DNA from: Catajapyx aquilonaris
Lineage: Eukaryota
DNA: 64,000 nt
Direction of reading: 5' to 3'
Assembly: GCA_000934665.2 (NCBI GenBank)
Contig: KZ539046.1
Span: forward strand, 1-64,000
In this document: one piece after another, positions 1 to 64,000 of the stretch
Layout: each line of letters begins with the position of its first letter
Position numbering within the stretch: the first letter of the stretch is position 1
Position numbers and translations under genes: made by a program
The notes under the pieces: generated by a model
The model's input: only the letters and a program-made list of their open reading frames with translations
What the model was told of the DNA's origin: nothing
Database searches by the model: none

Positions 1-201
1 CCATCTAGCTATATCAGTGAAATCTGCGCATGGCGGAAATGCACGGGATGATAACATTATCCGTAATGAGCAAGTTTCCGCTATATTCTACGCGGAAATC
101 GTGTACTTTCCATACGCCCGTTACCAGAAAAATTCCGCAATAGGCAAGGTTCCGTTATGTTCAGGGTCCGTTATGGACAGGATTCACTTTAGATAAATAT
201 G

Positions 202-592
202 TAGTGAAACCTGTCCATAACGTAGCCTACCCTGAGTGTTACACAAACTTGTCCATTATTGCGGAATTTTTCCGGGAACGGGCGTATGCATAGGACATAA
301 ATACCGTGTCGAATATAGCGGAAACGGCTGATATACCGTACTAGTCCTTATATTATATATTTATATCCGACATCGTTAAATGGTTCGCGCGCGATCCGCA
401 AAAACAGCACCACTTTTTTTTCTCCCCCCACTCTCTACCACCTCTGCCCACAATGCTTTGCGGCGTTGCAGCGTTCCCTTCCAATCTTACCCGTTTGGTG
501 CTGATGACTAGGAAAATCGTAATTTTCAACGGAAACTTGTCAATTACGATTTTTAGGGCGCCGTGCTATTCTGCTATACACAGGTTTCACTG
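202..592. mobile_element. pogo/Tigger-like MITE; the end of a related copy lies at about 1-188 and another near 28473
   Basis: AGTGAAACCTGT...ACAGGTTTCACTG followed by TA; related end sequences TTATGGACAGGATTCACT (about 171-188) and TAATGGACAGGTTTCAACAGTA (about 28454-28475). Confidence 0.65.
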
Positions 593-2814
593 TATCCAAA
601 AGCGAAAGTTTGTATGCATGTATGTTTGATTGTACATGGCAGTGGGTTACCATAGCTACGAGGGTTGCTGGGTAACCCTCGTTTTAAAAATAGGGATTCA
701 TAAAAATTCAGTTCGACAAAACGCACAAAATCCGGACACAGACAGTAGCCTAGATTACCGGTACTTGACGTGCAGGTCCACATGTGGTGGATTTGCCGAG
801 TGTCCCTCATAGGGGACACCCGATTTCAACGCCACCCTCAGACAAGGAAAGTAAAAAATATGCCTATATTTCCACACCGACATCATCATTCATAAGTTTT
901 CTAAGTATTACAAACAAAAAATGACTCACAATGCTAATCAACATTCGAGAATTAATTACTAATCGTCTTCGGAACGTGGAGGTGCAGCCATTATTTCATG
1001 CGTTAAAATTCAAACTCCTGTATCCTAAAAAATCTGCTGCAATATTGAGCAGGTTTGACCTTGCATCGTTAGCTGGGACTCCTGAAGCCCCCGTGACTAC
1101 TGCCAGCTCTTTAGCAGCAGAAGAACCTGCGCAAAAAATTAAAATGTAACAACTGTGCAGGTGTCCCCTATAGGGCACACTCGGCATATCTGGGTTAAGG
1201 CCAAATCATTTCTGGAGGCCCCATTTCAATATTGACTTATAATTTCCAAATGGCAATAATAATAATAAGCCAATTTGGGGGCCCTCTTTGGGTTGGGGAC
1301 TCGGGGTCCTATAATAATTAAATACCGGCTTAGTCAAATTTTTCCCAATAGAAATTCGCCAATTTGGGGGGCCCTGTTTCAGTCGGGGGTCTGGGCCCTG
1401 TCCATATGCAAGGATTCGATCAGACTTGCCCATACACTCACTAATAATTCTCTCACCCTGAAAATGCAACCACTCAAGATCTGGGAAAAAGGAAAAGGGC
1501 TTGCCTACGTACAGTGCAGTTCTGTATAAAAGGGAACCTTGCCGAAATTTTGAAGCCCTTAAAATGAGCCCTTGGCGAATATTGTGTTTGGTTAGTGAAA
1601 GTGGTCAAAACCCAAGGAACATAATAATTATGTACATCAAAAGACAGAGGAAGACGAGGAGAATGCAACAATAGAATTAGCTTTACTCGAATATGTAACC
1701 AGAAAACATTTTGAGGACTTTGGTTCTTTGACAGCCACAATGTTTAAGACAAAATTCAGACAGAATGACATGTCATTATGAGTTACCAGCGACCTAAGGA
1801 ACATGCAAATGGCGATGAATTTCCAAGAACAAAAATGTTTATTTTTGTTACATAGTGTAATTATTATAAATGCTTCCTTTTCGGCATTAAAAACCCTAAT
1901 TAATTAAGATACTATGTGTGCAAGAAGAGCCATGACATTGCAATAGTAGGGGCTAGGTTCCCCAACACCCTATTTGTGTGCATTTATAGCCCTTTTCCTC
2001 CTTGCTATATCTCGACTGGTTGCATTTTCTGGGTGTGCGTATTGTTCTGTGCTTGCTGAGCAAGTGAAATCGGTACCTACTGGTGCATCTCATTGACTGC
2101 TTTGTACATTTTTGGAGCTAGGGCTTGTAACCTCTTTACTCCACTTTACACTGAGCAATGAAAACTGCGAATGGCAGGGAATTTATTGATGATGTGTGCC
2201 TATACGAATTTATTTTTCCCTTACTGTAGACCAAAATATATTGCAAACATCGCTAATGTGATATACTGCATTTGTAAACTCTGCAAGCTTTTTTAGAAAA
2301 TTCAAGCAGAATTAATTTCCAATTATAACATAGGGCCTACTTCATTATATGCCTTAGACGGCTAACTTGCCAACCAGTCCCAACCATGTAATCATAACAA
2401 CATGTGCGTTTGTGACTTCAATGCCAAAGGTCCATAGTAATTATTATTGTTTTGGTTACGTGTTTTTTATGTCGTTATAAGAAGGGGCCTCTAACATGAC
2501 TCCTGCCCCGGGCCTCAGGCAAGCTCTGCATGGCCCTGATCTCATACCCATTTTTTGGATGTCACATTCTCATGTTATATGCATTTTTGTATGTTACAAT
2601 AATATGATATTGTAGCATACAAAAATGCGTATGACATATTGTGGCATACAAAAATGCGCATGACATGAAAATGTGACATTTGCGGTACACCCTGTATCGC
2701 GGGTGCTTGGAGATGTCATTCTCCCACCATGAAAACATGATGCATACTCTGGAGTAAATCCATCGGTTTTACAGCCTTTCCCCCTGTTGGGTTGGTATGT
2801 TGTACCTAACCAAG

Positions 2815-3027
2815 CTTTGAACCGCTCCGAACCCCTCTCCTGAACCGGGTTCAACCCCGGAGCCCTTCGCTCCGAACCCGCTCCGACCTTCGCTCCACTC
2901 TTCCCCTGAACCGGCTTGAACCCGAACCCCGTTCCGACGCTAGCTCCGAACCCTACTCTACTGCTCCGGAGCGGGTTCGCTGTAATCGGGTTCACGGAGC
3001 AAGGGTTCGGTTTGGTTCACAACCCTG
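2815..3027. mobile_element. hAT-like non-autonomous element end with subterminal (CC)GAACC repeats
   Basis: Multiple GCTCCGAACCC/GAACC motifs in both orientations, ending ...GGTTCACAACCCTG; partner terminus not found. Confidence 0.5.
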
Positions 3028-3175
3028 CTCATAGATCGAAAATGGCTGGCCGCAGCAGAAAATGGCCCATACCAGTGAAATTGTAGGCATGTGATACACA
3101 TACTGTGCAAGTTTCATGCAAATCTGACAGAGCCCACTTCATGCGCCCCCCCCTTTCCCCCCNCCCCCCCGTTAG

Positions 3176-3627
3176 TAAGGTGACCATATTTTGAAAGCCA
3201 GAAAACAGGACATCCCCATCCCGCACCCTCCCTTCACCAAAAGCAAGTTATACTGTCTTGGGTTTATCACTTTATGACTTTATGTTCATAGACATAGTTT
3301 ATCTTCATGAATTATGTGACATATTAATGTATTTTGTTCATTTTCCATATGGCACTATTCTATAAAGTAAATTAATAAAATAAAGGAGTGCAACAGGATT
3401 GGAAAGTAAAGGAGCTCGCATGTTGCATCACGCATGTCGATTGTGTTCCTCTTTTGCTTTTGGAATACACTATACAGTGACACATTCTATCGCTTGAACC
3501 TCCAAGTATGGGAAAAACAGGACTGTCAGGACATCTAACCTCCAAAAGTGGGACATTTGAGCGTCCCCAGACAAACTATGGGGACAGCAGGACAGGGGCC
3601 TAAAAAACAGGACATCTGGTCACATTA
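3176..3627. mobile_element. hAT-like MITE (TAGGGTGACCA-type termini)
   Basis: TAAGGTGACCATAT...ATCTGGTCACATTA with repeated AAAACAGGACA/GGACA subterminal motifs. Confidence 0.65.
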
Positions 3628-3964
3628 ACTTAAGACACTGACCCACCTGGTCTAGCCCTGTCTTTCTAGGTCTACCCTTACCGGGAGCATTTATAGTAAT
3701 GATCAGATGACAATGTATACCTACCATATTAATTCCACACGCTTAGCATGTGTTTAGCAATGACATTGGACCATATGAAATGTGTCCGTTTTGAACAATA
3801 ATGCAAATTTTTTTAGCATTTTTATTTTACAATCTAGATTATACCCGATGCCACCAAAATGTTCCTCATCTCACGACAGTTCATTTGATATCATTTATAT
3901 GAACACTTAACTAATTTGTGATGCTTGTGATACGTTCTTGACCGAAATTTAGTTCGCATTACAA

Positions 3965-4211
3965 GTTGGGTGCAATACTGCCCTAACCCTTTTTTTCACA
4001 CATGGCCACCTTATTTTGTTCATTCTTAGAGCGGGTGGTGCATCATAATCATCATAATAGCACATAAATATCCCTTATTAGTGCCTTGTATATTGGGGGA
4101 GATATGAAAATTGTCCTGTGGAAAAGGTGATTTATGGGTCATCTCAAACTTTCAACTTCAGTTTTCTCAAAATCAGGTTTGGGAGGGTTAGGGCAGTATT
4201 GCACCGACCCC
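3965..4211. mobile_element. MITE with about 25-bp TIRs
   Basis: GGTGCAATACTGCCCTAACCCT / AGGGTTAGGGCAGTATTGCACC. Confidence 0.75.
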
Positions 4212-4269
4212 TTCAATTATTATTAATAAATAATTATTGATATTAGTAATAATTTTTTTCTCCTCTCAG

Positions 4270-4607
4270 GCCATCACCGGCATGGTCCTAAATCTTGGCC
4301 TGAGCCAGGCAGCCACCACTATAGCACCAGTGAAGATGGTGATATATGGTACTGGCACTCCTCCCATAAACTGCCATCCCACAGGCTTTCCAAGCAATCA
4401 AAGATTATGCCGACAGTGAGGGAGTGTGGGCTGTCTGCGCCGGGATCCTTGCCTACATGGCCAACTTTTGGCTGGGTCCTCGTGTGGGACCTCATGCCTC
4501 TTCAGTGTTTGGGCTGGAAAGGAGGACAAACAATGCCCTTGAGTCGTTCCACTCAACCCTTAAGAGGAACGTGATCAGTAGTCACCCAAACCTGTCGGCT
4601 TTCCTGG
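4270..4607 (+). pseudogene. Decayed Mutator/MULE transposase, internal exon
   Basis: CTCTCAG|AITGMVLNLGL...[frameshift near 4345]MVLALLP*..AFQAI...YMANFW...SVFGLERRTNNALESFHSTLKRNVISSHPNLSAFLG|GTGAGT. LALLP, RTNNxxExFH and HPNL are motifs of MULE transposase C-termini; in-frame stop at 4367-4369. Confidence 0.8.
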
Positions 4608-4658
4608 GTGAGTTGAGTACAGTTTAAATACTGTGTGTGTGTGTGTGTATTATATATA

Positions 4659-5220
4659 CAGGGTGTAAATGAATTCAATCGACAAACTTGTAGGGGTAAT
4701 AGAGGGGACCAAGACAAGTATTTTTGACATAGGAACCCGTGTCCGGAAACGCCATCTAGAGGGGGTTTATAGACAAGGAATGGGTGTGCTCAGACGCGTC
4801 AGGAGGGAGGCGCTAGGCGAGCGGACTGTTTTGTTGATAGATGGCGAGCAGTTGTTGCCAGGTTATGGCGTATCGCGTCGTTGTAAGCAAACAGCAACGC
4901 GATACGCCATAACCTGGCAACAACAGAACCGCTGTTTACTATCCGCGCGTCTCCTAGGAGGCGGACTTTAGTTGCTAGATGACTCTGTTGTTGCCACGTT
5001 ATGGCACATCGCATCGTTGGTTACTATCCGAGCGCCATCTATCAACATATCAGTCCGCTTGCCTAGCACCTCCTGCGTGGAGCGTCTGAGCGCACCCGTT
5101 CCTCGTCTATGAACCCCCTCTAGATGGCGTTTCCGGACACGGGTTCCTATGTCAAAAATACTTGTCTTGGTCCCCTCTATTACCCCTACAAGTTTGTCGA
5201 TTGAATTCATTTACACCCTG
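4659..5220. mobile_element. Tc1/mariner-type fold-back MITE
   Basis: CAGGGTGTAAATGAATTC...GAATTCATTTACACCCTG; inverted arms of about 200 bp or more; TA-repeat flanks on both sides. Confidence 0.9.
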
Positions 5221-5236
5221 TATATATATATATATA

Positions 5237-5766
5237 TGGAGGAGAGACTTGTGGCTACTGTGTGGGTCCACGAGATGCCTCATACGGGAAAGAACCTAAC
5301 ATGCAGGATATCAGGGCTCGTTTTGGTAAGGCGCCACCGAGAAGAAGTAACTTGTTCAAGTGGGAGAAAAAAGCATTCAGCAAGGGAAGTGTCACATTTC
5401 CCTTGCTGAATGCATTTTTCTCCCACTTGAACAAGTTACTTCTTCTTGGTGGCGCCTTACCAAAACGAGCCCTGATATCCTGCATGATGTGCGTTAGGTT
5501 CTTTCCCATATGAGGCATCTCGTGGACCCACACAGTAGCCACAAGTCTCTCCTCCACAGTGAACCCGCTCGTATCCGCCATCTTGCACTGTTAACATTGT
5601 TAATTTATTGTGGGTGTTGCTGGGGGTCCCCAGATGTCTCCCCTCATCAAACAGTTCCGTCAGTGTCCAGATGATGTCACACCAGCATCCTCAACACATT
5701 TTTCATGCACAGATTTGTTTTGCAGGCAAAAAAAGCCAGGTGTCCTGGGACTTTTCGCCCACCCTG
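5237..5766 (-). mobile_element. 5' end of a Tc1/mariner-like element whose transposase N-terminus is duplicated in inverted orientation
   Basis: TA|CAGGGTGGGCGAAAAGTCC terminus at 5766; ATG at 5581 (MADTSGFTVEERLVATVWVHE...ARFGKAPPRRSNLFKWEK, HTH-like); 5237-5556 is a near-perfect palindrome centred near 5393. Confidence 0.75.
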
Positions 5767-6376
5767 TATATATATATATATATATTGTAGTGGTCCCATG
5801 ATACCACGTCAGGAACACCACCATGAATGATAGGCACCGGACAGCTTTAAGATGTATATTCTCCACACATGTACAGATAAACGTCTGATCTCTAGAACAG
5901 TCACTCAACGACTCTCGTTCCAAACACTCTCAAACCCCACAATACCTTGGCTACATAGCAACCGTGACCATTGACCACAAGCATTCTCCTGAAAACAGTA
6001 AACAGTCTTGTTGCCAGGACTCGATCACTACAATATATATGGTTAAACATGGCCCCTCCCTTGCACATCACTGAGATGCACAAGTCCTCAGTCTCTTCAT
6101 GTTTCTCTTGGGCCTCAACAGGTACCCCTATCACATGCACTGAAGGTGCACTCACCACAAGCCTGTGTATATGCACCATAGGTGCATTAACAGGCTTGTT
6201 ACTAATATATCATTAATGGACAAGAATAATAAATAATTTTTCTGGATGCATGGATGCTTAGAGAGTTTGGGAGAAGGAATCTGCACGTCATACATCACGT
6301 TAATTTTTTCACAAGTATGGAGAATAGTGCCTCGAAATAAAGTGCCAATATGACATTCTAATTATGTTATTTTCAG

Positions 6377-6839
6377 GGCGACTTCAGACCACCGAGGAGT
6401 CACAGTCCTTGGACTACCAATGTGCCAGAGGCGGTATTCGGCTGTGGAGGCCCAGGATTCACACCTGGAATCGGCAGGACTTACAAATCCGTCATCTACA
6501 GGAGAGGTTTAGTAATGGTCAGGTGGCAAGCCACATTGATTTCCTCAGGGAAGACAGTTACTATGCGTCATCTTATCTAGAGACCCAGATGAATGCTGCT
6601 ACTGTCGTTGCCCCTGCTGCTGTTCTTGCCCCTGCAGGTGCCACCGCCGCTGCTGCTGACGAGGACACTTCGAGCTGACAGAGGATGTGTGCCGTGTGTG
6701 CCTAGTCCAGTATTGGACCCACACGTCACAGTGTGGGCATGTGTATTGCGCTGTATGCATAGATGTGCTGGGAACTTTTGTGCCTTGCCCTGTGTGCCGC
6801 CGCACTATCACACAGTACATTAGGGTGTTTCCCCAATAG
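6377..6839 (+). pseudogene. Last exon of the MULE transposase with a C-terminal C3HC4 RING finger (frameshift near 6670)
   Basis: Acceptor TTTTCAG|GG, phase 1, matching the donor at 4607; GRLQTTEES...QDLQIRHLQERF...IDFLR, an Ala-rich linker, then 6690-6839 CRVCLVQYWTHTSQCGHVYCAVCIDVLGTFVPCPVCRRTITQYIRVFPQ*. Confidence 0.75.
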
Positions 6840-7461
6840 TCAGAGCTAGTACTGGGCAGTGCACAGCATGAAGAAACAAAAGATCCTGCCAATTTGAGAT
6901 ACTGTTGTGTTGAAGATAAGTACAGTATTACTTTTTTCATTTATATGTTAGTGTTTCTCTGTATTCTGGGAAATCTATTTTTGATGATGTAAGGCAGAGT
7001 AACAACATTTTTCTTTGTGCCATTCTGGGTAGGATTTGCATATTCAACCCACCCAGATGGTGCCAACAACAGATGGTGCACAGTGCACACTGCACACTTG
7101 TCACAGGCAGCAAGGGCCAGTGCGGTGTTAGTGAAACAATATTGGCCTTCTAATGAAGATGAGTAGCTTTTATTATTCACCTAATAATAATTGTAGGAGT
7201 AAGATATTGCAACATTGTAGATGATAAGTGCCAGAATATAACAACTATATGTGTATTTTCATTGCGCCATCCTGGCTGGGGTTATCATTTCCCACCTAGG
7301 ATGGTGCCAACGCATTTAGAAATGGACATCACCGAGACATCATCACCACCACTCCTATACTAGCTGATTGAAGGCCATTGTCATTGGCAGAGGCAGACTG
7401 AACCAAGACAGCAGCACTAGGAGAGCAGAAGAGGATTGTAGACATGGTCAAAGCATATAGG

Positions 7462-7597
7462 ACTGATGCCTGGTTGCACCAACAAAATTAGCAGTCCGAT
7501 AGCTCCTAACGGACAGATAGGTGGACCTTTTAACATGTGCTATGGGTCCGTTAGGAGCTATCGGACAGTAATTTTGTTGGTGCAACCAGGCATCAGT
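7462..7597. mobile_element. Short palindromic MITE (PIF/Harbinger-like)
   Basis: ACTGATGCCTGGTTGCACCAACAAAATTA... / ...TAATTTTGTTGGTGCAACCAGGCATCAGT; about 50-bp inverted arms. Confidence 0.8.
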
Positions 7598-7744
7598 GTG
7601 GTAGCCAATGCATTGCATGCATGCAAACTGGACCCAATAACTTTTTCAGTGTCTCTTAGCTGTTAAGGTTTTGCAGCTCAAGATGAACCAACCCAAGTGC
7701 CAAGACATAGTGTTTCAGTTTATCCATGTGTCTGCATACTACTG

Positions 7745-8208
7745 GAGCCGTATACTCATCCAGGTCACTCGCAATCGACACGGCGAAATGACGTGGGTCG
7801 ATCGAGTGGGAGGTGCCGGGACCTCGATGGTGTCGGCTGTATCGTGTCGTGATGTCGGTAGCTGCGGGTAGTAGCGATCGTGATTTCGGTAGCTGCCGGA
7901 AGGCCAATCACACACACGAAACTTTCCCGCCGGCTGCATTCACCACCTACAAGTCGCACTCAACACCAAAAAACTTGCCGGCTAGAATTGTCGAGTGCTG
8001 GCCGGGTGGATGATATAGTCACCCGAAAACAACAAACGATCGCCCGATCGGCAGTAACCAAGTTCGAAAGGCGGAGTCAACCGCATTCGAGTCATCCCCC
8101 TGGCCTCACCCGCCAACCAATCCAGGGCAGGGGGAGGAGAATTGGCGACGTCATTTTGACGTCAATCGACTTTGTCGATTGCGAGTGACCTTGATGAGTA
8201 TACGGCTC
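7745..8208. mobile_element. TIR element with a 3-bp CTG target duplication (PIF/Harbinger-group-like)
   Basis: CTG|GAGCCGTATACTCATCCAGGTCACTCGCAATCGACA...TGTCGATTGCGAGTGACCTTGATGAGTATACGGCTC|CTG; CpG-rich interior. Confidence 0.85.
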
Positions 8209-8946
8209 CTGCTACTTACCCCTTTTGTTAGTTTGGGACATGGCAGACTGGAGTGTATAATATGTGTATATTGAGTGAACAGCTTTTCCTTGCAGCTGAT
8301 GGAGCCCACCAGATGCATATTATTTTTTTATTCCCTTGGTATGCTTTTAGCAAATGGCTTCTCTACAACCTCAGGTTTTAAAATTATGACATGTGAGGCA
8401 CATGAAAAGTAACAATTCACAATGACCATCTTGTGATTATGTAGTATCTCACATGGCGTAATTTTATCAGACCTGCCTGAGTTTGTTTTTCTTTGCCTGT
8501 AAAAAAAGATACCCCTGTCAAGGCGTCTTCCTTGCCGTGGTGGCAGGGCTTAAGGGCATTTGCATCTGGAACATCTAAATGTAAATGCTCAACTAATGAC
8601 GCTACAGGTCTGATTTTAATAAAGAAAATTTAAAACATGCAAAATGTTATTCCTGTTACTTGCACCCTGGCATATATGCATGCTTCTCTATCAACCAAAG
8701 TTATAGCCCCATTGTACTGTAAGTATGTGCCCAGAACTTTTCATGCAGCCTGTACCTGATCCATTGCAACCTGATTCACACTCTTGCTGTTGGTCCAAGT
8801 GGGAGTCTGCTGCATCCATAGCTCATCCTGCCTTGCCAGTGCCAGAAGTCTGTACACCAACAATGATTTAAAGTTTAAAGTTTCTAAACTTCCAGCTGAA
8901 GTTGTTCTTCCCAACCATTCTTGTTTTCAGAAACAAATCAGGTACT

Positions 8947-9175
8947 TTATAATTGATATTAAGGAGGTTGACCCAGCATTGCCTTTCAACCTCCAAGGAT
9001 AGGAAAGGAAGGAAGCGGCTGTGGCCTATAATACGGAAGCGACCCCGGAATTATCCTAGAAAGACCGTGGAAAACCACAGAAAACCTCGGTCAGGGTTGC
9101 CGGCCCTGGGATTCGAACCCAGGACCTCCCGATTAGCAGTCGGACACCCTATCCACTATGCCAACCTGCTTCGGT
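8947..9175 (-). mobile_element. tRNA-derived SINE
   Basis: Minus-strand A box TGGCATAGTGG and B box GGTTCGAATCC; 12-bp TSD AAATCAGGTACT at 8935-8946 and 9176-9187. Confidence 0.88.
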
Positions 9176-9239
9176 AAATCAGGTACTGTAACACTTCTGC
9201 TAACACTTTCTACCCTCTTTCTTGTCTTTTTTTTCAGTG

Positions 9240-9716
9240 TGTCGTGCATCACCCTTGACTATGGCATGACACACACATGACTTAGTATCAGGAGAGACTT
9301 GAGAGGACGGAAGTCACACACGAGTAAAAAAAGACTGAGGGCAGATTTGCAAGTCTCTCTGGGCTTGACGAACAAGGAGCACGAGACCAGACAGCTGCCG
9401 GCTTGGTCAGGAGCTGGAGCTGAGGGTCCAGGAGAATACTACAGAAGATGGACTGGTGGTTAGGCCGTAGGTTCAGATCAAGACACCAATCGAGAATGCA
9501 TTATACATTCAGTGTATTTATGCTAATTGTACGTAAGTGTAAATAAAATAGAGGAAGAGAATACCAGTGTGATCAGTTAGTGAGTTCAGTGAGTTAGGGA
9601 AAAGCCATCAGGGAACCTGAGGTGTACCTTTTAAGCCCCAAAGTAATGTTGGATAGGTGGAACAGGTGAGTTTAGGGCATGTCAGAGTAGCCTACCCACA
9701 GAGTGGGGATGTGACA
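9240..9716 (+). mobile_element. Possible solo LTR
   Basis: TGTC...TGACA termini, internal TAAAAAAAG and AATAAA (about 9542), purine-rich body; no clean TSD seen. Confidence 0.4.
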
Positions 9717-9719
9717 ATA

Positions 9720-10320
9720 CAGGGTGTTTCAGAGTCACGGGTCAAGCACGCGCAAGGGGGTGGGGAAAAATCGTAATGGCGACAACCCCGGTCAGTTTTA
9801 TAAAACAATTAGTAATACGGCAGTAATCAATTTATTTATTACGGCCGTACGGCGTGATGTGACGTCCTACTTTCTGTTCGAATTGACTGGCGCGGACTGG
9901 CAAATGCAAGGCAAATGCATTGGGTTGAGCCTGGTTGACGGGTTTTTAGCCTTGCGGGTTGCACTGAAAAAGGCGCTCTCATGCTATACCGGTAGGGTAC
10001 TGTACAACGTAGTGTACTAGTGTAGCCTACAGTGGTGTGTTCAGTACCCTGCCGGCGTAGCATGAGAGTGCCTTTTTCAGTGCAACCCGCAAGGCTAAAA
10101 ACCCGTTCAACAAGGTTCAAACCACTGAATCTGCCAGTCCGCGCTGGTCAATTCGAATACAGAAAAAATGTGACGTCACGCCGTTCGGCCGTAATAAATA
10201 AATTGATTAGGCCTACTGCCGTATTTCTAATTGTTTTATAAAACCGACATGGGTTGTCGCCACCTACGATTTTTCCCCACCCCCTTGCGCGCGCTGGACC
10301 CGTGACTCTGAAACACCCTG
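9720..10320. mobile_element. Tc1/mariner-type fold-back MITE (about 600 bp, almost wholly palindromic)
   Basis: TA|CAGGGTGTTTCAGAGTCACGGGTC...GACCCGTGACTCTGAAACACCCTG|TA; inverted arms of about 280 bp. Confidence 0.92.
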
Positions 10321-11551
10321 TATTACAATGTCGTTTATACTTTCGCTTAGCACAAGCAATTTTATACAGACATGAGTTCTATTTCTGAATTCAACCACAG
10401 AAGCATTTAAAGGCGTCGTCATTGCTGTTTTCTCAGCAGGCTCTGCAGGCCATTACAATGCCCAGCTATTAATAAAGTTTTCAAAAAAATCTTATAGTTG
10501 CTCCAAAACACAATGTAACAATAATCAATTTCCTTATAACCATGCTGGTTGAACAAAAGAGCGTACACATTCTGGGATGTTCAAGAGTGAGAGTGAAGAG
10601 CTTCACAGTCATGGTAAGCATTCATTCTTACCATACGTATGTGACTAAGGGACACAAAATTAATATTGACAAATTCAAAACGTGCTTCCTGTGCCTTGGA
10701 TGCTTATTGACTCCCAGATGCATGGTGTGAAAGTGCCATAGCGTAGCACAGATTCTAAAACTGACCAATGTTTATTTATACATTTCCACAAGATGTGTGA
10801 TGTACAAGTACAACATACTTCAGAAGAAAATAATGCAGTTATGGCATGTGAAAGACTGCTGATGGTCAAGCTGCCAGGTATAGTCACGAATGGTTATCAT
10901 CTTCTAGATTAAATACAGTGCTTACTGAAAAGGTAATGAGCATATATGCATATTCCACGAGACAGATTCCAAAAGATTTTTTTTCCAGGGCATATTTTTA
11001 CTGCTCCAAGAGTACATATAAAATATTGGGCTTCTTTCTTCCAAACAGCCACAAAAAATTGTCATGGTACAGTATATGGTGAATTCCTTGGGCATGTTTT
11101 GTTTAAACATGTCACATACTGCTTGTTCCAAAATTTAGCTCACAAATCCGTGGAAATGATAACAAAATAAAATTGGACCTACCAGAAAGAATAGTAATAT
11201 TATGGACTGAGAAGCACCTTCGCCTGGGAGTAGAGCAGTGTTGCAACTGGGGAAGAGTAAGATAGTATTGGGAGGATTTTTGAGTTGAAGAGTTTCAAAG
11301 CAATATTTTAATATCTGGAATTTTTATTTTCAGCAGTGCTCCATAGCTATAGTGTACGTAAGTACCGTGCGAGTGTACAGCAGCCTATATGCTTTTATAC
11401 AGTATAGTGAAGTTCTCATTCACACAGGCCACAGCAGTTGGCCTGAGCGGTTGGCTTGTTTGAAGCTCCTGCAACAGAGTGATATTGTGCAAACACCCCC
11501 ATTTTTTTCCCTGGTTTCTATGTCGTGACAAGAGACTAGTCTGAGGAAGTC

Positions 11552-12250
11552 ATGGCTCCGTTGACCCCGGCTGACCTGGGGAGCGCATTGGAGACCTTAA
11601 AAAGGACCTAAGGGCGGAGATCGGACAGGACATAGTGAAATGTACTTCCACCTCACAGCAAAATGGGAGGCAAGTTTCTCAACGCTCAAGGACGAATTTT
11701 TTGTGGAGCGAACGGTGATCAACGAGCTGAAGGTAGAATACGTATCTCCAGACGGAGGTTGAGTACCTCCAACACCGCATGGTTTAGTTAGAGAACCAAT
11801 CACGCAGATGTAACCTTGTCTTCTGTGGCCTAAAAGATGTGCAGGGAGAGTCATGGGAGGACACTGAGAACAAAGTCCGATCGATGATTGGTGACTACAA
11901 GCTTCACCCTAATCCAGGAAGTATCGAGTTTCAACGGAAATAGGGCGATCAAGCCGATCATAGCTTTATTCCTGAGATTCAATGATAAGGGGGAAATACT
12001 GTACAACGCTCGGAAACTATATACGTGGGTCAGGCCCATGGTCATAGAACACTAAGGCCTGGACACTCCCACCCACCCCCTGCCGGGGCGTTTTGCAAGA
12101 GGCGCTCTCAGGTGAGCACCTCCTGCAAAACGCCCCGGCAGGTGATAAGATCAGAAGGTAGAGGTAGTGTCCGGGGGCTGGTCAGGCCTAAGCGTCAGTG
12201 AAGATTTCGCCCAGGAAACGAGGGAAGAAAGGCGCATTTGATGGAAGCAA
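11552..12250 (+). mobile_element. Decayed LINE ORF1p (L1/L2/CR1-type coiled-coil plus RRM) fragment
   Basis: ..LENQSRRCNLVFCGLKDVQGESWEDTENKV..IEFQR..KPIIALFLRFNDKGEILYNARKL..RGSGLSVSEDFAQETREERR, with stops and frameshifts; matches the ENRSRRNNL/PIIV.F/SEDF pattern of ORF1p. Confidence 0.75.
12037..12180. mobile_element. Small hairpin-containing insertion with an 8-bp TSD inside the LINE ORF1 (hAT-like)
   Basis: GTCAGGCC duplicated at 12029-12036 and 12181-12188; CA...TG ends; internal stem CCTGCCGGGGCGTTTTGCA/TGCAAAACGCCCCGGCAGG. Removing it restores RGSGLSVSEDF. Confidence 0.7.
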
Positions 12251-13052
12251 AAAATAATAGACTATATTTTATTTTTTATCCTACATCTAATTCCTCTAAA
12301 ATCTAAATAAATAGGAAATAATAAAAAGGGACTTCTGTTACTGCAACCTGCGACTGACATGATGTTGTGAATCACAGCTTCCATTGCAAATGACGCTTTC
12401 CACATTTCCAGCATTTATGTACAAAGGATGACACTATTCAACAACATTTTTACATCAGGGTCATGCCCATCAGAATCTACGCCTGGCATGGCATTTAAAC
12501 TATGGGTTAGAAGTAAGTTCACTACCCTTCAAATAGATTTCCCCTGATGCAGCAGGATCTCAGGCATCTCACAGGTGGCTGTCATGTTGGCAGCATGCAC
12601 AATAGTGACTTGTTTCGCGAGGTGCCATATGAAGATGTTAATCCGGTTTCTTATATTAATAAATAGAAAGCACCACTGTGCCCCGCTCTCCCTTACTTCT
12701 CGCGAAGTGTCAAAAAGCCGCATTAACTTATTTCTCGCAAAGTCCGACGATTTCAGCAAATTCATCTGGCATTATGGTTCTCAAGGTGGTTGTTCCGTAT
12801 ATTTTAGCGTACTTCATAATGATATGAGCCTAACAGTTGGCCGGTAGTACTCGAATTTCCAGTTTTTAAGGCGGTCGTTTTGGAAATTAATTTAGGGACT
12901 TCTAGAGGAGTAAAATTGTTCGCAACCCATTAATAGTGTTTGCCATGAATGGGTAAATATAGCTGTTATTATTTGTAAAATATCTTGTCATTATCTTCAT
13001 AGTAGGTGCAAGCTAAAATCTAGGTATTTTCGTCCTGGCTGGTAGCGAAGGG

Positions 13053-13055
<3 letters not shown>

Positions 13056-13099
<44 letters not shown>

Positions 13100-13141
13100 C
13101 AACAACAACAACAACAGCAACAGCAACAACAACAACAACAA
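13056..13141. repeat. Compound (AAT)n(AAC)n microsatellite
   Basis: Direct reading; begins at a GGG-TTAA piggyBac-like end. Confidence 0.95.
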
Positions 13142-14834
13142 GAATGAGGCTGTGATCGAATATTCCATGATGGCCCATAACCAACCTCTCACGGCGCGCT
13201 TGTTATGGATGTCTTCATAACCTAGTCACCAGTGTGCTAATTCATCCCTCAAAAGAACTGCATGTACCCAGTCGTTTTTGTCTTAACTCCAGAAAGTTGG
13301 AGAGGAGATAATTGAGTATAAATCGGGATAAATTGGGCAGTACAACTCGATAGAAACTTATTGTTGTGGATTATTTTTCACCCTGTACTTACAATTAGTT
13401 CTCGCACATTTGGATCTTGTATTTATTTTTCTCCCGTTCTGTATGAAATGTATGAAGCAAATGTTTCAGTTGTTATCCAGCTTTCTGGAGCATGATCCAG
13501 CTTGTGGTTCCAAGTAGCGGACCCCGTTCGTAACCAAGTTATGCATTTGGGAAGGGCCATTCAATCTGGCACGCCGGTGTCAAGCTCTGCACCCCGGGGC
13601 CTGGCCAATCTCGATCCCAGCGGGGGGACGGGGAAACAGGGCAAGCAGGGGGTCACACGCCAAAAACATGGAGGGGGGCAGAGAGGGAAGGGGTGCCAGG
13701 GAGGGAAAATCAGCCGCTTCTCAGCCTGCCTAATCAGCCAGCTTCCTCCTTCATTTGCCTTTTCTTCGCCGAGGAACTGCGATGCTGGACTACGCTTACT
13801 GTATATGTTTGCATCGAAACCAAGTTATATATACAGTAAATTTTGCACTCACATCATGTACACCGATTCCGATTTTTGTGGTTATTGTTAAAGGAGGATT
13901 AAATCAATATTCCTCTGGCTTATAGCAAATCGGTTGAGAAAGAATTAATTGTTTGCCCAAGATTTATAATTTTGGAGGCTATCAGTAACACTGGAGAAAT
14001 CATCTTTACAGCCAGCAAAGGACGGAACCGTTTGAAAACGTATATAGAGGTATAGTGAAATAGTTGTCAGAAATGCAACCTTGATGATTCTAAATACAAT
14101 ATATTTAAACGGATTTTCTGATATTTTTAAAAAAAAGTTAGAATATAGGCTACTCCATAGCTTTTCTGGAATCAGACTTTTAAAAGGCAAATCAGTTAAC
14201 ATAATAGGGACACTGGGACACTATCCTTTTAGTTCATGTACAGTGTGAAGACGTTTGGGAAATGTTAGAAAGTTTTTAGGCGATCATTTTAAGTATATAA
14301 TATGCATCATGGGTCTCCGCCGCATAGTTACCGAGATAATTAGCATAAAATAAAAAGTGCATTTTAGCATCTTCTATGTCGCGGATACAAATTACGACAC
14401 TGCCATCGCCTAGGCCATTCCCTGCTACACCTAAGAGGATCGTAAATTTAAATTAAATTACATGGTAACACCTTAAATTTAAATGAAAAAGGTAAGGTCG
14501 CGTGGAGGGACGCATACGTGCCAGGATATTTTATACCTTGTGTTTGAAGCACATTATCTCGATAACTATGTTGCGGACACCCATGATGCCTATACTTTAA
14601 AATATTCCAGGTGTCACAGATTTATTTACATGGCTTGGCCATGTTTCGTGGCGAGTACGTACGGTTGCGTTCATCTTCTTAAGTGTTACCGCATAATATT
14701 CTATTAAAATTCTATGTCGGGCGAAGTATATACAATATGTTACCGGTAACTCTGGCAAAAATCACAGTGTCGATATGCAAGTATTTAGAGCTTAGTTATA
14801 TACCCATGTCTGGAAATGCCCCCGTACGGGGCGG

Positions 14835-15048
14835 GGGTACGGCCGTTTCCACCTTTGGTCTGTTACGACTGGTGGGTAGGCAACCCATCGTACTCGAAGA
14901 TTGCGTTCACAGGTGTCTCGGCGTGTGCCGCAATTGTTTTCACCTTCGCCTCCTCCACATGCGACACATCTGATGAACACAAGCTTCAAGTACGATGGGT
15001 TGCCTACCCACCAGGCGCAACAGACCAAAGGTGGAAACGGCCGTACCC
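14835..15048. mobile_element. Palindromic MITE (GGG...CCC termini)
   Basis: GGGTACGGCCGTTTCCACCTTTGGTCTGTT / AACAGACCAAAGGTGGAAACGGCCGTACCC, about 90-bp arms; nested between GTTACCGGTAAC motifs of an older element ending ...AACACCCTG. Confidence 0.85.
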
Positions 15049-17365
15049 AGAGTTACCGGTAACACCCTGGTACTGAGCCTGCGTTTGAAACCCACCACTT
15101 CATGATTTCAGTAACGACGCTTTAGCCTCCTAAGACCTGGTGTCGACATATGTCGACATCAGCAAAAAAAAAAAAAAATTGGCGCCAACTAGTGATGCCA
15201 ACAGAACTGTAATCTGTTGGTATCCCATGATTACAATCTGGCCTCAGTAGGTGTAGCCACCTAGTGTCGAATATCTGACTTTGACCGCGGAAATTAAATC
15301 ACTTACGAAAATGGCGGATTCCTCTGCTGAAGCCAGGCGCTCATCTGATCAGTTTTATTTTTTTACTCATAATTAGAGTGCGATTTTCGTCAATGCAGAA
15401 TGTCCTGGGATTCGCAAGGAATTCGTATGATGAGCATGATGAGCATGAACTACCTGCCGAAGTCATTCCCCGAAGATGCGATACCAATCAGTTTAGAAAC
15501 CAAAACTATAGACACTTATAACATTATACAGTATGAACCTACTTCTTGCTAAACACCCTTCAATATACTTAGGATATGATGTACAATATTTGTGACTGAC
15601 TAACGAGAGCCATATGTGACGACTCACAAAATACCGATCGTACATCTGCCACCATAATCTGTGCTCTCGTAACATGTCGTGAAGTACAACTGAGTATGAT
15701 AAATGACTGACCGAGGTCCCTCAGAAGCAGATTATACGAGGCTCTTAAAGAGTGTGGGGTGCGAGGTCAATTATTCGTCAGCGAATCGACGAAAGAAAGG
15801 GAGGGGTGGGGGATAAAATGACAAATTCTGAATGTCCGCATGGTGGGGACTGATGGCAAAGGGAGCGAGACAAGAAGAGGGAGAAGAGACATTTTGCTAT
15901 CGATCCATCCTACAATTCAGATGATCGTTCTGCTACCCCCGAAAACCGAGGAGCAACAGATTGGTTTCCTTCCGAGTAGTTCCGTAATGGTTTCTCTTCA
16001 CTCTCGTTCTTTTTGGGGTATAGAAATATGTTTCACTTTGCCAAGCAGAGTAATTTTGGTTATATGAGGATGTATAGCATCCAAACGGCAACGTCCCGTG
16101 TCGTATCTCTTCGTCGTAAAAATAGCGAACCGGTTCAAAATGACACAACCGAGAATGTGACAGCATACAACCAGCTCCCCCCGTTGCCTCCCGCCTCTCC
16201 CCACCCTTTTAATAATGAAGTAAAATCACGGATCTTTGGCCCCGTCCATTGGGGGAGCCCGGAAACACAAAACATTGGCCGCTCGGATAATTTGATTAAT
16301 ATGGAGATTATTTATACATTCATAATTATCCCCGAGATAGCGTGGGTGCATATCCATATTAAAAGCTCCCCCTACCCCCCATTCCCCACCACCATACCCC
16401 ATCCCCGGGTCCGGAGTACAACCAAAGCACTTTGACCAATTTAATTATGTAAAAGAGAAAGCTTTGGAGCCGCATCGGGGACTGGCATTTTCTAACCGGG
16501 AAAATTGCAACTCTCGCCTTTTGCAGCACTTTCAGCTCTCCCAACCCCTCTCTGCTATACCACCAGCCTTACACTACCCCGCCCACGAGCCTGCACACAT
16601 ACTCTACGTTAGCTCCATCCCCATAATTCATGTCTTAAGGAGGGGGTGGAAAAGAGCAGCCATTTCCAACTGGAATGTATCTCTTCCCGGTTCCTCTAAT
16701 CGAGAGGAATAAATCATTTGTGCTGACATGGCCGGTCTTCTGCTAAGGTTGTGGTGGGAGTGGTAGGTGGAGGAGTGGTGGAGTGGGGCAGGCCAAATTT
16801 AAAGCCCATTCAAGAGTAGCGTCCTAATGTGGTTAAGTTGGGAAGGCCATTGTGGGTAGACCCCTCTTTTTTTTAAGAAAAAAAAAGCCATTGCTTTTAA
16901 TCGGTCCGAAACGACTTCAATGAGTAATTTCCGCGACGTCAAGACGATCCGACATATTTAAGTATGAAGGGGGGGATCTTTTGTAATCAGGAGCAGCCTA
17001 GCATGCAGAGTGCTCTATTTACGGGCAAAAATGGGATCCTCATTTTAACTCGCCTTTTTTTTTCTTCTTCGTCGTCCCTTCTTCTATCCCCCGGCAGCCG
17101 TTGCTCCCGTTGAGATAATGTAATGAGGGAAACTCATTCGGGTTGTCAGATCATCGCTCACCCATTTTGAGCAGCTTCCCCGCAAAGAAGCGGAATTATT
17201 GTGCTTAATGGTGGAGCCCACCACCCACTGTTTGCACTTTGTTGGGGCTTTTGCAATAATTCCAAACATTTTGTGTCCTAAACGCGTGTTGATCCTGTGA
17301 AGTAGGCAACCCTTCGGGCTTAGTTGCTGCATACTTGTCTCCCGAATTCATTGTACTTGTATATA

Positions 17366-17511
17366 CTATCGTGTTCAAATACTTTTGGCCACTGTATCCT
17401 GGTCTTGAAGCAACCCTTCACACACACACACACACCTCCTTAACGTGGGGTCTGTGCGAAGGGTTGCTTCAAGACCAGGATAAAGTGGCCAAAAGTATTT
17501 GAACCCGATAG
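17366..17511. mobile_element. TA-flanked MITE family X, copy 1 (internal CA repeat)
   Basis: TA|CTATCGTGTTCAAATACTTTTGGCCAC...GTGGCCAAAAGTATTTGAACCCGATAG|TA. Confidence 0.9.
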
Positions 17512-19414
17512 TACTTCTCAGTTCTTTTAGTTGCATGGTGGATTAAATAATACTGGTTTGTTAAGAGTCATTTGTGCTAATGCAGTCGTGGTATAATCTC
17601 GAGCATCATTAGCTGCAAGCGCACTAATGCCTGGTTTCCCCAACCTTTTAACAGTGTAAGTGCCATATCTAACAAACTAACCTAATTGTCCGTTAAAATG
17701 TTTAGAAACTGCGTCTAAGATTAAAAGAACGGAAGTAAACTGAGTTATTGGCATAAAGATAATTTTTGCGTTAGTGGATTTTGCATACATTTTTTGACGA
17801 TAATATTGCTGTCATAACAAGCAAACCCAATTTCACAGGTTTTAATTATGTACCGGTACGTTACTTATTTACGTAAAATGTGCAATTCTCACATTCTTGT
17901 CCCCTGGGCTCTTGGAAAGAAAATGTGTACTCGGTTTTATGCTTTACCTTTACTTTACCTCGTGTAACATACTGCAAATGAACCCACAATAGCACATCTC
18001 TGTCAGAATGTTGCTGTCGTTGGCCAAGGCTCCTTACAGTGAGCATCATGCTGGTTTCAGGTCACGAACTCACAACAGCGAGGGATGACTTGATTAGCGT
18101 GTTTCTCACAACAACGGTGCTCCATAATTATTGTGCCGTTCTTGATGGTTCCATTCACCCTGTGCTAGGACCCAACCGAATTCCCAACCAGAAACAATCG
18201 GCAATATACGCACACGATAATTACCGACTTTGCACGCCCCACTCCAGTCGGCTGGAGTTGGGGTCGAAACGTAGCTTGTGGCCACTCTTGAAGCCAGCAC
18301 CTTATCACGTTTAGTGTCTTTATTAAGGGCTCCCCATGCATATTCATGCCCTGCTAGGAGATGGGGGGGCCGCCCTTTTCAAGTTGCCCGGCTCTTTTCT
18401 TGGCTTCAGGTGCCGACATCTTCGCCAGCCCTGGTTTGGTCACTCGGAAAAGCTAGCATCCCCCAGTCCACAACCACTGAAATACCAGCGATTTACTAAT
18501 CGTGGGCCATTGTTCCATCCACGAGGTCCCTCCGGGCGGGGCCTTAGTTGTGATGCAAATGGGATTCCCAGGCTCCATCCCTTCCAATTGATTTTGAATA
18601 TGAAAATGCCATCCATGCTCATTAAGCGGCTTCCTCTCAGCGCCTCACCTCTCAACACACCCCTAGATACGTCGCTTTTTCATTGGCCACGAGGCTCCCC
18701 TTTTTTGGAGCCCTCTAGAGGATTCGGTTATTCCCAACCCACGCTTTCCACTTTACCACTTTCATGCCGCCTAGGCTTATTGAGCATGCGCTAGGGAGTT
18801 GGTGGATGACTCTTTCCACACTAGCTCGGGAGGGATGGCAACCTGTAATTAGCCCAGGAGGTCAGGTGTGAAAGGTGCACTGCATGTATTTATGGGGAGG
18901 ATTTGTCAGTCGATGATTACGCCTCCAATTGAATTTGAGAAGTCAGATCGCTCGCCTCCTTTGTGACGAGAAGACATGCGCAATTTATGTGACTCTAATT
19001 AGTGCAGTTCTTGAGCGTACTTCTTGACACGTGTTCACTAAAATGGCGGTTAGAAAGTTTTGGTTTAGTTGACACATCATATTCTAAAATTCACGTTGTA
19101 TATGCCTCGGGATATTATTGTAAGTAAATATAGGGTTGAGAAAATTGTGGGGCTTGTTGTGGCTGCACTAATTTTCTGACAGCTGTGAGCACTATTAGGA
19201 GAATGTGCACCATTTCAATGGGGTAACATTGTCCAGTATATCCAGTACTGTATATTCCAAATGTAATCATCTGACAAAAAAGTTTTGGCCAGACGTATCC
19301 TGATTCTATACAACCATCAGCATTCTAGCACTTTAAAAACTGTGAGAGAGAATAATCTTAATGCTGATTGGTTGCATAAGATTCCACTAGCCAAAGCTTT
19401 TTTGACAGCTAATA

Positions 19415-19452
<38 letters not shown>

Positions 19453-19524
19453 AAAACCGCCAAGCCTAATTATCCCGACGCTATACAATCATCAGGAGTT
19501 CACATGGAGTGGAAGGCCTGGTAG

Positions 19525-19990
19525 AGATTCTGATGAGCAACAAAAGGCAAAATGGCAAGGATGTATGGCTCAAGAGACTGCAAAAGGAAAAGTCGGGAAA
19601 TGTTTGGTTGGGAAGTGTTTGGGGGCTCAATGATGTTTGCTGACGATATGGTAGCGGTGGTGGAGGATCCAGAGATAACTAAGAGTTATGATCAAGCAGG
19701 TGGCGCATTATTTGGGAGAAAATTCCTTAGCCCTAACTTCTAATAAATTAAAATAATGGCATTCAGAAATGGGGGAAGGATGTCAAAGAAAGATGAGTTG
19801 TATTGGTCTGTGGAGCAGAAAAAAGGTGGTTAGTAAATCCTATACATATCTGGGTCATTGGTTTCATCAAATAGGAGGGGGGAGGGTGTTTTTGAATATT
19901 TGAAATTTCAAAGGCGAGATGCTAACTGAGAGTGCCCAAGAATTCGTGAAACGGCTTGGACTTGCAGTAACACTCCAAAGTATACAGTAT
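19525..19990 (+). mobile_element. Degenerate non-LTR retrotransposon reverse transcriptase fragment
   Basis: MFADDMV (YADD-like), KIMAFRNGGRMSKKDELYW and YTYLGHWF in the expected order, with frameshifts. Confidence 0.7.
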
Positions 19991-21756
19991 TGTCTTAAAT
20001 GGAGCATTCGGTGCAGAAACATGCGTACACTACAGTACAACATGTAATGTATAGTAGGCTACTGTACTACACATACATACAGGTCTGAGAAAGATGGACT
20101 GAAATACGTAAATAGGCTACCACTATATTGGTTTGAGAGCTGTAGATACCTGTTATGGTACTAAAATCAGAACTGCATGACAAGGTGAATTACTTTAAAA
20201 GTGTATATTGTGAAATTCCTCTAGGGGTATGCAAAATTGAGATATGGCACCTCCTAAGGTGTTTTAAAGGCTGCGGGACCGATTTCTACGCAGCTCCTGG
20301 CCCTGCAACCAACGCTGCAGGTATGCATGGGGGTATCCATACTTTTCAGGATAGACAACTTCCATTTCAGCGGTTGCCATCTCCAAGATCTCCAGGACAT
20401 TTTATTTATATTTATATTATTTATTTATACCACATGCATCATTTTGAAAGATGAATTCATGAACACCCTGTATAAAGAGCATATTTCCATTTTGGCCTGT
20501 GAATGGTTGGCTCTTCATATATTTTAACCAGTATTCTCCTATAAGGTCACTTGACAGCATAATATTTCTTATTTAATTTTGGCATTTAACATGATACCTT
20601 TTTGGACAACATTATTCAGATTACAAAATGTGCTGTATTTTATAGCACCCTAACCACCAGATCGCTGATGTCTATTTAATTGACGCATACGTGTATTTTT
20701 TAAGCCTGTACGACCTCTTTCATTGCCTGAAGTTCACGGAAAATCGCAACTTTTGGACTACCTGTACTCAGGTGTCACATCTCATGCTCAACCTGGTAGC
20801 CTTGGGGCTTGTCTCCTTTTTTTGTCGTGTCCCTTGAATTAAAGGTGTTCGTGTAAAAGGGGCGCATAGCAATGATGTAGACTTCAGAGGGGAAGCCGTA
20901 CAAAATGCGGAAGCACGCTGGGCTGGCTGCCTTTTGGGTTTTCGGCGTAGTCTCCTTTGTTGCACGGCCGAGGAAGACAAAGAGCTAGCCTATATACTGG
21001 AGGAGTCGCGCCTCACCTCGCACCTCCGCGCCTCACCTCGCACCTCCGCACCTCTCTCTGCACCCAGTCATGCCAAATCTTATCAATATATGTTGGAATT
21101 AATAATAAATAGTGACGAGTAATTTGGTTGTGGTAAGGTGTTTTGGAGGTTGTGGTAGCCTTGCGCCCCATTTGTTGAAATTGATAAATGGCAATACCTA
21201 CTGTTCCAGTGGCATTGACTCAAGGGACATTTTTTTTGCAATTCTAGCTTTCACTTCCTATAAAGTTGGCAGTGTCATGCATCATTTACACCAAATCATG
21301 GTCAACTCAGCAAAATAAAGAGATCCAGATTCCTATTTTATTTTCTTCCTAGCTGTAGAGTCACATATGCATTACAACCATATTTATGCAGTTTATTCCT
21401 TCAGACATTGAAAATATACAATTAATATGACGACCGTTAAAATCACAAGCAATAATTACTGTTCAATCTCACACTATACTGTATATACCCTCTGAATCAT
21501 CCTGTATCTTCAAAAACCAATGTTAGTATTAAATCACGTCCTAATTATCAGTGACACAGCACACTAATCATAATTAGACAATGGGCGTGACCTACAGTAT
21601 GACAGTTCGTTACATATAACTCTGAGTCATCTGGTGCTTGCCGGACACTCCGAGGTGGTCGCAGTAAAGAGGGGGATTCGAATATATATTTTTTTCTGTC
21701 CCCTATACACCCCCTCCACAATCGAGAAAACTTGTAATGGAGAGGAGTTTGATATA

Positions 21757-21758
<2 letters not shown>

Positions 21759-21794
<36 letters not shown>

Positions 21795-21859
21795 NNNNNN
21801 NNNNNNNNNNNNNNNNNNNNNNNNNNNNNNNNNNNNNNNNNNNNNNNNNNNNNNNNNNN
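21759..21859. other. (CT)n microsatellite followed by an assembly gap (N run 21795-21859)
   Basis: Direct reading. Confidence 0.95.
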
Positions 21860-24800
21860 GGGGGGATATGGGGGGGGGGTCTATTGATCGAAGAGGCTTA
21901 TTGAGGGCTTAGGGCAAAGTGGCTTCTCCCCATCTCCCCCTGTTCTTCCCCTGAACCACCACCCTTCCTCCGAGAGCAGCGTTTCGGTGCGAAGGAGTTT
22001 GGTAGGCCCGGTTCATCATTTTGTTCCGACGCATCTCATGCCTCATTTATCAGTGTGATGAGGCATGATGAGGGGGAGGAGGGGGGGTGAGGAATGGGGC
22101 GTGGGGGGTAAGGGATGATTTTTAGCGAAGGATGCAGGGCTATGGAATGCAAGGGAAAAGGCAGGATTCGGCTTCTTGAAGTGGAAAAGGGGGACAAGTT
22201 GGTGATTTGTAGGCGGTAGGAAGAGCTGAGAAGGGGCATTAAGTTAGGTGGTCATTCGAACTTTTTTTCGTCACGTTTTCTTTTTTTTTTATCTGGTTCT
22301 TTCGAGGGGATAGGGTGGATAGGGTGGTGGATCTGGGAAGGTGAAGGGTCGGGCCCGAATTATGTCGCTTCAACTTGTCACATCCTGTCACGCATCGGTG
22401 CTTTGCTAGAACGGTGTCTGAAAGAGTCATGGCCGAATGAAATGTGAAACGGCCCGCAGTATTACCTGTTTTTGTTTTTATTAATTTTTTTGGTGAATAG
22501 TTGAAATAATGAAAACGTGACGATTTTGTGAGAGCGGTTCTGTGGTTTATGCTGTGATATAGGGGTAGAAAGACATTGTACGGTACCTTACCTGCTACTC
22601 AAGCTGATTCCGCTATCATTCCTTCTATATTATTCCTGCACATAATCATATCCACGAAGTCACAATTATTAATTAGTAAAATATACGCCGTATAAAGGGT
22701 GCCCCAGGAAGAACTATGCTATTTAGCTGTTTTTAACAGCCAGAAAGTAGTACGCTACTTGTGCGATTCTGCCTGATCCAATTTTGTGGCCAATAAAAAT
22801 ATGGCGACTCCGGATTTTCCATCTCGTAATGTGTCAAAATTCAGGCTGAATTTACATATTTCCGACTTAATTTTTCCGTCAATAGTGCTGACGCCCATGA
22901 GGCTTTTTAACTAGTACTTTAAACATCAGGAAAACTATACTTACTGTTAGACATGCAGTATAGAGAGTTGTTGAAAAAGCCAGTGTAATCTTTTTGCAGG
23001 TTTTACGATATCGGGAAACTCAGGCGCGAAGAGGCGTTATTTTCAACTACTAAAAGTAACCTATGTTTCTTGCTAATTGAAAAACTGCTGATTAGCGTAA
23101 CTTCTGTAAGTAGTGTACCTTTGTTCTTGGACTACCCGTCTGATGTAGTCCTATATTATCCCTAATGAGTTTAACACCATGGCATCAATTTGTTTTGAAT
23201 ATTCCTATGCAACTACACTATATAAGATGAAATGCTACTTGAAGTGGTCAGATGTTAAATTGAAAGGTTAGGTCACTTACCATAGCCATTCAAGACAGTG
23301 ATCCAATAGTAACTATGTGGGAGACAGTCAAAACTCCGGATGAATCTTTAAAGCCAGCGGTGAATGTATAGGGAGGGGTACCATATGGCAAAGCTAATCG
23401 TAAATAGGAGCGCCTGCCTTTTGGACTGAGAATAGCATGTGTGTTAAGACGAATGACGTCAATTTCCTACGTGACATCTTTTCCTGAGACTGACATGGGG
23501 GAGGAGGAAAAAATAAGCGGAGAATTAGAAAACAAGAAAAGGACAGGGGTAAGAAGAAATTAAACATCCCTGTAAGTTGGGGTGTCTCTCAAGTGTCAGT
23601 TTCTGTCACACTGTCACCGTAACAAGGTGCAGATACTTTTCGGCCTGTCTAACCTGACAAATGACCTGGTTAATTGGGGATCATACCGTACACAGTAGAA
23701 CATTAGAAAACGTGTTTAAAAAATACAACACGGTATTAGTCCGCAAGTGAGGATGACATTACTAAATAATTATAAGTTACAATCCTAGCAGAATTGTTTA
23801 ATACTTTTAACAAGTAACAACTTGCATTGAAGTATCTCAAAATATAAAAATTACCACTATTATAAGTAAATTATTTCAATCAATGCTGTAATACAGTATA
23901 TTAACACGAGATAATTGACATGTACAGCCTAAATATGAATATCCCATTATGAAACTAAACATTTTGAAACAGATGAGTGGTTTTCCAGGCGTCGCAAGGG
24001 ATAGGGGAGTGATAACATTGTGAAACAGGGCAGGCAGTGTGCATCGTGCAAATTTCTGGTCACGCCCTTATAATGCATAATGCAAGAAAAATGCGTGTGC
24101 TCTTGGAGGGGGAAGCTCTGTGTGCGAATTTACTGTTGACAGACAATAATAACGTCAGTTTGATATATCATTATCATTTCCTCTGGAGAGGAAATGGGGG
24201 AGAAACACTGGAATTGTCCTCCCCCTCTATCACCTTTTCCTGTCTTTCATCTGCCAGTGGCCAGCTGAATCATTTTCGCTGGATAGTATTTTAGTTGCGC
24301 TTGAGTTATTATCGCAAACAAGTGCCACATTCTCAGATGTTCAATATCACACCTGTCACGGAACTCGGGAGAGTTATAGCAGAAATACTATCAAGACCTA
24401 CAGAGGAGATATCGACCCTTTCTAATCGCTACTTAGGAGAGGGAAGGCGAATATATAGGGATATAATGTGATGGCCAAACAGCCCTGTGTGTCATTCAGG
24501 CTTTGATATCACGGGATCGGAGCATCGAATCAATCTCCGGCTCGGATCTTCTCAACCTGGAGCGTTTCCACGATAGTCAAGATTGGCTGTATTATGCAGA
24601 GTGACAGTGACTAATAGGCCATAACTGTATCGGGTCTCTATCGCCGACATGTAGGGGGGATTCTGAGAGGAGTTGACGAGTTGATTATATAAGTTTTTCT
24701 GCGGGAAATTACAAATGGAGGAGTGTGTATTGGCTTCACAATCCTTATGAACATGATGGGGTAGCGAGGAATGAAGAAGTTTTATTTGAAAAGGGTTATT

Positions 24801-25273
24801 TTTTTCAAATAATGATTTTTAAAACCAATGTTATCGTATCACATTTTAATTTTAAGAATGGTAATTTCCTATTCCAATGACTATATTTTTAAATATTTAC
24901 TTCTCCAGAACGTGCTACACTCGTACAAAATTAATATTATACAGTAAAATATGTCGAAAGAAAAGTAATTTAATCCAAATGTTTCTAAAATGTATTGGCT
25001 GTTATCATTTTCGGTGACTATAGGGAGGCGTATATTAGGGCTATCTATTCAACATTAGTAATAATAACAATCGTATTATGAAGTATTTATTGGAAAACAA
25101 CATCGACTTTAACCATCGCATCGTTGTAAATATTGATATCCTCATCACATGGAAATGATAAAAATATGACGGTTCCTGATGTGAAATTTTTTCTCGAATT
25201 TCCTTGCACAATCATGTACAGTATCTTCCTACAATATCCACTCTCAGGAAAGTTTAGAATATTTGTAACGTTA

Positions 25274-26983
25274 TAGGGTCATTTTCATTTTTTTTTTGCG
25301 CATTTGCTGTGTCGATGTAGAAAAAATAATATTAATAACTGTGACCAATCCTGCAAGTCATTTTTCATTTACGTGAAAGAGACATTCATATGTGTTCATT
25401 TGATATCAAAAACATGGATTTGAATACATTCAGTCATAAGTAACTAAATAAAAAAATAATGATGAAAAGTGTATGGAAATGAGGTGAAGCCGATAGCAAG
25501 ATTAGTCCTTTGTGAATTTCATACAGCGGTGTCAGTACCCGGATTTTTGAACCCAATTTTTTTACGCTTGTTATCATTGGATACCCCAAAGTTTATACAT
25601 ATCATTGTCATTTAACATATAACTAAATTTTACAAATAATTTAAGCATGTGAAGCGTGCCACCGTCGCACTCTGTTACCATCTGACTGCCACCCTTGTAG
25701 GAACTTGTGAAATAGCTCAAAATAGGGCAGTAAAATGCCCAAGTGTAGCATAGATTCAGTCGCGATGGAATCATTTGTCAGTTGGAAGATGAGTGCTGGA
25801 CAAGGAGGAGGCGGGCCCTGTTTTCTCTGAAGGATGCTGCGTATTTTTTCTGCCTGTCACGTATGTTACCTTCTTAAATCCTATTTCACTGCATGTAATT
25901 GTCAAAGCTGAATTGAGCTTGTCGCATACTAAGGTCCCACCTCTTCAGGTACTAATAACTTTTCATAAAAAGAAATAGTCTGCGAGGAAAAAATTACTAC
26001 ATTCAATTTGTCACTGTCTGTTACTGTCACGTACGGTATGTTACCTACCATAGAGTAACATATGTGACGGGTTTGGTAACAAATGTGAATGATGACACCT
26101 ATTATGCTATAAGGCAGAACAGCCTAACATCTGTTTGATTTCATCATCGCAGCCGCATATTCGTAAGCACCCATGACTGTTGCCTATTATTGTCACCAAC
26201 AATAAGCAACAGCTATGGTTGTGATGGATGTTATCCGGCCCCCTTAATAATACGCCAAAGTCGTGGGCCGTGCGTGTGAGTATGGTTTCCCAACAGCAGA
26301 TACTATGTCACTATGACATCAAATAGAAGTTAGGCTGTTCAGCCTATAATATTGTGTTTAGATCATAATCACATTGCTCTCATTAATGGTGCCATATCAT
26401 ATTCATCATTTCTTGAAATGAGGAGTTGTCACATCTGTTACTAAATGCCACATCTGCTACCCAGGTGAGTCTTTACCATAGCATTAGAGTGGTATGAGGT
26501 ACTGTTAATTAAAGTATAGTAAGTGAAAGCCTCCCAGATGCCTTACATATTTAAAAATATTACACCTATGTGCATGAGATTCATAACTCTGAGTCGTAAG
26601 TGAAAAGTTGTGAAATTTTAATAATTCTCGTTACCAGCCACTCCTATCCACAACAATTGAGCCGAATTTCATGTTTCCTGCAAATAAAAAATAATACTCT
26701 CACGAGAGTGGTGCTCTCCACTGTATGGGAGCATTACAACTTCAAGATTACGTACACAGTGGTTTAAAAAAACATCCACACGATGGTAACAGAAGTGACA
26801 AAGGAAGCCACTATCCACTGTTAAATATGTAATATCAATTAAACTTCTCCGACCATATCATGTCCAACATGGGATTAAAATACTACAGATGATTCCAAAT
26901 CATGTGGTATAAGTAAAAACTATGACGTTATATTTCACAAACAAATATCTGGATTTGCGCAAAAAAAATTGAAAATGACCCTA
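25274..26983. mobile_element. About 1.7-kb non-autonomous TIR element (TAGGG termini, hAT-like)
   Basis: TAGGGTCATTTTCATTTTTTTTTTGCGCA / TGCGCAAAAAAAATTGAAAATGACCCTA; TSD not evident. Confidence 0.6.
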
Positions 26984-29900
26984 ATTGTTGTACTACAGTA
27001 TATTCTTCTCCATGGGGCTACATTTCGCTTCTCCTCCAAACCCATTATCCTGTATACTGTAAGTTGGAAAATTAACCAGCAAAGTGCAAACTGATGCTGA
27101 GTCACATTCACATGTACAGTACCCTACAGTATACAAATCGAGCATCATTATTGTGCATCAATAATGATGAATGATAGCCAATAATAATAATCACCAAAAT
27201 GCTTAGTAGTGAGTTTTGGCTTACCATGTGCGCAAGATATTCCACACGGAAACACTACGGGCCAGTCAACAGATTGATGCTTATATGAATCTTTCGTCTT
27301 CATAATTAACAATTCTAGTAATTATGTACAATTAGTTTAATGACCATTTCAATTTTACTGTGATAACGATTAAAACGCCATAGGAAAATGTTCATGTTAT
27401 ATGTTATATCCGATAAAGAGTTTTATTTTAATAAGTTTAATACACTGCAATAAAGAGAGAGATATTTGCATGTCATTGGAAACACATCAAAAAGCTCCAA
27501 AAATCGCCAAATAATTTGGATTAAAATTCAGGAGAATATTTTAACCACCATAGACGCCAAACTCCAACGACATTTGCCGTAATTTTGTTGGCACAGTTTT
27601 GAGGCAATGAGTTCCAAATGTGCACAATGATAATTCCAGTGATAGAAACGTGCTGAGCTGCAAATTCTCGCTCAAGCGAACACCAGTCGTTTCAATCACA
27701 TACGCGCTGCGTGATCAACTGGTACACCCCACTGTCGTCACCAACAAAAATTGATTTTCAATAAAACCTTGCCAGAGAATAATGACGTGAAATTGGCACA
27801 CCATCAGTTGACATGCACACTGCTGGATATAGCTATATGTGAGCGGCTGGGTTGTTTTCTCCAATCGAGGCGTGGCAGAGCAATGTGAGATGCAGGGCTC
27901 CAGCGATGCGGATCCAGAAGAATCCTCCGAGTATTGCGCGTGGATCGGTGGGCGTGTGTAAAGGCGCCGGCGCCCCCCGCATTTTCGGATAGCCACGCCT
28001 ACCAATCCCTTCACCCCCCCCCTCACTAACATTCCCCTCACCCCGCGCATGCTTTGTTCATGTACTGTACACAGCAGTCTATATAGATGAATATTGTCCT
28101 CTCATTTTCTTTTATTCTATCCGCTTATCCGGTGCACGTTTTGGTACCACCCGTAAGGCAAGGGATAATTTTTATACAACATACAGGGTGGGTTGTATCT
28201 TCGGTAGTAGTGTGGCAGGCTAGGCTATTTCTTGATCTCTTATTCCGCCTAAATATGACGTTTTTTGTGGATGGGAGGCGTCATTAAGGAGTGTAGAGTC
28301 AGTTCAATATATTCAAGATGTTACTACAGGAAATGCAATGGAACTCTGTAAAGCAGTCCGTTCAGCAAAACATTCCGTAAACTGAACAGCTTAGAGTTAC
28401 CATGGGATAAATATACATTGGAAATCATCCACTGACAACAAACCAGTGTTCTGTAATGGACAGGTTTCAACAGTATTCCTATATAGAGAGGTAGTTGTTG
28501 TTGTTGCTGCTGCTGCTGATGTTAAGAATTTCCATGTTATATGCACGTTTCAGTTCATACAATGAATATCCTTTGTGTCAAACCACATGTCAGACAGTGA
28601 TGGTTGACGGGTGGTAGGACGTAAAGGATGTATGGTAAAATACGATACTTTCCCTGTACTACAGTCACAATGCCTGATATCTCTCATCCAAAAACCACGC
28701 AGAGTTTTGTCCTCTCAGGGGCCAAAGAATCTCCCTATACCCTGACCATTAAGTAAGTTGATGGATCCATAAGTGGCTTATATAAAGAGTAACTTACTGT
28801 AATTTCTTTGCCAATATTTATGTAAAACTAATGAAGCTGTTCTCACTCACCTTTTAAGATAATTATAGCCTATTCAATTTTACCCAGCCGGGCTACATAC
28901 TCGTATCGCATTCACCGGCACGGTAATTCTCATAATCTCAATATGTACAGGTACTGTATGGTATGTGACCCTCATATCCGATGGGTGGTTTCCAGAAAAA
29001 TGAAAATGACACCCTTTCAGCTACGTAGCAAACAATATTGTATTACACAATATTATTGAATATGTGCGAGTGTAAAATGTATTAGGCTATATTATTATGA
29101 AATACATTTTGCCATTTATACAATAGGTAGAATCACTATAGAATGAGATATCACGTACCGGTGTGTTACAGTATGGCTGAAAGTCAAAAAAATTGAAGTA
29201 ATAATGATGGCATGAGAAAGGCCACACTCAAGCAGGTGTAAAAAATGGGCAACCTATTACGCAGTCACAGGAGTGAATAAGGCAAAAGAAATTATTACCA
29301 CTTCCGGCGATTTGAGCTTGGATTTGAGCTTAAATTGAGCCAAACCAAATGTACAAAAAAAATGATAAATACGAGCAGAAAAATTGCGGCCTAATTGGAT
29401 GCTTTGATACCACTCGCCACATATCCCTTCTTATTACACGCCGCATACACAATGGTTATGACCTTTTGTTGAAATGCATACAGTACGTGTCTCATGGAGA
29501 TGATGATTGCTGTGTTTGTTCCAATAATCCCTGAGAAGACTTCAAGAGTTCCTCACCTTCAATCGCTGTAGTAACTGATATATCGGCTTAGTCGGAAACA
29601 GTAATCGTATGTAAATGAATGACATTTATCACTTGATAAATGATATGGCGCAAAGCACAATGGGGCGTATCACCCTCAGTTCATTCTTATTGCGCACATA
29701 TGTATACAGTACAGTAGTCTTCATAATCATATATTCTTGTACGGAAAAGTTGAGAGCGGAAATGTGCTATTTACCAGCATGTAGGATACTGGTGCACTGT
29801 AGTAATTACCGTATTGCCATGTATGAACATTATTTTAAACAAAGTTTTCAGTTCACAACATTATGACCCAATGCTATTTCAGGTAAGGGTACTTTAGCCC

Positions 29901-32900
29901 TTGAAGTACCGTTAAAATTTGAAAAGAAATCACCACCAAGTAGCCAATTACGACCTGGTCGTTCCGTTGCGTGAACAAATGCAAAATAAGCATCGTTTAG
30001 CGTCACATATTTCGCTTCTGGTCGCCCCCCAAAAAACAGCTTTGAGGTTGGCCTTTGCAATCAAGAGCGGCCAGAAAACGAGAAGGGCCGGTTGGCGATA
30101 TATCAACATATGGCCTTTTTTTGGGGGGGGGGGAGGGGGGGGGACTTCCCCACCTCCCATTTCCCCACATCCGCTTGGCTTGTTCACACCTCCATCCCCG
30201 GGTTTTGCTGAGGGTGGAAATGCTGCAGTTTCCGACTCTCGGAAAAAGGAAAGGGGAAATTGAAAAATGAGCGCCCGGAACGTGGGTGCCTTCTCTGTCA
30301 TTAGGGAGGCCATGCCGTGGGAGGAGGGGTGGGAATAGTGGGGGGTGTAATTGAAACCGGAGCCCCGTATAAAAGCAGCTCCCGTGCTCTCATGCATGTG
30401 CACCACCCCCGACGCAGGAATATATATAGACGTCAGTCCAGCAAGGCGGATGAGCCTCATTATTTCTCGCAGCCGAGCCGCCGCATTTTATCCTCTCCTT
30501 TTTGTTGTCATCATCCGTCGACCCCTCGGTACAAAATTGCGTTTAATTGCTTGGCTTGTACCATGTTTGCACGCCTCTGAGCAGCCCCCACACGCGGTTT
30601 GACTGGAGCGCCATCGGTTGGTGAGGGGTTCCAACTATGTGTCCTGTACCCTTAAAGGAACTGGAAACGGTCCAGACGAAATCGATTCTATTTTTCTTCG
30701 CAGGGGCAGTTCCCTGGTGCGAACAGAGCAAACAGTGCGTTTCGAACCTAATGACGGGGCAGGTTGTCATTAGGGACCATTATTTTCAGGACGGGGGGGT
30801 GTTTTCCGAGTGGGTAGGTGCCAATGATAGTGTACATTATGGGTCTATGCGGGGAAAAGGTGGTTGCAGTTACTTCGTAGTAGGTAAAACTGATCAATCA
30901 TGTGGGACGCGGCTGAAACAAAAAGTGTTGGATAGTTTAAAAAAATATAAACAGCATTTTCAACAACACGTGATGTTATTCACATACTTCTTGTTTATGT
31001 ACCATTCACACTGGTGGAATAGTAATACAATAGTAAATTATAACCCCTAAAGTACATCACCTTTTTATGTGAGAATCAAATTTAGGCTATTACTGTTGAC
31101 GTGCTGGGTTACTGATTACAGCTCGATAGCTCAGTCTTAAAACATGCAAATCTGGGTTAGGGAAGCATGTAAGAAGGTGTGTCGTTCAGGCCATGAAGAG
31201 ATGATGTCTAAATGGGAATAACATGATGAGTAGTGTCAAATAAATTTTATATTGTGGCGACCTTTCTGCTATTGTTACTTTATTCTTACAGAGTTCAGCA
31301 AGCCGTATTGTACTGTTATACAGGCAGATGGAGCTGCACGACATCCTATAGTCCGCCCAAGCTATGTCTGCGTGGATTCATGGGATTTCCCTATACCTCC
31401 TCACTGGGGCCATCTCACCCTCTCTTCAACCAAATTATCCTGCGCTGAATTTGCTTATTAAAGAGGTATAGATTAACTATCTATTATGACACAATTTATA
31501 ATTTCCCAGCATTTATATAATTGCGTAAGTGGCAAAAATGTATCCGAACTTACCCCTCCACCTCACACTCTCCGCCTACCCACATTTTAAACAGGGCATA
31601 GTACAGGACACACCACACCGCAAATAACTGGCAAACTTGCGCATATACCTGCATAACTTGTGGACTATACTCCTGGTTCAATCTGCGATTGGCAACCCTC
31701 CTTCCAAAACCAGCAAAAACCCACACAAACATAACTCGGGCCGACTCTATAGTCAAATCTTCGTCACCTCTCTATATGGGCTGTACACTATGTTAAGACA
31801 TTACTCGGACATGCTCAAATATTGAGATGTTAAGCTAACTGTGCAAAGCACCCTTTGCCTTGTATAATCAAGTGACGTTGTCGTTTACAGCACCAGCATC
31901 TGCCAATACAACTGTTGGCTCGACTGATGAAAAGGGCCATAATACATTACATAATTTTTGCTGCTCATTTTAAAGTGATTCATAATGTAGCTTTTTTCGA
32001 AGGGGGAAAAGCTAGCTTTAGAATTTGTGATAACGTGAATTTGGGACACCATTATTCGGTTAGGTCAAAAGTATTAACTTCATCTCTACTAGCGAGAAAG
32101 AAAAAAAAAGAGTACAAATGGGGGTGAAATGAGGGTTTTGCTCTGCCGGCGCATAATTTCTCCCTAATTACCGATTCTGCCTTGACCTGAGCATGGAAAT
32201 AATTTTCACGTACTTAATGTGTCCCAATTATGAGAACAGCCGGACTGCCGGTCGGGCAGGCAGACACTACTGTTCCCATTGCAATGGGAGGATAATAACG
32301 CGCTTTCAGTGAAACTCCAACCATGCTATAAAAGAGTCATTCTTGCATGAAACAGTTTCGAATAGGGCTAAAATTGATGGCCGTTGTGCTCAAATCAACT
32401 TTTTGGAACAATTCCAACTGTGGTTTTAAAGGCTTGTTGTCCGATACGACATAAACTGTCACAATCGACGTTGCGGGATGATCCCTCCCTTTGAAATAAC
32501 AATTTCGGACAACATTGGGCAGGGGAGGAAGTACAATAAATAAAAGTATCTATAATCAACATCTATTTGGAGTCAGATCCATTTTCTTTGGCTCGTGTGA
32601 AGCGTTACCAAATGAGTGTCATTCGGTGCAGGCGGCTGATTCCCAAACGCCTCGGCTCCATTTTTACTAATGATACAGTGAGAGCTATGGAGGTGGGGGT
32701 TGGCTGGTGATCCTAATCTTCTTGTACCACTTAATCCACCCCTCCACTTCCCGTAACACCCGCCACTATCAAGTCCTCACTGGCATGTGCAGAGGTCCCA
32801 AATTGCCCGCGGAATCATCATGTAATTAGGGTTATTAGGTTTTATGTGATAGCTGACGTCACGAAAGTCGCGCATATTCGTGTCGGATTTCTGTCCAAGA

Positions 32901-34648
32901 AAATATCATTCACTGAATGAAGTTTATCAATTTGTGTTTTTTTGGCATTCTGTGGTGAGGACACTGATTTAAGTTTATTATTACTTGTATTATATTTAAA
33001 GAAATTACTGCTTATTAACGTACGTGGTGCGAAAATGAGAAGTAAATAGTCGAAATTATTGAATCCTCAAGAAGGTGTGTAAAAAAAATTTGGCCGTTTC
33101 AATATTTTAAAAATAGAACATACGTCTCCTTTGCTTTAGGCGAATTTTCCATTCGAACAGGCACATTTACAGCAAGGGGTTAACCACTCGACTGTAAAGT
33201 GTACACTGGAGTATCAGCAAAGATGAGATGAATGTAGTGCAGCATTAAATAAACTTGAAGATCACACCTCTAACTAAATCATGCGTCAAATCACTTGATC
33301 AAAGCTTAAATCGCCTATCTTATTGTTTCCTTGCGTAAAATGCATGACTATGACTGTATTTGTCAGCCACGATAATTGTTCAGTGATACCTGAGAAGACA
33401 CCGAGTTTTTCTCGGAGGCTGCGACGAGGTGTGACTAAATTGGACACGGTGCTGCCATCATATCCTGGCTTATAGGAAGTCGCAGGATGAACATCGATGC
33501 GAATATGCGCGACTTTCGTCGTGGTAATCAAGATGATCAGTCTGTGGTGTGGTATTAGGATTGGCAAAAACAGGTAGTGACAGCAGGAATAAGGTCAGGT
33601 ATAAAGATATGAATAAATTCCCTCGTATGCTACATGCATGCTCACTTGTACGGGAGTTTTTCTTAAATGACAGTAATGACTAGTACGCATTCATCTGTGT
33701 GCAATCCTATACTGTCAGCACTGGAGGATAATCTTGACAGGGATCAGAAGAAAACGTTAACGCTAGGCCGAGAACTCACCCTGTGGGTCCATGAAAAACA
33801 CGAACTGCCTGCCATTCACATGGAGACCGATTATTCACACATCATGTCCTATGATAAGTTAGAAGGTCCCTTTTTGGCAAACATTGCACAGCACTTTCAT
33901 TATTCATCAGTGTTATAAATATTTTTGTGTCTTTTGACTTCTGGTGGAGAAGTTTCATTGCACTTAAATTGTGCTGCCGATTTCAAGTACCTTATTAGTT
34001 GCCGTGTCACAAAAGTGAATATTCCCAGTTTTCGTGGATTAATTCAATATTTTAAAATGGATTTAGTTGCGAAAGCATGAGGTTGACCACAATATTGAAC
34101 ATAAAATATGTTCAAGTGTTCTAAGATACAGTAATGCGTTACTGATTAGTATTATGTTGGCAGTATCCTGCGAATTGTGTGTTTGGTTCCCTAGAGAGCA
34201 CTGTTGTTTGATTATCCACAAAATCGGGCCTGCGAAAGCCTTGTAATAAAAGCAAGGTTGAAGAATGACATTCTGCCGTCCTGCTCGCCTATATAGCTGA
34301 GCAATAACATGGTCGGCCAGTCATTCAAGTAAAACCAAATAAAGCTGTGTATTTTAAACGGTAGTTTTTCCAGTGGAATGTTGCTTTACTAGAACGATTG
34401 TGCGGTAGCCTCATGATGCAGTAAGACCAATGCTCAAGTTCACTAAATGTACTTCTTGGGCCGGGGACGCAGAACCTGATTGTTATACCTTTCATAATAT
34501 ATTGCGAACCTCAGTTGCTCAAAACTCAAATATCGCTTTACTCAGGCCATATTTTGTCAAATAAATAAGCAACCTCTCCGAAACCGCAACAAGCACTTGA
34601 AACCGGCAGACATTCACGTTAAAAAAAGAAACGTGTAGGAATTGTTGC

Positions 34649-35193
34649 CTAGCTTTGCGAAATCTGCGTCAGTTGAGGCAAAGGGCGCAGTGCCTGATGA
34701 AGTCCGGACGCAGAGGGCGACGTCGCCGACGTCCCTGCCCCGGGCAAACCGGCCTTCTCCAACTGCTGGTGCTGGCTCCGAATAGCGAACCGATTGACGT
34801 GGACCGGTATGGGTACCACAATCTTGGGCCCGGCGCCCGTGGGTCCGTTCCTGGATCCGGAGGTGAGGCCGGCCTTGACCCTCTTCCACTTGGCTCTCCG
34901 GTTCTGGAACCAGATCTTGACCTGGACCTCGCTGAGCTTGAGGCTATGCGCGATCTGGGAGCGTTCAGTCAGGCTGAGGTACTTCTTGGCGTGGAACTCC
35001 TTCTCCAACTCCAGGAGCTGTTCGCTGGTAAAGGCGGTACGACGTCGCCGGGTCTTACCGCCGCTGCCACCACCGTTGCTGCTGCTCACCTCCTTCTTGT
35101 CCGGGCCCATTGGAGTCGGGGAGGAGGGGCTGGAGCTGCCATCTTCACCTCTTTCTTCCGAACACTTCTGACTAGGCTTGGATTCCGACGGGT
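34649..35193 (-). CDS. unpg: unplugged/Gbx homeobox gene, coding exon 2 (homeodomain and C-terminus)
   Basis: Homeodomain [59 protein letters not shown] followed by the Gbx-diagnostic [21 protein letters not shown]; acceptor TTGTACTTTGCAG|AC; TAG stop at 34651-34649. Spliced CDS is 951 nt (316 aa). Confidence 0.97.
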
Positions 35194-35339
35194 CTGCAAA
35201 GTACAATGGGATGCAGCGACAATGGATGAAGCAACACCAGTGGAGCCTGTTGAAACAAATGGTTATAATGTCACCAATTGACAGTGGCACCATTGATGTG
35301 ACCAGCTGCCATTTTCCAACAATAGACTTTCAATTTACT

Positions 35340-35490
35340 CGCATATTGAGTTGAATATTTGCATCATTGGAAATGGACAAGGATAGGATTAGAGAGAGGA
35401 AGAATGGTCCAGCAATGTCGACTCCGTCCCCGCCGGGAATCGAACCCGGGACCTTCTAAGCACGCTCTGCCACTGAGCTACGGGGGACTC
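35340..35490 (-). mobile_element. tRNA-derived SINE or pseudo-tRNA in the unpg intron
   Basis: GTCCCCCGTAGCTCAGTGGCAGAGC...GGTTCGATTCCCGGCGGGGAC (35488-35426): A and B boxes and acceptor stem present, anticodon arm collapsed. Confidence 0.7.
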
Positions 35491-36865
35491 GAGTTGCTGA
35501 TGCTCATTGGTGCGTGACGGGAGGGATAAAAAAGGAAGAGGTGGGGACCGGGGAGGGGACCTCGGAAGGGGATTATATACATGGGAGGCGCGACATCCAA
35601 TTGCATTGCTTGATGCTGCTCATTTGCATAATTGCCCCCTCATGCGAAGGGCGTAAAAATCAATCATCGCGTGTCCATATCATCATAAGCACGGTGCCCG
35701 CCACCTTTCACTGCTTCTCCATTATTGATAGCTGAACGGAGCAAATTGGTGCGTCATCTTCCCAGGCCCAAGTGTGACTTTCACAGCCCTCTCACATACA
35801 TATTCATATACAGTATATACATGGCGCGAGGTGTGCCACGTTCACTCTCATATGCGTACCTCGAATTATCACTCGGGCCTACAGTTGTTTTTTTTTGTAT
35901 CAGTGCTCTGTCTGTAGAGTACTACTGTATTTGCGTGAACCACGCCGCTTGTGTGGCATCTCTTTGCTCAAAATAATATTCAAATTCTTGACTTGGTTTT
36001 ATTGTCAAATGATGATTTGCATATGGGGGGCTAAAGTGGGCCTCGGGATCTTTTACCCTCCCCTAAGTGGACCGCTGTCAAAAATGTAGGAGAAACACTG
36101 CTCTAAAGTATATGACCCTAATGTCATCAGAGCTCCGTGTCAGGAATGAAATCGCAATCACACTATAATTTAGCGTTCAAACATGAACTGCAGCATAAAA
36201 CCAATTTCCATTAACAATCAGCGTTCGTGTCTTGGAGATCAGTGTTATATTGCAAGATGACATTCAACGTTGCAGTATATTCAAATATGTTTCTTATATA
36301 AGTTGTATGTATTTTTCCGACTGCAAGGCCTAATTGTGGCGTTGTCAGCACTGTTGAATAATATAAATAACATCCTGTACCTCACACTTGTCTCCTGTAT
36401 CAACCCCGCTTGACGGTGATATGTGCTCTACAGGATATTTCCAATGTTGCCCATGCTAACTTAACCTGAACTGAATATTATTCCCCCCGTACGCCATATA
36501 CCGACGCAGTTTTCAACCAAAAATATTTTGGTCTTACACAGTCCACTGATTCGGCCTACCTAAAGAAAATGTTCAAGTTACTGACCACCCTGTATTCAAC
36601 TTTTATCATGCATGCATCAGGTCTCTGAATAAACCCACCTCTATACAGTATATGTGCACAAAATCGAATTTGGTTTCTCGGCTCATATACTTTATCTTAC
36701 AATAGCATTTACATCAGATGCACTCTTCAAATAGGACTTGGTAATTACTCTATGGTCAATATCGCTTCACATGTAATGAGGTAAAGTTTTCTCCTCGATT
36801 TTCTCTAGCATATCAATGAAAAAGGCTGTGTAGCAGTGAAAGAATCTTATATTGTATAGAGTGTA

Positions 36866-37041
36866 CAAGGGGAGTTCATAAAGTTCGCGCCTTTGGGTTG
36901 AAGGAAATGAGAGAAACGGTTCAAATTGCACACATGTATTAGTCCTTCTCTCTATATTAACTCTGAAAAGCCACACATTTTCTCCAGTGATTCACGACCT
37001 GTGGGACACCCCAAAGGCTCGAACTTTATGAACGCCCCTCG
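36866..37041. mobile_element. mariner-type MITE
   Basis: TA|CAAGGGGAGTTCATAAAGTTCGCGCCTTTGGG / CCCAAAGGCTCGAACTTTATGAACGCCCCTCG|TA. Confidence 0.85.
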
Positions 37042-38723
37042 TACAGTCACTTAAAGGAGTAAGGTACTCTCTTGGAGGCTAATTTCAACTTCGAATCTGC
37101 TATACTTCCCTCCTTTAACTGGCTGTACGCCTTGAAACACTATGGTATACTATCGCGAGCAAAGAGCTGGAGACGGCTATACTTACATGTTTGGTTTTTT
37201 TTATTGGAGGAGCGGAGGCAACTAATGCCATAAATGACACTATGCTACCGATAAATGAATTTCGACGAAGGTAAACCAGTCCTGTCCAAACTGTACTTAC
37301 TTCCCCCATCTCTGTTTAATGTTACAATTTGCTACTATATAGCATATTAGCATGTCTAACAAAAAAAAAAGAGTAACAGTGTATGGAGCCGTACTGTCCC
37401 TCGGCGAAACCTTACACCGAGGTGAAATAAATTGAATTGATTTATGCTACCGATTAATCTCGATCTTTCCGTGACCAGTCGTCTTCATCTTTTTGCTCGG
37501 TATAGTAGGCCTACATCAGTATTCAACTTATACTGTTACCACCTGTTTGTCTAAAACATAATAATCAGTGCTTGTCAAACAGTTCTAAGTTACTGTATAT
37601 GATTGCTACTGAGTTTGTTACTAACAAATAAGTTTCTTAAACACTACGCAGCATAGAGAATATTATGGAAATACTTTCAATATTATATCAAGGTCCCAAA
37701 TAATGCAGAGTTGCGCAATGTTAGATAGTTTTTATTTTCCACGCCCCCTCCCTCGGACCATATATCGGTATACAGTAGCCTACTTGTGATGGGAATCGGA
37801 TGTTTTCTTTCACAATACTGCCCTTAAAATGGCCTATATAGTTGTCGCTATACAATATGCAGTATTGCCATTCCAATATTATTATTGTGACTCGTAGATT
37901 TCATGGTTTCCCTTCTTTCTGGGAGTGCTTGATAAAAAATTAATAATTGAATTAAAGGAGTCGACCTTGCTAATATTTGGTCGAGTGGAAACAGTTTGTT
38001 AACCACTACAGCCTGAAAAAAGTTGGTTTGTCCTTGACCTCTGATGCCAATGTTTTCAAATGGAGCCCTACCAAAAGCCGTGGAAAGTCATTGCAATCTA
38101 TTCAGGGCCTGGACGAATGATTCCACATGCACCTGAAATTAGCACTAAAAGAAGACTGTTTGAAATGATAAGTATAGAGTAGTGCGAAAAATTGTTAATT
38201 GAAACAGATGTGAGTTTGGAAGAACCCGCTTGTAATGTCAATCGACGTAAAAGTTTATAGTGTGACATATTAATGGTTTGATATCATCGGAAGTGTGAGA
38301 AGTGTTGGAGGCCTCTTGTGCACAGTAATGTTATTCAAGCATGATAATTTTAAACTTTTGAAGGCGACCTAATAATAATTTATTCCACATGTCTTCATGA
38401 TAATTTAATTTTCACATTGTCCAGATATTAATGGCCATATATTATCTGCCCCATAATCATTCTCAACACTTGGGTGCCCGACAAAATAATATGGGAACAA
38501 TTTTTTTTCTTCAAACTTTAGTATTTCTTGAGGTTTGACAACCATGTTGGCACAGGAAAGCCCACGTTTAAGCTTTAAAGTCATCCTGCGTAATACAGTC
38601 ACCTACTACACTGTTTCAAAGAACGGAATGTAAATTATAGTACTTTATTTTGCCCAAGATAATCATCTGTTGCGGTCCAGTCTGATCCCGAAATCATAAA
38701 TTTTGTTTAATGTACTCATTGTG

Positions 38724-38976
38724 GGGGCGGCACGGTGGTGTATAGTGGTTATCGCCACAGCCTTCCACCTCTGAGGTCCCGATTTCGATCCCCGGGTCGG
38801 ACAGAGGATGCTTATGTGGATAGAGTTTCGATGCGCTGGGTTCTCTCCGTGTTCGCGTGGGTTTTCTCGGGGTTCTCCCGTTTCCTCCCACTATCAAAAT
38901 CCATGACAGAACAGGCAATGATTAAAGACGGTTGATTAAAATATTATTATTATTGTGGTTATTGTTATTATTATTA

Positions 38977-39020
<44 letters not shown>
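38724..39020 (+). mobile_element. V-SINE-like tRNA-derived SINE with an (ATT)n tail
   Basis: Head GGGGCGGCACGGTGGTGTATAGTGGTTA, B box TTCGATCCC, V-domain-like GTTCTCTCCGTGTTCGCGTGGGTTTTCTCGGGGTTCTCCCGTTTCCTCCCAC; 14-bp TSD ATGTA(C/T)TCATTGTG. A related fragment lies on the minus strand at about 44260-44314. Confidence 0.85.
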
Positions 39021-39022
<2 letters not shown>

Positions 39023-39085
39023 GTATTCATTGTGTTATGATATATGATACTCATTGTGATTAATTATTGCCTTAAAAATAATAAA

Positions 39086-39131
<46 letters not shown>

Positions 39132-41073
39132 GCTAAATGTATGTAGAGATAAATACTCGTACAGTGTGTTCCAACTGAAATTAACTTAGTTTTTAGCGAT
39201 TTTGGCACTAACCTGCTTATTTTCAAGAGGTTACATTTTGTGGTTATCCAAAATATGAGCTCCTAATATTGGATCAGATTGAATCACCGGAATCACCTGT
39301 CCAAGCTCTGAATTGAAATGAATTGGAACCATTGGCATAGAACATCAATGAAACAACATGAAAAAAAATGCAAGTCAGACATTGAAAGCGTTAAAATAAG
39401 GATGGATCGACGAAGCAAATATTAGCAGTTAATATAGTTTTAACAACCACTAAAAGTAACTAAGTCAAAGTAATTGTTTAATATTTCTGATACTGTCACA
39501 AAAAATTAAATATTTTAAATACGTATTTTTGTGAGGATGACATAGCGCCATAGCGCTCGAAGTATCCCAGACGTGAAGGGCCAAGTTCTGTAGTGCAGGT
39601 AGCGTGAACCCACACCTGCTTGACCTCCAGCCGGACCTTGGAATGTGGTTTTAAGAATATTTTTTTGTCGATTTGCGGGTCTAGAGAAATCAAAGCGGAA
39701 GTAGGAAAATCACGGATAATATTTTTTGCATGTGCCGGCTACATGTCTGGATTTTTTTAAAATCTTAGCACAGTGGTGGTAACCTTATAAATTAATGCAG
39801 TCATCATTATGATTAAAATGTAATCATGATTATCGAATGCATACTGCATCTGTCTTACGGCTAGTATTACTTTCACTTTTATGGAATTTCATTATGAAAA
39901 CTGGCATTTTCTTGAACTGCTTCTGAGATAATATTCTGTGGAATTGGCAAAGCGCTAAAATAGGACACCCTGCTATACAGTCTTTTCCCTCTATATAGAC
40001 TGCTATCCAGTATATTACCAATCGTCTCCCTCGTGAAATCGTTGTAACATGCTCATGCTCCAGAGAGTTTCAAACTTTTCCCATAACAAAAGAGGCACTA
40101 CGTTCGTAATTGTGGTGTGGAACTTCGGTGCGTATCACCATATGAAGTACGACATACCATACGTATAGCAGAGCTCGACTGCTCCATCCTCCAGTCCGAT
40201 TGATCTTTTAGATCAGGTAATAAAGGTATTCAAATGGCAAGATGTTTAGTAACATTACAACTTCCTGCTACATGAAGGGGGAATACCCGGAGTCATTTAA
40301 GGCCAGCAAAATCAGTGATCATGAAACGTCCTTCTGGGCACGTAATTGGAACAGGCAGCATGGATTATTCAAAATGACGAGAAGTTTCTCCTCACGGTTT
40401 ACGCTTGATCATTTCTGTACATTTCTATAATTTGACTGGAAGTGCTTGTGCTTGAATTTATGGAAATGGCCGCCATCAATATTTATGCTTACTCGAGCTA
40501 TAATACATGTTTACTGATTATCTCTACAGCTCTTAGCTCAGTAGTTTAAGAGGGTAAAACATATCTATGTGATAACGCGGTTCCAGGCTCTTCAGCAGGG
40601 ATGTCTTTCAGAAGTCTCATACATAATTATAACTTAACGGGTGAAATAAGCACACCTATTTCTTTGAAAAGGAATATACAAGAATGCACTATCTCCCAAA
40701 AAAAGGTTCGGCGCTGTACAACTATCAAAAATCTACAAGTAGTAGTTTTTTATAGTTTTTCTCAGAGGTAGAGTGATTATAGCGTGAGGATACCACTGGC
40801 CGAAACTTTTCACATATAATTATGGCACCATTGGAAAAAAATTATTCTGGTGATTATATGAAATGTTTCAACAAAAATATGGTCATTTATAAGGGCTTAT
40901 CAATTTTATAATTTAGTAGTGTACTTTATTGCAATGTAAGTGGTTGTTTGGTGAAGTTAATACCACAGTTCATCTAAAACTGTTTCCTATAATGACTCAA
41001 ACAACATGTGTTCAACTTTCAAAATAATGTGTTGTTAATGGAGAGTTCATTGATGGCTTATTCATGTACTGTA

Positions 41074-41482
41074 CTATCGGGTTCAAATACTTTTGGCCAC
41101 CGGCTTTATCCTGGTCTTGAAGCAACCCTTCACACACACACACACACACACACAGGCGCGCATTCTTATCCTTGTGAGGTTTTTCCAAAATTTTAAATTT
41201 AAAACTAACCTAACCTAACCTACAAGGAAACATACGAAATTTTGGTGAAATATATTTTTACTGTCTTTATGAGGTATTTTTTCGATTTTACCCTATCCTT
41301 GTGAGGCGTGTGTTCACTATGAGGTGCAGGAAAACTACCTCGTAATGACAAAATTCCTCACAAGGATAGCAATACGCGCCCACACTCACCCACATAACAC
41401 CCACACCTCCTTAACGTGGGGTCTGTGCAAAGGGTTGCTTCAAGACTAGGATAAAGTGGCCAAAACAATTTGAACCCGATAG
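41074..41482. mobile_element. MITE family X, copy 2, carrying a nested insertion
   Basis: Same TIRs and body as 17366-17511, plus a 226-bp insert in its (CA)n tract. Confidence 0.9.
41155..41380. mobile_element. TIR element inserted in a (CA)n microsatellite
   Basis: GGCGCGCATTCTTATCCTTGTGAGG / CCTCACAAGGATAGCAATACGCGCC, flanked by CA repeats; internal (AACCT)3 and a second TATCCTTGTGAGG. Confidence 0.82.
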
Positions 41483-42648
41483 TACATGTACAAGGTACTG
41501 TAATGTCTGTGAAAAGTGAGTATAGCAATAATTATTATGCCATGCTACTTCCATTCATGTTCTGCATTTTATTGCGACAGTTTTAATAATTGATGGTCGA
41601 TCATGATAGAAAGGAGACGGCAACTTCTCCGAAGACATTTGTGACTGACAAGGTTAGGGTAACTTCTATATGATGGGAATTCCTCTTATCTTGACATAAT
41701 TTACTTCCAATCTTTAAAAAATAATATGACTTCGAAGCCCTGAAGGCTGCCCTATTTCTATAGAGCGGCATGCACTTCCGATGCTGCTGTATGTTGTCAT
41801 TCATTTTGTTTCATCGTTTTATTTATTATAAAAAATGATATTGTAGCTAAAATTGTCTACAACCTTAGTAGCAGAGATTTTAAATCAAAACTGAATTCAA
41901 ACTGTATAATTATTGTTTAACAGGCAAATTAACGTGGCATCTACACATAAAATCATCATCTGAATAACATACTCAACTGATGAGTAATTACTTGAATTTA
42001 TTATCGGTCATGCATCAAACTGAAACCTTGTAACAGCTTCGAGAAATAATTATATATTTCTCAAGAATTGAAATCGGCTATTCACGAAACCAGGTACTCA
42101 ACCGTAAATAGGTTTACAGCACAACTTCAGAAGGTGAGGGCTTCGAAATAATGCGTCGTTAGGTAATGGTGAAGCCACGTCAAACAAATTGGCAAAGGAA
42201 AATAATTTTTCACAAAATTCACATATTGCAGCACAATATTGCTTTCAAAATTATGCTACTACCAGAATATTGATTACAAGTCAAAATAACGCTCTTATTT
42301 ATTTACAACAAATGAACATAAGTAATAGTGGAATTCAAAGTTACAATGTAACTGTGATTAGGATCAAAGAAGAAAATTACAAAAAAAAATTTAAACCTAT
42401 TCATTTTTCATTTCCATTTTTTGCTTTGCAGACCAATATACAATACCGGTATACACTATACATCCTTGCCATAATATTACCTAATTTTAGTACGAATTAC
42501 CAGCGATACATTAACAAACCATTTTTGCCTCAATTAATTTTATATGAACACATCACGGACCTGCAGGCATTTTAAACACCCAGTTGGACTTATTTGCCTT
42601 GGCTTCTTCTATACTAAACTAACTGTATATATACATCAAATACATGTA

Positions 42649-42907
42649 CAGGATGTTCCAAATTCGTGGGTCGTTTTCATATAACTGATATCGCCTGATA
42701 GCAGTTATTTTTTGTAGCTAGTTTTGGCCCTAACCATGTACGCCATTCTATAACTATACTGCTATATTCGACCCACTGCACTGGGGGTCAAATATAGCAG
42801 TTGCTATAGAATGGGCCACATGGTTTGGGGCACAACAAGCTACAAAAATAACAACTATCGGGCGATATCAGTTATATGAAAACGACCCACGAATTTGGAA
42901 CACCCTG
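42649..42907. mobile_element. Tc1/mariner-type palindromic MITE
   Basis: TA|CAGGATGTTCCAAATTCGTGGGTCGTTTTCATATAACTGATATCGCC / GGCGATATCAGTTATATGAAAACGACCCACGAATTTGGAACACCCTG. Confidence 0.9.
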
Positions 42908-43586
42908 TGTACATGTTTGGTCAGTACACCTAACCCAGTGGGCATCCTTGACCTATTCCAATACAAAAATATTATAATCATTTTGGATTGCTGGTTAAAA
43001 TTTGATGTGCGGGGGAAATTACATTTCGGAAAAGTTTTTTTTGTGTGTGACTTGGAACAGGTCAATAAATCACCCTATACGTGCCCATTACGCCTGTTTT
43101 GTGTACTTCAAATGAATATGTATTACACAAGATCAGAGACACTTTGAAACCATTGATTGTCTTGAATTTATTACATGTAAAAGATCATGGACCAAAACAT
43201 TTTCTTGAATACTTCTTTTGGCTTGTATTTACTGCAGTAACAGTATTTTTAAACATGGTGTTTAATGAGAAAAGTCAGTGCTGGATCACGCGGTGGGCAT
43301 AGCTTAACGGACTGTGAATTTTATACGTCAATTTATTTATACTACTTGTTATTATGCCGCATAGAAAAGGAGATTCATTCAGCACACAATGACACTGTCG
43401 ACGACACTTTTAGTCACTCAATTTAATTTCGACAGAAATGCACAAAATTATACGTAAGTTATATTATATGGGCTCCCACGTAGATTTTTCTCCCGATATT
43501 CTCCTATTCTTTCGCACGATTTAAAGAGTGCTACAATGGTCTCAATTATAGTTATTTATCTGCCACAATGTGTGCATGCATAAGTT

Positions 43587-43870
43587 GTTTTTTTTGTAAT
43601 ACCCCGTGGTAGGGCCTCTTACCGGAAGGGGGGGGAGGTTCCCAAGAGAGGGAATTCTTAATTCGTTTTTAGTCATTTCTGACCCTCTTAAATACCAGAC
43701 CTTTTCTCTTGGCCCTGGGCAGAGAAAGGAGTGCAAGTCTGCCCGCACAATCATGTCGGGTGAAAAACGGAAAAAACCATGATCAAGCAGATGTGACGGA
43801 GACGGGATTTGAACCCCGGACCTCCCGCTTGGCTGGTCAGTAGCATAGCCACTAGACCACCATGTCCCCC
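43587..43870 (-). mobile_element. Full-length tRNA-derived SINE with an A-tail
   Basis: A box TGGTCTAGTGG, B box GGTTCAAATCC, tail ACAAAAAAAAC; perfect 14-bp TSD TGCATGCATAAGTT at 43573-43586 and 43871-43884. Confidence 0.9.
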
Positions 43871-44627
43871 TGCATGCATAAGTTTAAACTCCCCTTTCTC
43901 GTTTACTGATAACTCTTCGGTATGATAATATATAAGTTATTATAATCATAAATGATGATATTGCAACAGATTGTTAGAGTTGATTGCTATAGAAAGATCA
44001 GTATTTGCTTTTGCAGGCCTTCATTCTGCCGAATAGGGAGTTTCATATTCCACCCCATAAATCCCTATTAGCATCTAATGAAGATTCTTTTGCATAAGTT
44101 ATTTGTTATTGTTGTAGGTTCATGGGTAACAGGTATTCTGGCCCGGAAGGCCCTTATTATCGCGAGCCAGAGTAATCGTGATCAAGCAATGAGAGATCAG
44201 GAAAGCAGACAACTCAAACTTGCTACGAACCCAAGAAGGAGAAGAGAGGTTGTTGGACAGTGGCAGGACACCGGGAGAATCCCGAATAAACCCACGCGAA
44301 TGAGGAGAGAACCCCTTTAAACTCTTGTCACTGCTTACATATGGTTATAAAATAACAAATGGCTATAATACGTTACACGAATGTTATAATAGAATTAAAT
44401 ATAAAATGTATTGCTTTCCAGGTCTCCTTTCATCTAATGATGCGCTTCTTCCAGCATCACCTATACCACAATGCATATTTTATTGTCAAATTGTACATGC
44501 CAAAATATTCTTATACAGTATAGTGCTGCATGTTTGATATACTGTTGGATCTTCTAAAAAGCCACGGAGAATATTCATATTATTTGATAAGTCATCTCTC
44601 AGACGTAAAGTTATATTATTTATCTCA

Positions 44628-45012
44628 AGGTGAGTTTACATGTGAGCGATTTGACGAGCGAGTTGGAGCGAAGTCTTCGCCGAGGCTGAGTAACCCAAGT
44701 AACCAATATTGTTTGAGGTGAAAATCGATTGTTAATTTCAGCCTCAGTGAAGATTTCGCTCGTCAAATCTCTCACATGTAAACGCAGCTTCAAAGTTCAG
44801 CCGCGTTTACTTGTGAGCGATATATTTGACGAGCGAAGTCTTCGCCGAGCGATAACATCGCTGGGTAACCCGAGTAACCAATATTGTGTGAGGTGAAAGT
44901 AACAATCGATTTTCGCCTCAAACAATAGGTATACTGGTTACTCGGGTTACTCAGCGATGTTATCGCTCGGCGAATACTTCACTCGACAAATCGCTCACAT
45001 GTATACGCGGCT
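44628..45012. mobile_element. Two adjacent related PIF/Harbinger-like MITEs (44628-44789 and 44799-45012)
   Basis: Both have GTTTAC(A/T)TGTGAGCGAT...TCACATGTA(A/T)ACGC inverted ends; the first is flanked by a TCA duplication. Confidence 0.82.
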
Positions 45013-45347
45013 TTATGGACATATGTCGACACCAGGTCTCACACTGAACCTAACAAATAAAGCGCAGTAGTATTTGATATCACGCGATATCATCAAAATA
45101 AGATGAGCGATTTCTAAAGCGAAGCATGTGCAAAATATTCGGGTATATTTTCACGTACGGTTGGCGAAAGTGACGAAACGTGAATACATGATGTCGGAAA
45201 CTATAGAATAGAGTGTACAGGTCACTACTGCGACGGAATTGTGAGTGCACGTTTACCATTATAACCAGCCACAAAAATGGGTTGGAAGCTAAGTAATTCG
45301 GCCAGCAACTTATGGTTGGTCATCACTCGCGCCATGGTTGTGCTTAC

Positions 45348-45753
45348 CGGCCAACGTAATCCGGCTGAGATCCGCCGGTTCGGCCGCAGGGCCGGGACTG
45401 GTGCCGGCGTTACTCCCATCATCCTTTGGTCCGGCCATCGGCGAGGTCCGCTCCAAAGCCGGCGGCAACGAGAAAGCTCCGTGAGGAGCCGGAAGACCCG
45501 CCAGCGCTGAGGAGAAGCCCAGAAATGGATTGCCACCAGCTCCAGCCGGTCCTCCCGGGCTGGGGGCCGGGTGGTGGGGCAGGACTCCCAGGCCAGGCCG
45601 GGGCAGGAACCACCCATTGTAGAGTAGCGGCAGGGGGGCATAGGCGGCCGCGGCGGCTGCAGCGCCAGCTCCAGATGGCCCCGAGGCCAACAGGGCATCG
45701 ATGGAGAAGGAAGCAAAGGGAGGCCGTGGCAGCAGGTCCTTGTACGCCTCCAT
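45348..45753 (-). CDS. unpg: unplugged/Gbx homeobox gene, coding exon 1 (MEAYKDLLPRPPFASFSIDALLA...DLSRITLA, phase-1 end)
   Basis: ATG at 45753; eh1/Groucho-binding motif FSIDALL near the N-terminus; Ala/Pro/Gly-rich as is typical of transcription factors; donor G|GTAAGC at 45348/45347; phase matches the exon 2 acceptor (G|AC = Asp). Confidence 0.88.
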
Positions 45754-45771
45754 AACACGCACTAATAGGGT

Positions 45772-45786
45772 TCACACACGCACCAT
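45772..45786 (-). promoter_or_regulatory. Upstream ORF MVRV* in the presumed unpg 5' UTR, perfect Kozak context, in frame with the main ATG
   Basis: Minus strand reads ACCACC-ATG-GTG-CGT-GTG-TGA-ACC-CTA-TTA-GTG-CGT-GTT-ATG-GAG; the uATG is 33 nt upstream of the main ATG. Inclusion in the mRNA is not shown. Confidence 0.55.
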
Positions 45787-45819
45787 GGTGGTCCGACGTG
45801 CTCCCTGGGTGACCACCTC

Positions 45820-46320
45820 GACGTCGAGTGAGGACCACGGTGCCGTTTAGAGGTAGGAAGCGCAGAGGCGGGGTCTTGCCACTCCATTATTTACTTGGGG
45901 ACTTTGGGGAAAGTTCTGCTCCGGACACCCCCCCCNCCCCCCCTCCAGCATCCCTGCCACTACACCCACACCCGGTATTACTGACACCACGTGACCAGTA
46001 ATCCAAGTTGCGGATTGGTGGCTACGGTGTTGAGTAGTCTCAGGGCCTGTCAGCACCTTTTTTGCCTCCCACTTCCACCCTCCTCCACCCCCCTCTTTTT
46101 TGTGGGCAGTGGTGATGAATGGCTCTGGGGGAGCCCCGGGGCTTCCCCGATTGGCTCCGAGCGAAAACGAGATCGGCCTGGCTCCACCAATCCAATCAGC
46201 CGCCACNCCCCCCCTCCCATCCCTCCTGCTACCCCGGCCATCCTCCACCCCCCGCAGGTTCCACCACACCCTACTAAAACCCCGGGCTCACTTTTTTGGG
46301 CCCTGATCGGAATTAGCACT
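45820..46320 (-). promoter_or_regulatory. Putative unpg proximal promoter
   Basis: GC-rich block immediately upstream of exon 1, with several CCAAT/ATTGG boxes (about 46014, 46150, 46186-46197), a GC box-like GGCGGGG near 45868, an AT-rich TAAATAAT near 45890 and long C runs. TSS not determined. Confidence 0.5.
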
Positions 46321-49300
46321 CCCAGACATCGTAATTACCAGGACACTGCTCTTGTAGCTAGTTGGGCTGCCAAGAGGACCTCGGAGACTTTTGTGAGAAT
46401 GTGACAAGGATATAAACGTAGTGGACGCTAGCATTTATGCGGAAGAGGAAATTGCCCCTGCTAGATAGGCATGGTGGTGAACAACAATGCTGGTGGGTTT
46501 TCATGGCCGTCAGGATGAACTTAACAGTACCGTTGTGGTCAGCAATTTTTTGGAGTACTAAGCTAGTAAGCTGCTTGCTTTGAAATAGCTACTTTTAATG
46601 GTTATCAAATCACCAAAATCAACATGAGCCAATTCTTTCTTATAAAATCGCAAGAAGCCGAAATCCAATGTGCGTACAGTACATTTGGCACCATCCTGCG
46701 GCAGGACACGCATGGTAACAGTGCGTTTAGGGACTGAGGCCATAATTAGCGGCACCGGTTGGAAAAGTCATCAGATTTGTGGAGACGAAGATGAAAATGG
46801 CTTGCCAGCGGGCACCATTGGGGGTCACTTACGCACCATGGCCGGATTTTGTGGTTATCCGCTACTTCCCCTGTCTGGCAACTATACCAACCCACAAGCG
46901 GTACTCCCCCTTCCTTTCGCCCTATGGAAGTCATTAGTAGTCCCCGACCATCAAGGGATCCCGGAGACAAGGCCCCGGAAATCCAGGCAGTCACGGATAC
47001 TTAGCAGAGGACGCTTCCAGTTAGAGAGCAATCATCTTCATTCTAATCATTGATCGGAGCCTGGGGAAAAGAAAAAAAAAGGAGGCCTTTTTCATCTCTC
47101 ATCAAGGAGGGTGCAGGGTCTTTCCGTCGGTCAGCAGAAGGGGTCGGAGGGACAACATGAGAAGCGGGAAACGAGCCAAAAACTGAGTGGCCGAATTTTT
47201 CTTGTATGTCAGAATAGACCGTACTTGTCATGCCATTTGAAGAATGTGTTACCGCATTGGTTATGTAATTGTCACCAAGCGGGCCGTATTTTCCTGGCTC
47301 ATTTGAATATGATGTACAGTGTGAGAGTATAGCTGATGACCATTATAGGCTCTTTGGATGGTGGAGACCAAAATGAGACGCTGTGTCAGCGTCTGGTTCC
47401 CCCCTACCCAATTCCCCAAACCAGAGACGCCCTGGCCCTTCCTCCCTCCCCTACCGATGGCGCGTTGTCCGAAGGGAGTATTAGCAATCCTCACTTGACC
47501 TCGTCATCCGCAGACGATGATCGGCGTTGATGGAGTTTTCTATCGACGATGTCTGAGAACGGCACACCTGGGGAACTTAGCTGGCTAGCTAGCCCCCCCA
47601 TTTTCGCTGCTGCTAGCCCAATTCTGGACCCATCTTCCCAATGGATTTTGGCAATCATGGGCTATTTCCTGCTTTCTATGTAAGGCAATTACGGTGCGCT
47701 TTTTTTGTTGGTCGACACTACCATCGCTGTCATGATGTGTTCGCCAATGACGGTTTGCAATAACCAATGCATATTATAGTCGTGTTGCCCCATTATATTG
47801 ATTGCAGAGGACACTTTTTGTGGTGTTCCGCATGTATGCTGTTTGGAATGACATTTTTATTGGAAATCGTCTCTAATTATCTGCACGTATATTGAGCACT
47901 TACTATACTTATTGGTTTATCAATTGAGCAGGGGATCAGAAAAATTCATGCATATTTGGCTATACCACGTCTCATGATCGCCATTTTTTATCTTTGAAAT
48001 ATATTGAGGTATATACCGTTTTTGTTTTTGTCTTGTCTTGTTACACTTTATAGGGCCTGTCCAATATGCATTGATGATGGGATAGCATGTTTTTGTTTCG
48101 GTTATTGGGGGATTTGTGGAATTGTTTGCTTAGATTATAACTGCAGACGTTATCGTCGACTTTCATAGATCATGTCCAACTGAGACAATCTTAGCATGTT
48201 TTATGTCGTGAATTTAGAAAGCATGTCAATGTCACACCATATACCATTATGTCTATCCTATTTTATGTACTGTACAATCATCCGTTCTCATGGCGGTTTT
48301 AGGTTTTAAAAAATCCGCACCGTAGTTTTGTCAAAATAAGAAATCTTTAACTCTGATTTAGTTTTTGTGAAGGTTAATATTGCACACTTGTTATGATACC
48401 ACATAGGTTTACTGACACACTTTCCACATTCGATGTGAGACGTGCCGTGAGTAACATTCTTCAATACACAACATCTGTGTGTGCTCGTTAAATTTGGTGC
48501 AACGGGATTAGATGATAGATGACTGTTGCCTTTGGGTCCATGTTAAGAAGTCATGTGCCCGTGTCAAGAGAGGGGATTCTGGCAGAAATTGCATCCGAGT
48601 TTTCCTTTTGCTAACACCCTCCCAACCGTTCTCCCACTCCCCCAACCCCCCTAAACCCCCCTCAACTAAACCCTTGGCACCAGTAAATAATCGACCATTA
48701 GTCGCCAATAAATCACGCTGCCACAAAAGCTGGTCACTGGCAGAGGCCATGGCTTTTAGTGGCCCCTGGGAGGTCCCCTGGCATGCCAAGTTGTGCAAGG
48801 AAAGTATATACGTATAATACCATATATTTTTTGCAATCGGTCTAGGCCTTCCTAGGGGGCTTGGTTACGCCTCACACATCACAGATCCACGGCACCCCTT
48901 TTAGACCCTGACATTATTATGCTGTGCAAATTACGCCCGTTACGACACTACACCATCCATATTTTGTAAATGAGGGGGGACTAAACCGGATTTACCAGTG
49001 CCACTTTGACCTTAAGGGGGCCATTTGGCACATATGTGACAATTTAGGGTGACGACACCTTTGGGAAACTTCACAATTAAGACGTGCAACTATTACAATA
49101 TTTTATATACGCAATATTTAGCAATATAATGTAACCGTAGCTGATTCGCTTTGGTTGGCTTCAGGCACTCTGTATACATGTAATATGCAGTAGGTGGTGA
49201 GAGAGGCACCTATTGAGGATGGACAAAATAGAGGGGGCGGGCCAGAACCCCCCCTCCGATCCTTCATTCTATGGTTGTGCCCCATGCACCACCTGGATAG

Positions 49301-52300
49301 TTCGAACCGTGGTGAAAACCCGTTTGTCATTCATCAGGCGATTGTAACTTCTTGGCAGGCCCCCCCCCNCCCCCCCCCCTCTTTTCGATGGGAACATGAT
49401 GTTACACTGTTTGCTATTTTTTCCTATCAAAGGAAGGGGACTTTTGGCCCCCTTAGCATTAGTCAAAAAGGCTGTAGGTGTGCTGTTCACAATGATCAGG
49501 TCGGAATGTTGCCCGCCTATTCCTCTAATTCATGGGAGTTGTGTGCATAGCTAAGCTTTGTGTAATAAGTTGTTGGTTGAGTAGATAATGCTGAAAGCCG
49601 CGGACCACCAATAAAAGCTGCTGAATCCATTGACGGAGATTAGTTTTACAGGAAAAGTGATAGTCTCATAATTCATGCTGAGATATTTTTTGCTGGTATG
49701 TAACTTTAAAATGTGCATTGGAATCTTGTCATTATGATAGTTGCATATTATGGCAACCGATAAATGCCCAATTTAAGAGAATCTGCTTGCTAAACACCCT
49801 CCATTTTTACAAAATGTCAAATGCAACAAACTCATTACGAAGCGCCCCTCGAAAGAGTGAGAATGACAGGATATTGAATATCCATCATTCTTTTTTTCCT
49901 TCATGCGCTTCTTCATGCATGCCCATGTTATATGCACGACTGCAGTATACACAGTCTATACGTTAGTGTTTTCAGCCCTCGAATTACGAACGAATGATTT
50001 GAGTTTACATCGTGGCCTACACCAAGGCGAACTAGAATTGCATGATTACGCGCCAAATGTGTCATTTGCATTTTATTTTACGCATCTGAATCAGACAGAA
50101 CTGCCACAGCGAATGCAGAGAAAAAGTTACCCGTATTTGCAATGCCAACTGGATATGTTCTCTAGAAAATGTGCAGTGAAATACATTACAACCAGATGCA
50201 GATTTTTTAAAAACAAAACAGGCAATTTATTTGCATTTTGAAGCAAAAGTAGGTAAATGGAACTGGCGTTCCTTTCAAATGTTGAATGTTTCACAATTAT
50301 TCAGAATGACTTATGTAGATATACACTACTGGGTATCAAAGGATCACTATGTAAGGGTATAATTATTTGGTCCCCTCGTCATCTTTACCGAGCTAATGAA
50401 CTTCAAACACATACAGTAGTACGAAATATCCTGACAGGTGTGCTTCCCTTCGCGCGATCTAGCCATTTTCATGTACGAATAATTTATAGGTGTTATCATT
50501 CAATTTTAATAACTACAATTTCACTATGTGTAGCATCAGGCTGTGGCCGAGACGTTGTTAGTGTCGTAGGCTGTATCGCATCGTAAATGGTGTAATTCAC
50601 TCTCTAATTAATCCTAAATACCTCATCAGTAACGATGACTGATATTCTGATGCCCAGAAGTTCACTCTCCAATCATTATTTAACACCCTGTCTGTAAGCT
50701 CCTAATGATGCTCATTTTCCATACACTAAACGGTGAATATAATAAAATGTGAGCAGCACATTGCCATAATCCAAGGGCGTAATTGCTCACTTGAGTCTGA
50801 TGCAGCGGCTCCCCTGACTCCTGACGTGATCAATCAGGCCATGACTTGCGAACTCCGTTTGTCCCATGGAGCAATTGAGCCTTTGAAAAGCCGTGCCCCT
50901 CTGGTTAGTAATTGATCCCACCCACCCACCCTTTTCAGCTCACCCTGGACCTTTTTCCCACCACCAGGAATCCTTCCTGAGTGTTGGAGAGGAAAGGTCA
51001 CTTTGGTCCAAACTCCCCTCTTCTCCCCCCCTCCCCCCTTCCCTATACCTCCCCCACGTCCGACACTTATTGTGGCAACCCTGCTGGTCGGTAGGCATTT
51101 TCCCAGAGGACCTGAGTCGGGCTAGTTCTGGTGGGAAGGTTTTGTGCTTTCCATTGCCTGATGCTGGTCAATCAGTGACCACAGCTGCCACCAGCCTTCC
51201 CCGTTATTATTTGCGGGATCCGGGGTCATTTGTCCCCCTCCTCCTGTTACCACCCCACCGGACAAGTGCGGCTGAAAAATTAGTGGTTCCGACTGCTTAG
51301 GGGCTTTTCCACTGCCCAAGTGCTCACTCAGGGTTTTCACGACTTTTCGGCGCGGTGGGTGGTATGCTTCTTGCCGAATGGAGCAGGTCTTTTACAGGAT
51401 GGCTCAAGCCATGGGACCGGGGGCGAGGCTGATTTGAAAGCACGGAAGCTGTCGATTTTCAACACTATTTCAGATCATTTATTTTTATCGGAGCAAATGT
51501 GACCATATTATATGGACATGTCAAATTAAATATCTGCTAAACCGGCGCAAGCATTTAATTTTAGAGTAGGTCTAACAGTAAGTGTTTGCGGCAACACACA
51601 CGACACCTTTCTGTAGAATGATCTCGGGAATTTTGTCTCACACTTGCAAATGTTTTTGCTCGTATATTACTTTGTTGGCACCTCGACATTTTTTCTGACT
51701 TCTATAGGCCCACATTTTTTAACTTATATTGGGCGAACAGTTACGGTGGGGTCAGGATCTACCACTAGAGTAAGAAAAAACCTGCATGCATTAGGGCATT
51801 GTCACGGGAATAATGGTTAACCTTTCAAGCTCCTCCAGTCACTATCAAGGTGATAGTACAGAAGATTATGCACTCATTGGTGGTCACTTATGGTCTGGAT
51901 ATTGCTGAAATGACGATAAGTTCCGTGCTGCAAGTTTAGATGCGAGGAAATCAAACATGTAACATTTTTTAAACTACCAGTTATTTACAGTGCAGTAGAA
52001 TTTATTAAATGTTCTATTTTAACCTTCCTGGTGTTCGCATACTGTTGTAATTTTACAGTGTGTAATGTAAATTGCAAATTACTATAAAACCCCACTTGCT
52101 TTGTGCAAAAGTATTGCATAAAACATTAAAAAGCGATCTTCTTCTGTCATATATTTACTTCTTCAATATGAATTTTTGCACGTTGAAAAAGGTCTACAGC
52201 AACGTTTCGCAATTAAATCGGAAGTAACAAATCACCAGGGAACAGCTCACTTATGACTTTAGTACGGTAAATTATAAATGAAAGGCACCGACGTCTGAGC

Positions 52301-55300
52301 AAATGGAAGAACATCTGCCGCTTGTGACAGTGGACCACATGGAAGGTTCCTATTTTGGGGGTAGTATGAGCATAAACCACTATTATCACGACAGAAAACA
52401 TAAGGATATGAGACAAATATACCTGTGCGCTATTTGAGCGAAGTATGAAATTTAAATACTATATTAAAGTGTTTTCTTGAACAAGGTGTGCGCGTGATCA
52501 GGCCTAACTGATATACTGTTCATTGACTCCTCTCTGTGGCACAGATCACTCAACTTGTGCTCTTCTTCGTAGGATTGTACCATCCAAGAGACAGAGTGAG
52601 ATGCTTCATAATCGGCCATTAAATTTAAGGGCGCTCCACACATTGCCCCTGACGATTACGCACCCTCGAGAACAAGGCAAGTTTCGGTTGCATAACCACC
52701 CGAGACCATCCCCTCCTGGGGGAAGCTCCATATCAAAGACGTCAAATCCTAATAGTATGCAAGGAGGGAGGGTAATGATAGGCGTTTGTGGGTGGGGTAA
52801 TACCCCCACCCCTCCTTTCCCTCCCCCACTTGTAGACTTGTTTTTGCCTGTAAGCCGCTGTCAAGCTGCACTTGCCCCCATTAAGCGAGCTGTCAGGTCT
52901 CCCCCGCCGTAAGTCTTTGGCTTCGGGTCCAACGGCGCGGAAACCTGCAAGGGGAACTCTTTGACAGCTTTTGGGATGCAAATGGCGGACGAGCCACGTC
53001 AGCGGTGACGATTTTGACGTCCCCTTGACGCCCACAGATGGAGACAAAAGAGAGTTGGAGGGAGGGAAGGGAGGCTGGGCTCAAAATAAACATGAGCCCT
53101 TTTTTCTCTCTGTCGCTAACTCTCCGATTAGCACACGTCATTTTTGTGCCCAGTATTTTCCTCCAAAATCTGGATGGCGAGATAACCTCCACACCCTCCA
53201 TCGTGTATTGTTCACCTTAAACGCATCAGGAAATGCATTAGGGGGTCCACTGCCCTTCCTCGTCCCTTTGACCTTTTTTGGGGGGACATTTGGGTAGGGT
53301 GCAGGGGTATCGTAGAAAGATTTAGGCATCAATTATTCCCCTATCGGCAGTTATTATCAAAGAGAACGTATGTTCCTAGTTGACTACTCAAATCAAACTC
53401 CTGGCTATACCTATACAAATGCCTTTTATTTGATTGAAGTTTCGAGCAGTTGGAATAAAAACGTAAATTGAGTGGAAAATCTAATGATTCATAGTGGTTC
53501 ACAATATTGGGACTGTTTATGCGGCATTGATTCAACTGGACCAATGAGATTGTGGAATCAAATCCAAAAATATCAGCTAAGACAACAACGTGGCTATAAA
53601 CATAGCGGACAAAATTTTTAACCTGGAAAATTTAATAATATCAAGTTTCAGAATGGCCTTGTTGGTTGACATATAATTATAGCGCTGGCTCAGGTCACAT
53701 GTATATGGTAAGTCACTTTTCCCCAATTATTCAGGAGAGCCATTTCAAGTTTATTTTTTGGTTGCAAAAAAAAAGGTAGGGCCTACTAGTCGGAAACGGA
53801 TGAAATTTCGCTACATAAATGGACTCGGGGACTTCTTTGCTCCTGTCATAATGAAACATCATGCAACTCATTCAGAAAGTCATTTCCTTGGACTTACCAT
53901 ACTTGTGCTTGAAGAAGTTATGCGAACAACTAATATAAGTCCACAATTGCTTCAAACATGTTACTACACATCACACTGTCAGGCAGGTATTGCTGAAGGG
54001 AGTGCACTCCTTGTTCTGGAATGTTATCACGTTGAGTGTAACTGTATTAAAGGTAACTGGAATTTATTACTCCGGAATAAAAAATAATTTATACTGAATA
54101 ATACTGTTGTTGTCACAAAACCAAATTATTGTCTCATGCAGCACATCACAAAAAGAGAACGCCATTAGCTGATTGGCTCAAGTTGACACCGATTACTGTT
54201 TTGTTTTGCTCCATTCCGCATCCCAAGTGCTGTGCCGGCAAAACCTGATTCATTTCCGAACATCCCGTAACGCTGTACTGTTCCCTTAATTAAGCCAATA
54301 ACACAGAGCAAATCTCTCTAGCCGCCTCACATTGCGACAGCCCTCCATTCCTGCAATAAGACAAAATGTCTCTCGTCTCAGCCAGCAATTACATTCGAAC
54401 CCGGCGACATCGTCATCTGCCTGGTTTAAAAAAAGGTCCCACCGGAGGAATCCTTTTTATTTTCTCATCTAACAAGGCCCTGGTATGAATATGCAAGGCT
54501 GAAAATAAGCCCTGGGCAAAAAGCCCTTTCAGCGGGGGTAAGCATGTGACCCGGCTACAAACGACACCACTTCACTTAACATATCAATTAGGGTCTCGGT
54601 GATAAAAGAAGCTCTGGATTTAAGCTAATGAAGCAATTACAAGAGCATTCATCAAGGACGGAAAAAGAAAGCCGGGTGAGAAAACAGGGGTGTTTTTTCC
54701 CCCCCTAACCAGTCAGGTGGGTGCTTGGCTTTATATTTATCAATAACAGGGCCATCAGGTGGGGGGTCAGGTTATCGGCTATCACTTAATTGGCCCCAGA
54801 GGGAGGGCGGACATGGTCAGATGGAGCGATATTACTCTCACCCCTTGTATGATATTCGCGTGTCCTGGAGGGTATCGGTGGATTGTTCGGAATTGAGGTG
54901 ACCCACCCAAGATTCAACAATACGTGTCTTGGATATTGGGGAGTCCAGCGGGGGCAGATTGACTGATCGAATCGAACCAATATCATTCCCCCCTCTTTCC
55001 AGCTTTGAATATCTAAAGTGCTTCCACCTCGCCTCCCGCTGATTTTCTCTTTTATTTGATAATTTGTACTTAAGTCCAGAGGGGAGCACCCTTTTCTCCA
55101 TCGTGTTTCCACCTACACTATTTTTTTTTTAAAAAAAAAAGCAGGTTCATATTATGTGACGAAATAATCGCCTGCGTAATGTTTCATGATAAAGTATTTC
55201 CACGTTGCCTTCACAGAGCGAATAAGGTGTGAGAGGCAGTTATGCTGATGTGTATGACCAAGTGAGATGAATTAAAACGACAAAAATCAGCTTCATCATG

Positions 55301-57059
55301 TTACTATTGTTCCGGACTTAGTTTTTCTTCATCTCTATCTATAGCCCACCAAACTTTGGACAATGGTACATTAAGAAGTTGGTCACCTTGGCCAAAATAC
55401 CATGTACGAAGCAGGGGAGGATATGAGGAGGGAATTGTCCACTGGTTATACCAGCACTCCATATCAAATGTGAATAAACATTTTAAATTGCTCATATATC
55501 AACATTATCTGGGCACGTAACACCTCCCATGTATTTCCTCCCCATGCATGTAAATTCCTTTTTGGAAATGAGCCCAGCCCAGCCACCTCACTCCAGATCC
55601 ATCTCGAGAGTACGTATTACATCCAGCCTCATTCCCGAAGACAGGGAAATGGAGAAGAAAAATGGCGCGTGTCCGGAGCAGTGCCAAGCAAAAAGGTGCT
55701 AATCAGAAGTATAGTGTGTAATGAAAAGGCGTTTCTGGAGCTTGGCATGTGCACCTTGGGAGAGTTTATTGGGCGTGAAATGACAGGCACGGAGGTGGTG
55801 GCGGCGGCGCGGACCTTGTTTACAGCCCCCTCAGATGGGGTGAGGATGGGGTGAGAAGAAGGTCTGGGAACCCTCCCCGCCTCTCTCGACACTCCTTCGC
55901 CTTCTCCTTTGCCGACTAATTTATGAGGAGCATTCATCAGGGCTTCTTGCATCGCATTCGCCTGCCGACTATGCAGCCAGCCGTGACGGTACAGACTCCT
56001 TTACATGCCTCCGGAGGAGGGAACCAGAAGCCCGTGTCGCTCGTGACTGCTTCCGGAGGGGTTGACCTTTTCCCATACTTTGTCCTCTTTGCTAGGGTAG
56101 GAACACCGCCTGGCTTTCACTATATTTTGGAGCCACGTTTCGGTTAACTAATCGACTTTGCGAGGGAAGGGGTATGATACATGGATTGAACTTGAGAGTT
56201 GGTTCCTTATTTACTGACGGTGCTGCATTGCATTGCCGTGAAACTTAGGCATGTTCATGTCAATCGCATTGTGCGGCAGGCAGTTTCCTAGTTTTTAGTT
56301 TAAAAGATCTTGTTATTGGCAGGATATTCATTACTCTGCACACTATCAGAAATAGCTACGTGCCTTCTGTGCACAATAATAATTGCTTATCCTGCTGGAG
56401 TTTTTTGAATCAGTGTTGAAATATCAGTATCCACTAACTTATGGATTACAAATAATACCAATACTGACAAAATAATATTGTCTCTTATTTATTAGATATG
56501 CCAATACACCAGATGGTATCATACAATGTAACGTACACGAATCCATGCAATACAAAAATTGTCATTGATACGTAAATGAATCGAACTTATATTTGATATA
56601 GCCTACCGATGTTGCACTAATTATAAATAGCTATGCACTCTACGAAAAATGCGTTTGAATTCAGCAGTATTATTAGCCTTATTACGCTCCGATTACGCTG
56701 TTGATTAATGCTTTGTAGGAACATGTACAGTGCCACATTTTATTGCCTTAATTCACGTGCTGAAATCGATCGTTTATTATGTGACACTCGCATAGATAAT
56801 AATTTTAAAAAGGCACCCAGAGTATCATTCCAGCTTCAATAATTTAGAAGTCAACTGTGCTGATATCCCACATACCCACAATTATGCATCCAACACTGCA
56901 GGTTACAACACGAAACAAGTCACACCCCACATGCATAGCGTTTGTAGTTTTTCTGTAAACGTGGGTGCGGTGGGTGGTCGCTTTTAGCGATCGACCATCC
57001 GAATCGAGCCATCGATTTATCAACTAGTTTGCTTTTCATAAATACGAGCTGTTTCGGGG

Positions 57060-57349
57060 CATAAATAAAGCGGGTTGCGTCCACCCAATTACGTCAGGCC
57101 TCAATGAATGCCATTGTTCGTTATGGGCTGGGGTGTCAAGGGGGTATGGTGGGAGGGTGTTTGCATACACAACGCCCCATGTTATTAGTTGTTTGGCTTC
57201 GTTGTCCATCCTTGTCACCGGACCTGTGGACCGTTATTCTTTGGAGAATGCGAACATTTCAAGGTGGTGCTCGACACGTGGTGGTACACGGGATACATGT
57301 TGTATCACCTATGGCGTTATGTTGTCATGCATTGTGGTACACACCCTGT
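57060..57349 (+). mobile_element. Possible highly decayed Tc1/mariner 3' end
   Basis: Ends ...ACACACCCTGT; weak resemblance of PITSGLNECHCSLW to the SPDLNPxD..LW motif. Confidence 0.3.
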
Positions 57350-60300
57350 TTTTTATGATGGCAGATTTTTTTGTGAAGAGCAGCAAGATGCGGCTGATAG
57401 CGGTGTGAGGTGTTTGATCACTAAGCGTATCATTCAACAGTCAAGTCGGATCTCCTTGATTATCTGGCGTGAAATGTTTGGTTTCCGTCATTTCGTGTGT
57501 GGAACAGGCGCGATTATGTCTGCCTAGTTTCTCACGAGTGGTGGGTGTCACAGTTCAGGTGGTTCATAATAGCAATCTATGCTACAGACTTGCGGATTTA
57601 TTGCAACTGCCCGGTAGGTGCAGTAGCTATTTTCAACTGTATCAATTAGTTTATCAGGTTTCTCTCTTATCCGCTCATTAAAGTCGCGACTCATTTTTAA
57701 ACATGTTAACAGCGGTATACCGGTATCTTAGCCATGTGTCGAACCCGACTGCAAAATCCCGCCACATACGGTTTGGATGGTTCATCCAGCGATGTCCCAT
57801 CGACATTACTCGAATCAGCGCACCGGTTCATGGGACGTCAATTAAAATCGCGTTTGGCATGATCCACGTGATGGAAAATGCGTTTGACTGGCATGGTTTG
57901 GCACAACAGCCCAGCGACCTTCTAGAACTAACGAGAAGGTCGCCCTAGGGTTCCCCCCCTAATCGGTATGACTACAAAAAAAATAATTCAAGAAGCCAAA
58001 TCCTACTCTTTTTCCCATGGAAGTTCCCGGGGGCCCGTCCAAAGGAAGCCGGAAAGCCGCCTAACCGCACCGATCGGTAATGAGGCATGTGGTCACAGGG
58101 GGCAACCGAGGAGAACCGCACCTGTCGCCACCTTCAGCAATCAACCCGTGGCCTTAACACCCCTGCTGACATTTTTTTTACACGGCCACACTGCGAGGAT
58201 ATGTCGCTTTTGTGGCAAATATTTTATATGCTCCTAGATCTGGGCACCTATAGCTGTATCCGAAGTTTGTTTGTCAAATGATTATTAATATCACTGGTAT
58301 GCATCAGCGGTAGATGGCATTGGCCTTCTGCCTATTTAAAACCATAATTTGTCACGACATTTGCGGCGCGAGTACCTCTCAATTTGCACCAAACGTGGTG
58401 CCCAATTACGCGGGTATTCACTGAAGCGTTGAAAAACGTCCCCAAAATGACGGAATGGCTTGCAGCTGCCGGTGGCGCACCTGCAAAATTCAGACACGCT
58501 CCATCACGCCCTCTGCTCACCATGAATCTTACTGACCTGATGATACGTGGCATTTTGTAAGGTTGCGGATTTTGTGTTGTTGCTCGACTCATCCAGCCTT
58601 CCCGTATCATGCCTACTCATGCCATGTCACCCCATCCTCTCGACCCCCTATCCCATGGCCCTTCAGTTCCAGATGGCAGTGACACGGCACCCCCCACGGC
58701 CCTGCTACCATGTCTCCTCCCACCCCCTCCTCCGATTTTCTGCCCCCTGAACTGCCACGACCATGCTGACCACTACTGTTGGGGAGAAAAGCAAGATCAT
58801 ACGGGGTGCGACAAACCCAAACTGCTAGTTAATTCATCAATCTGCGTCATGCTAGCTGGCAATTAAGGAGTTTTGTAGTAGCAGTTTTACGGACCTATGC
58901 CCCGTTGACTTCGAGCAAGTATGGAGTTTCCTCGCAAATTATGCTGAAATCAGCGAGGATACTGTTCGCATATATAAAGGGCGTCAAAGCGAGAAATATG
59001 CGGTAAAAAGTTTGCTGCACTGTATATAATTATTGGAAAGGTGCGTGAAATAGGCTGCATAAAAAGCATTCAGTTGATTAGTTCATATTCGTTGCTGTAT
59101 AGCTGTCCAATCTAAAGGGTGCAGTGAAAGTTTGGCCGTTATACCAATAATTGCAACCTTCTTTGTGATTGGTTACAATGGTAAGTTGCCATGTTAAAGT
59201 GGTCCAAACTTCAGTTGTAATCTTTGAGAATTCTATTCAGCAGTATATAATTATTTTGTCATGTAATCGCGGCATATTTTGTGCTCAGTTTATGTAATTT
59301 TTCCCGTAGACATATTTCCTCCTGGTTGCTTCTGGGATGTAAACGTCACACAGAAGCGGGCGTTGCTGTAAGACAAGGGCTCCCTAGTCCCCGTAATGTC
59401 TTTTGTCCTTGGGCGTGTTCCCACGGCATTAAAGCCTCTCAGTTACACTTGCCCCCAGCATCCTTGCTCCTTGTGTAATAAGACAAGCGTCCAACCCCTT
59501 TGCTCCATATCTCCACCTTCACCTGCAGTCTCAACAGGACTCTGGCCAAGTTGGAAGGCGCCGGGAGATTTTGGGGCGTACAAGGTTTTGCTCCGTATAC
59601 CCACAGGCTACTTCGGAATTTCTCTTGGTCATTCAAAATTTTTGGACCTGTTAGTTTTGCAAAATGACGAATAGCTAGTAGATTTGTTTTAAACTTCAGA
59701 CTCACAGATATATTCTATAGTTATGATCAGGGAAGACGAAATATTTGAGATTGATCGGATTGTATATGTTTTGGTTCAAATAGTTTTATGATTTGCATAG
59801 ATTTTATTGTGATGACTGTAATGAAGAGAAATTCCGGTTTGTAGTGCAACAATTTGCTACTCAGATTCCGAATTCCTAGTGTCATTTGTTAGAATTGGGA
59901 GACTTGACTTCCCTCACCAAAACATGTCAATTCTTTCCAGTCATGGAAAATTTAGGGAGAGGACTCCAATTACCATTAATGCTGCCAAAACCGTACCTGT
60001 GTCAGTCGGAAATTAATAATTTTTGGAATGCACTGAGAGATGACACAAACAACTCAGCATAGGGCGAAAAACGGCAGGTGACAGGCTAATTGCAGTATAT
60101 CGCTGAAATGAAGAGCGTCAAGTCCATACAGCGTAATTACCGACATGACATTTCAGCAGTCATATGGGTTGGAATTTATTTCGCGACTGAAATGACAATT
60201 TGCTGTGCATGTAACGTCCATAAAGTTCATCAATTTAGCTTGTTTAATTGGTTCTGGTTCTACTTTTAAGTGTGTGATCTCTTTTTGACTTCAATAATTT

Positions 60301-61200
60301 CACACATAATCATTCAGTCAAACGTCTAGGGGGAATTTCTGGGCATCAGGCACCGTCTGCACATTACGTTACAAGGTGGTGATAAAGGTGCTCCCATATA
60401 CTCTCTTCAGGCAAAGAATGATCCGAGAATACCTCCATCCATTGGAGGGACGCCATTACATCATGCACCGCCTACCCTGGCAAGATTGCAGCGACGCCTG
60501 GTCTATACCTACCGCAGCTCTAAACAGTTAGATTGCCTCTGGGCGCGATTCCTGACATGTGCTGCCAAGTGTGAGATGCAGTTAGCAATGATGAGAAGTG
60601 ATGGATCGTACCCAGTTCGAATCCCTCAGCTGCGGAATAGGAAGATGCAAGTTACTCTGGTCGGAATTAGGGCGGAAGGGACCCCAAGACATTCCTCACC
60701 CTTCCCAAGAGCTCTCGGGCGCCGACAGCCGCCTGATTATTTCGTCACGTGACCTCCGATCTTAATTGGAGTTGGCTTGACAGCTCTGTTTATCCTAATC
60801 AGGGAGGCAGCCGATGAGGAATTCTTCCTCATTTGCGACGCCTCGTATCTTATCTGCTTGTAATAACTTCGAAGCTAAAGACCCCGGTGGAGGTGGCCTA
60901 TCTGTTCTCCTCGAGAGAGATATATCGACCTGAGAGTCCTTCAAGGTAATGGGATGTTTCAGTTTGGGTGAGATGCCTTGAGGAATGGCTTCCTTTCGCT
61001 AAAAACCTTGTCAGTTAGAAGTGCGAAACATACCGGGAATTATGGGCTCGGGAAATTAAAAACCTGTCCGATTTGTTGACACGACATACCGTATATTCTA
61101 CTTCCTCCTTCTCAACTGCAGATGGAGAAGGGTAAAAAAGAAAGACCACCTTTGTCAATAATATAGTCTACCAGAAATAATGTATAATCCCAATCTGGCA

Positions 61201-61494
61201 TCAGCCAATCACCTGTATGAAAGCCTTGATGTAGTCGCCCTCTTGTATACCCAAGTAGGCTGGGGTATCACTTCCAGTACCAGCGCGACCATTCAACCGG
61301 AAATGGACCTGACACCACAACAGCTTCTGGAAATTGAGCACATCATCACATAAATCATTGCTTGCAGAGTTCTGCATTGGATTCATGTCATCAACAAACA
61401 TGATGCGGTGATGATACTGACCAGACGGTTACAAAAAAGCTGCCTTCAGCTTCTTAAACCGTGATGCGGTCTTCTTCATCATCACTTCTATCGG
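61201..61494 (-). pseudogene. Third SUMO-like unit (two exons, about 61494-61422 and 61326-61201), frameshifted as assembled
   Basis: PIEVMMKKTASRFKKLKAAF[+1 T in a T6 run]CNRL|GTCAGT ... TTTCCAG|KLLWCQVHFRLNGRAGTGSDTPAYLGIQEGDYIKAFIQVIG*; intron at the same position as in units A and B. The 5' boundary is uncertain. Confidence 0.7.
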
Positions 61495-61647
61495 CTGAAG
61501 TAAAGTATGCGGCCCATTAGCCGAATCAATTAGGAAACAGTACCTGAGGCTTGCAGACCCTTTGCATCGGTGTTTGGTGTGGGTTTAAAGTGGGGGAAGT
61601 GACCAGGGACCCCGGACTGAGCTCGACCAGAATGCAGCCGATCTAGT

Positions 61648-61711
<64 letters not shown>

Positions 61712-61726
61712 TTATCTATTTATCTA
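61648..61726. repeat. (TATC)n microsatellite
   Basis: Direct tandem TATC run abutting the Tc1/mariner TIR. Confidence 0.95.
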
Positions 61727-61733
61727 CATTCTG

Positions 61734-62543
61734 CAGGGTGTTCCAGAGTTGATGACTCACTCTTTGAAACGCAATAATTACTTTCGAACGGAACAACATA
61801 TATTTATTTAAAGTACGCGCCAAACCAGCAAGGGAGGGTGCGAAAATCTTCCATGTATAAGTGGCCGCAGCAATGCTCAGGTTTTGCAACAAAAATGACC
61901 GAAGCAAGACTGTCGTTAGAGAAACGTGTCCAGTGTGTTCGACTATATTCAGTGACAAAAAATGTTACAGAAATGTGCCGTCAAATGGTAAACCTTTTCG
62001 GTGGACCAGCTCCTACCCGAAAAAACTGTTGCGAGAATAAACCAACGCAACGCGGGTTCAATGAAACTGGATGTGTCTTGGATCAAAAGAAACCCGGCAA
62101 AGGGAGAACAGTTCTGAACGCAGAAAACAAACAGCGCATCCGAGATGTACTGGAAAGTTCTCCAGCAAAAGCAAAATAAGTCCGACGCCTCTCTCTTGTG
62201 AGGTTATCTGAAGGAAAAGGTTTACCACCATCGAATCGACTCCCTGGAGCATCTGCGTGACATAATCACACAGGAGTTCAACGCGATCCCTGTTGGGAAG
62301 GCGTGCGACAACGTCGCCTTGCGATTGCAGGCCTGCATCGATGTGGAAGGGGGGTGGTTGACCATATAACCATGGAGAACAGGTATTAAGTTAGTATTTC
62401 TATGTAAGAGTGTGTTTGACTATGCCATTTGTTTTCCTTATCGCCTTTGTACTGTGAGAGGGTACGTACTTTAAATAAATATGTTGTTCCGTTCGAAAGT
62501 AATTGCGTTTCAAAGAGTGAGTCATCAACTCTGGAACACCCTG
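61734..62543 (+). mobile_element. Internally deleted Tc1/mariner-superfamily transposon
   Basis: About 80-bp TIRs CAGGGTGTTCCAGAGTTGATGACTCAC.../...GTGAGTCATCAACTCTGGAACACCCTG followed by TA; N-terminal HTH fragment (MTEARLSLEKRVQCVRLYS...FNETGCVLD) joined to a C-terminal fragment (..ACDNVALRLQACIDVEGG); the catalytic core is missing. Confidence 0.88.
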
Positions 62544-63201
62544 TAGTTTAAGATCTAGGTTATGAACAAACACTCCAACGACGCCAACTTACGGAAATTG
62601 AAAATTCTGGAGGTTGGCAACAAAATAAACAAACCTGTTTGTTACACTGAACTGTGCTTTATTATTATTTTCGGGTCTTCGGGGATTCTATTCGGCCTTC
62701 TATTATTCTGTCATCCGCCAAATCAATGTTAAACTCGATGAACTCTGACTTCAAGTCAGGCTATGGATTAAGTGGGGGGAAAGACACAATCAGTATAGTC
62801 GTCAAAGTGTGTGAAATTGCACTGCTGTTTTAAAGTATTAACAATAATGAACATAGAGAGAACTTGAAATCTTTGGTAGCGAGTGCTCGAAAACAAGGGA
62901 GTGGCGTGGTATATCCTTTCCAACAGACCAGCATGTCCTCTTTCGCTCAACTCTCGTTGCCCAGCTCAGCTTCCATGGAATCCAGGATTACAGCTCAATC
63001 TATGAGCCTCATAGATTAGGACCTACATACACAATAACTGCAAAACCCATGATCAATAATAAATGCATAAGTTACTAGAGGGTGATCTTCATTATTCATA
63101 ATTATATAGTTGGTTGCAGTTTTTTAAGCACAACAAGGTGATCCAGCCAAACGTGTTCAGGGTTTACTATTAATCACAGACTCCAGCCGAATTGTACTAA
63201 C

Positions 63202-63333
63202 CTAGGCAGCTGGAGCTTTTAGTATGTTGACATGAATGGGATCTTCGTCCTCCATGCCTAAGGAAGCGGGAGTGTGGCCGTCATGGATCTGCTGGCCATT
63301 GAACATGAAGACAACAGTAGACCTCAACAGCCC
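63202..63333 (-). CDS. Tandem SUMO-like gene: exon encoding the C-half of unit B, ending in a stop
   Basis: [54 protein letters not shown], immediately followed by donor-like GTTAGT; 132 nt; not present in the supplied ORF track. Confidence 0.82.
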
Positions 63334-63458
63334 CTGAAAATAGATCACACTTCATGAGTTCACAGCATTATTCCAATGGACTCGAACGGTCTGGAAACCA
63401 TTGCTCTCAGCCAAATCTGAACATGATCATATCGGAGAAAATAAGTGGAAGTACCGAC

Positions 63459-63584
63459 CCGCAGCTCGCAATACTGATCCATCACGTAGGCAAAGTTTGT
63501 GGTCGTCTTCAATTTAATTTTTACGAGATGCCCATCCTGACCAAAGGCATTCACGATGATTATCTTAGGCTCCAGCTTGTGATT
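63459..63584 (-). CDS. Tandem SUMO-like gene: exon encoding the linker and N-half of unit B
   Basis: CAATCATAG|NHKLEPKIIIVNAFGQDGHLVKIKLKTTTNFAYVMDQYCELR|GTCGGT; 126 nt, phase 0/0; aligns with SUMO '[34 protein letters not shown]'. Confidence 0.82.
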
Positions 63585-63756
63585 CTATGATTGGAATAGA
63601 GAAAGAAATCCCAGAGTAAATTATGTGCTCTAAATTATTTGTAGTCATAACCAATAAGAGGGGTAGGCTATAGCAGCAAGAAGTACTCTGGCCACGAGTA
63701 AATATTATTGTAATTGATAGGTTCGTTCCGTAGTTGTATGACTTGCTGTATCTCAC

Positions 63757-63867
63757 CTGTATAACATGGATAGTGTCTCCCTCTTGCATACCCAAGGAGG
63801 CAGGGGTGGCACTTTCAGCGACTTGGTGACCATTGAACAGGAAATTAACATCTGACCTCACCAGCTT
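63757..63867 (-). CDS. Tandem SUMO-like gene: exon encoding the C-half of SUMO-like unit A (gene starts beyond the window)
   Basis: TTTCTAG|KLVRSDVNFLFNGHQVAESATPASLGMQEGDTIHVIQ|GTGAGA; 111 nt, phase 0/0; matches SUMO '[29 protein letters not shown]' but has no GG. Confidence 0.82.
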
Positions 63868-64000
63868 CTAGAAATATGGCAACGTCATGGGATCATACCA
63901 AATAATCATTGCATGATTGTTGCACAAGCTGAATGACACCACAGTCTAATTTTTTCCAGCCAATTAATTTATTCCACCACATAAAGAATTTCTAGGTAAG

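What the first reader, a model, noticed from the sequence alone, without database searches (positions are those of the whole stretch)
63202..63867. Spliced gene encoding head-to-tail SUMO-like domains with no di-glycine (poly-SUMO-like protein)
Seen: three phase-0 exons (63867-63757, 63584-63459, 63333-63202) with GT-AG boundaries join into an open frame containing the C-half of one SUMO-like domain, a short linker (NHKLEPK) and a complete second domain. Neither domain ends in GG, and both have FNG where SUMO has FDG. Known: the intron after YCExR/Q matches the position in canonical animal SUMO genes, and GQDG/YCE/TPxxLxMEDED resemble SUMO itself more than the SLDs of Rad60/Esc2/NIP45; tandem di-SUMO-like proteins are described in cereals (DSUL). 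Inference: a lineage-specific gene made by intragenic duplication of a SUMO gene, encoding a non-conjugatable, non-cleavable SUMO-chain mimic that could bind SIM proteins, STUbLs or Ubc9. The total number of units is unknown because the gene runs off the window.
Basis: partly seen in the sequence, partly recalled or inferred. Interest (0 to 1): 0.8.

Follow-up and report, generated by a model that had tools for sequence, protein, structure and literature searches.

The report
SUMO-derived multi-domain gene without di-glycine
The end of this arthropod-type DNA window holds the last three exons of a gene that strings SUMO-like domains head to tail without the two glycines needed for cutting or attachment, an arrangement that looks selectively maintained but proves to be a recurrent and already described kind of SUMO offshoot.

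Summary
Three phase-0, AG..GT-bounded exons on the minus strand (63867-63757, 63584-63459, 63333-63202) encode the C-half of one SUMO-like domain, a 7-8 residue linker and a complete second domain. There is no GG anywhere, and Asn stands in the FDG/FEG motif.

- **Origin.** The units are SUMO-derived, not NFATC2IP/Rad60-type. Their best single-domain matches in 1.84 billion representatives are canonical QQQTGG SUMOs. Unit 2 is 45% identical to these and 28-29% to an NFATC2IP-like protein.
- **Selection.** The two intact C-halves differ mostly at synonymous sites (dN/dS about 0.2, P=0.001). A third copy 2 kb downstream is a frameshifted relic behind a transposon.
- **Relatives.** No close orthologue, RNA run or genome was available.
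- **Novelty.** The architecture is not unique. 69 of 147 classified hits have two or more SUMO-like domains and no GG, from plants, a nematode, a fish, a fungus and haptophytes. Grass GSUL2/DSUL concatemers are in print.
- **Earlier scan notes.** The scan noted SUMO-derived arrays before on other DNA of this genome (e1-7682377, e1-7682378). It also noted this same stretch as a 7-exon, three-domain gene (e1-7683507).
- **Function.** The proposed role, a free decoy or scaffold for poly-SUMO readers, is inferred only.

The parts
63868..64000 (-). 3' part of the intron that precedes the first visible exon; the gene continues beyond the window
   Evidence: no SUMO-like frame here, and it ends in the acceptor ...tttctag; no N-half match in these bases.
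63757..63867 (-). Exon: C-half of the penultimate SUMO-like domain (unit 1C), 37 codons, phase 0-0, ending IHVIQ without GG
   Evidence: Pfam Rad60-SLD E 2e-7.
63585..63756 (-). Intron, 172 nt, GT..AG, lying exactly at the boundary between two domains
63459..63584 (-). Exon: linker NHKLEPK plus the N-half of the last domain (beta1-beta2-alpha1, GQDG ... YCELR), 42 codons, phase 0-0
   Evidence: Pfam Rad60-SLD E 0.065 over profile positions 7-33. Best local matches are N-halves of canonical SUMOs, 15-17 bits.
63334..63458 (-). Intron, 125 nt, GT..AG, at the position after YC..R that canonical animal SUMO genes also use
   Evidence: ORF fragments (P0077, P0110, P0098, P0113, P0120, P0129) switch from non-SUMO residues ending in Q (CAG) to KL../GL.. 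at this same alignment position.
63202..63333 (-). Terminal coding exon: C-half of the last domain, tail NILKAPAA, stop TAG at 63204-63202
   Evidence: Pfam Rad60-SLD E 5.8e-8.
62658..62663 (-). Only AATAAA within 900 nt downstream of the stop (538 nt after it); candidate poly(A) signal
   Evidence: Consensus match only.
61731..62546 (.). Non-autonomous DNA transposon with about 71-nt terminal inverted repeats (61731-61801 / 62479-62546, 98-100% complementary), between the gene's end and the relic unit
   Evidence: Its internal ORFs have no Pfam match.
61422..61494 (-). Relic N-half exon of a third unit: ..IEVMMKKTASRFKKLKAAFL then a stop. The C-terminal ..QLFCNRL before the donor gtcagt is in the +1 frame, so the exon is frameshifted. 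The GQDG part is missing.
   Evidence: Read by eye against canonical SUMO. Not detected by phmmer with the unit-2 N-half.
61213..61326 (-). Relic C-half exon of a third unit (KLLWCQVHFRLNGRAGTGSDTPAYLGIQEGDYIKAFIQ); AG and GT kept; evolving near neutrally
   Evidence: 72% nt identity to unit 1C, confined to the exon plus about 20 nt. dN/dS 0.86; differences by codon position 8/10/12.

Best explanation
This is the 3' end of a real, lineage-specific gene. It arose by DNA-level duplication of a two-exon SUMO module (N-half exon plus C-half exon, both phase 0-0). It encodes a chain of SUMO folds joined by 7-8 residue linkers. An earlier, untested note says three folds; one and a half lie in this window.

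No unit ends in Gly-Gly, so the product can be neither cut into monomers by SENP-type proteases nor activated and attached by E1/E2. It must act as a free protein.

The most likely mode of action is non-covalent, and this part is inferred, not shown. Several SIM-binding grooves on one polypeptide could engage proteins that carry SIM arrays, such as an RNF4/Degringolade-type STUbL, chain-specific SENPs or PIAS-type ligases. The protein would then be a protease-resistant decoy or scaffold that mimics a poly-SUMO chain.

Binding to the back of Ubc9 is less likely. The acidic residue at the position of SUMO1 Glu67 is Asn in all three copies, and Glu89 is His in both intact units.

A frameshifted third unit 2 kb downstream, behind a transposon, is a decayed copy of the same module.
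For: Shown:
- Exon structure, frames and splice sites.
- SUMO/Rad60-SLD domain matches.
- Best solved-structure matches per domain are SUMO1 (31 bits, E 1.3e-6), then SUMO2/3 (about 25 bits). No NFATC2IP, Rad60 or Esc2 chain is among the 60 shown of 102 matches.
- Best single-domain matches in 1.84e9 representatives are canonical SUMOs ending QQQTGG, at 41-48 bits.
- Unit 2 is 30/66 identical to canonical SUMOs P0112 and P0114, against 17/60 and 19/66 to the two SLDs of a Selaginella NFATC2IP-like protein. The phmmer domain scores are 48-53 bits against 20-25 bits.
- Purifying selection between the two intact C-halves: pS 0.63, pN 0.25, dN/dS 0.21, Fisher P=0.001. Differences by codon position are 11/6/18 of 35 each. 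The relic shows 0.86 and 8/10/12.
- Hydrophobic core and SIM-groove positions are conservatively kept in unit 2 (F36>I, V38>L, I34>V, L44>F, L47>V, K37 and K39 kept). H43>N, K46>Y, K78>A, E67>N and E89>H change the charged rim. This comes from the alignment. Residue roles come from PMC12687455, sections 8 and 20. The SUMO1 numbering is partly recalled.

Precedent:
- A Gly-Gly-less engineered SUMO2 acts in cells as a free inhibitor of poly-SUMOylation (PMC12687455, section 20).

Context from unchecked AI notes:
- SUMO-derived arrays elsewhere in this genome, and a 7-exon triple-domain reading of this same gene.
Against: - No transcript evidence.
- No orthologue in another species. The closest library proteins are canonical SUMOs at 41-45% identity, and unit 2 sits on a long unresolved branch.
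- The selection test rests on 35 codons. It averages over the whole time since the units split, so recent loss of function is not excluded.
- The gene lies next to a decayed copy and a young transposon.
- Two of the basic residues that flank the SIM groove are lost (K46>Y, H43>N), so SIM binding may be weak or altered.
- No fold or complex could be predicted, because the spliced protein is not a contiguous translation of the window.
Confidence: 0.55

Rival explanations
1. A silent or dying duplicate. The exons are leftovers of a SUMO-derived tandem array that is no longer expressed or no longer useful. The open frame survives only because the decay is recent.
For: - A relic unit with a frameshift and flat codon-position differences lies 2 kb away.
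- A transposon is inserted between them.
- The stop codon lies directly before a donor-like gttagt. This could mean a nonsense change cut off a longer gene.
- No close relative in 1.84e9 representatives.
Against: - dN/dS 0.21 with near-saturated synonymous sites between the two intact units.
- All six splice signals are intact and 122 codons are open.
- Core residues of the fold are kept.
Confidence: 0.25
2. A Ubc9 regulator. The SUMO-like domains bind the back of the SUMO E2, as SLD2 of NFATC2IP/Rad60/Esc2 or a back-bound SUMO does. They would tune (inhibit or stimulate) chain building or E3 activity rather than bind SIM proteins.
For: - The acidic stretch at SUMO1 positions 83-86 is kept in unit 2 (EDED) and partly in unit 1 (QEGD).
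- This stretch contacts Ubc9 Arg17/Lys18 (PMC12687455, section 20).
- A GG-less SUMO2 variant that binds the back of UBC9 inhibits poly-SUMOylation (same section).
Against: - The partner residue Glu67 is Asn in all three copies, and Glu89 is His in both intact units.
- Charge reversal at the equivalent Asp of SUMO3 (D62R) or of NFATC2IP SLD2 (D394R, equal to Rad60 E380R) abolishes UBC9 binding (PMC6391914 passage; PMC11065178, section 9). That these positions are equivalent is recalled, not shown by a call.
- Asn is milder than Arg, so this does not exclude binding.
Confidence: 0.12
3. The arthropod orthologue of NFATC2IP/Rad60/Esc2 (RENi family), seen only through its two C-terminal SUMO-like domains.
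For: - Two SUMO-like domains without GG at the C-terminus of a protein; Pfam names the domain Rad60-SLD.
- The N-terminus is off the window.
Against: - The units score and align far better with SUMO proper than with an NFATC2IP-like protein.
- None of the 60 best solved chains shown is a RENi protein.
- The canonical SUMO motifs GQDG, YC.R and TP..LGMEDED are kept.
- The SUMO intron position is kept.
- The acidic Ubc9-binding residue is missing.
- An unchecked note reads the whole gene as a compact seven-exon, three-domain gene.
Confidence: 0.04

Closest known systems
Grass GSUL2/DSUL locus: SUMO-like genes and head-to-tail UBL concatemers (maize DiSUMO-like; rice Os07g38700/Os07g38710). Hammoudi et al. 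2016, PMC6680281 (section 17 and the Fig. 7 legend read). DSUL function cited there and in PMC6512914 (passages read).
   Same: - SUMO-derived domains fused head to tail in one reading frame.
- Several have lost internal and/or C-terminal di-glycine.
- They arise at fast-changing loci by tandem duplication and fusion.
- Fusion happened independently in different lineages.
   Different: - Plants, not animals; an independent origin.
- DSUL itself keeps a C-terminal diGly and has its own conjugation targets (PMC6512914 passages), whereas nothing here can be conjugated.
- Here each unit is a two-exon module with symmetric phases.
Canonical arthropod/animal SUMO (Smt3, SUMO2/3-type; e.g. library proteins P0112, P0091, P0114)
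   Same: - Same fold family, with the GQDG, YC.R, F.F.G and TP..LGMEDED motifs.
- 42-45% identity over 66 columns for unit 2.
- Same intron position before [K/G]L.
   Different: - No QQTGG tail and no free N-terminal tail.
- Asn for Asp/Glu in F[DE]G; His for Glu89.
- Several units in one chain.
- A long branch (0.98 changes per column).
RENi family: NFATC2IP/NIP45, Rad60, Esc2 (PMC11065178 abstract and section 9; PMC12687455 section 6)
   Same: Tandem SUMO-like domains that are never conjugated and act by non-covalent binding inside the SUMO pathway.
   Different: - RENi SLDs are much further from SUMO (28-29% against 45% here).
- They follow a long N-terminal region.
- SLD2 needs an acidic residue to bind UBC9, which is Asn here.
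Uncharacterised multi-SUMO-like-domain proteins without GG in public collections (e.g. Steinernema glaseri A0A1I7Y0R9, Medicago truncatula G7ZWR8, Ipomoea nil XP_019162380, Engraulis encrasicolus XP_063067418, Rhizophagus clarus GES76377)
   Same: - 2-14 SUMO-like domains per protein and no di-glycine.
- Domains of one protein often cluster together, meaning intragenic duplication.
- Asn is frequent at the F[DE]G position.
   Different: - None is close in sequence to this gene.
- None of the 10 named ones (of 30 looked up) is an arthropod.
- No function is described for any of them in the sources.
Enzymatically built poly-SUMO chains and their readers. In insects SUMO3 cannot form chains, and ectopic chain-forming human SUMO3 is harmful in Drosophila (Urena et al. 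2016, PMC4866545, abstract read).
   Same: Several SUMO folds in a row, the signal read by multi-SIM proteins.
   Different: - Peptide-bonded head to tail through short linkers, not isopeptide-linked at an N-terminal lysine.
- Not attached to a substrate.
- Not removable by SENPs.

Membership tests
Canonical conjugatable SUMO | SUMO-type beta-grasp domain | tested here: met
   Pfam PF11976: E 2e-7 and 5.8e-8 for the two C-half exons, 0.065 for the N-half exon. SUMO1 and SUMO2/3 are the best single-domain solved chains.
Canonical conjugatable SUMO | C-terminal Gly-Gly exposed by SENP/Ulp processing | tested here: not met
   Unit 1 ends IHVIQ and runs straight into NHKLEPK. Unit 2 ends [11 protein letters not shown] and then a stop. 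There is no GG in the 122 residues.
Canonical conjugatable SUMO | Acidic residue at SUMO1 Glu67 / SUMO2 Asp63 (F[DE]G) for the Ubc9 back contact | tested here: not met
   Asn in all three copies. D/E stands there in 92 of 109 GG-bearing library domains.
Canonical conjugatable SUMO | Intron between YC..[RQS] and [GK]L, phase 0 | tested here: inconclusive
   Present here. In canonical genes it is inferred only from six ORF fragments that change from junk ending in Q to SUMO sequence at that point. No canonical gene structure was examined directly.
RENi (NFATC2IP/Rad60/Esc2) | Exactly two SLDs at the C-terminus after a long SIM-bearing N-terminal region | not testable with these tools
   The 5' part lies beyond base 64000 and no genome is held. 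An unchecked note speaks of seven exons and three domains.
RENi (NFATC2IP/Rad60/Esc2) | SLD sequences closer to RENi SLDs than to SUMO | tested here: not met
   Unit 2 against canonical SUMO: 45% identity, 48-53 bits. Against Selaginella NFATC2IP-like P0043: 28-29%, 20-25 bits. Only one RENi-labelled comparator, a plant one, was at hand, plus a Medicago protein with that label (24-33%).
RENi (NFATC2IP/Rad60/Esc2) | Acidic residue in SLD2 needed for UBC9 binding (NFATC2IP D394, Rad60 E380) | tested here: not met
   Asn at the aligned F.G position. The role of D394/E380 comes from PMC11065178, section 9. Their equivalence with this column is recalled.
SUMO-like concatemers without diGly (GSUL2/DSUL kind) | Two or more SUMO-derived UBL domains head to tail in one reading frame | tested here: met
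   One and a half domains are joined in frame through phase-0 introns within the window. The total number was not seen.
SUMO-like concatemers without diGly (GSUL2/DSUL kind) | Loss of internal and/or terminal di-glycine | tested here: met
SUMO-like concatemers without diGly (GSUL2/DSUL kind) | Common descent with the grass genes | tested here: not met
   Leersia GSUL2-type P0033 and the other plant proteins are not near unit 2 in the domain tree, where unit 2 is unresolved. The likeness is one of kind, not of family.
Polyubiquitin-type cleavable precursor | GG at the end of every repeat, so that monomers are released | tested here: not met
   By contrast, 16 of 147 classified library hits are multi-unit SUMOs with GG after every unit.

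The most novel reading that the evidence does not exclude
Arthropods of this lineage may encode ready-made, protease-proof poly-SUMO chains in the genome, through a fast-evolving gene family. Insect SUMO3 is reported not to build chains enzymatically (PMC4866545, abstract). These proteins would then supply or jam the chain signal read by multi-SIM factors such as the STUbL Degringolade. Their rapid turnover (relic copies, arrays elsewhere in the genome) would reflect a genetic conflict, for example with viruses or transposons that depend on the SUMO pathway.
Probability: 0.15. Interest if true: 0.7.

Novelty: new member of a known kind. Interest (0 to 1): 0.4.

Why it matters
Poly-SUMO chains are read by proteins with several SUMO-binding motifs and normally exist only as reversible enzyme products. 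A gene that hard-wires several SUMO folds into one uncuttable, unattachable protein would be a natural decoy or scaffold for those readers. It would be a ready tool for probing chain recognition in animals.

The survey made here also shows that such genes have arisen many times: in plants, a nematode, a fish, a fungus, haptophytes and many unnamed transcripts. Loss of the di-glycine often goes with loss of the acidic Ubc9-contact residue. I found almost none of this discussed outside the grasses. This locus is one more example, and by itself it is incomplete and without expression data.

Tried and rejected
- **Whole genome.** None is held, so the gene could not be extended beyond 64000, and neither the canonical SUMO nor an NFATC2IP orthologue could be looked for.
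- **Sequencing runs.** No RNA holder was listed for 61000-64000.
- **Word-index protein searches.** The last exon gave 1 candidate and none scored. The N-half exon gave no candidate.
- **Earlier findings by sequence.** Nothing.
- **More units in the window.** A profile of the three C-halves and phmmer with the N-half, run over all six frames, found only the three C-halves and the one N-half; the next best E was 0.28.
- **Intron homology between unit 1 and the relic.** DNA similarity stops about 20 nt outside the exon, so introns gave no neutral yardstick.
- **Domain tree.** It held 163 near-full-length library domains scoring 30 bits or more, chosen from 364 domain calls (the others were dropped as partial or weak), plus unit 2. 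Unit 2 is on a long branch with no supported partner, so no donor lineage can be named.
- **Protein Atlas with the last exon.** Only generic Rad60-SLD/SUMO2 clusters, best score 0.93.
- **Structure and complex prediction.** Not run. The tools take only contiguous translations of the window, and half a domain would give a meaningless model.
- **Idea that the stop was made by a CAG-to-TAG change at an old donor (TAG|gttagt).** Considered and left open. An alternative is that the old donor after ..ATA C.. was lost and the tail LKAPAA is former intron. Neither can be tested without relatives.
- **Literature.** Seven searches were run. Five bore on whether an animal multi-SUMO-like gene of this kind is in print: 'SUMO-like/tandem/di-glycine/arthropod' (17), 'SUMO-like domains/head-to-tail/polySUMO mimic' (20), 'SUMO-like/concatemer' (39), 'tandem SUMO-like ...' (49) and 'Smt3/SUMO paralog/insects ...' (62). 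None found such a paper. Searches (D63R/Ubc9 backside; DSUL) were for mechanism and the plant precedent. The insect SUMO paper PMC4866545 has 0 occurrences of SUMO-like, tandem, pseudogene or intron.
Full report
**1. What is in the sequence**

On the minus strand three exons are bounded by AG and GT and are each a multiple of three bases long.
- 63867-63757 reads KLVRSDVNFLFNGHQVAESATPASLGMQEGDTIHVIQ.
- 63584-63459 reads NHKLEPKIIIVNAFGQDGHLVKIKLKTTTNFAYVMDQYCELR.
- 63333-63202 reads [43 protein letters not shown], followed by TAG.

The introns between them are 172 and 125 nt. Bases 63868-64000 are intron, so the gene leaves the window.

Pfam's Rad60-SLD family, which includes SUMO itself, matches the two C-half exons independently: E 2e-7 and 5.8e-8, over profile positions 40-71/72. 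It matches the N-half exon weakly: E 0.065, over positions 7-33. The pieces therefore make the second half of one domain, a linker of 7-8 residues (Q-NHKLEPK), and one full domain.

There is no Gly-Gly anywhere. Both C-halves have FNG where SUMO has FDG/FEG. A run of 122 stop-free codons has a chance of about 6e-4 at this composition.

**2. A third, broken unit**

A tblastn and a profile search of all six frames found just one more copy, at 61326-61213. It is a C-half exon with its AG and GT kept, reading KLLWCQVHFRLNGRAGTGSDTPAYLGIQEGDYIKAFIQ.

Upstream of it, 61494-61422 reads ..IEVMMKKTASRFKKLKAAFL and then a stop. The expected end ..QLFCNRL, before a donor gtcagt, lies in the +1 frame. The GQDG part is missing. 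This N-half is thus frameshifted and truncated.

Between this relic and the intact gene lies an 816-bp element with about 71-nt terminal inverted repeats that are 98-100% complementary, a young non-autonomous DNA transposon. Next to it is a (TAGA)n microsatellite. DNA similarity between unit 1C and the relic is 72%, and it stops about 20 nt outside the exon.

**3. SUMO proper or NFATC2IP/Rad60?**

- **Solved structures.** Against all solved chains, the last exon's best single-domain matches are SUMO1 (31 bits, E 1.3e-6), then SUMO2/3 (about 25 bits). The polyubiquitin chains at the top score only by adding nine 6-bit repeats. No RENi chain is among the 60 shown of 102 matches.
- **Representative library.** A profile of the three C-halves was scored against 1.84 billion representatives. 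It gave 536 proteins at E of 0.001 or below, of which 150 were listed. Ranked by single domains, the best are canonical SUMOs ending QQQTGG, at 41-48 bits. Several are of the type ..SAYCARS KL.QSTVRFRFDG.., which shares the K-L start of the C-half with unit 1.
- **Identity.** The spliced unit 2 was joined only inside scripts. It is 30/66 identical to canonical SUMOs P0112 and P0114. It is 17/60 and 19/66 identical to the two domains of a Selaginella protein named NFATC2IP-like. The phmmer domain scores are 48-53 bits against 20-25 bits.
- **Intron position.** Six short ORF fragments in the library (P0077, P0110, P0098, P0113, P0120, P0129) change from non-SUMO residues ending in Q (a CAG acceptor read in frame) to KL../GL.. 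at exactly the alignment position of the intron inside unit 2.

The RENi reading is therefore disfavoured. Only plant-labelled RENi-like comparators were at hand.

**4. Alive or dead?**

The two intact C-halves are old duplicates. Over 35 codons, 15 of about 24 synonymous sites differ, against 20 of about 81 non-synonymous sites (pS 0.63, pN 0.25, dN/dS 0.21, Fisher P=0.001). Differences fall 11/6/18 on codon positions 1/2/3. The relic compared with unit 1C gives dN/dS 0.86 and 8/10/12, as expected for drift.

The hydrophobic positions of the fold are conservatively kept in unit 2 (alignment).

Against a live gene:
- No RNA run was listed.
- No genome is held.
- Two word-index searches found nothing.
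- In the library no protein is closer than canonical SUMO.
- In a tree of 163 library domains plus unit 2, unit 2 sits on a 0.98 branch without a supported partner.

The selection signal is real but short. It averages over the whole history, so a recent death cannot be excluded. I put a live gene at about 0.55-0.6.

**5. How it would work**

Without Gly-Gly there is no SENP maturation site, no E1 adenylation and no conjugation. This follows from the established chemistry of the pathway (PMC12687455). The product must act as a free chain of SUMO folds.

I mapped unit 2 on SUMO1 using the alignment. Residue roles come from PMC12687455, sections 8 and 20. The numbering is partly from my own recall, anchored on the residues the review names.
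- The SIM-groove hydrophobics are kept in kind (I34>V, F36>I, V38>L, L44>F, L47>V), and so are K37 and K39.
- H43>N, K46>Y and K78>A thin out the basic rim.
- On the opposite face the acidic patch is half erased. E67>N in all three copies and E89>H in both intact units, while 83-86 stay EDED (unit 2) or QEGD (unit 1).

Glu67 and 83-86 are the contacts to Ubc9 Arg17/Lys18 (section 20). Charge reversal of the corresponding Asp in SUMO3 abolishes backside-dependent chain formation (PMC6391914, passage). D394R in NFATC2IP SLD2, equal to Rad60 E380R, abolishes UBC9 binding (PMC11065178, section 9). The column equivalence is recalled.

I therefore favour multivalent SIM-groove binding, that is a decoy or scaffold for poly-SUMO readers, over Ubc9 back-binding. 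Nothing here shows either.

All coding exons are phase 0-0. Units can therefore be gained, lost or skipped without breaking the frame, which fits the turnover seen.

**6. How unusual is it?**

Much less than it looks. I classified the 150 listed library hits with a SUMO-domain model built from six canonical hits; 147 got domain calls.
- 69 have two or more domains and no GG at any domain end.
- 30 have some GG.
- 16 have GG after every unit.
- 19 are single domains with GG.
- 13 are single domains without GG.

The list is enriched for multi-domain proteins because scores add up.

Of 30 hits looked up, 10 clusters carry an organism name: Rhizophagus clarus, Steinernema glaseri, Medicago truncatula, Ipomoea nil, Arabidopsis suecica, Leersia perrieri, Selaginella moellendorffii, Engraulis encrasicolus, and the haptophytes Phaeocystis and Prymnesium. 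None is an arthropod. Many others sit on 1-3 kb contigs without introns.

In the tree, domains of one protein often cluster together (P0038, P0039, P0011, P0088, P0063, P0084). Intragenic duplication is therefore recurrent.

At the F[DE]G column, GG-bearing domains have D/E in 92 of 109 and N in 6. GG-less domains have D/E in 86 of 255 and N in 91. Two caveats apply: the query profile itself carries N, and near-identical repeats within a protein are counted separately. This is a lead, not a result.

In print, grass GSUL2/DSUL concatemers, some without internal or terminal diGly and arisen by independent fusions, are the described kind (PMC6680281, section 17).

Of seven literature searches, the five that bore on this question found no animal counterpart. 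The main paper on insect SUMO evolution does not mention one. That paper's abstract states that insect SUMO3 cannot form chains, which would give an encoded chain some interest.

**7. Earlier notes of this scan (AI notes, unchecked)**

The same stretch was read in an overlapping window as a 7-exon gene with three SUMO-like domains spanning 3067 bases (e1-7683507). On other pieces of the same genome the scan noted an array of about eight SUMO-derived genes behind an ordinary SUMO gene, and two three-domain fusion genes (e1-7682377, e1-7682378). I could not test these. If right, this locus is a dispersed member of a lineage-specific family.

**8. Setting**

The window is animal-type. An exon at 35329-34649 (minus strand) encodes a homeodomain (E 1.8e-24). 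Its best named matches are insect 'unplugged' and GBX proteins. The SUMO-like gene lies about 28 kb from it.

**Verdict**

The SUMO-derived, non-conjugatable, head-to-tail reading is supported. Function and expression are open. It is a new, independently arisen member of an already described and widespread kind, of moderate interest.

Noticed in passing
window 34649-35329 (-): Open frame with a complete homeodomain (Pfam E 1.8e-24). Its best named relatives are insect 'homeobox protein unplugged' and GBX-1/2, so the window carries the Gbx/unplugged gene about 28 kb from the SUMO-like gene.
   Followed up: partly
window 61731-62546: 816-bp element with about 71-nt terminal inverted repeats (98-100% complementary) and a short internal ORF without Pfam match. 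A young non-autonomous DNA transposon.
   Followed up: partly
window about 61649-61727: (TAGA)n microsatellite of about 20 units, directly beside the transposon end.
   Followed up: no
window 61100-61135 (-): After the relic C-half exon's donor comes a short AG..GT-bounded piece reading LRRRK and then a stop in phase 0. It may be the old terminal exon of the decayed copy or chance.
   Followed up: no
window 4653-4703 and 5176-5226: The same 17-residue translation appears on opposite strands about 500 bp apart (tblastn noise rows). It suggests an inverted repeat, perhaps another transposon.
   Followed up: no
library proteins P0005-P0154 (not in the window): Among SUMO-like domains of public proteins, loss of the C-terminal GG goes with loss of the acidic residue in F[DE]G. 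D/E stands there in 92/109 domains with GG and 86/255 without; Asn is the commonest replacement (91/255). The query was biased towards Asn and repeats are not independent, so it needs a clean census.
   Followed up: partly
library proteins P0006, P0016, P0031, P0019: Very long proteins with 6-14 near-identical SUMO-like domains (FEFNG.., no GG) separated by about 45-residue Pro/Glu/Gln-rich spacers, from large unnamed eukaryotic contigs. A different and more extreme poly-SUMO-like architecture.
   Followed up: no
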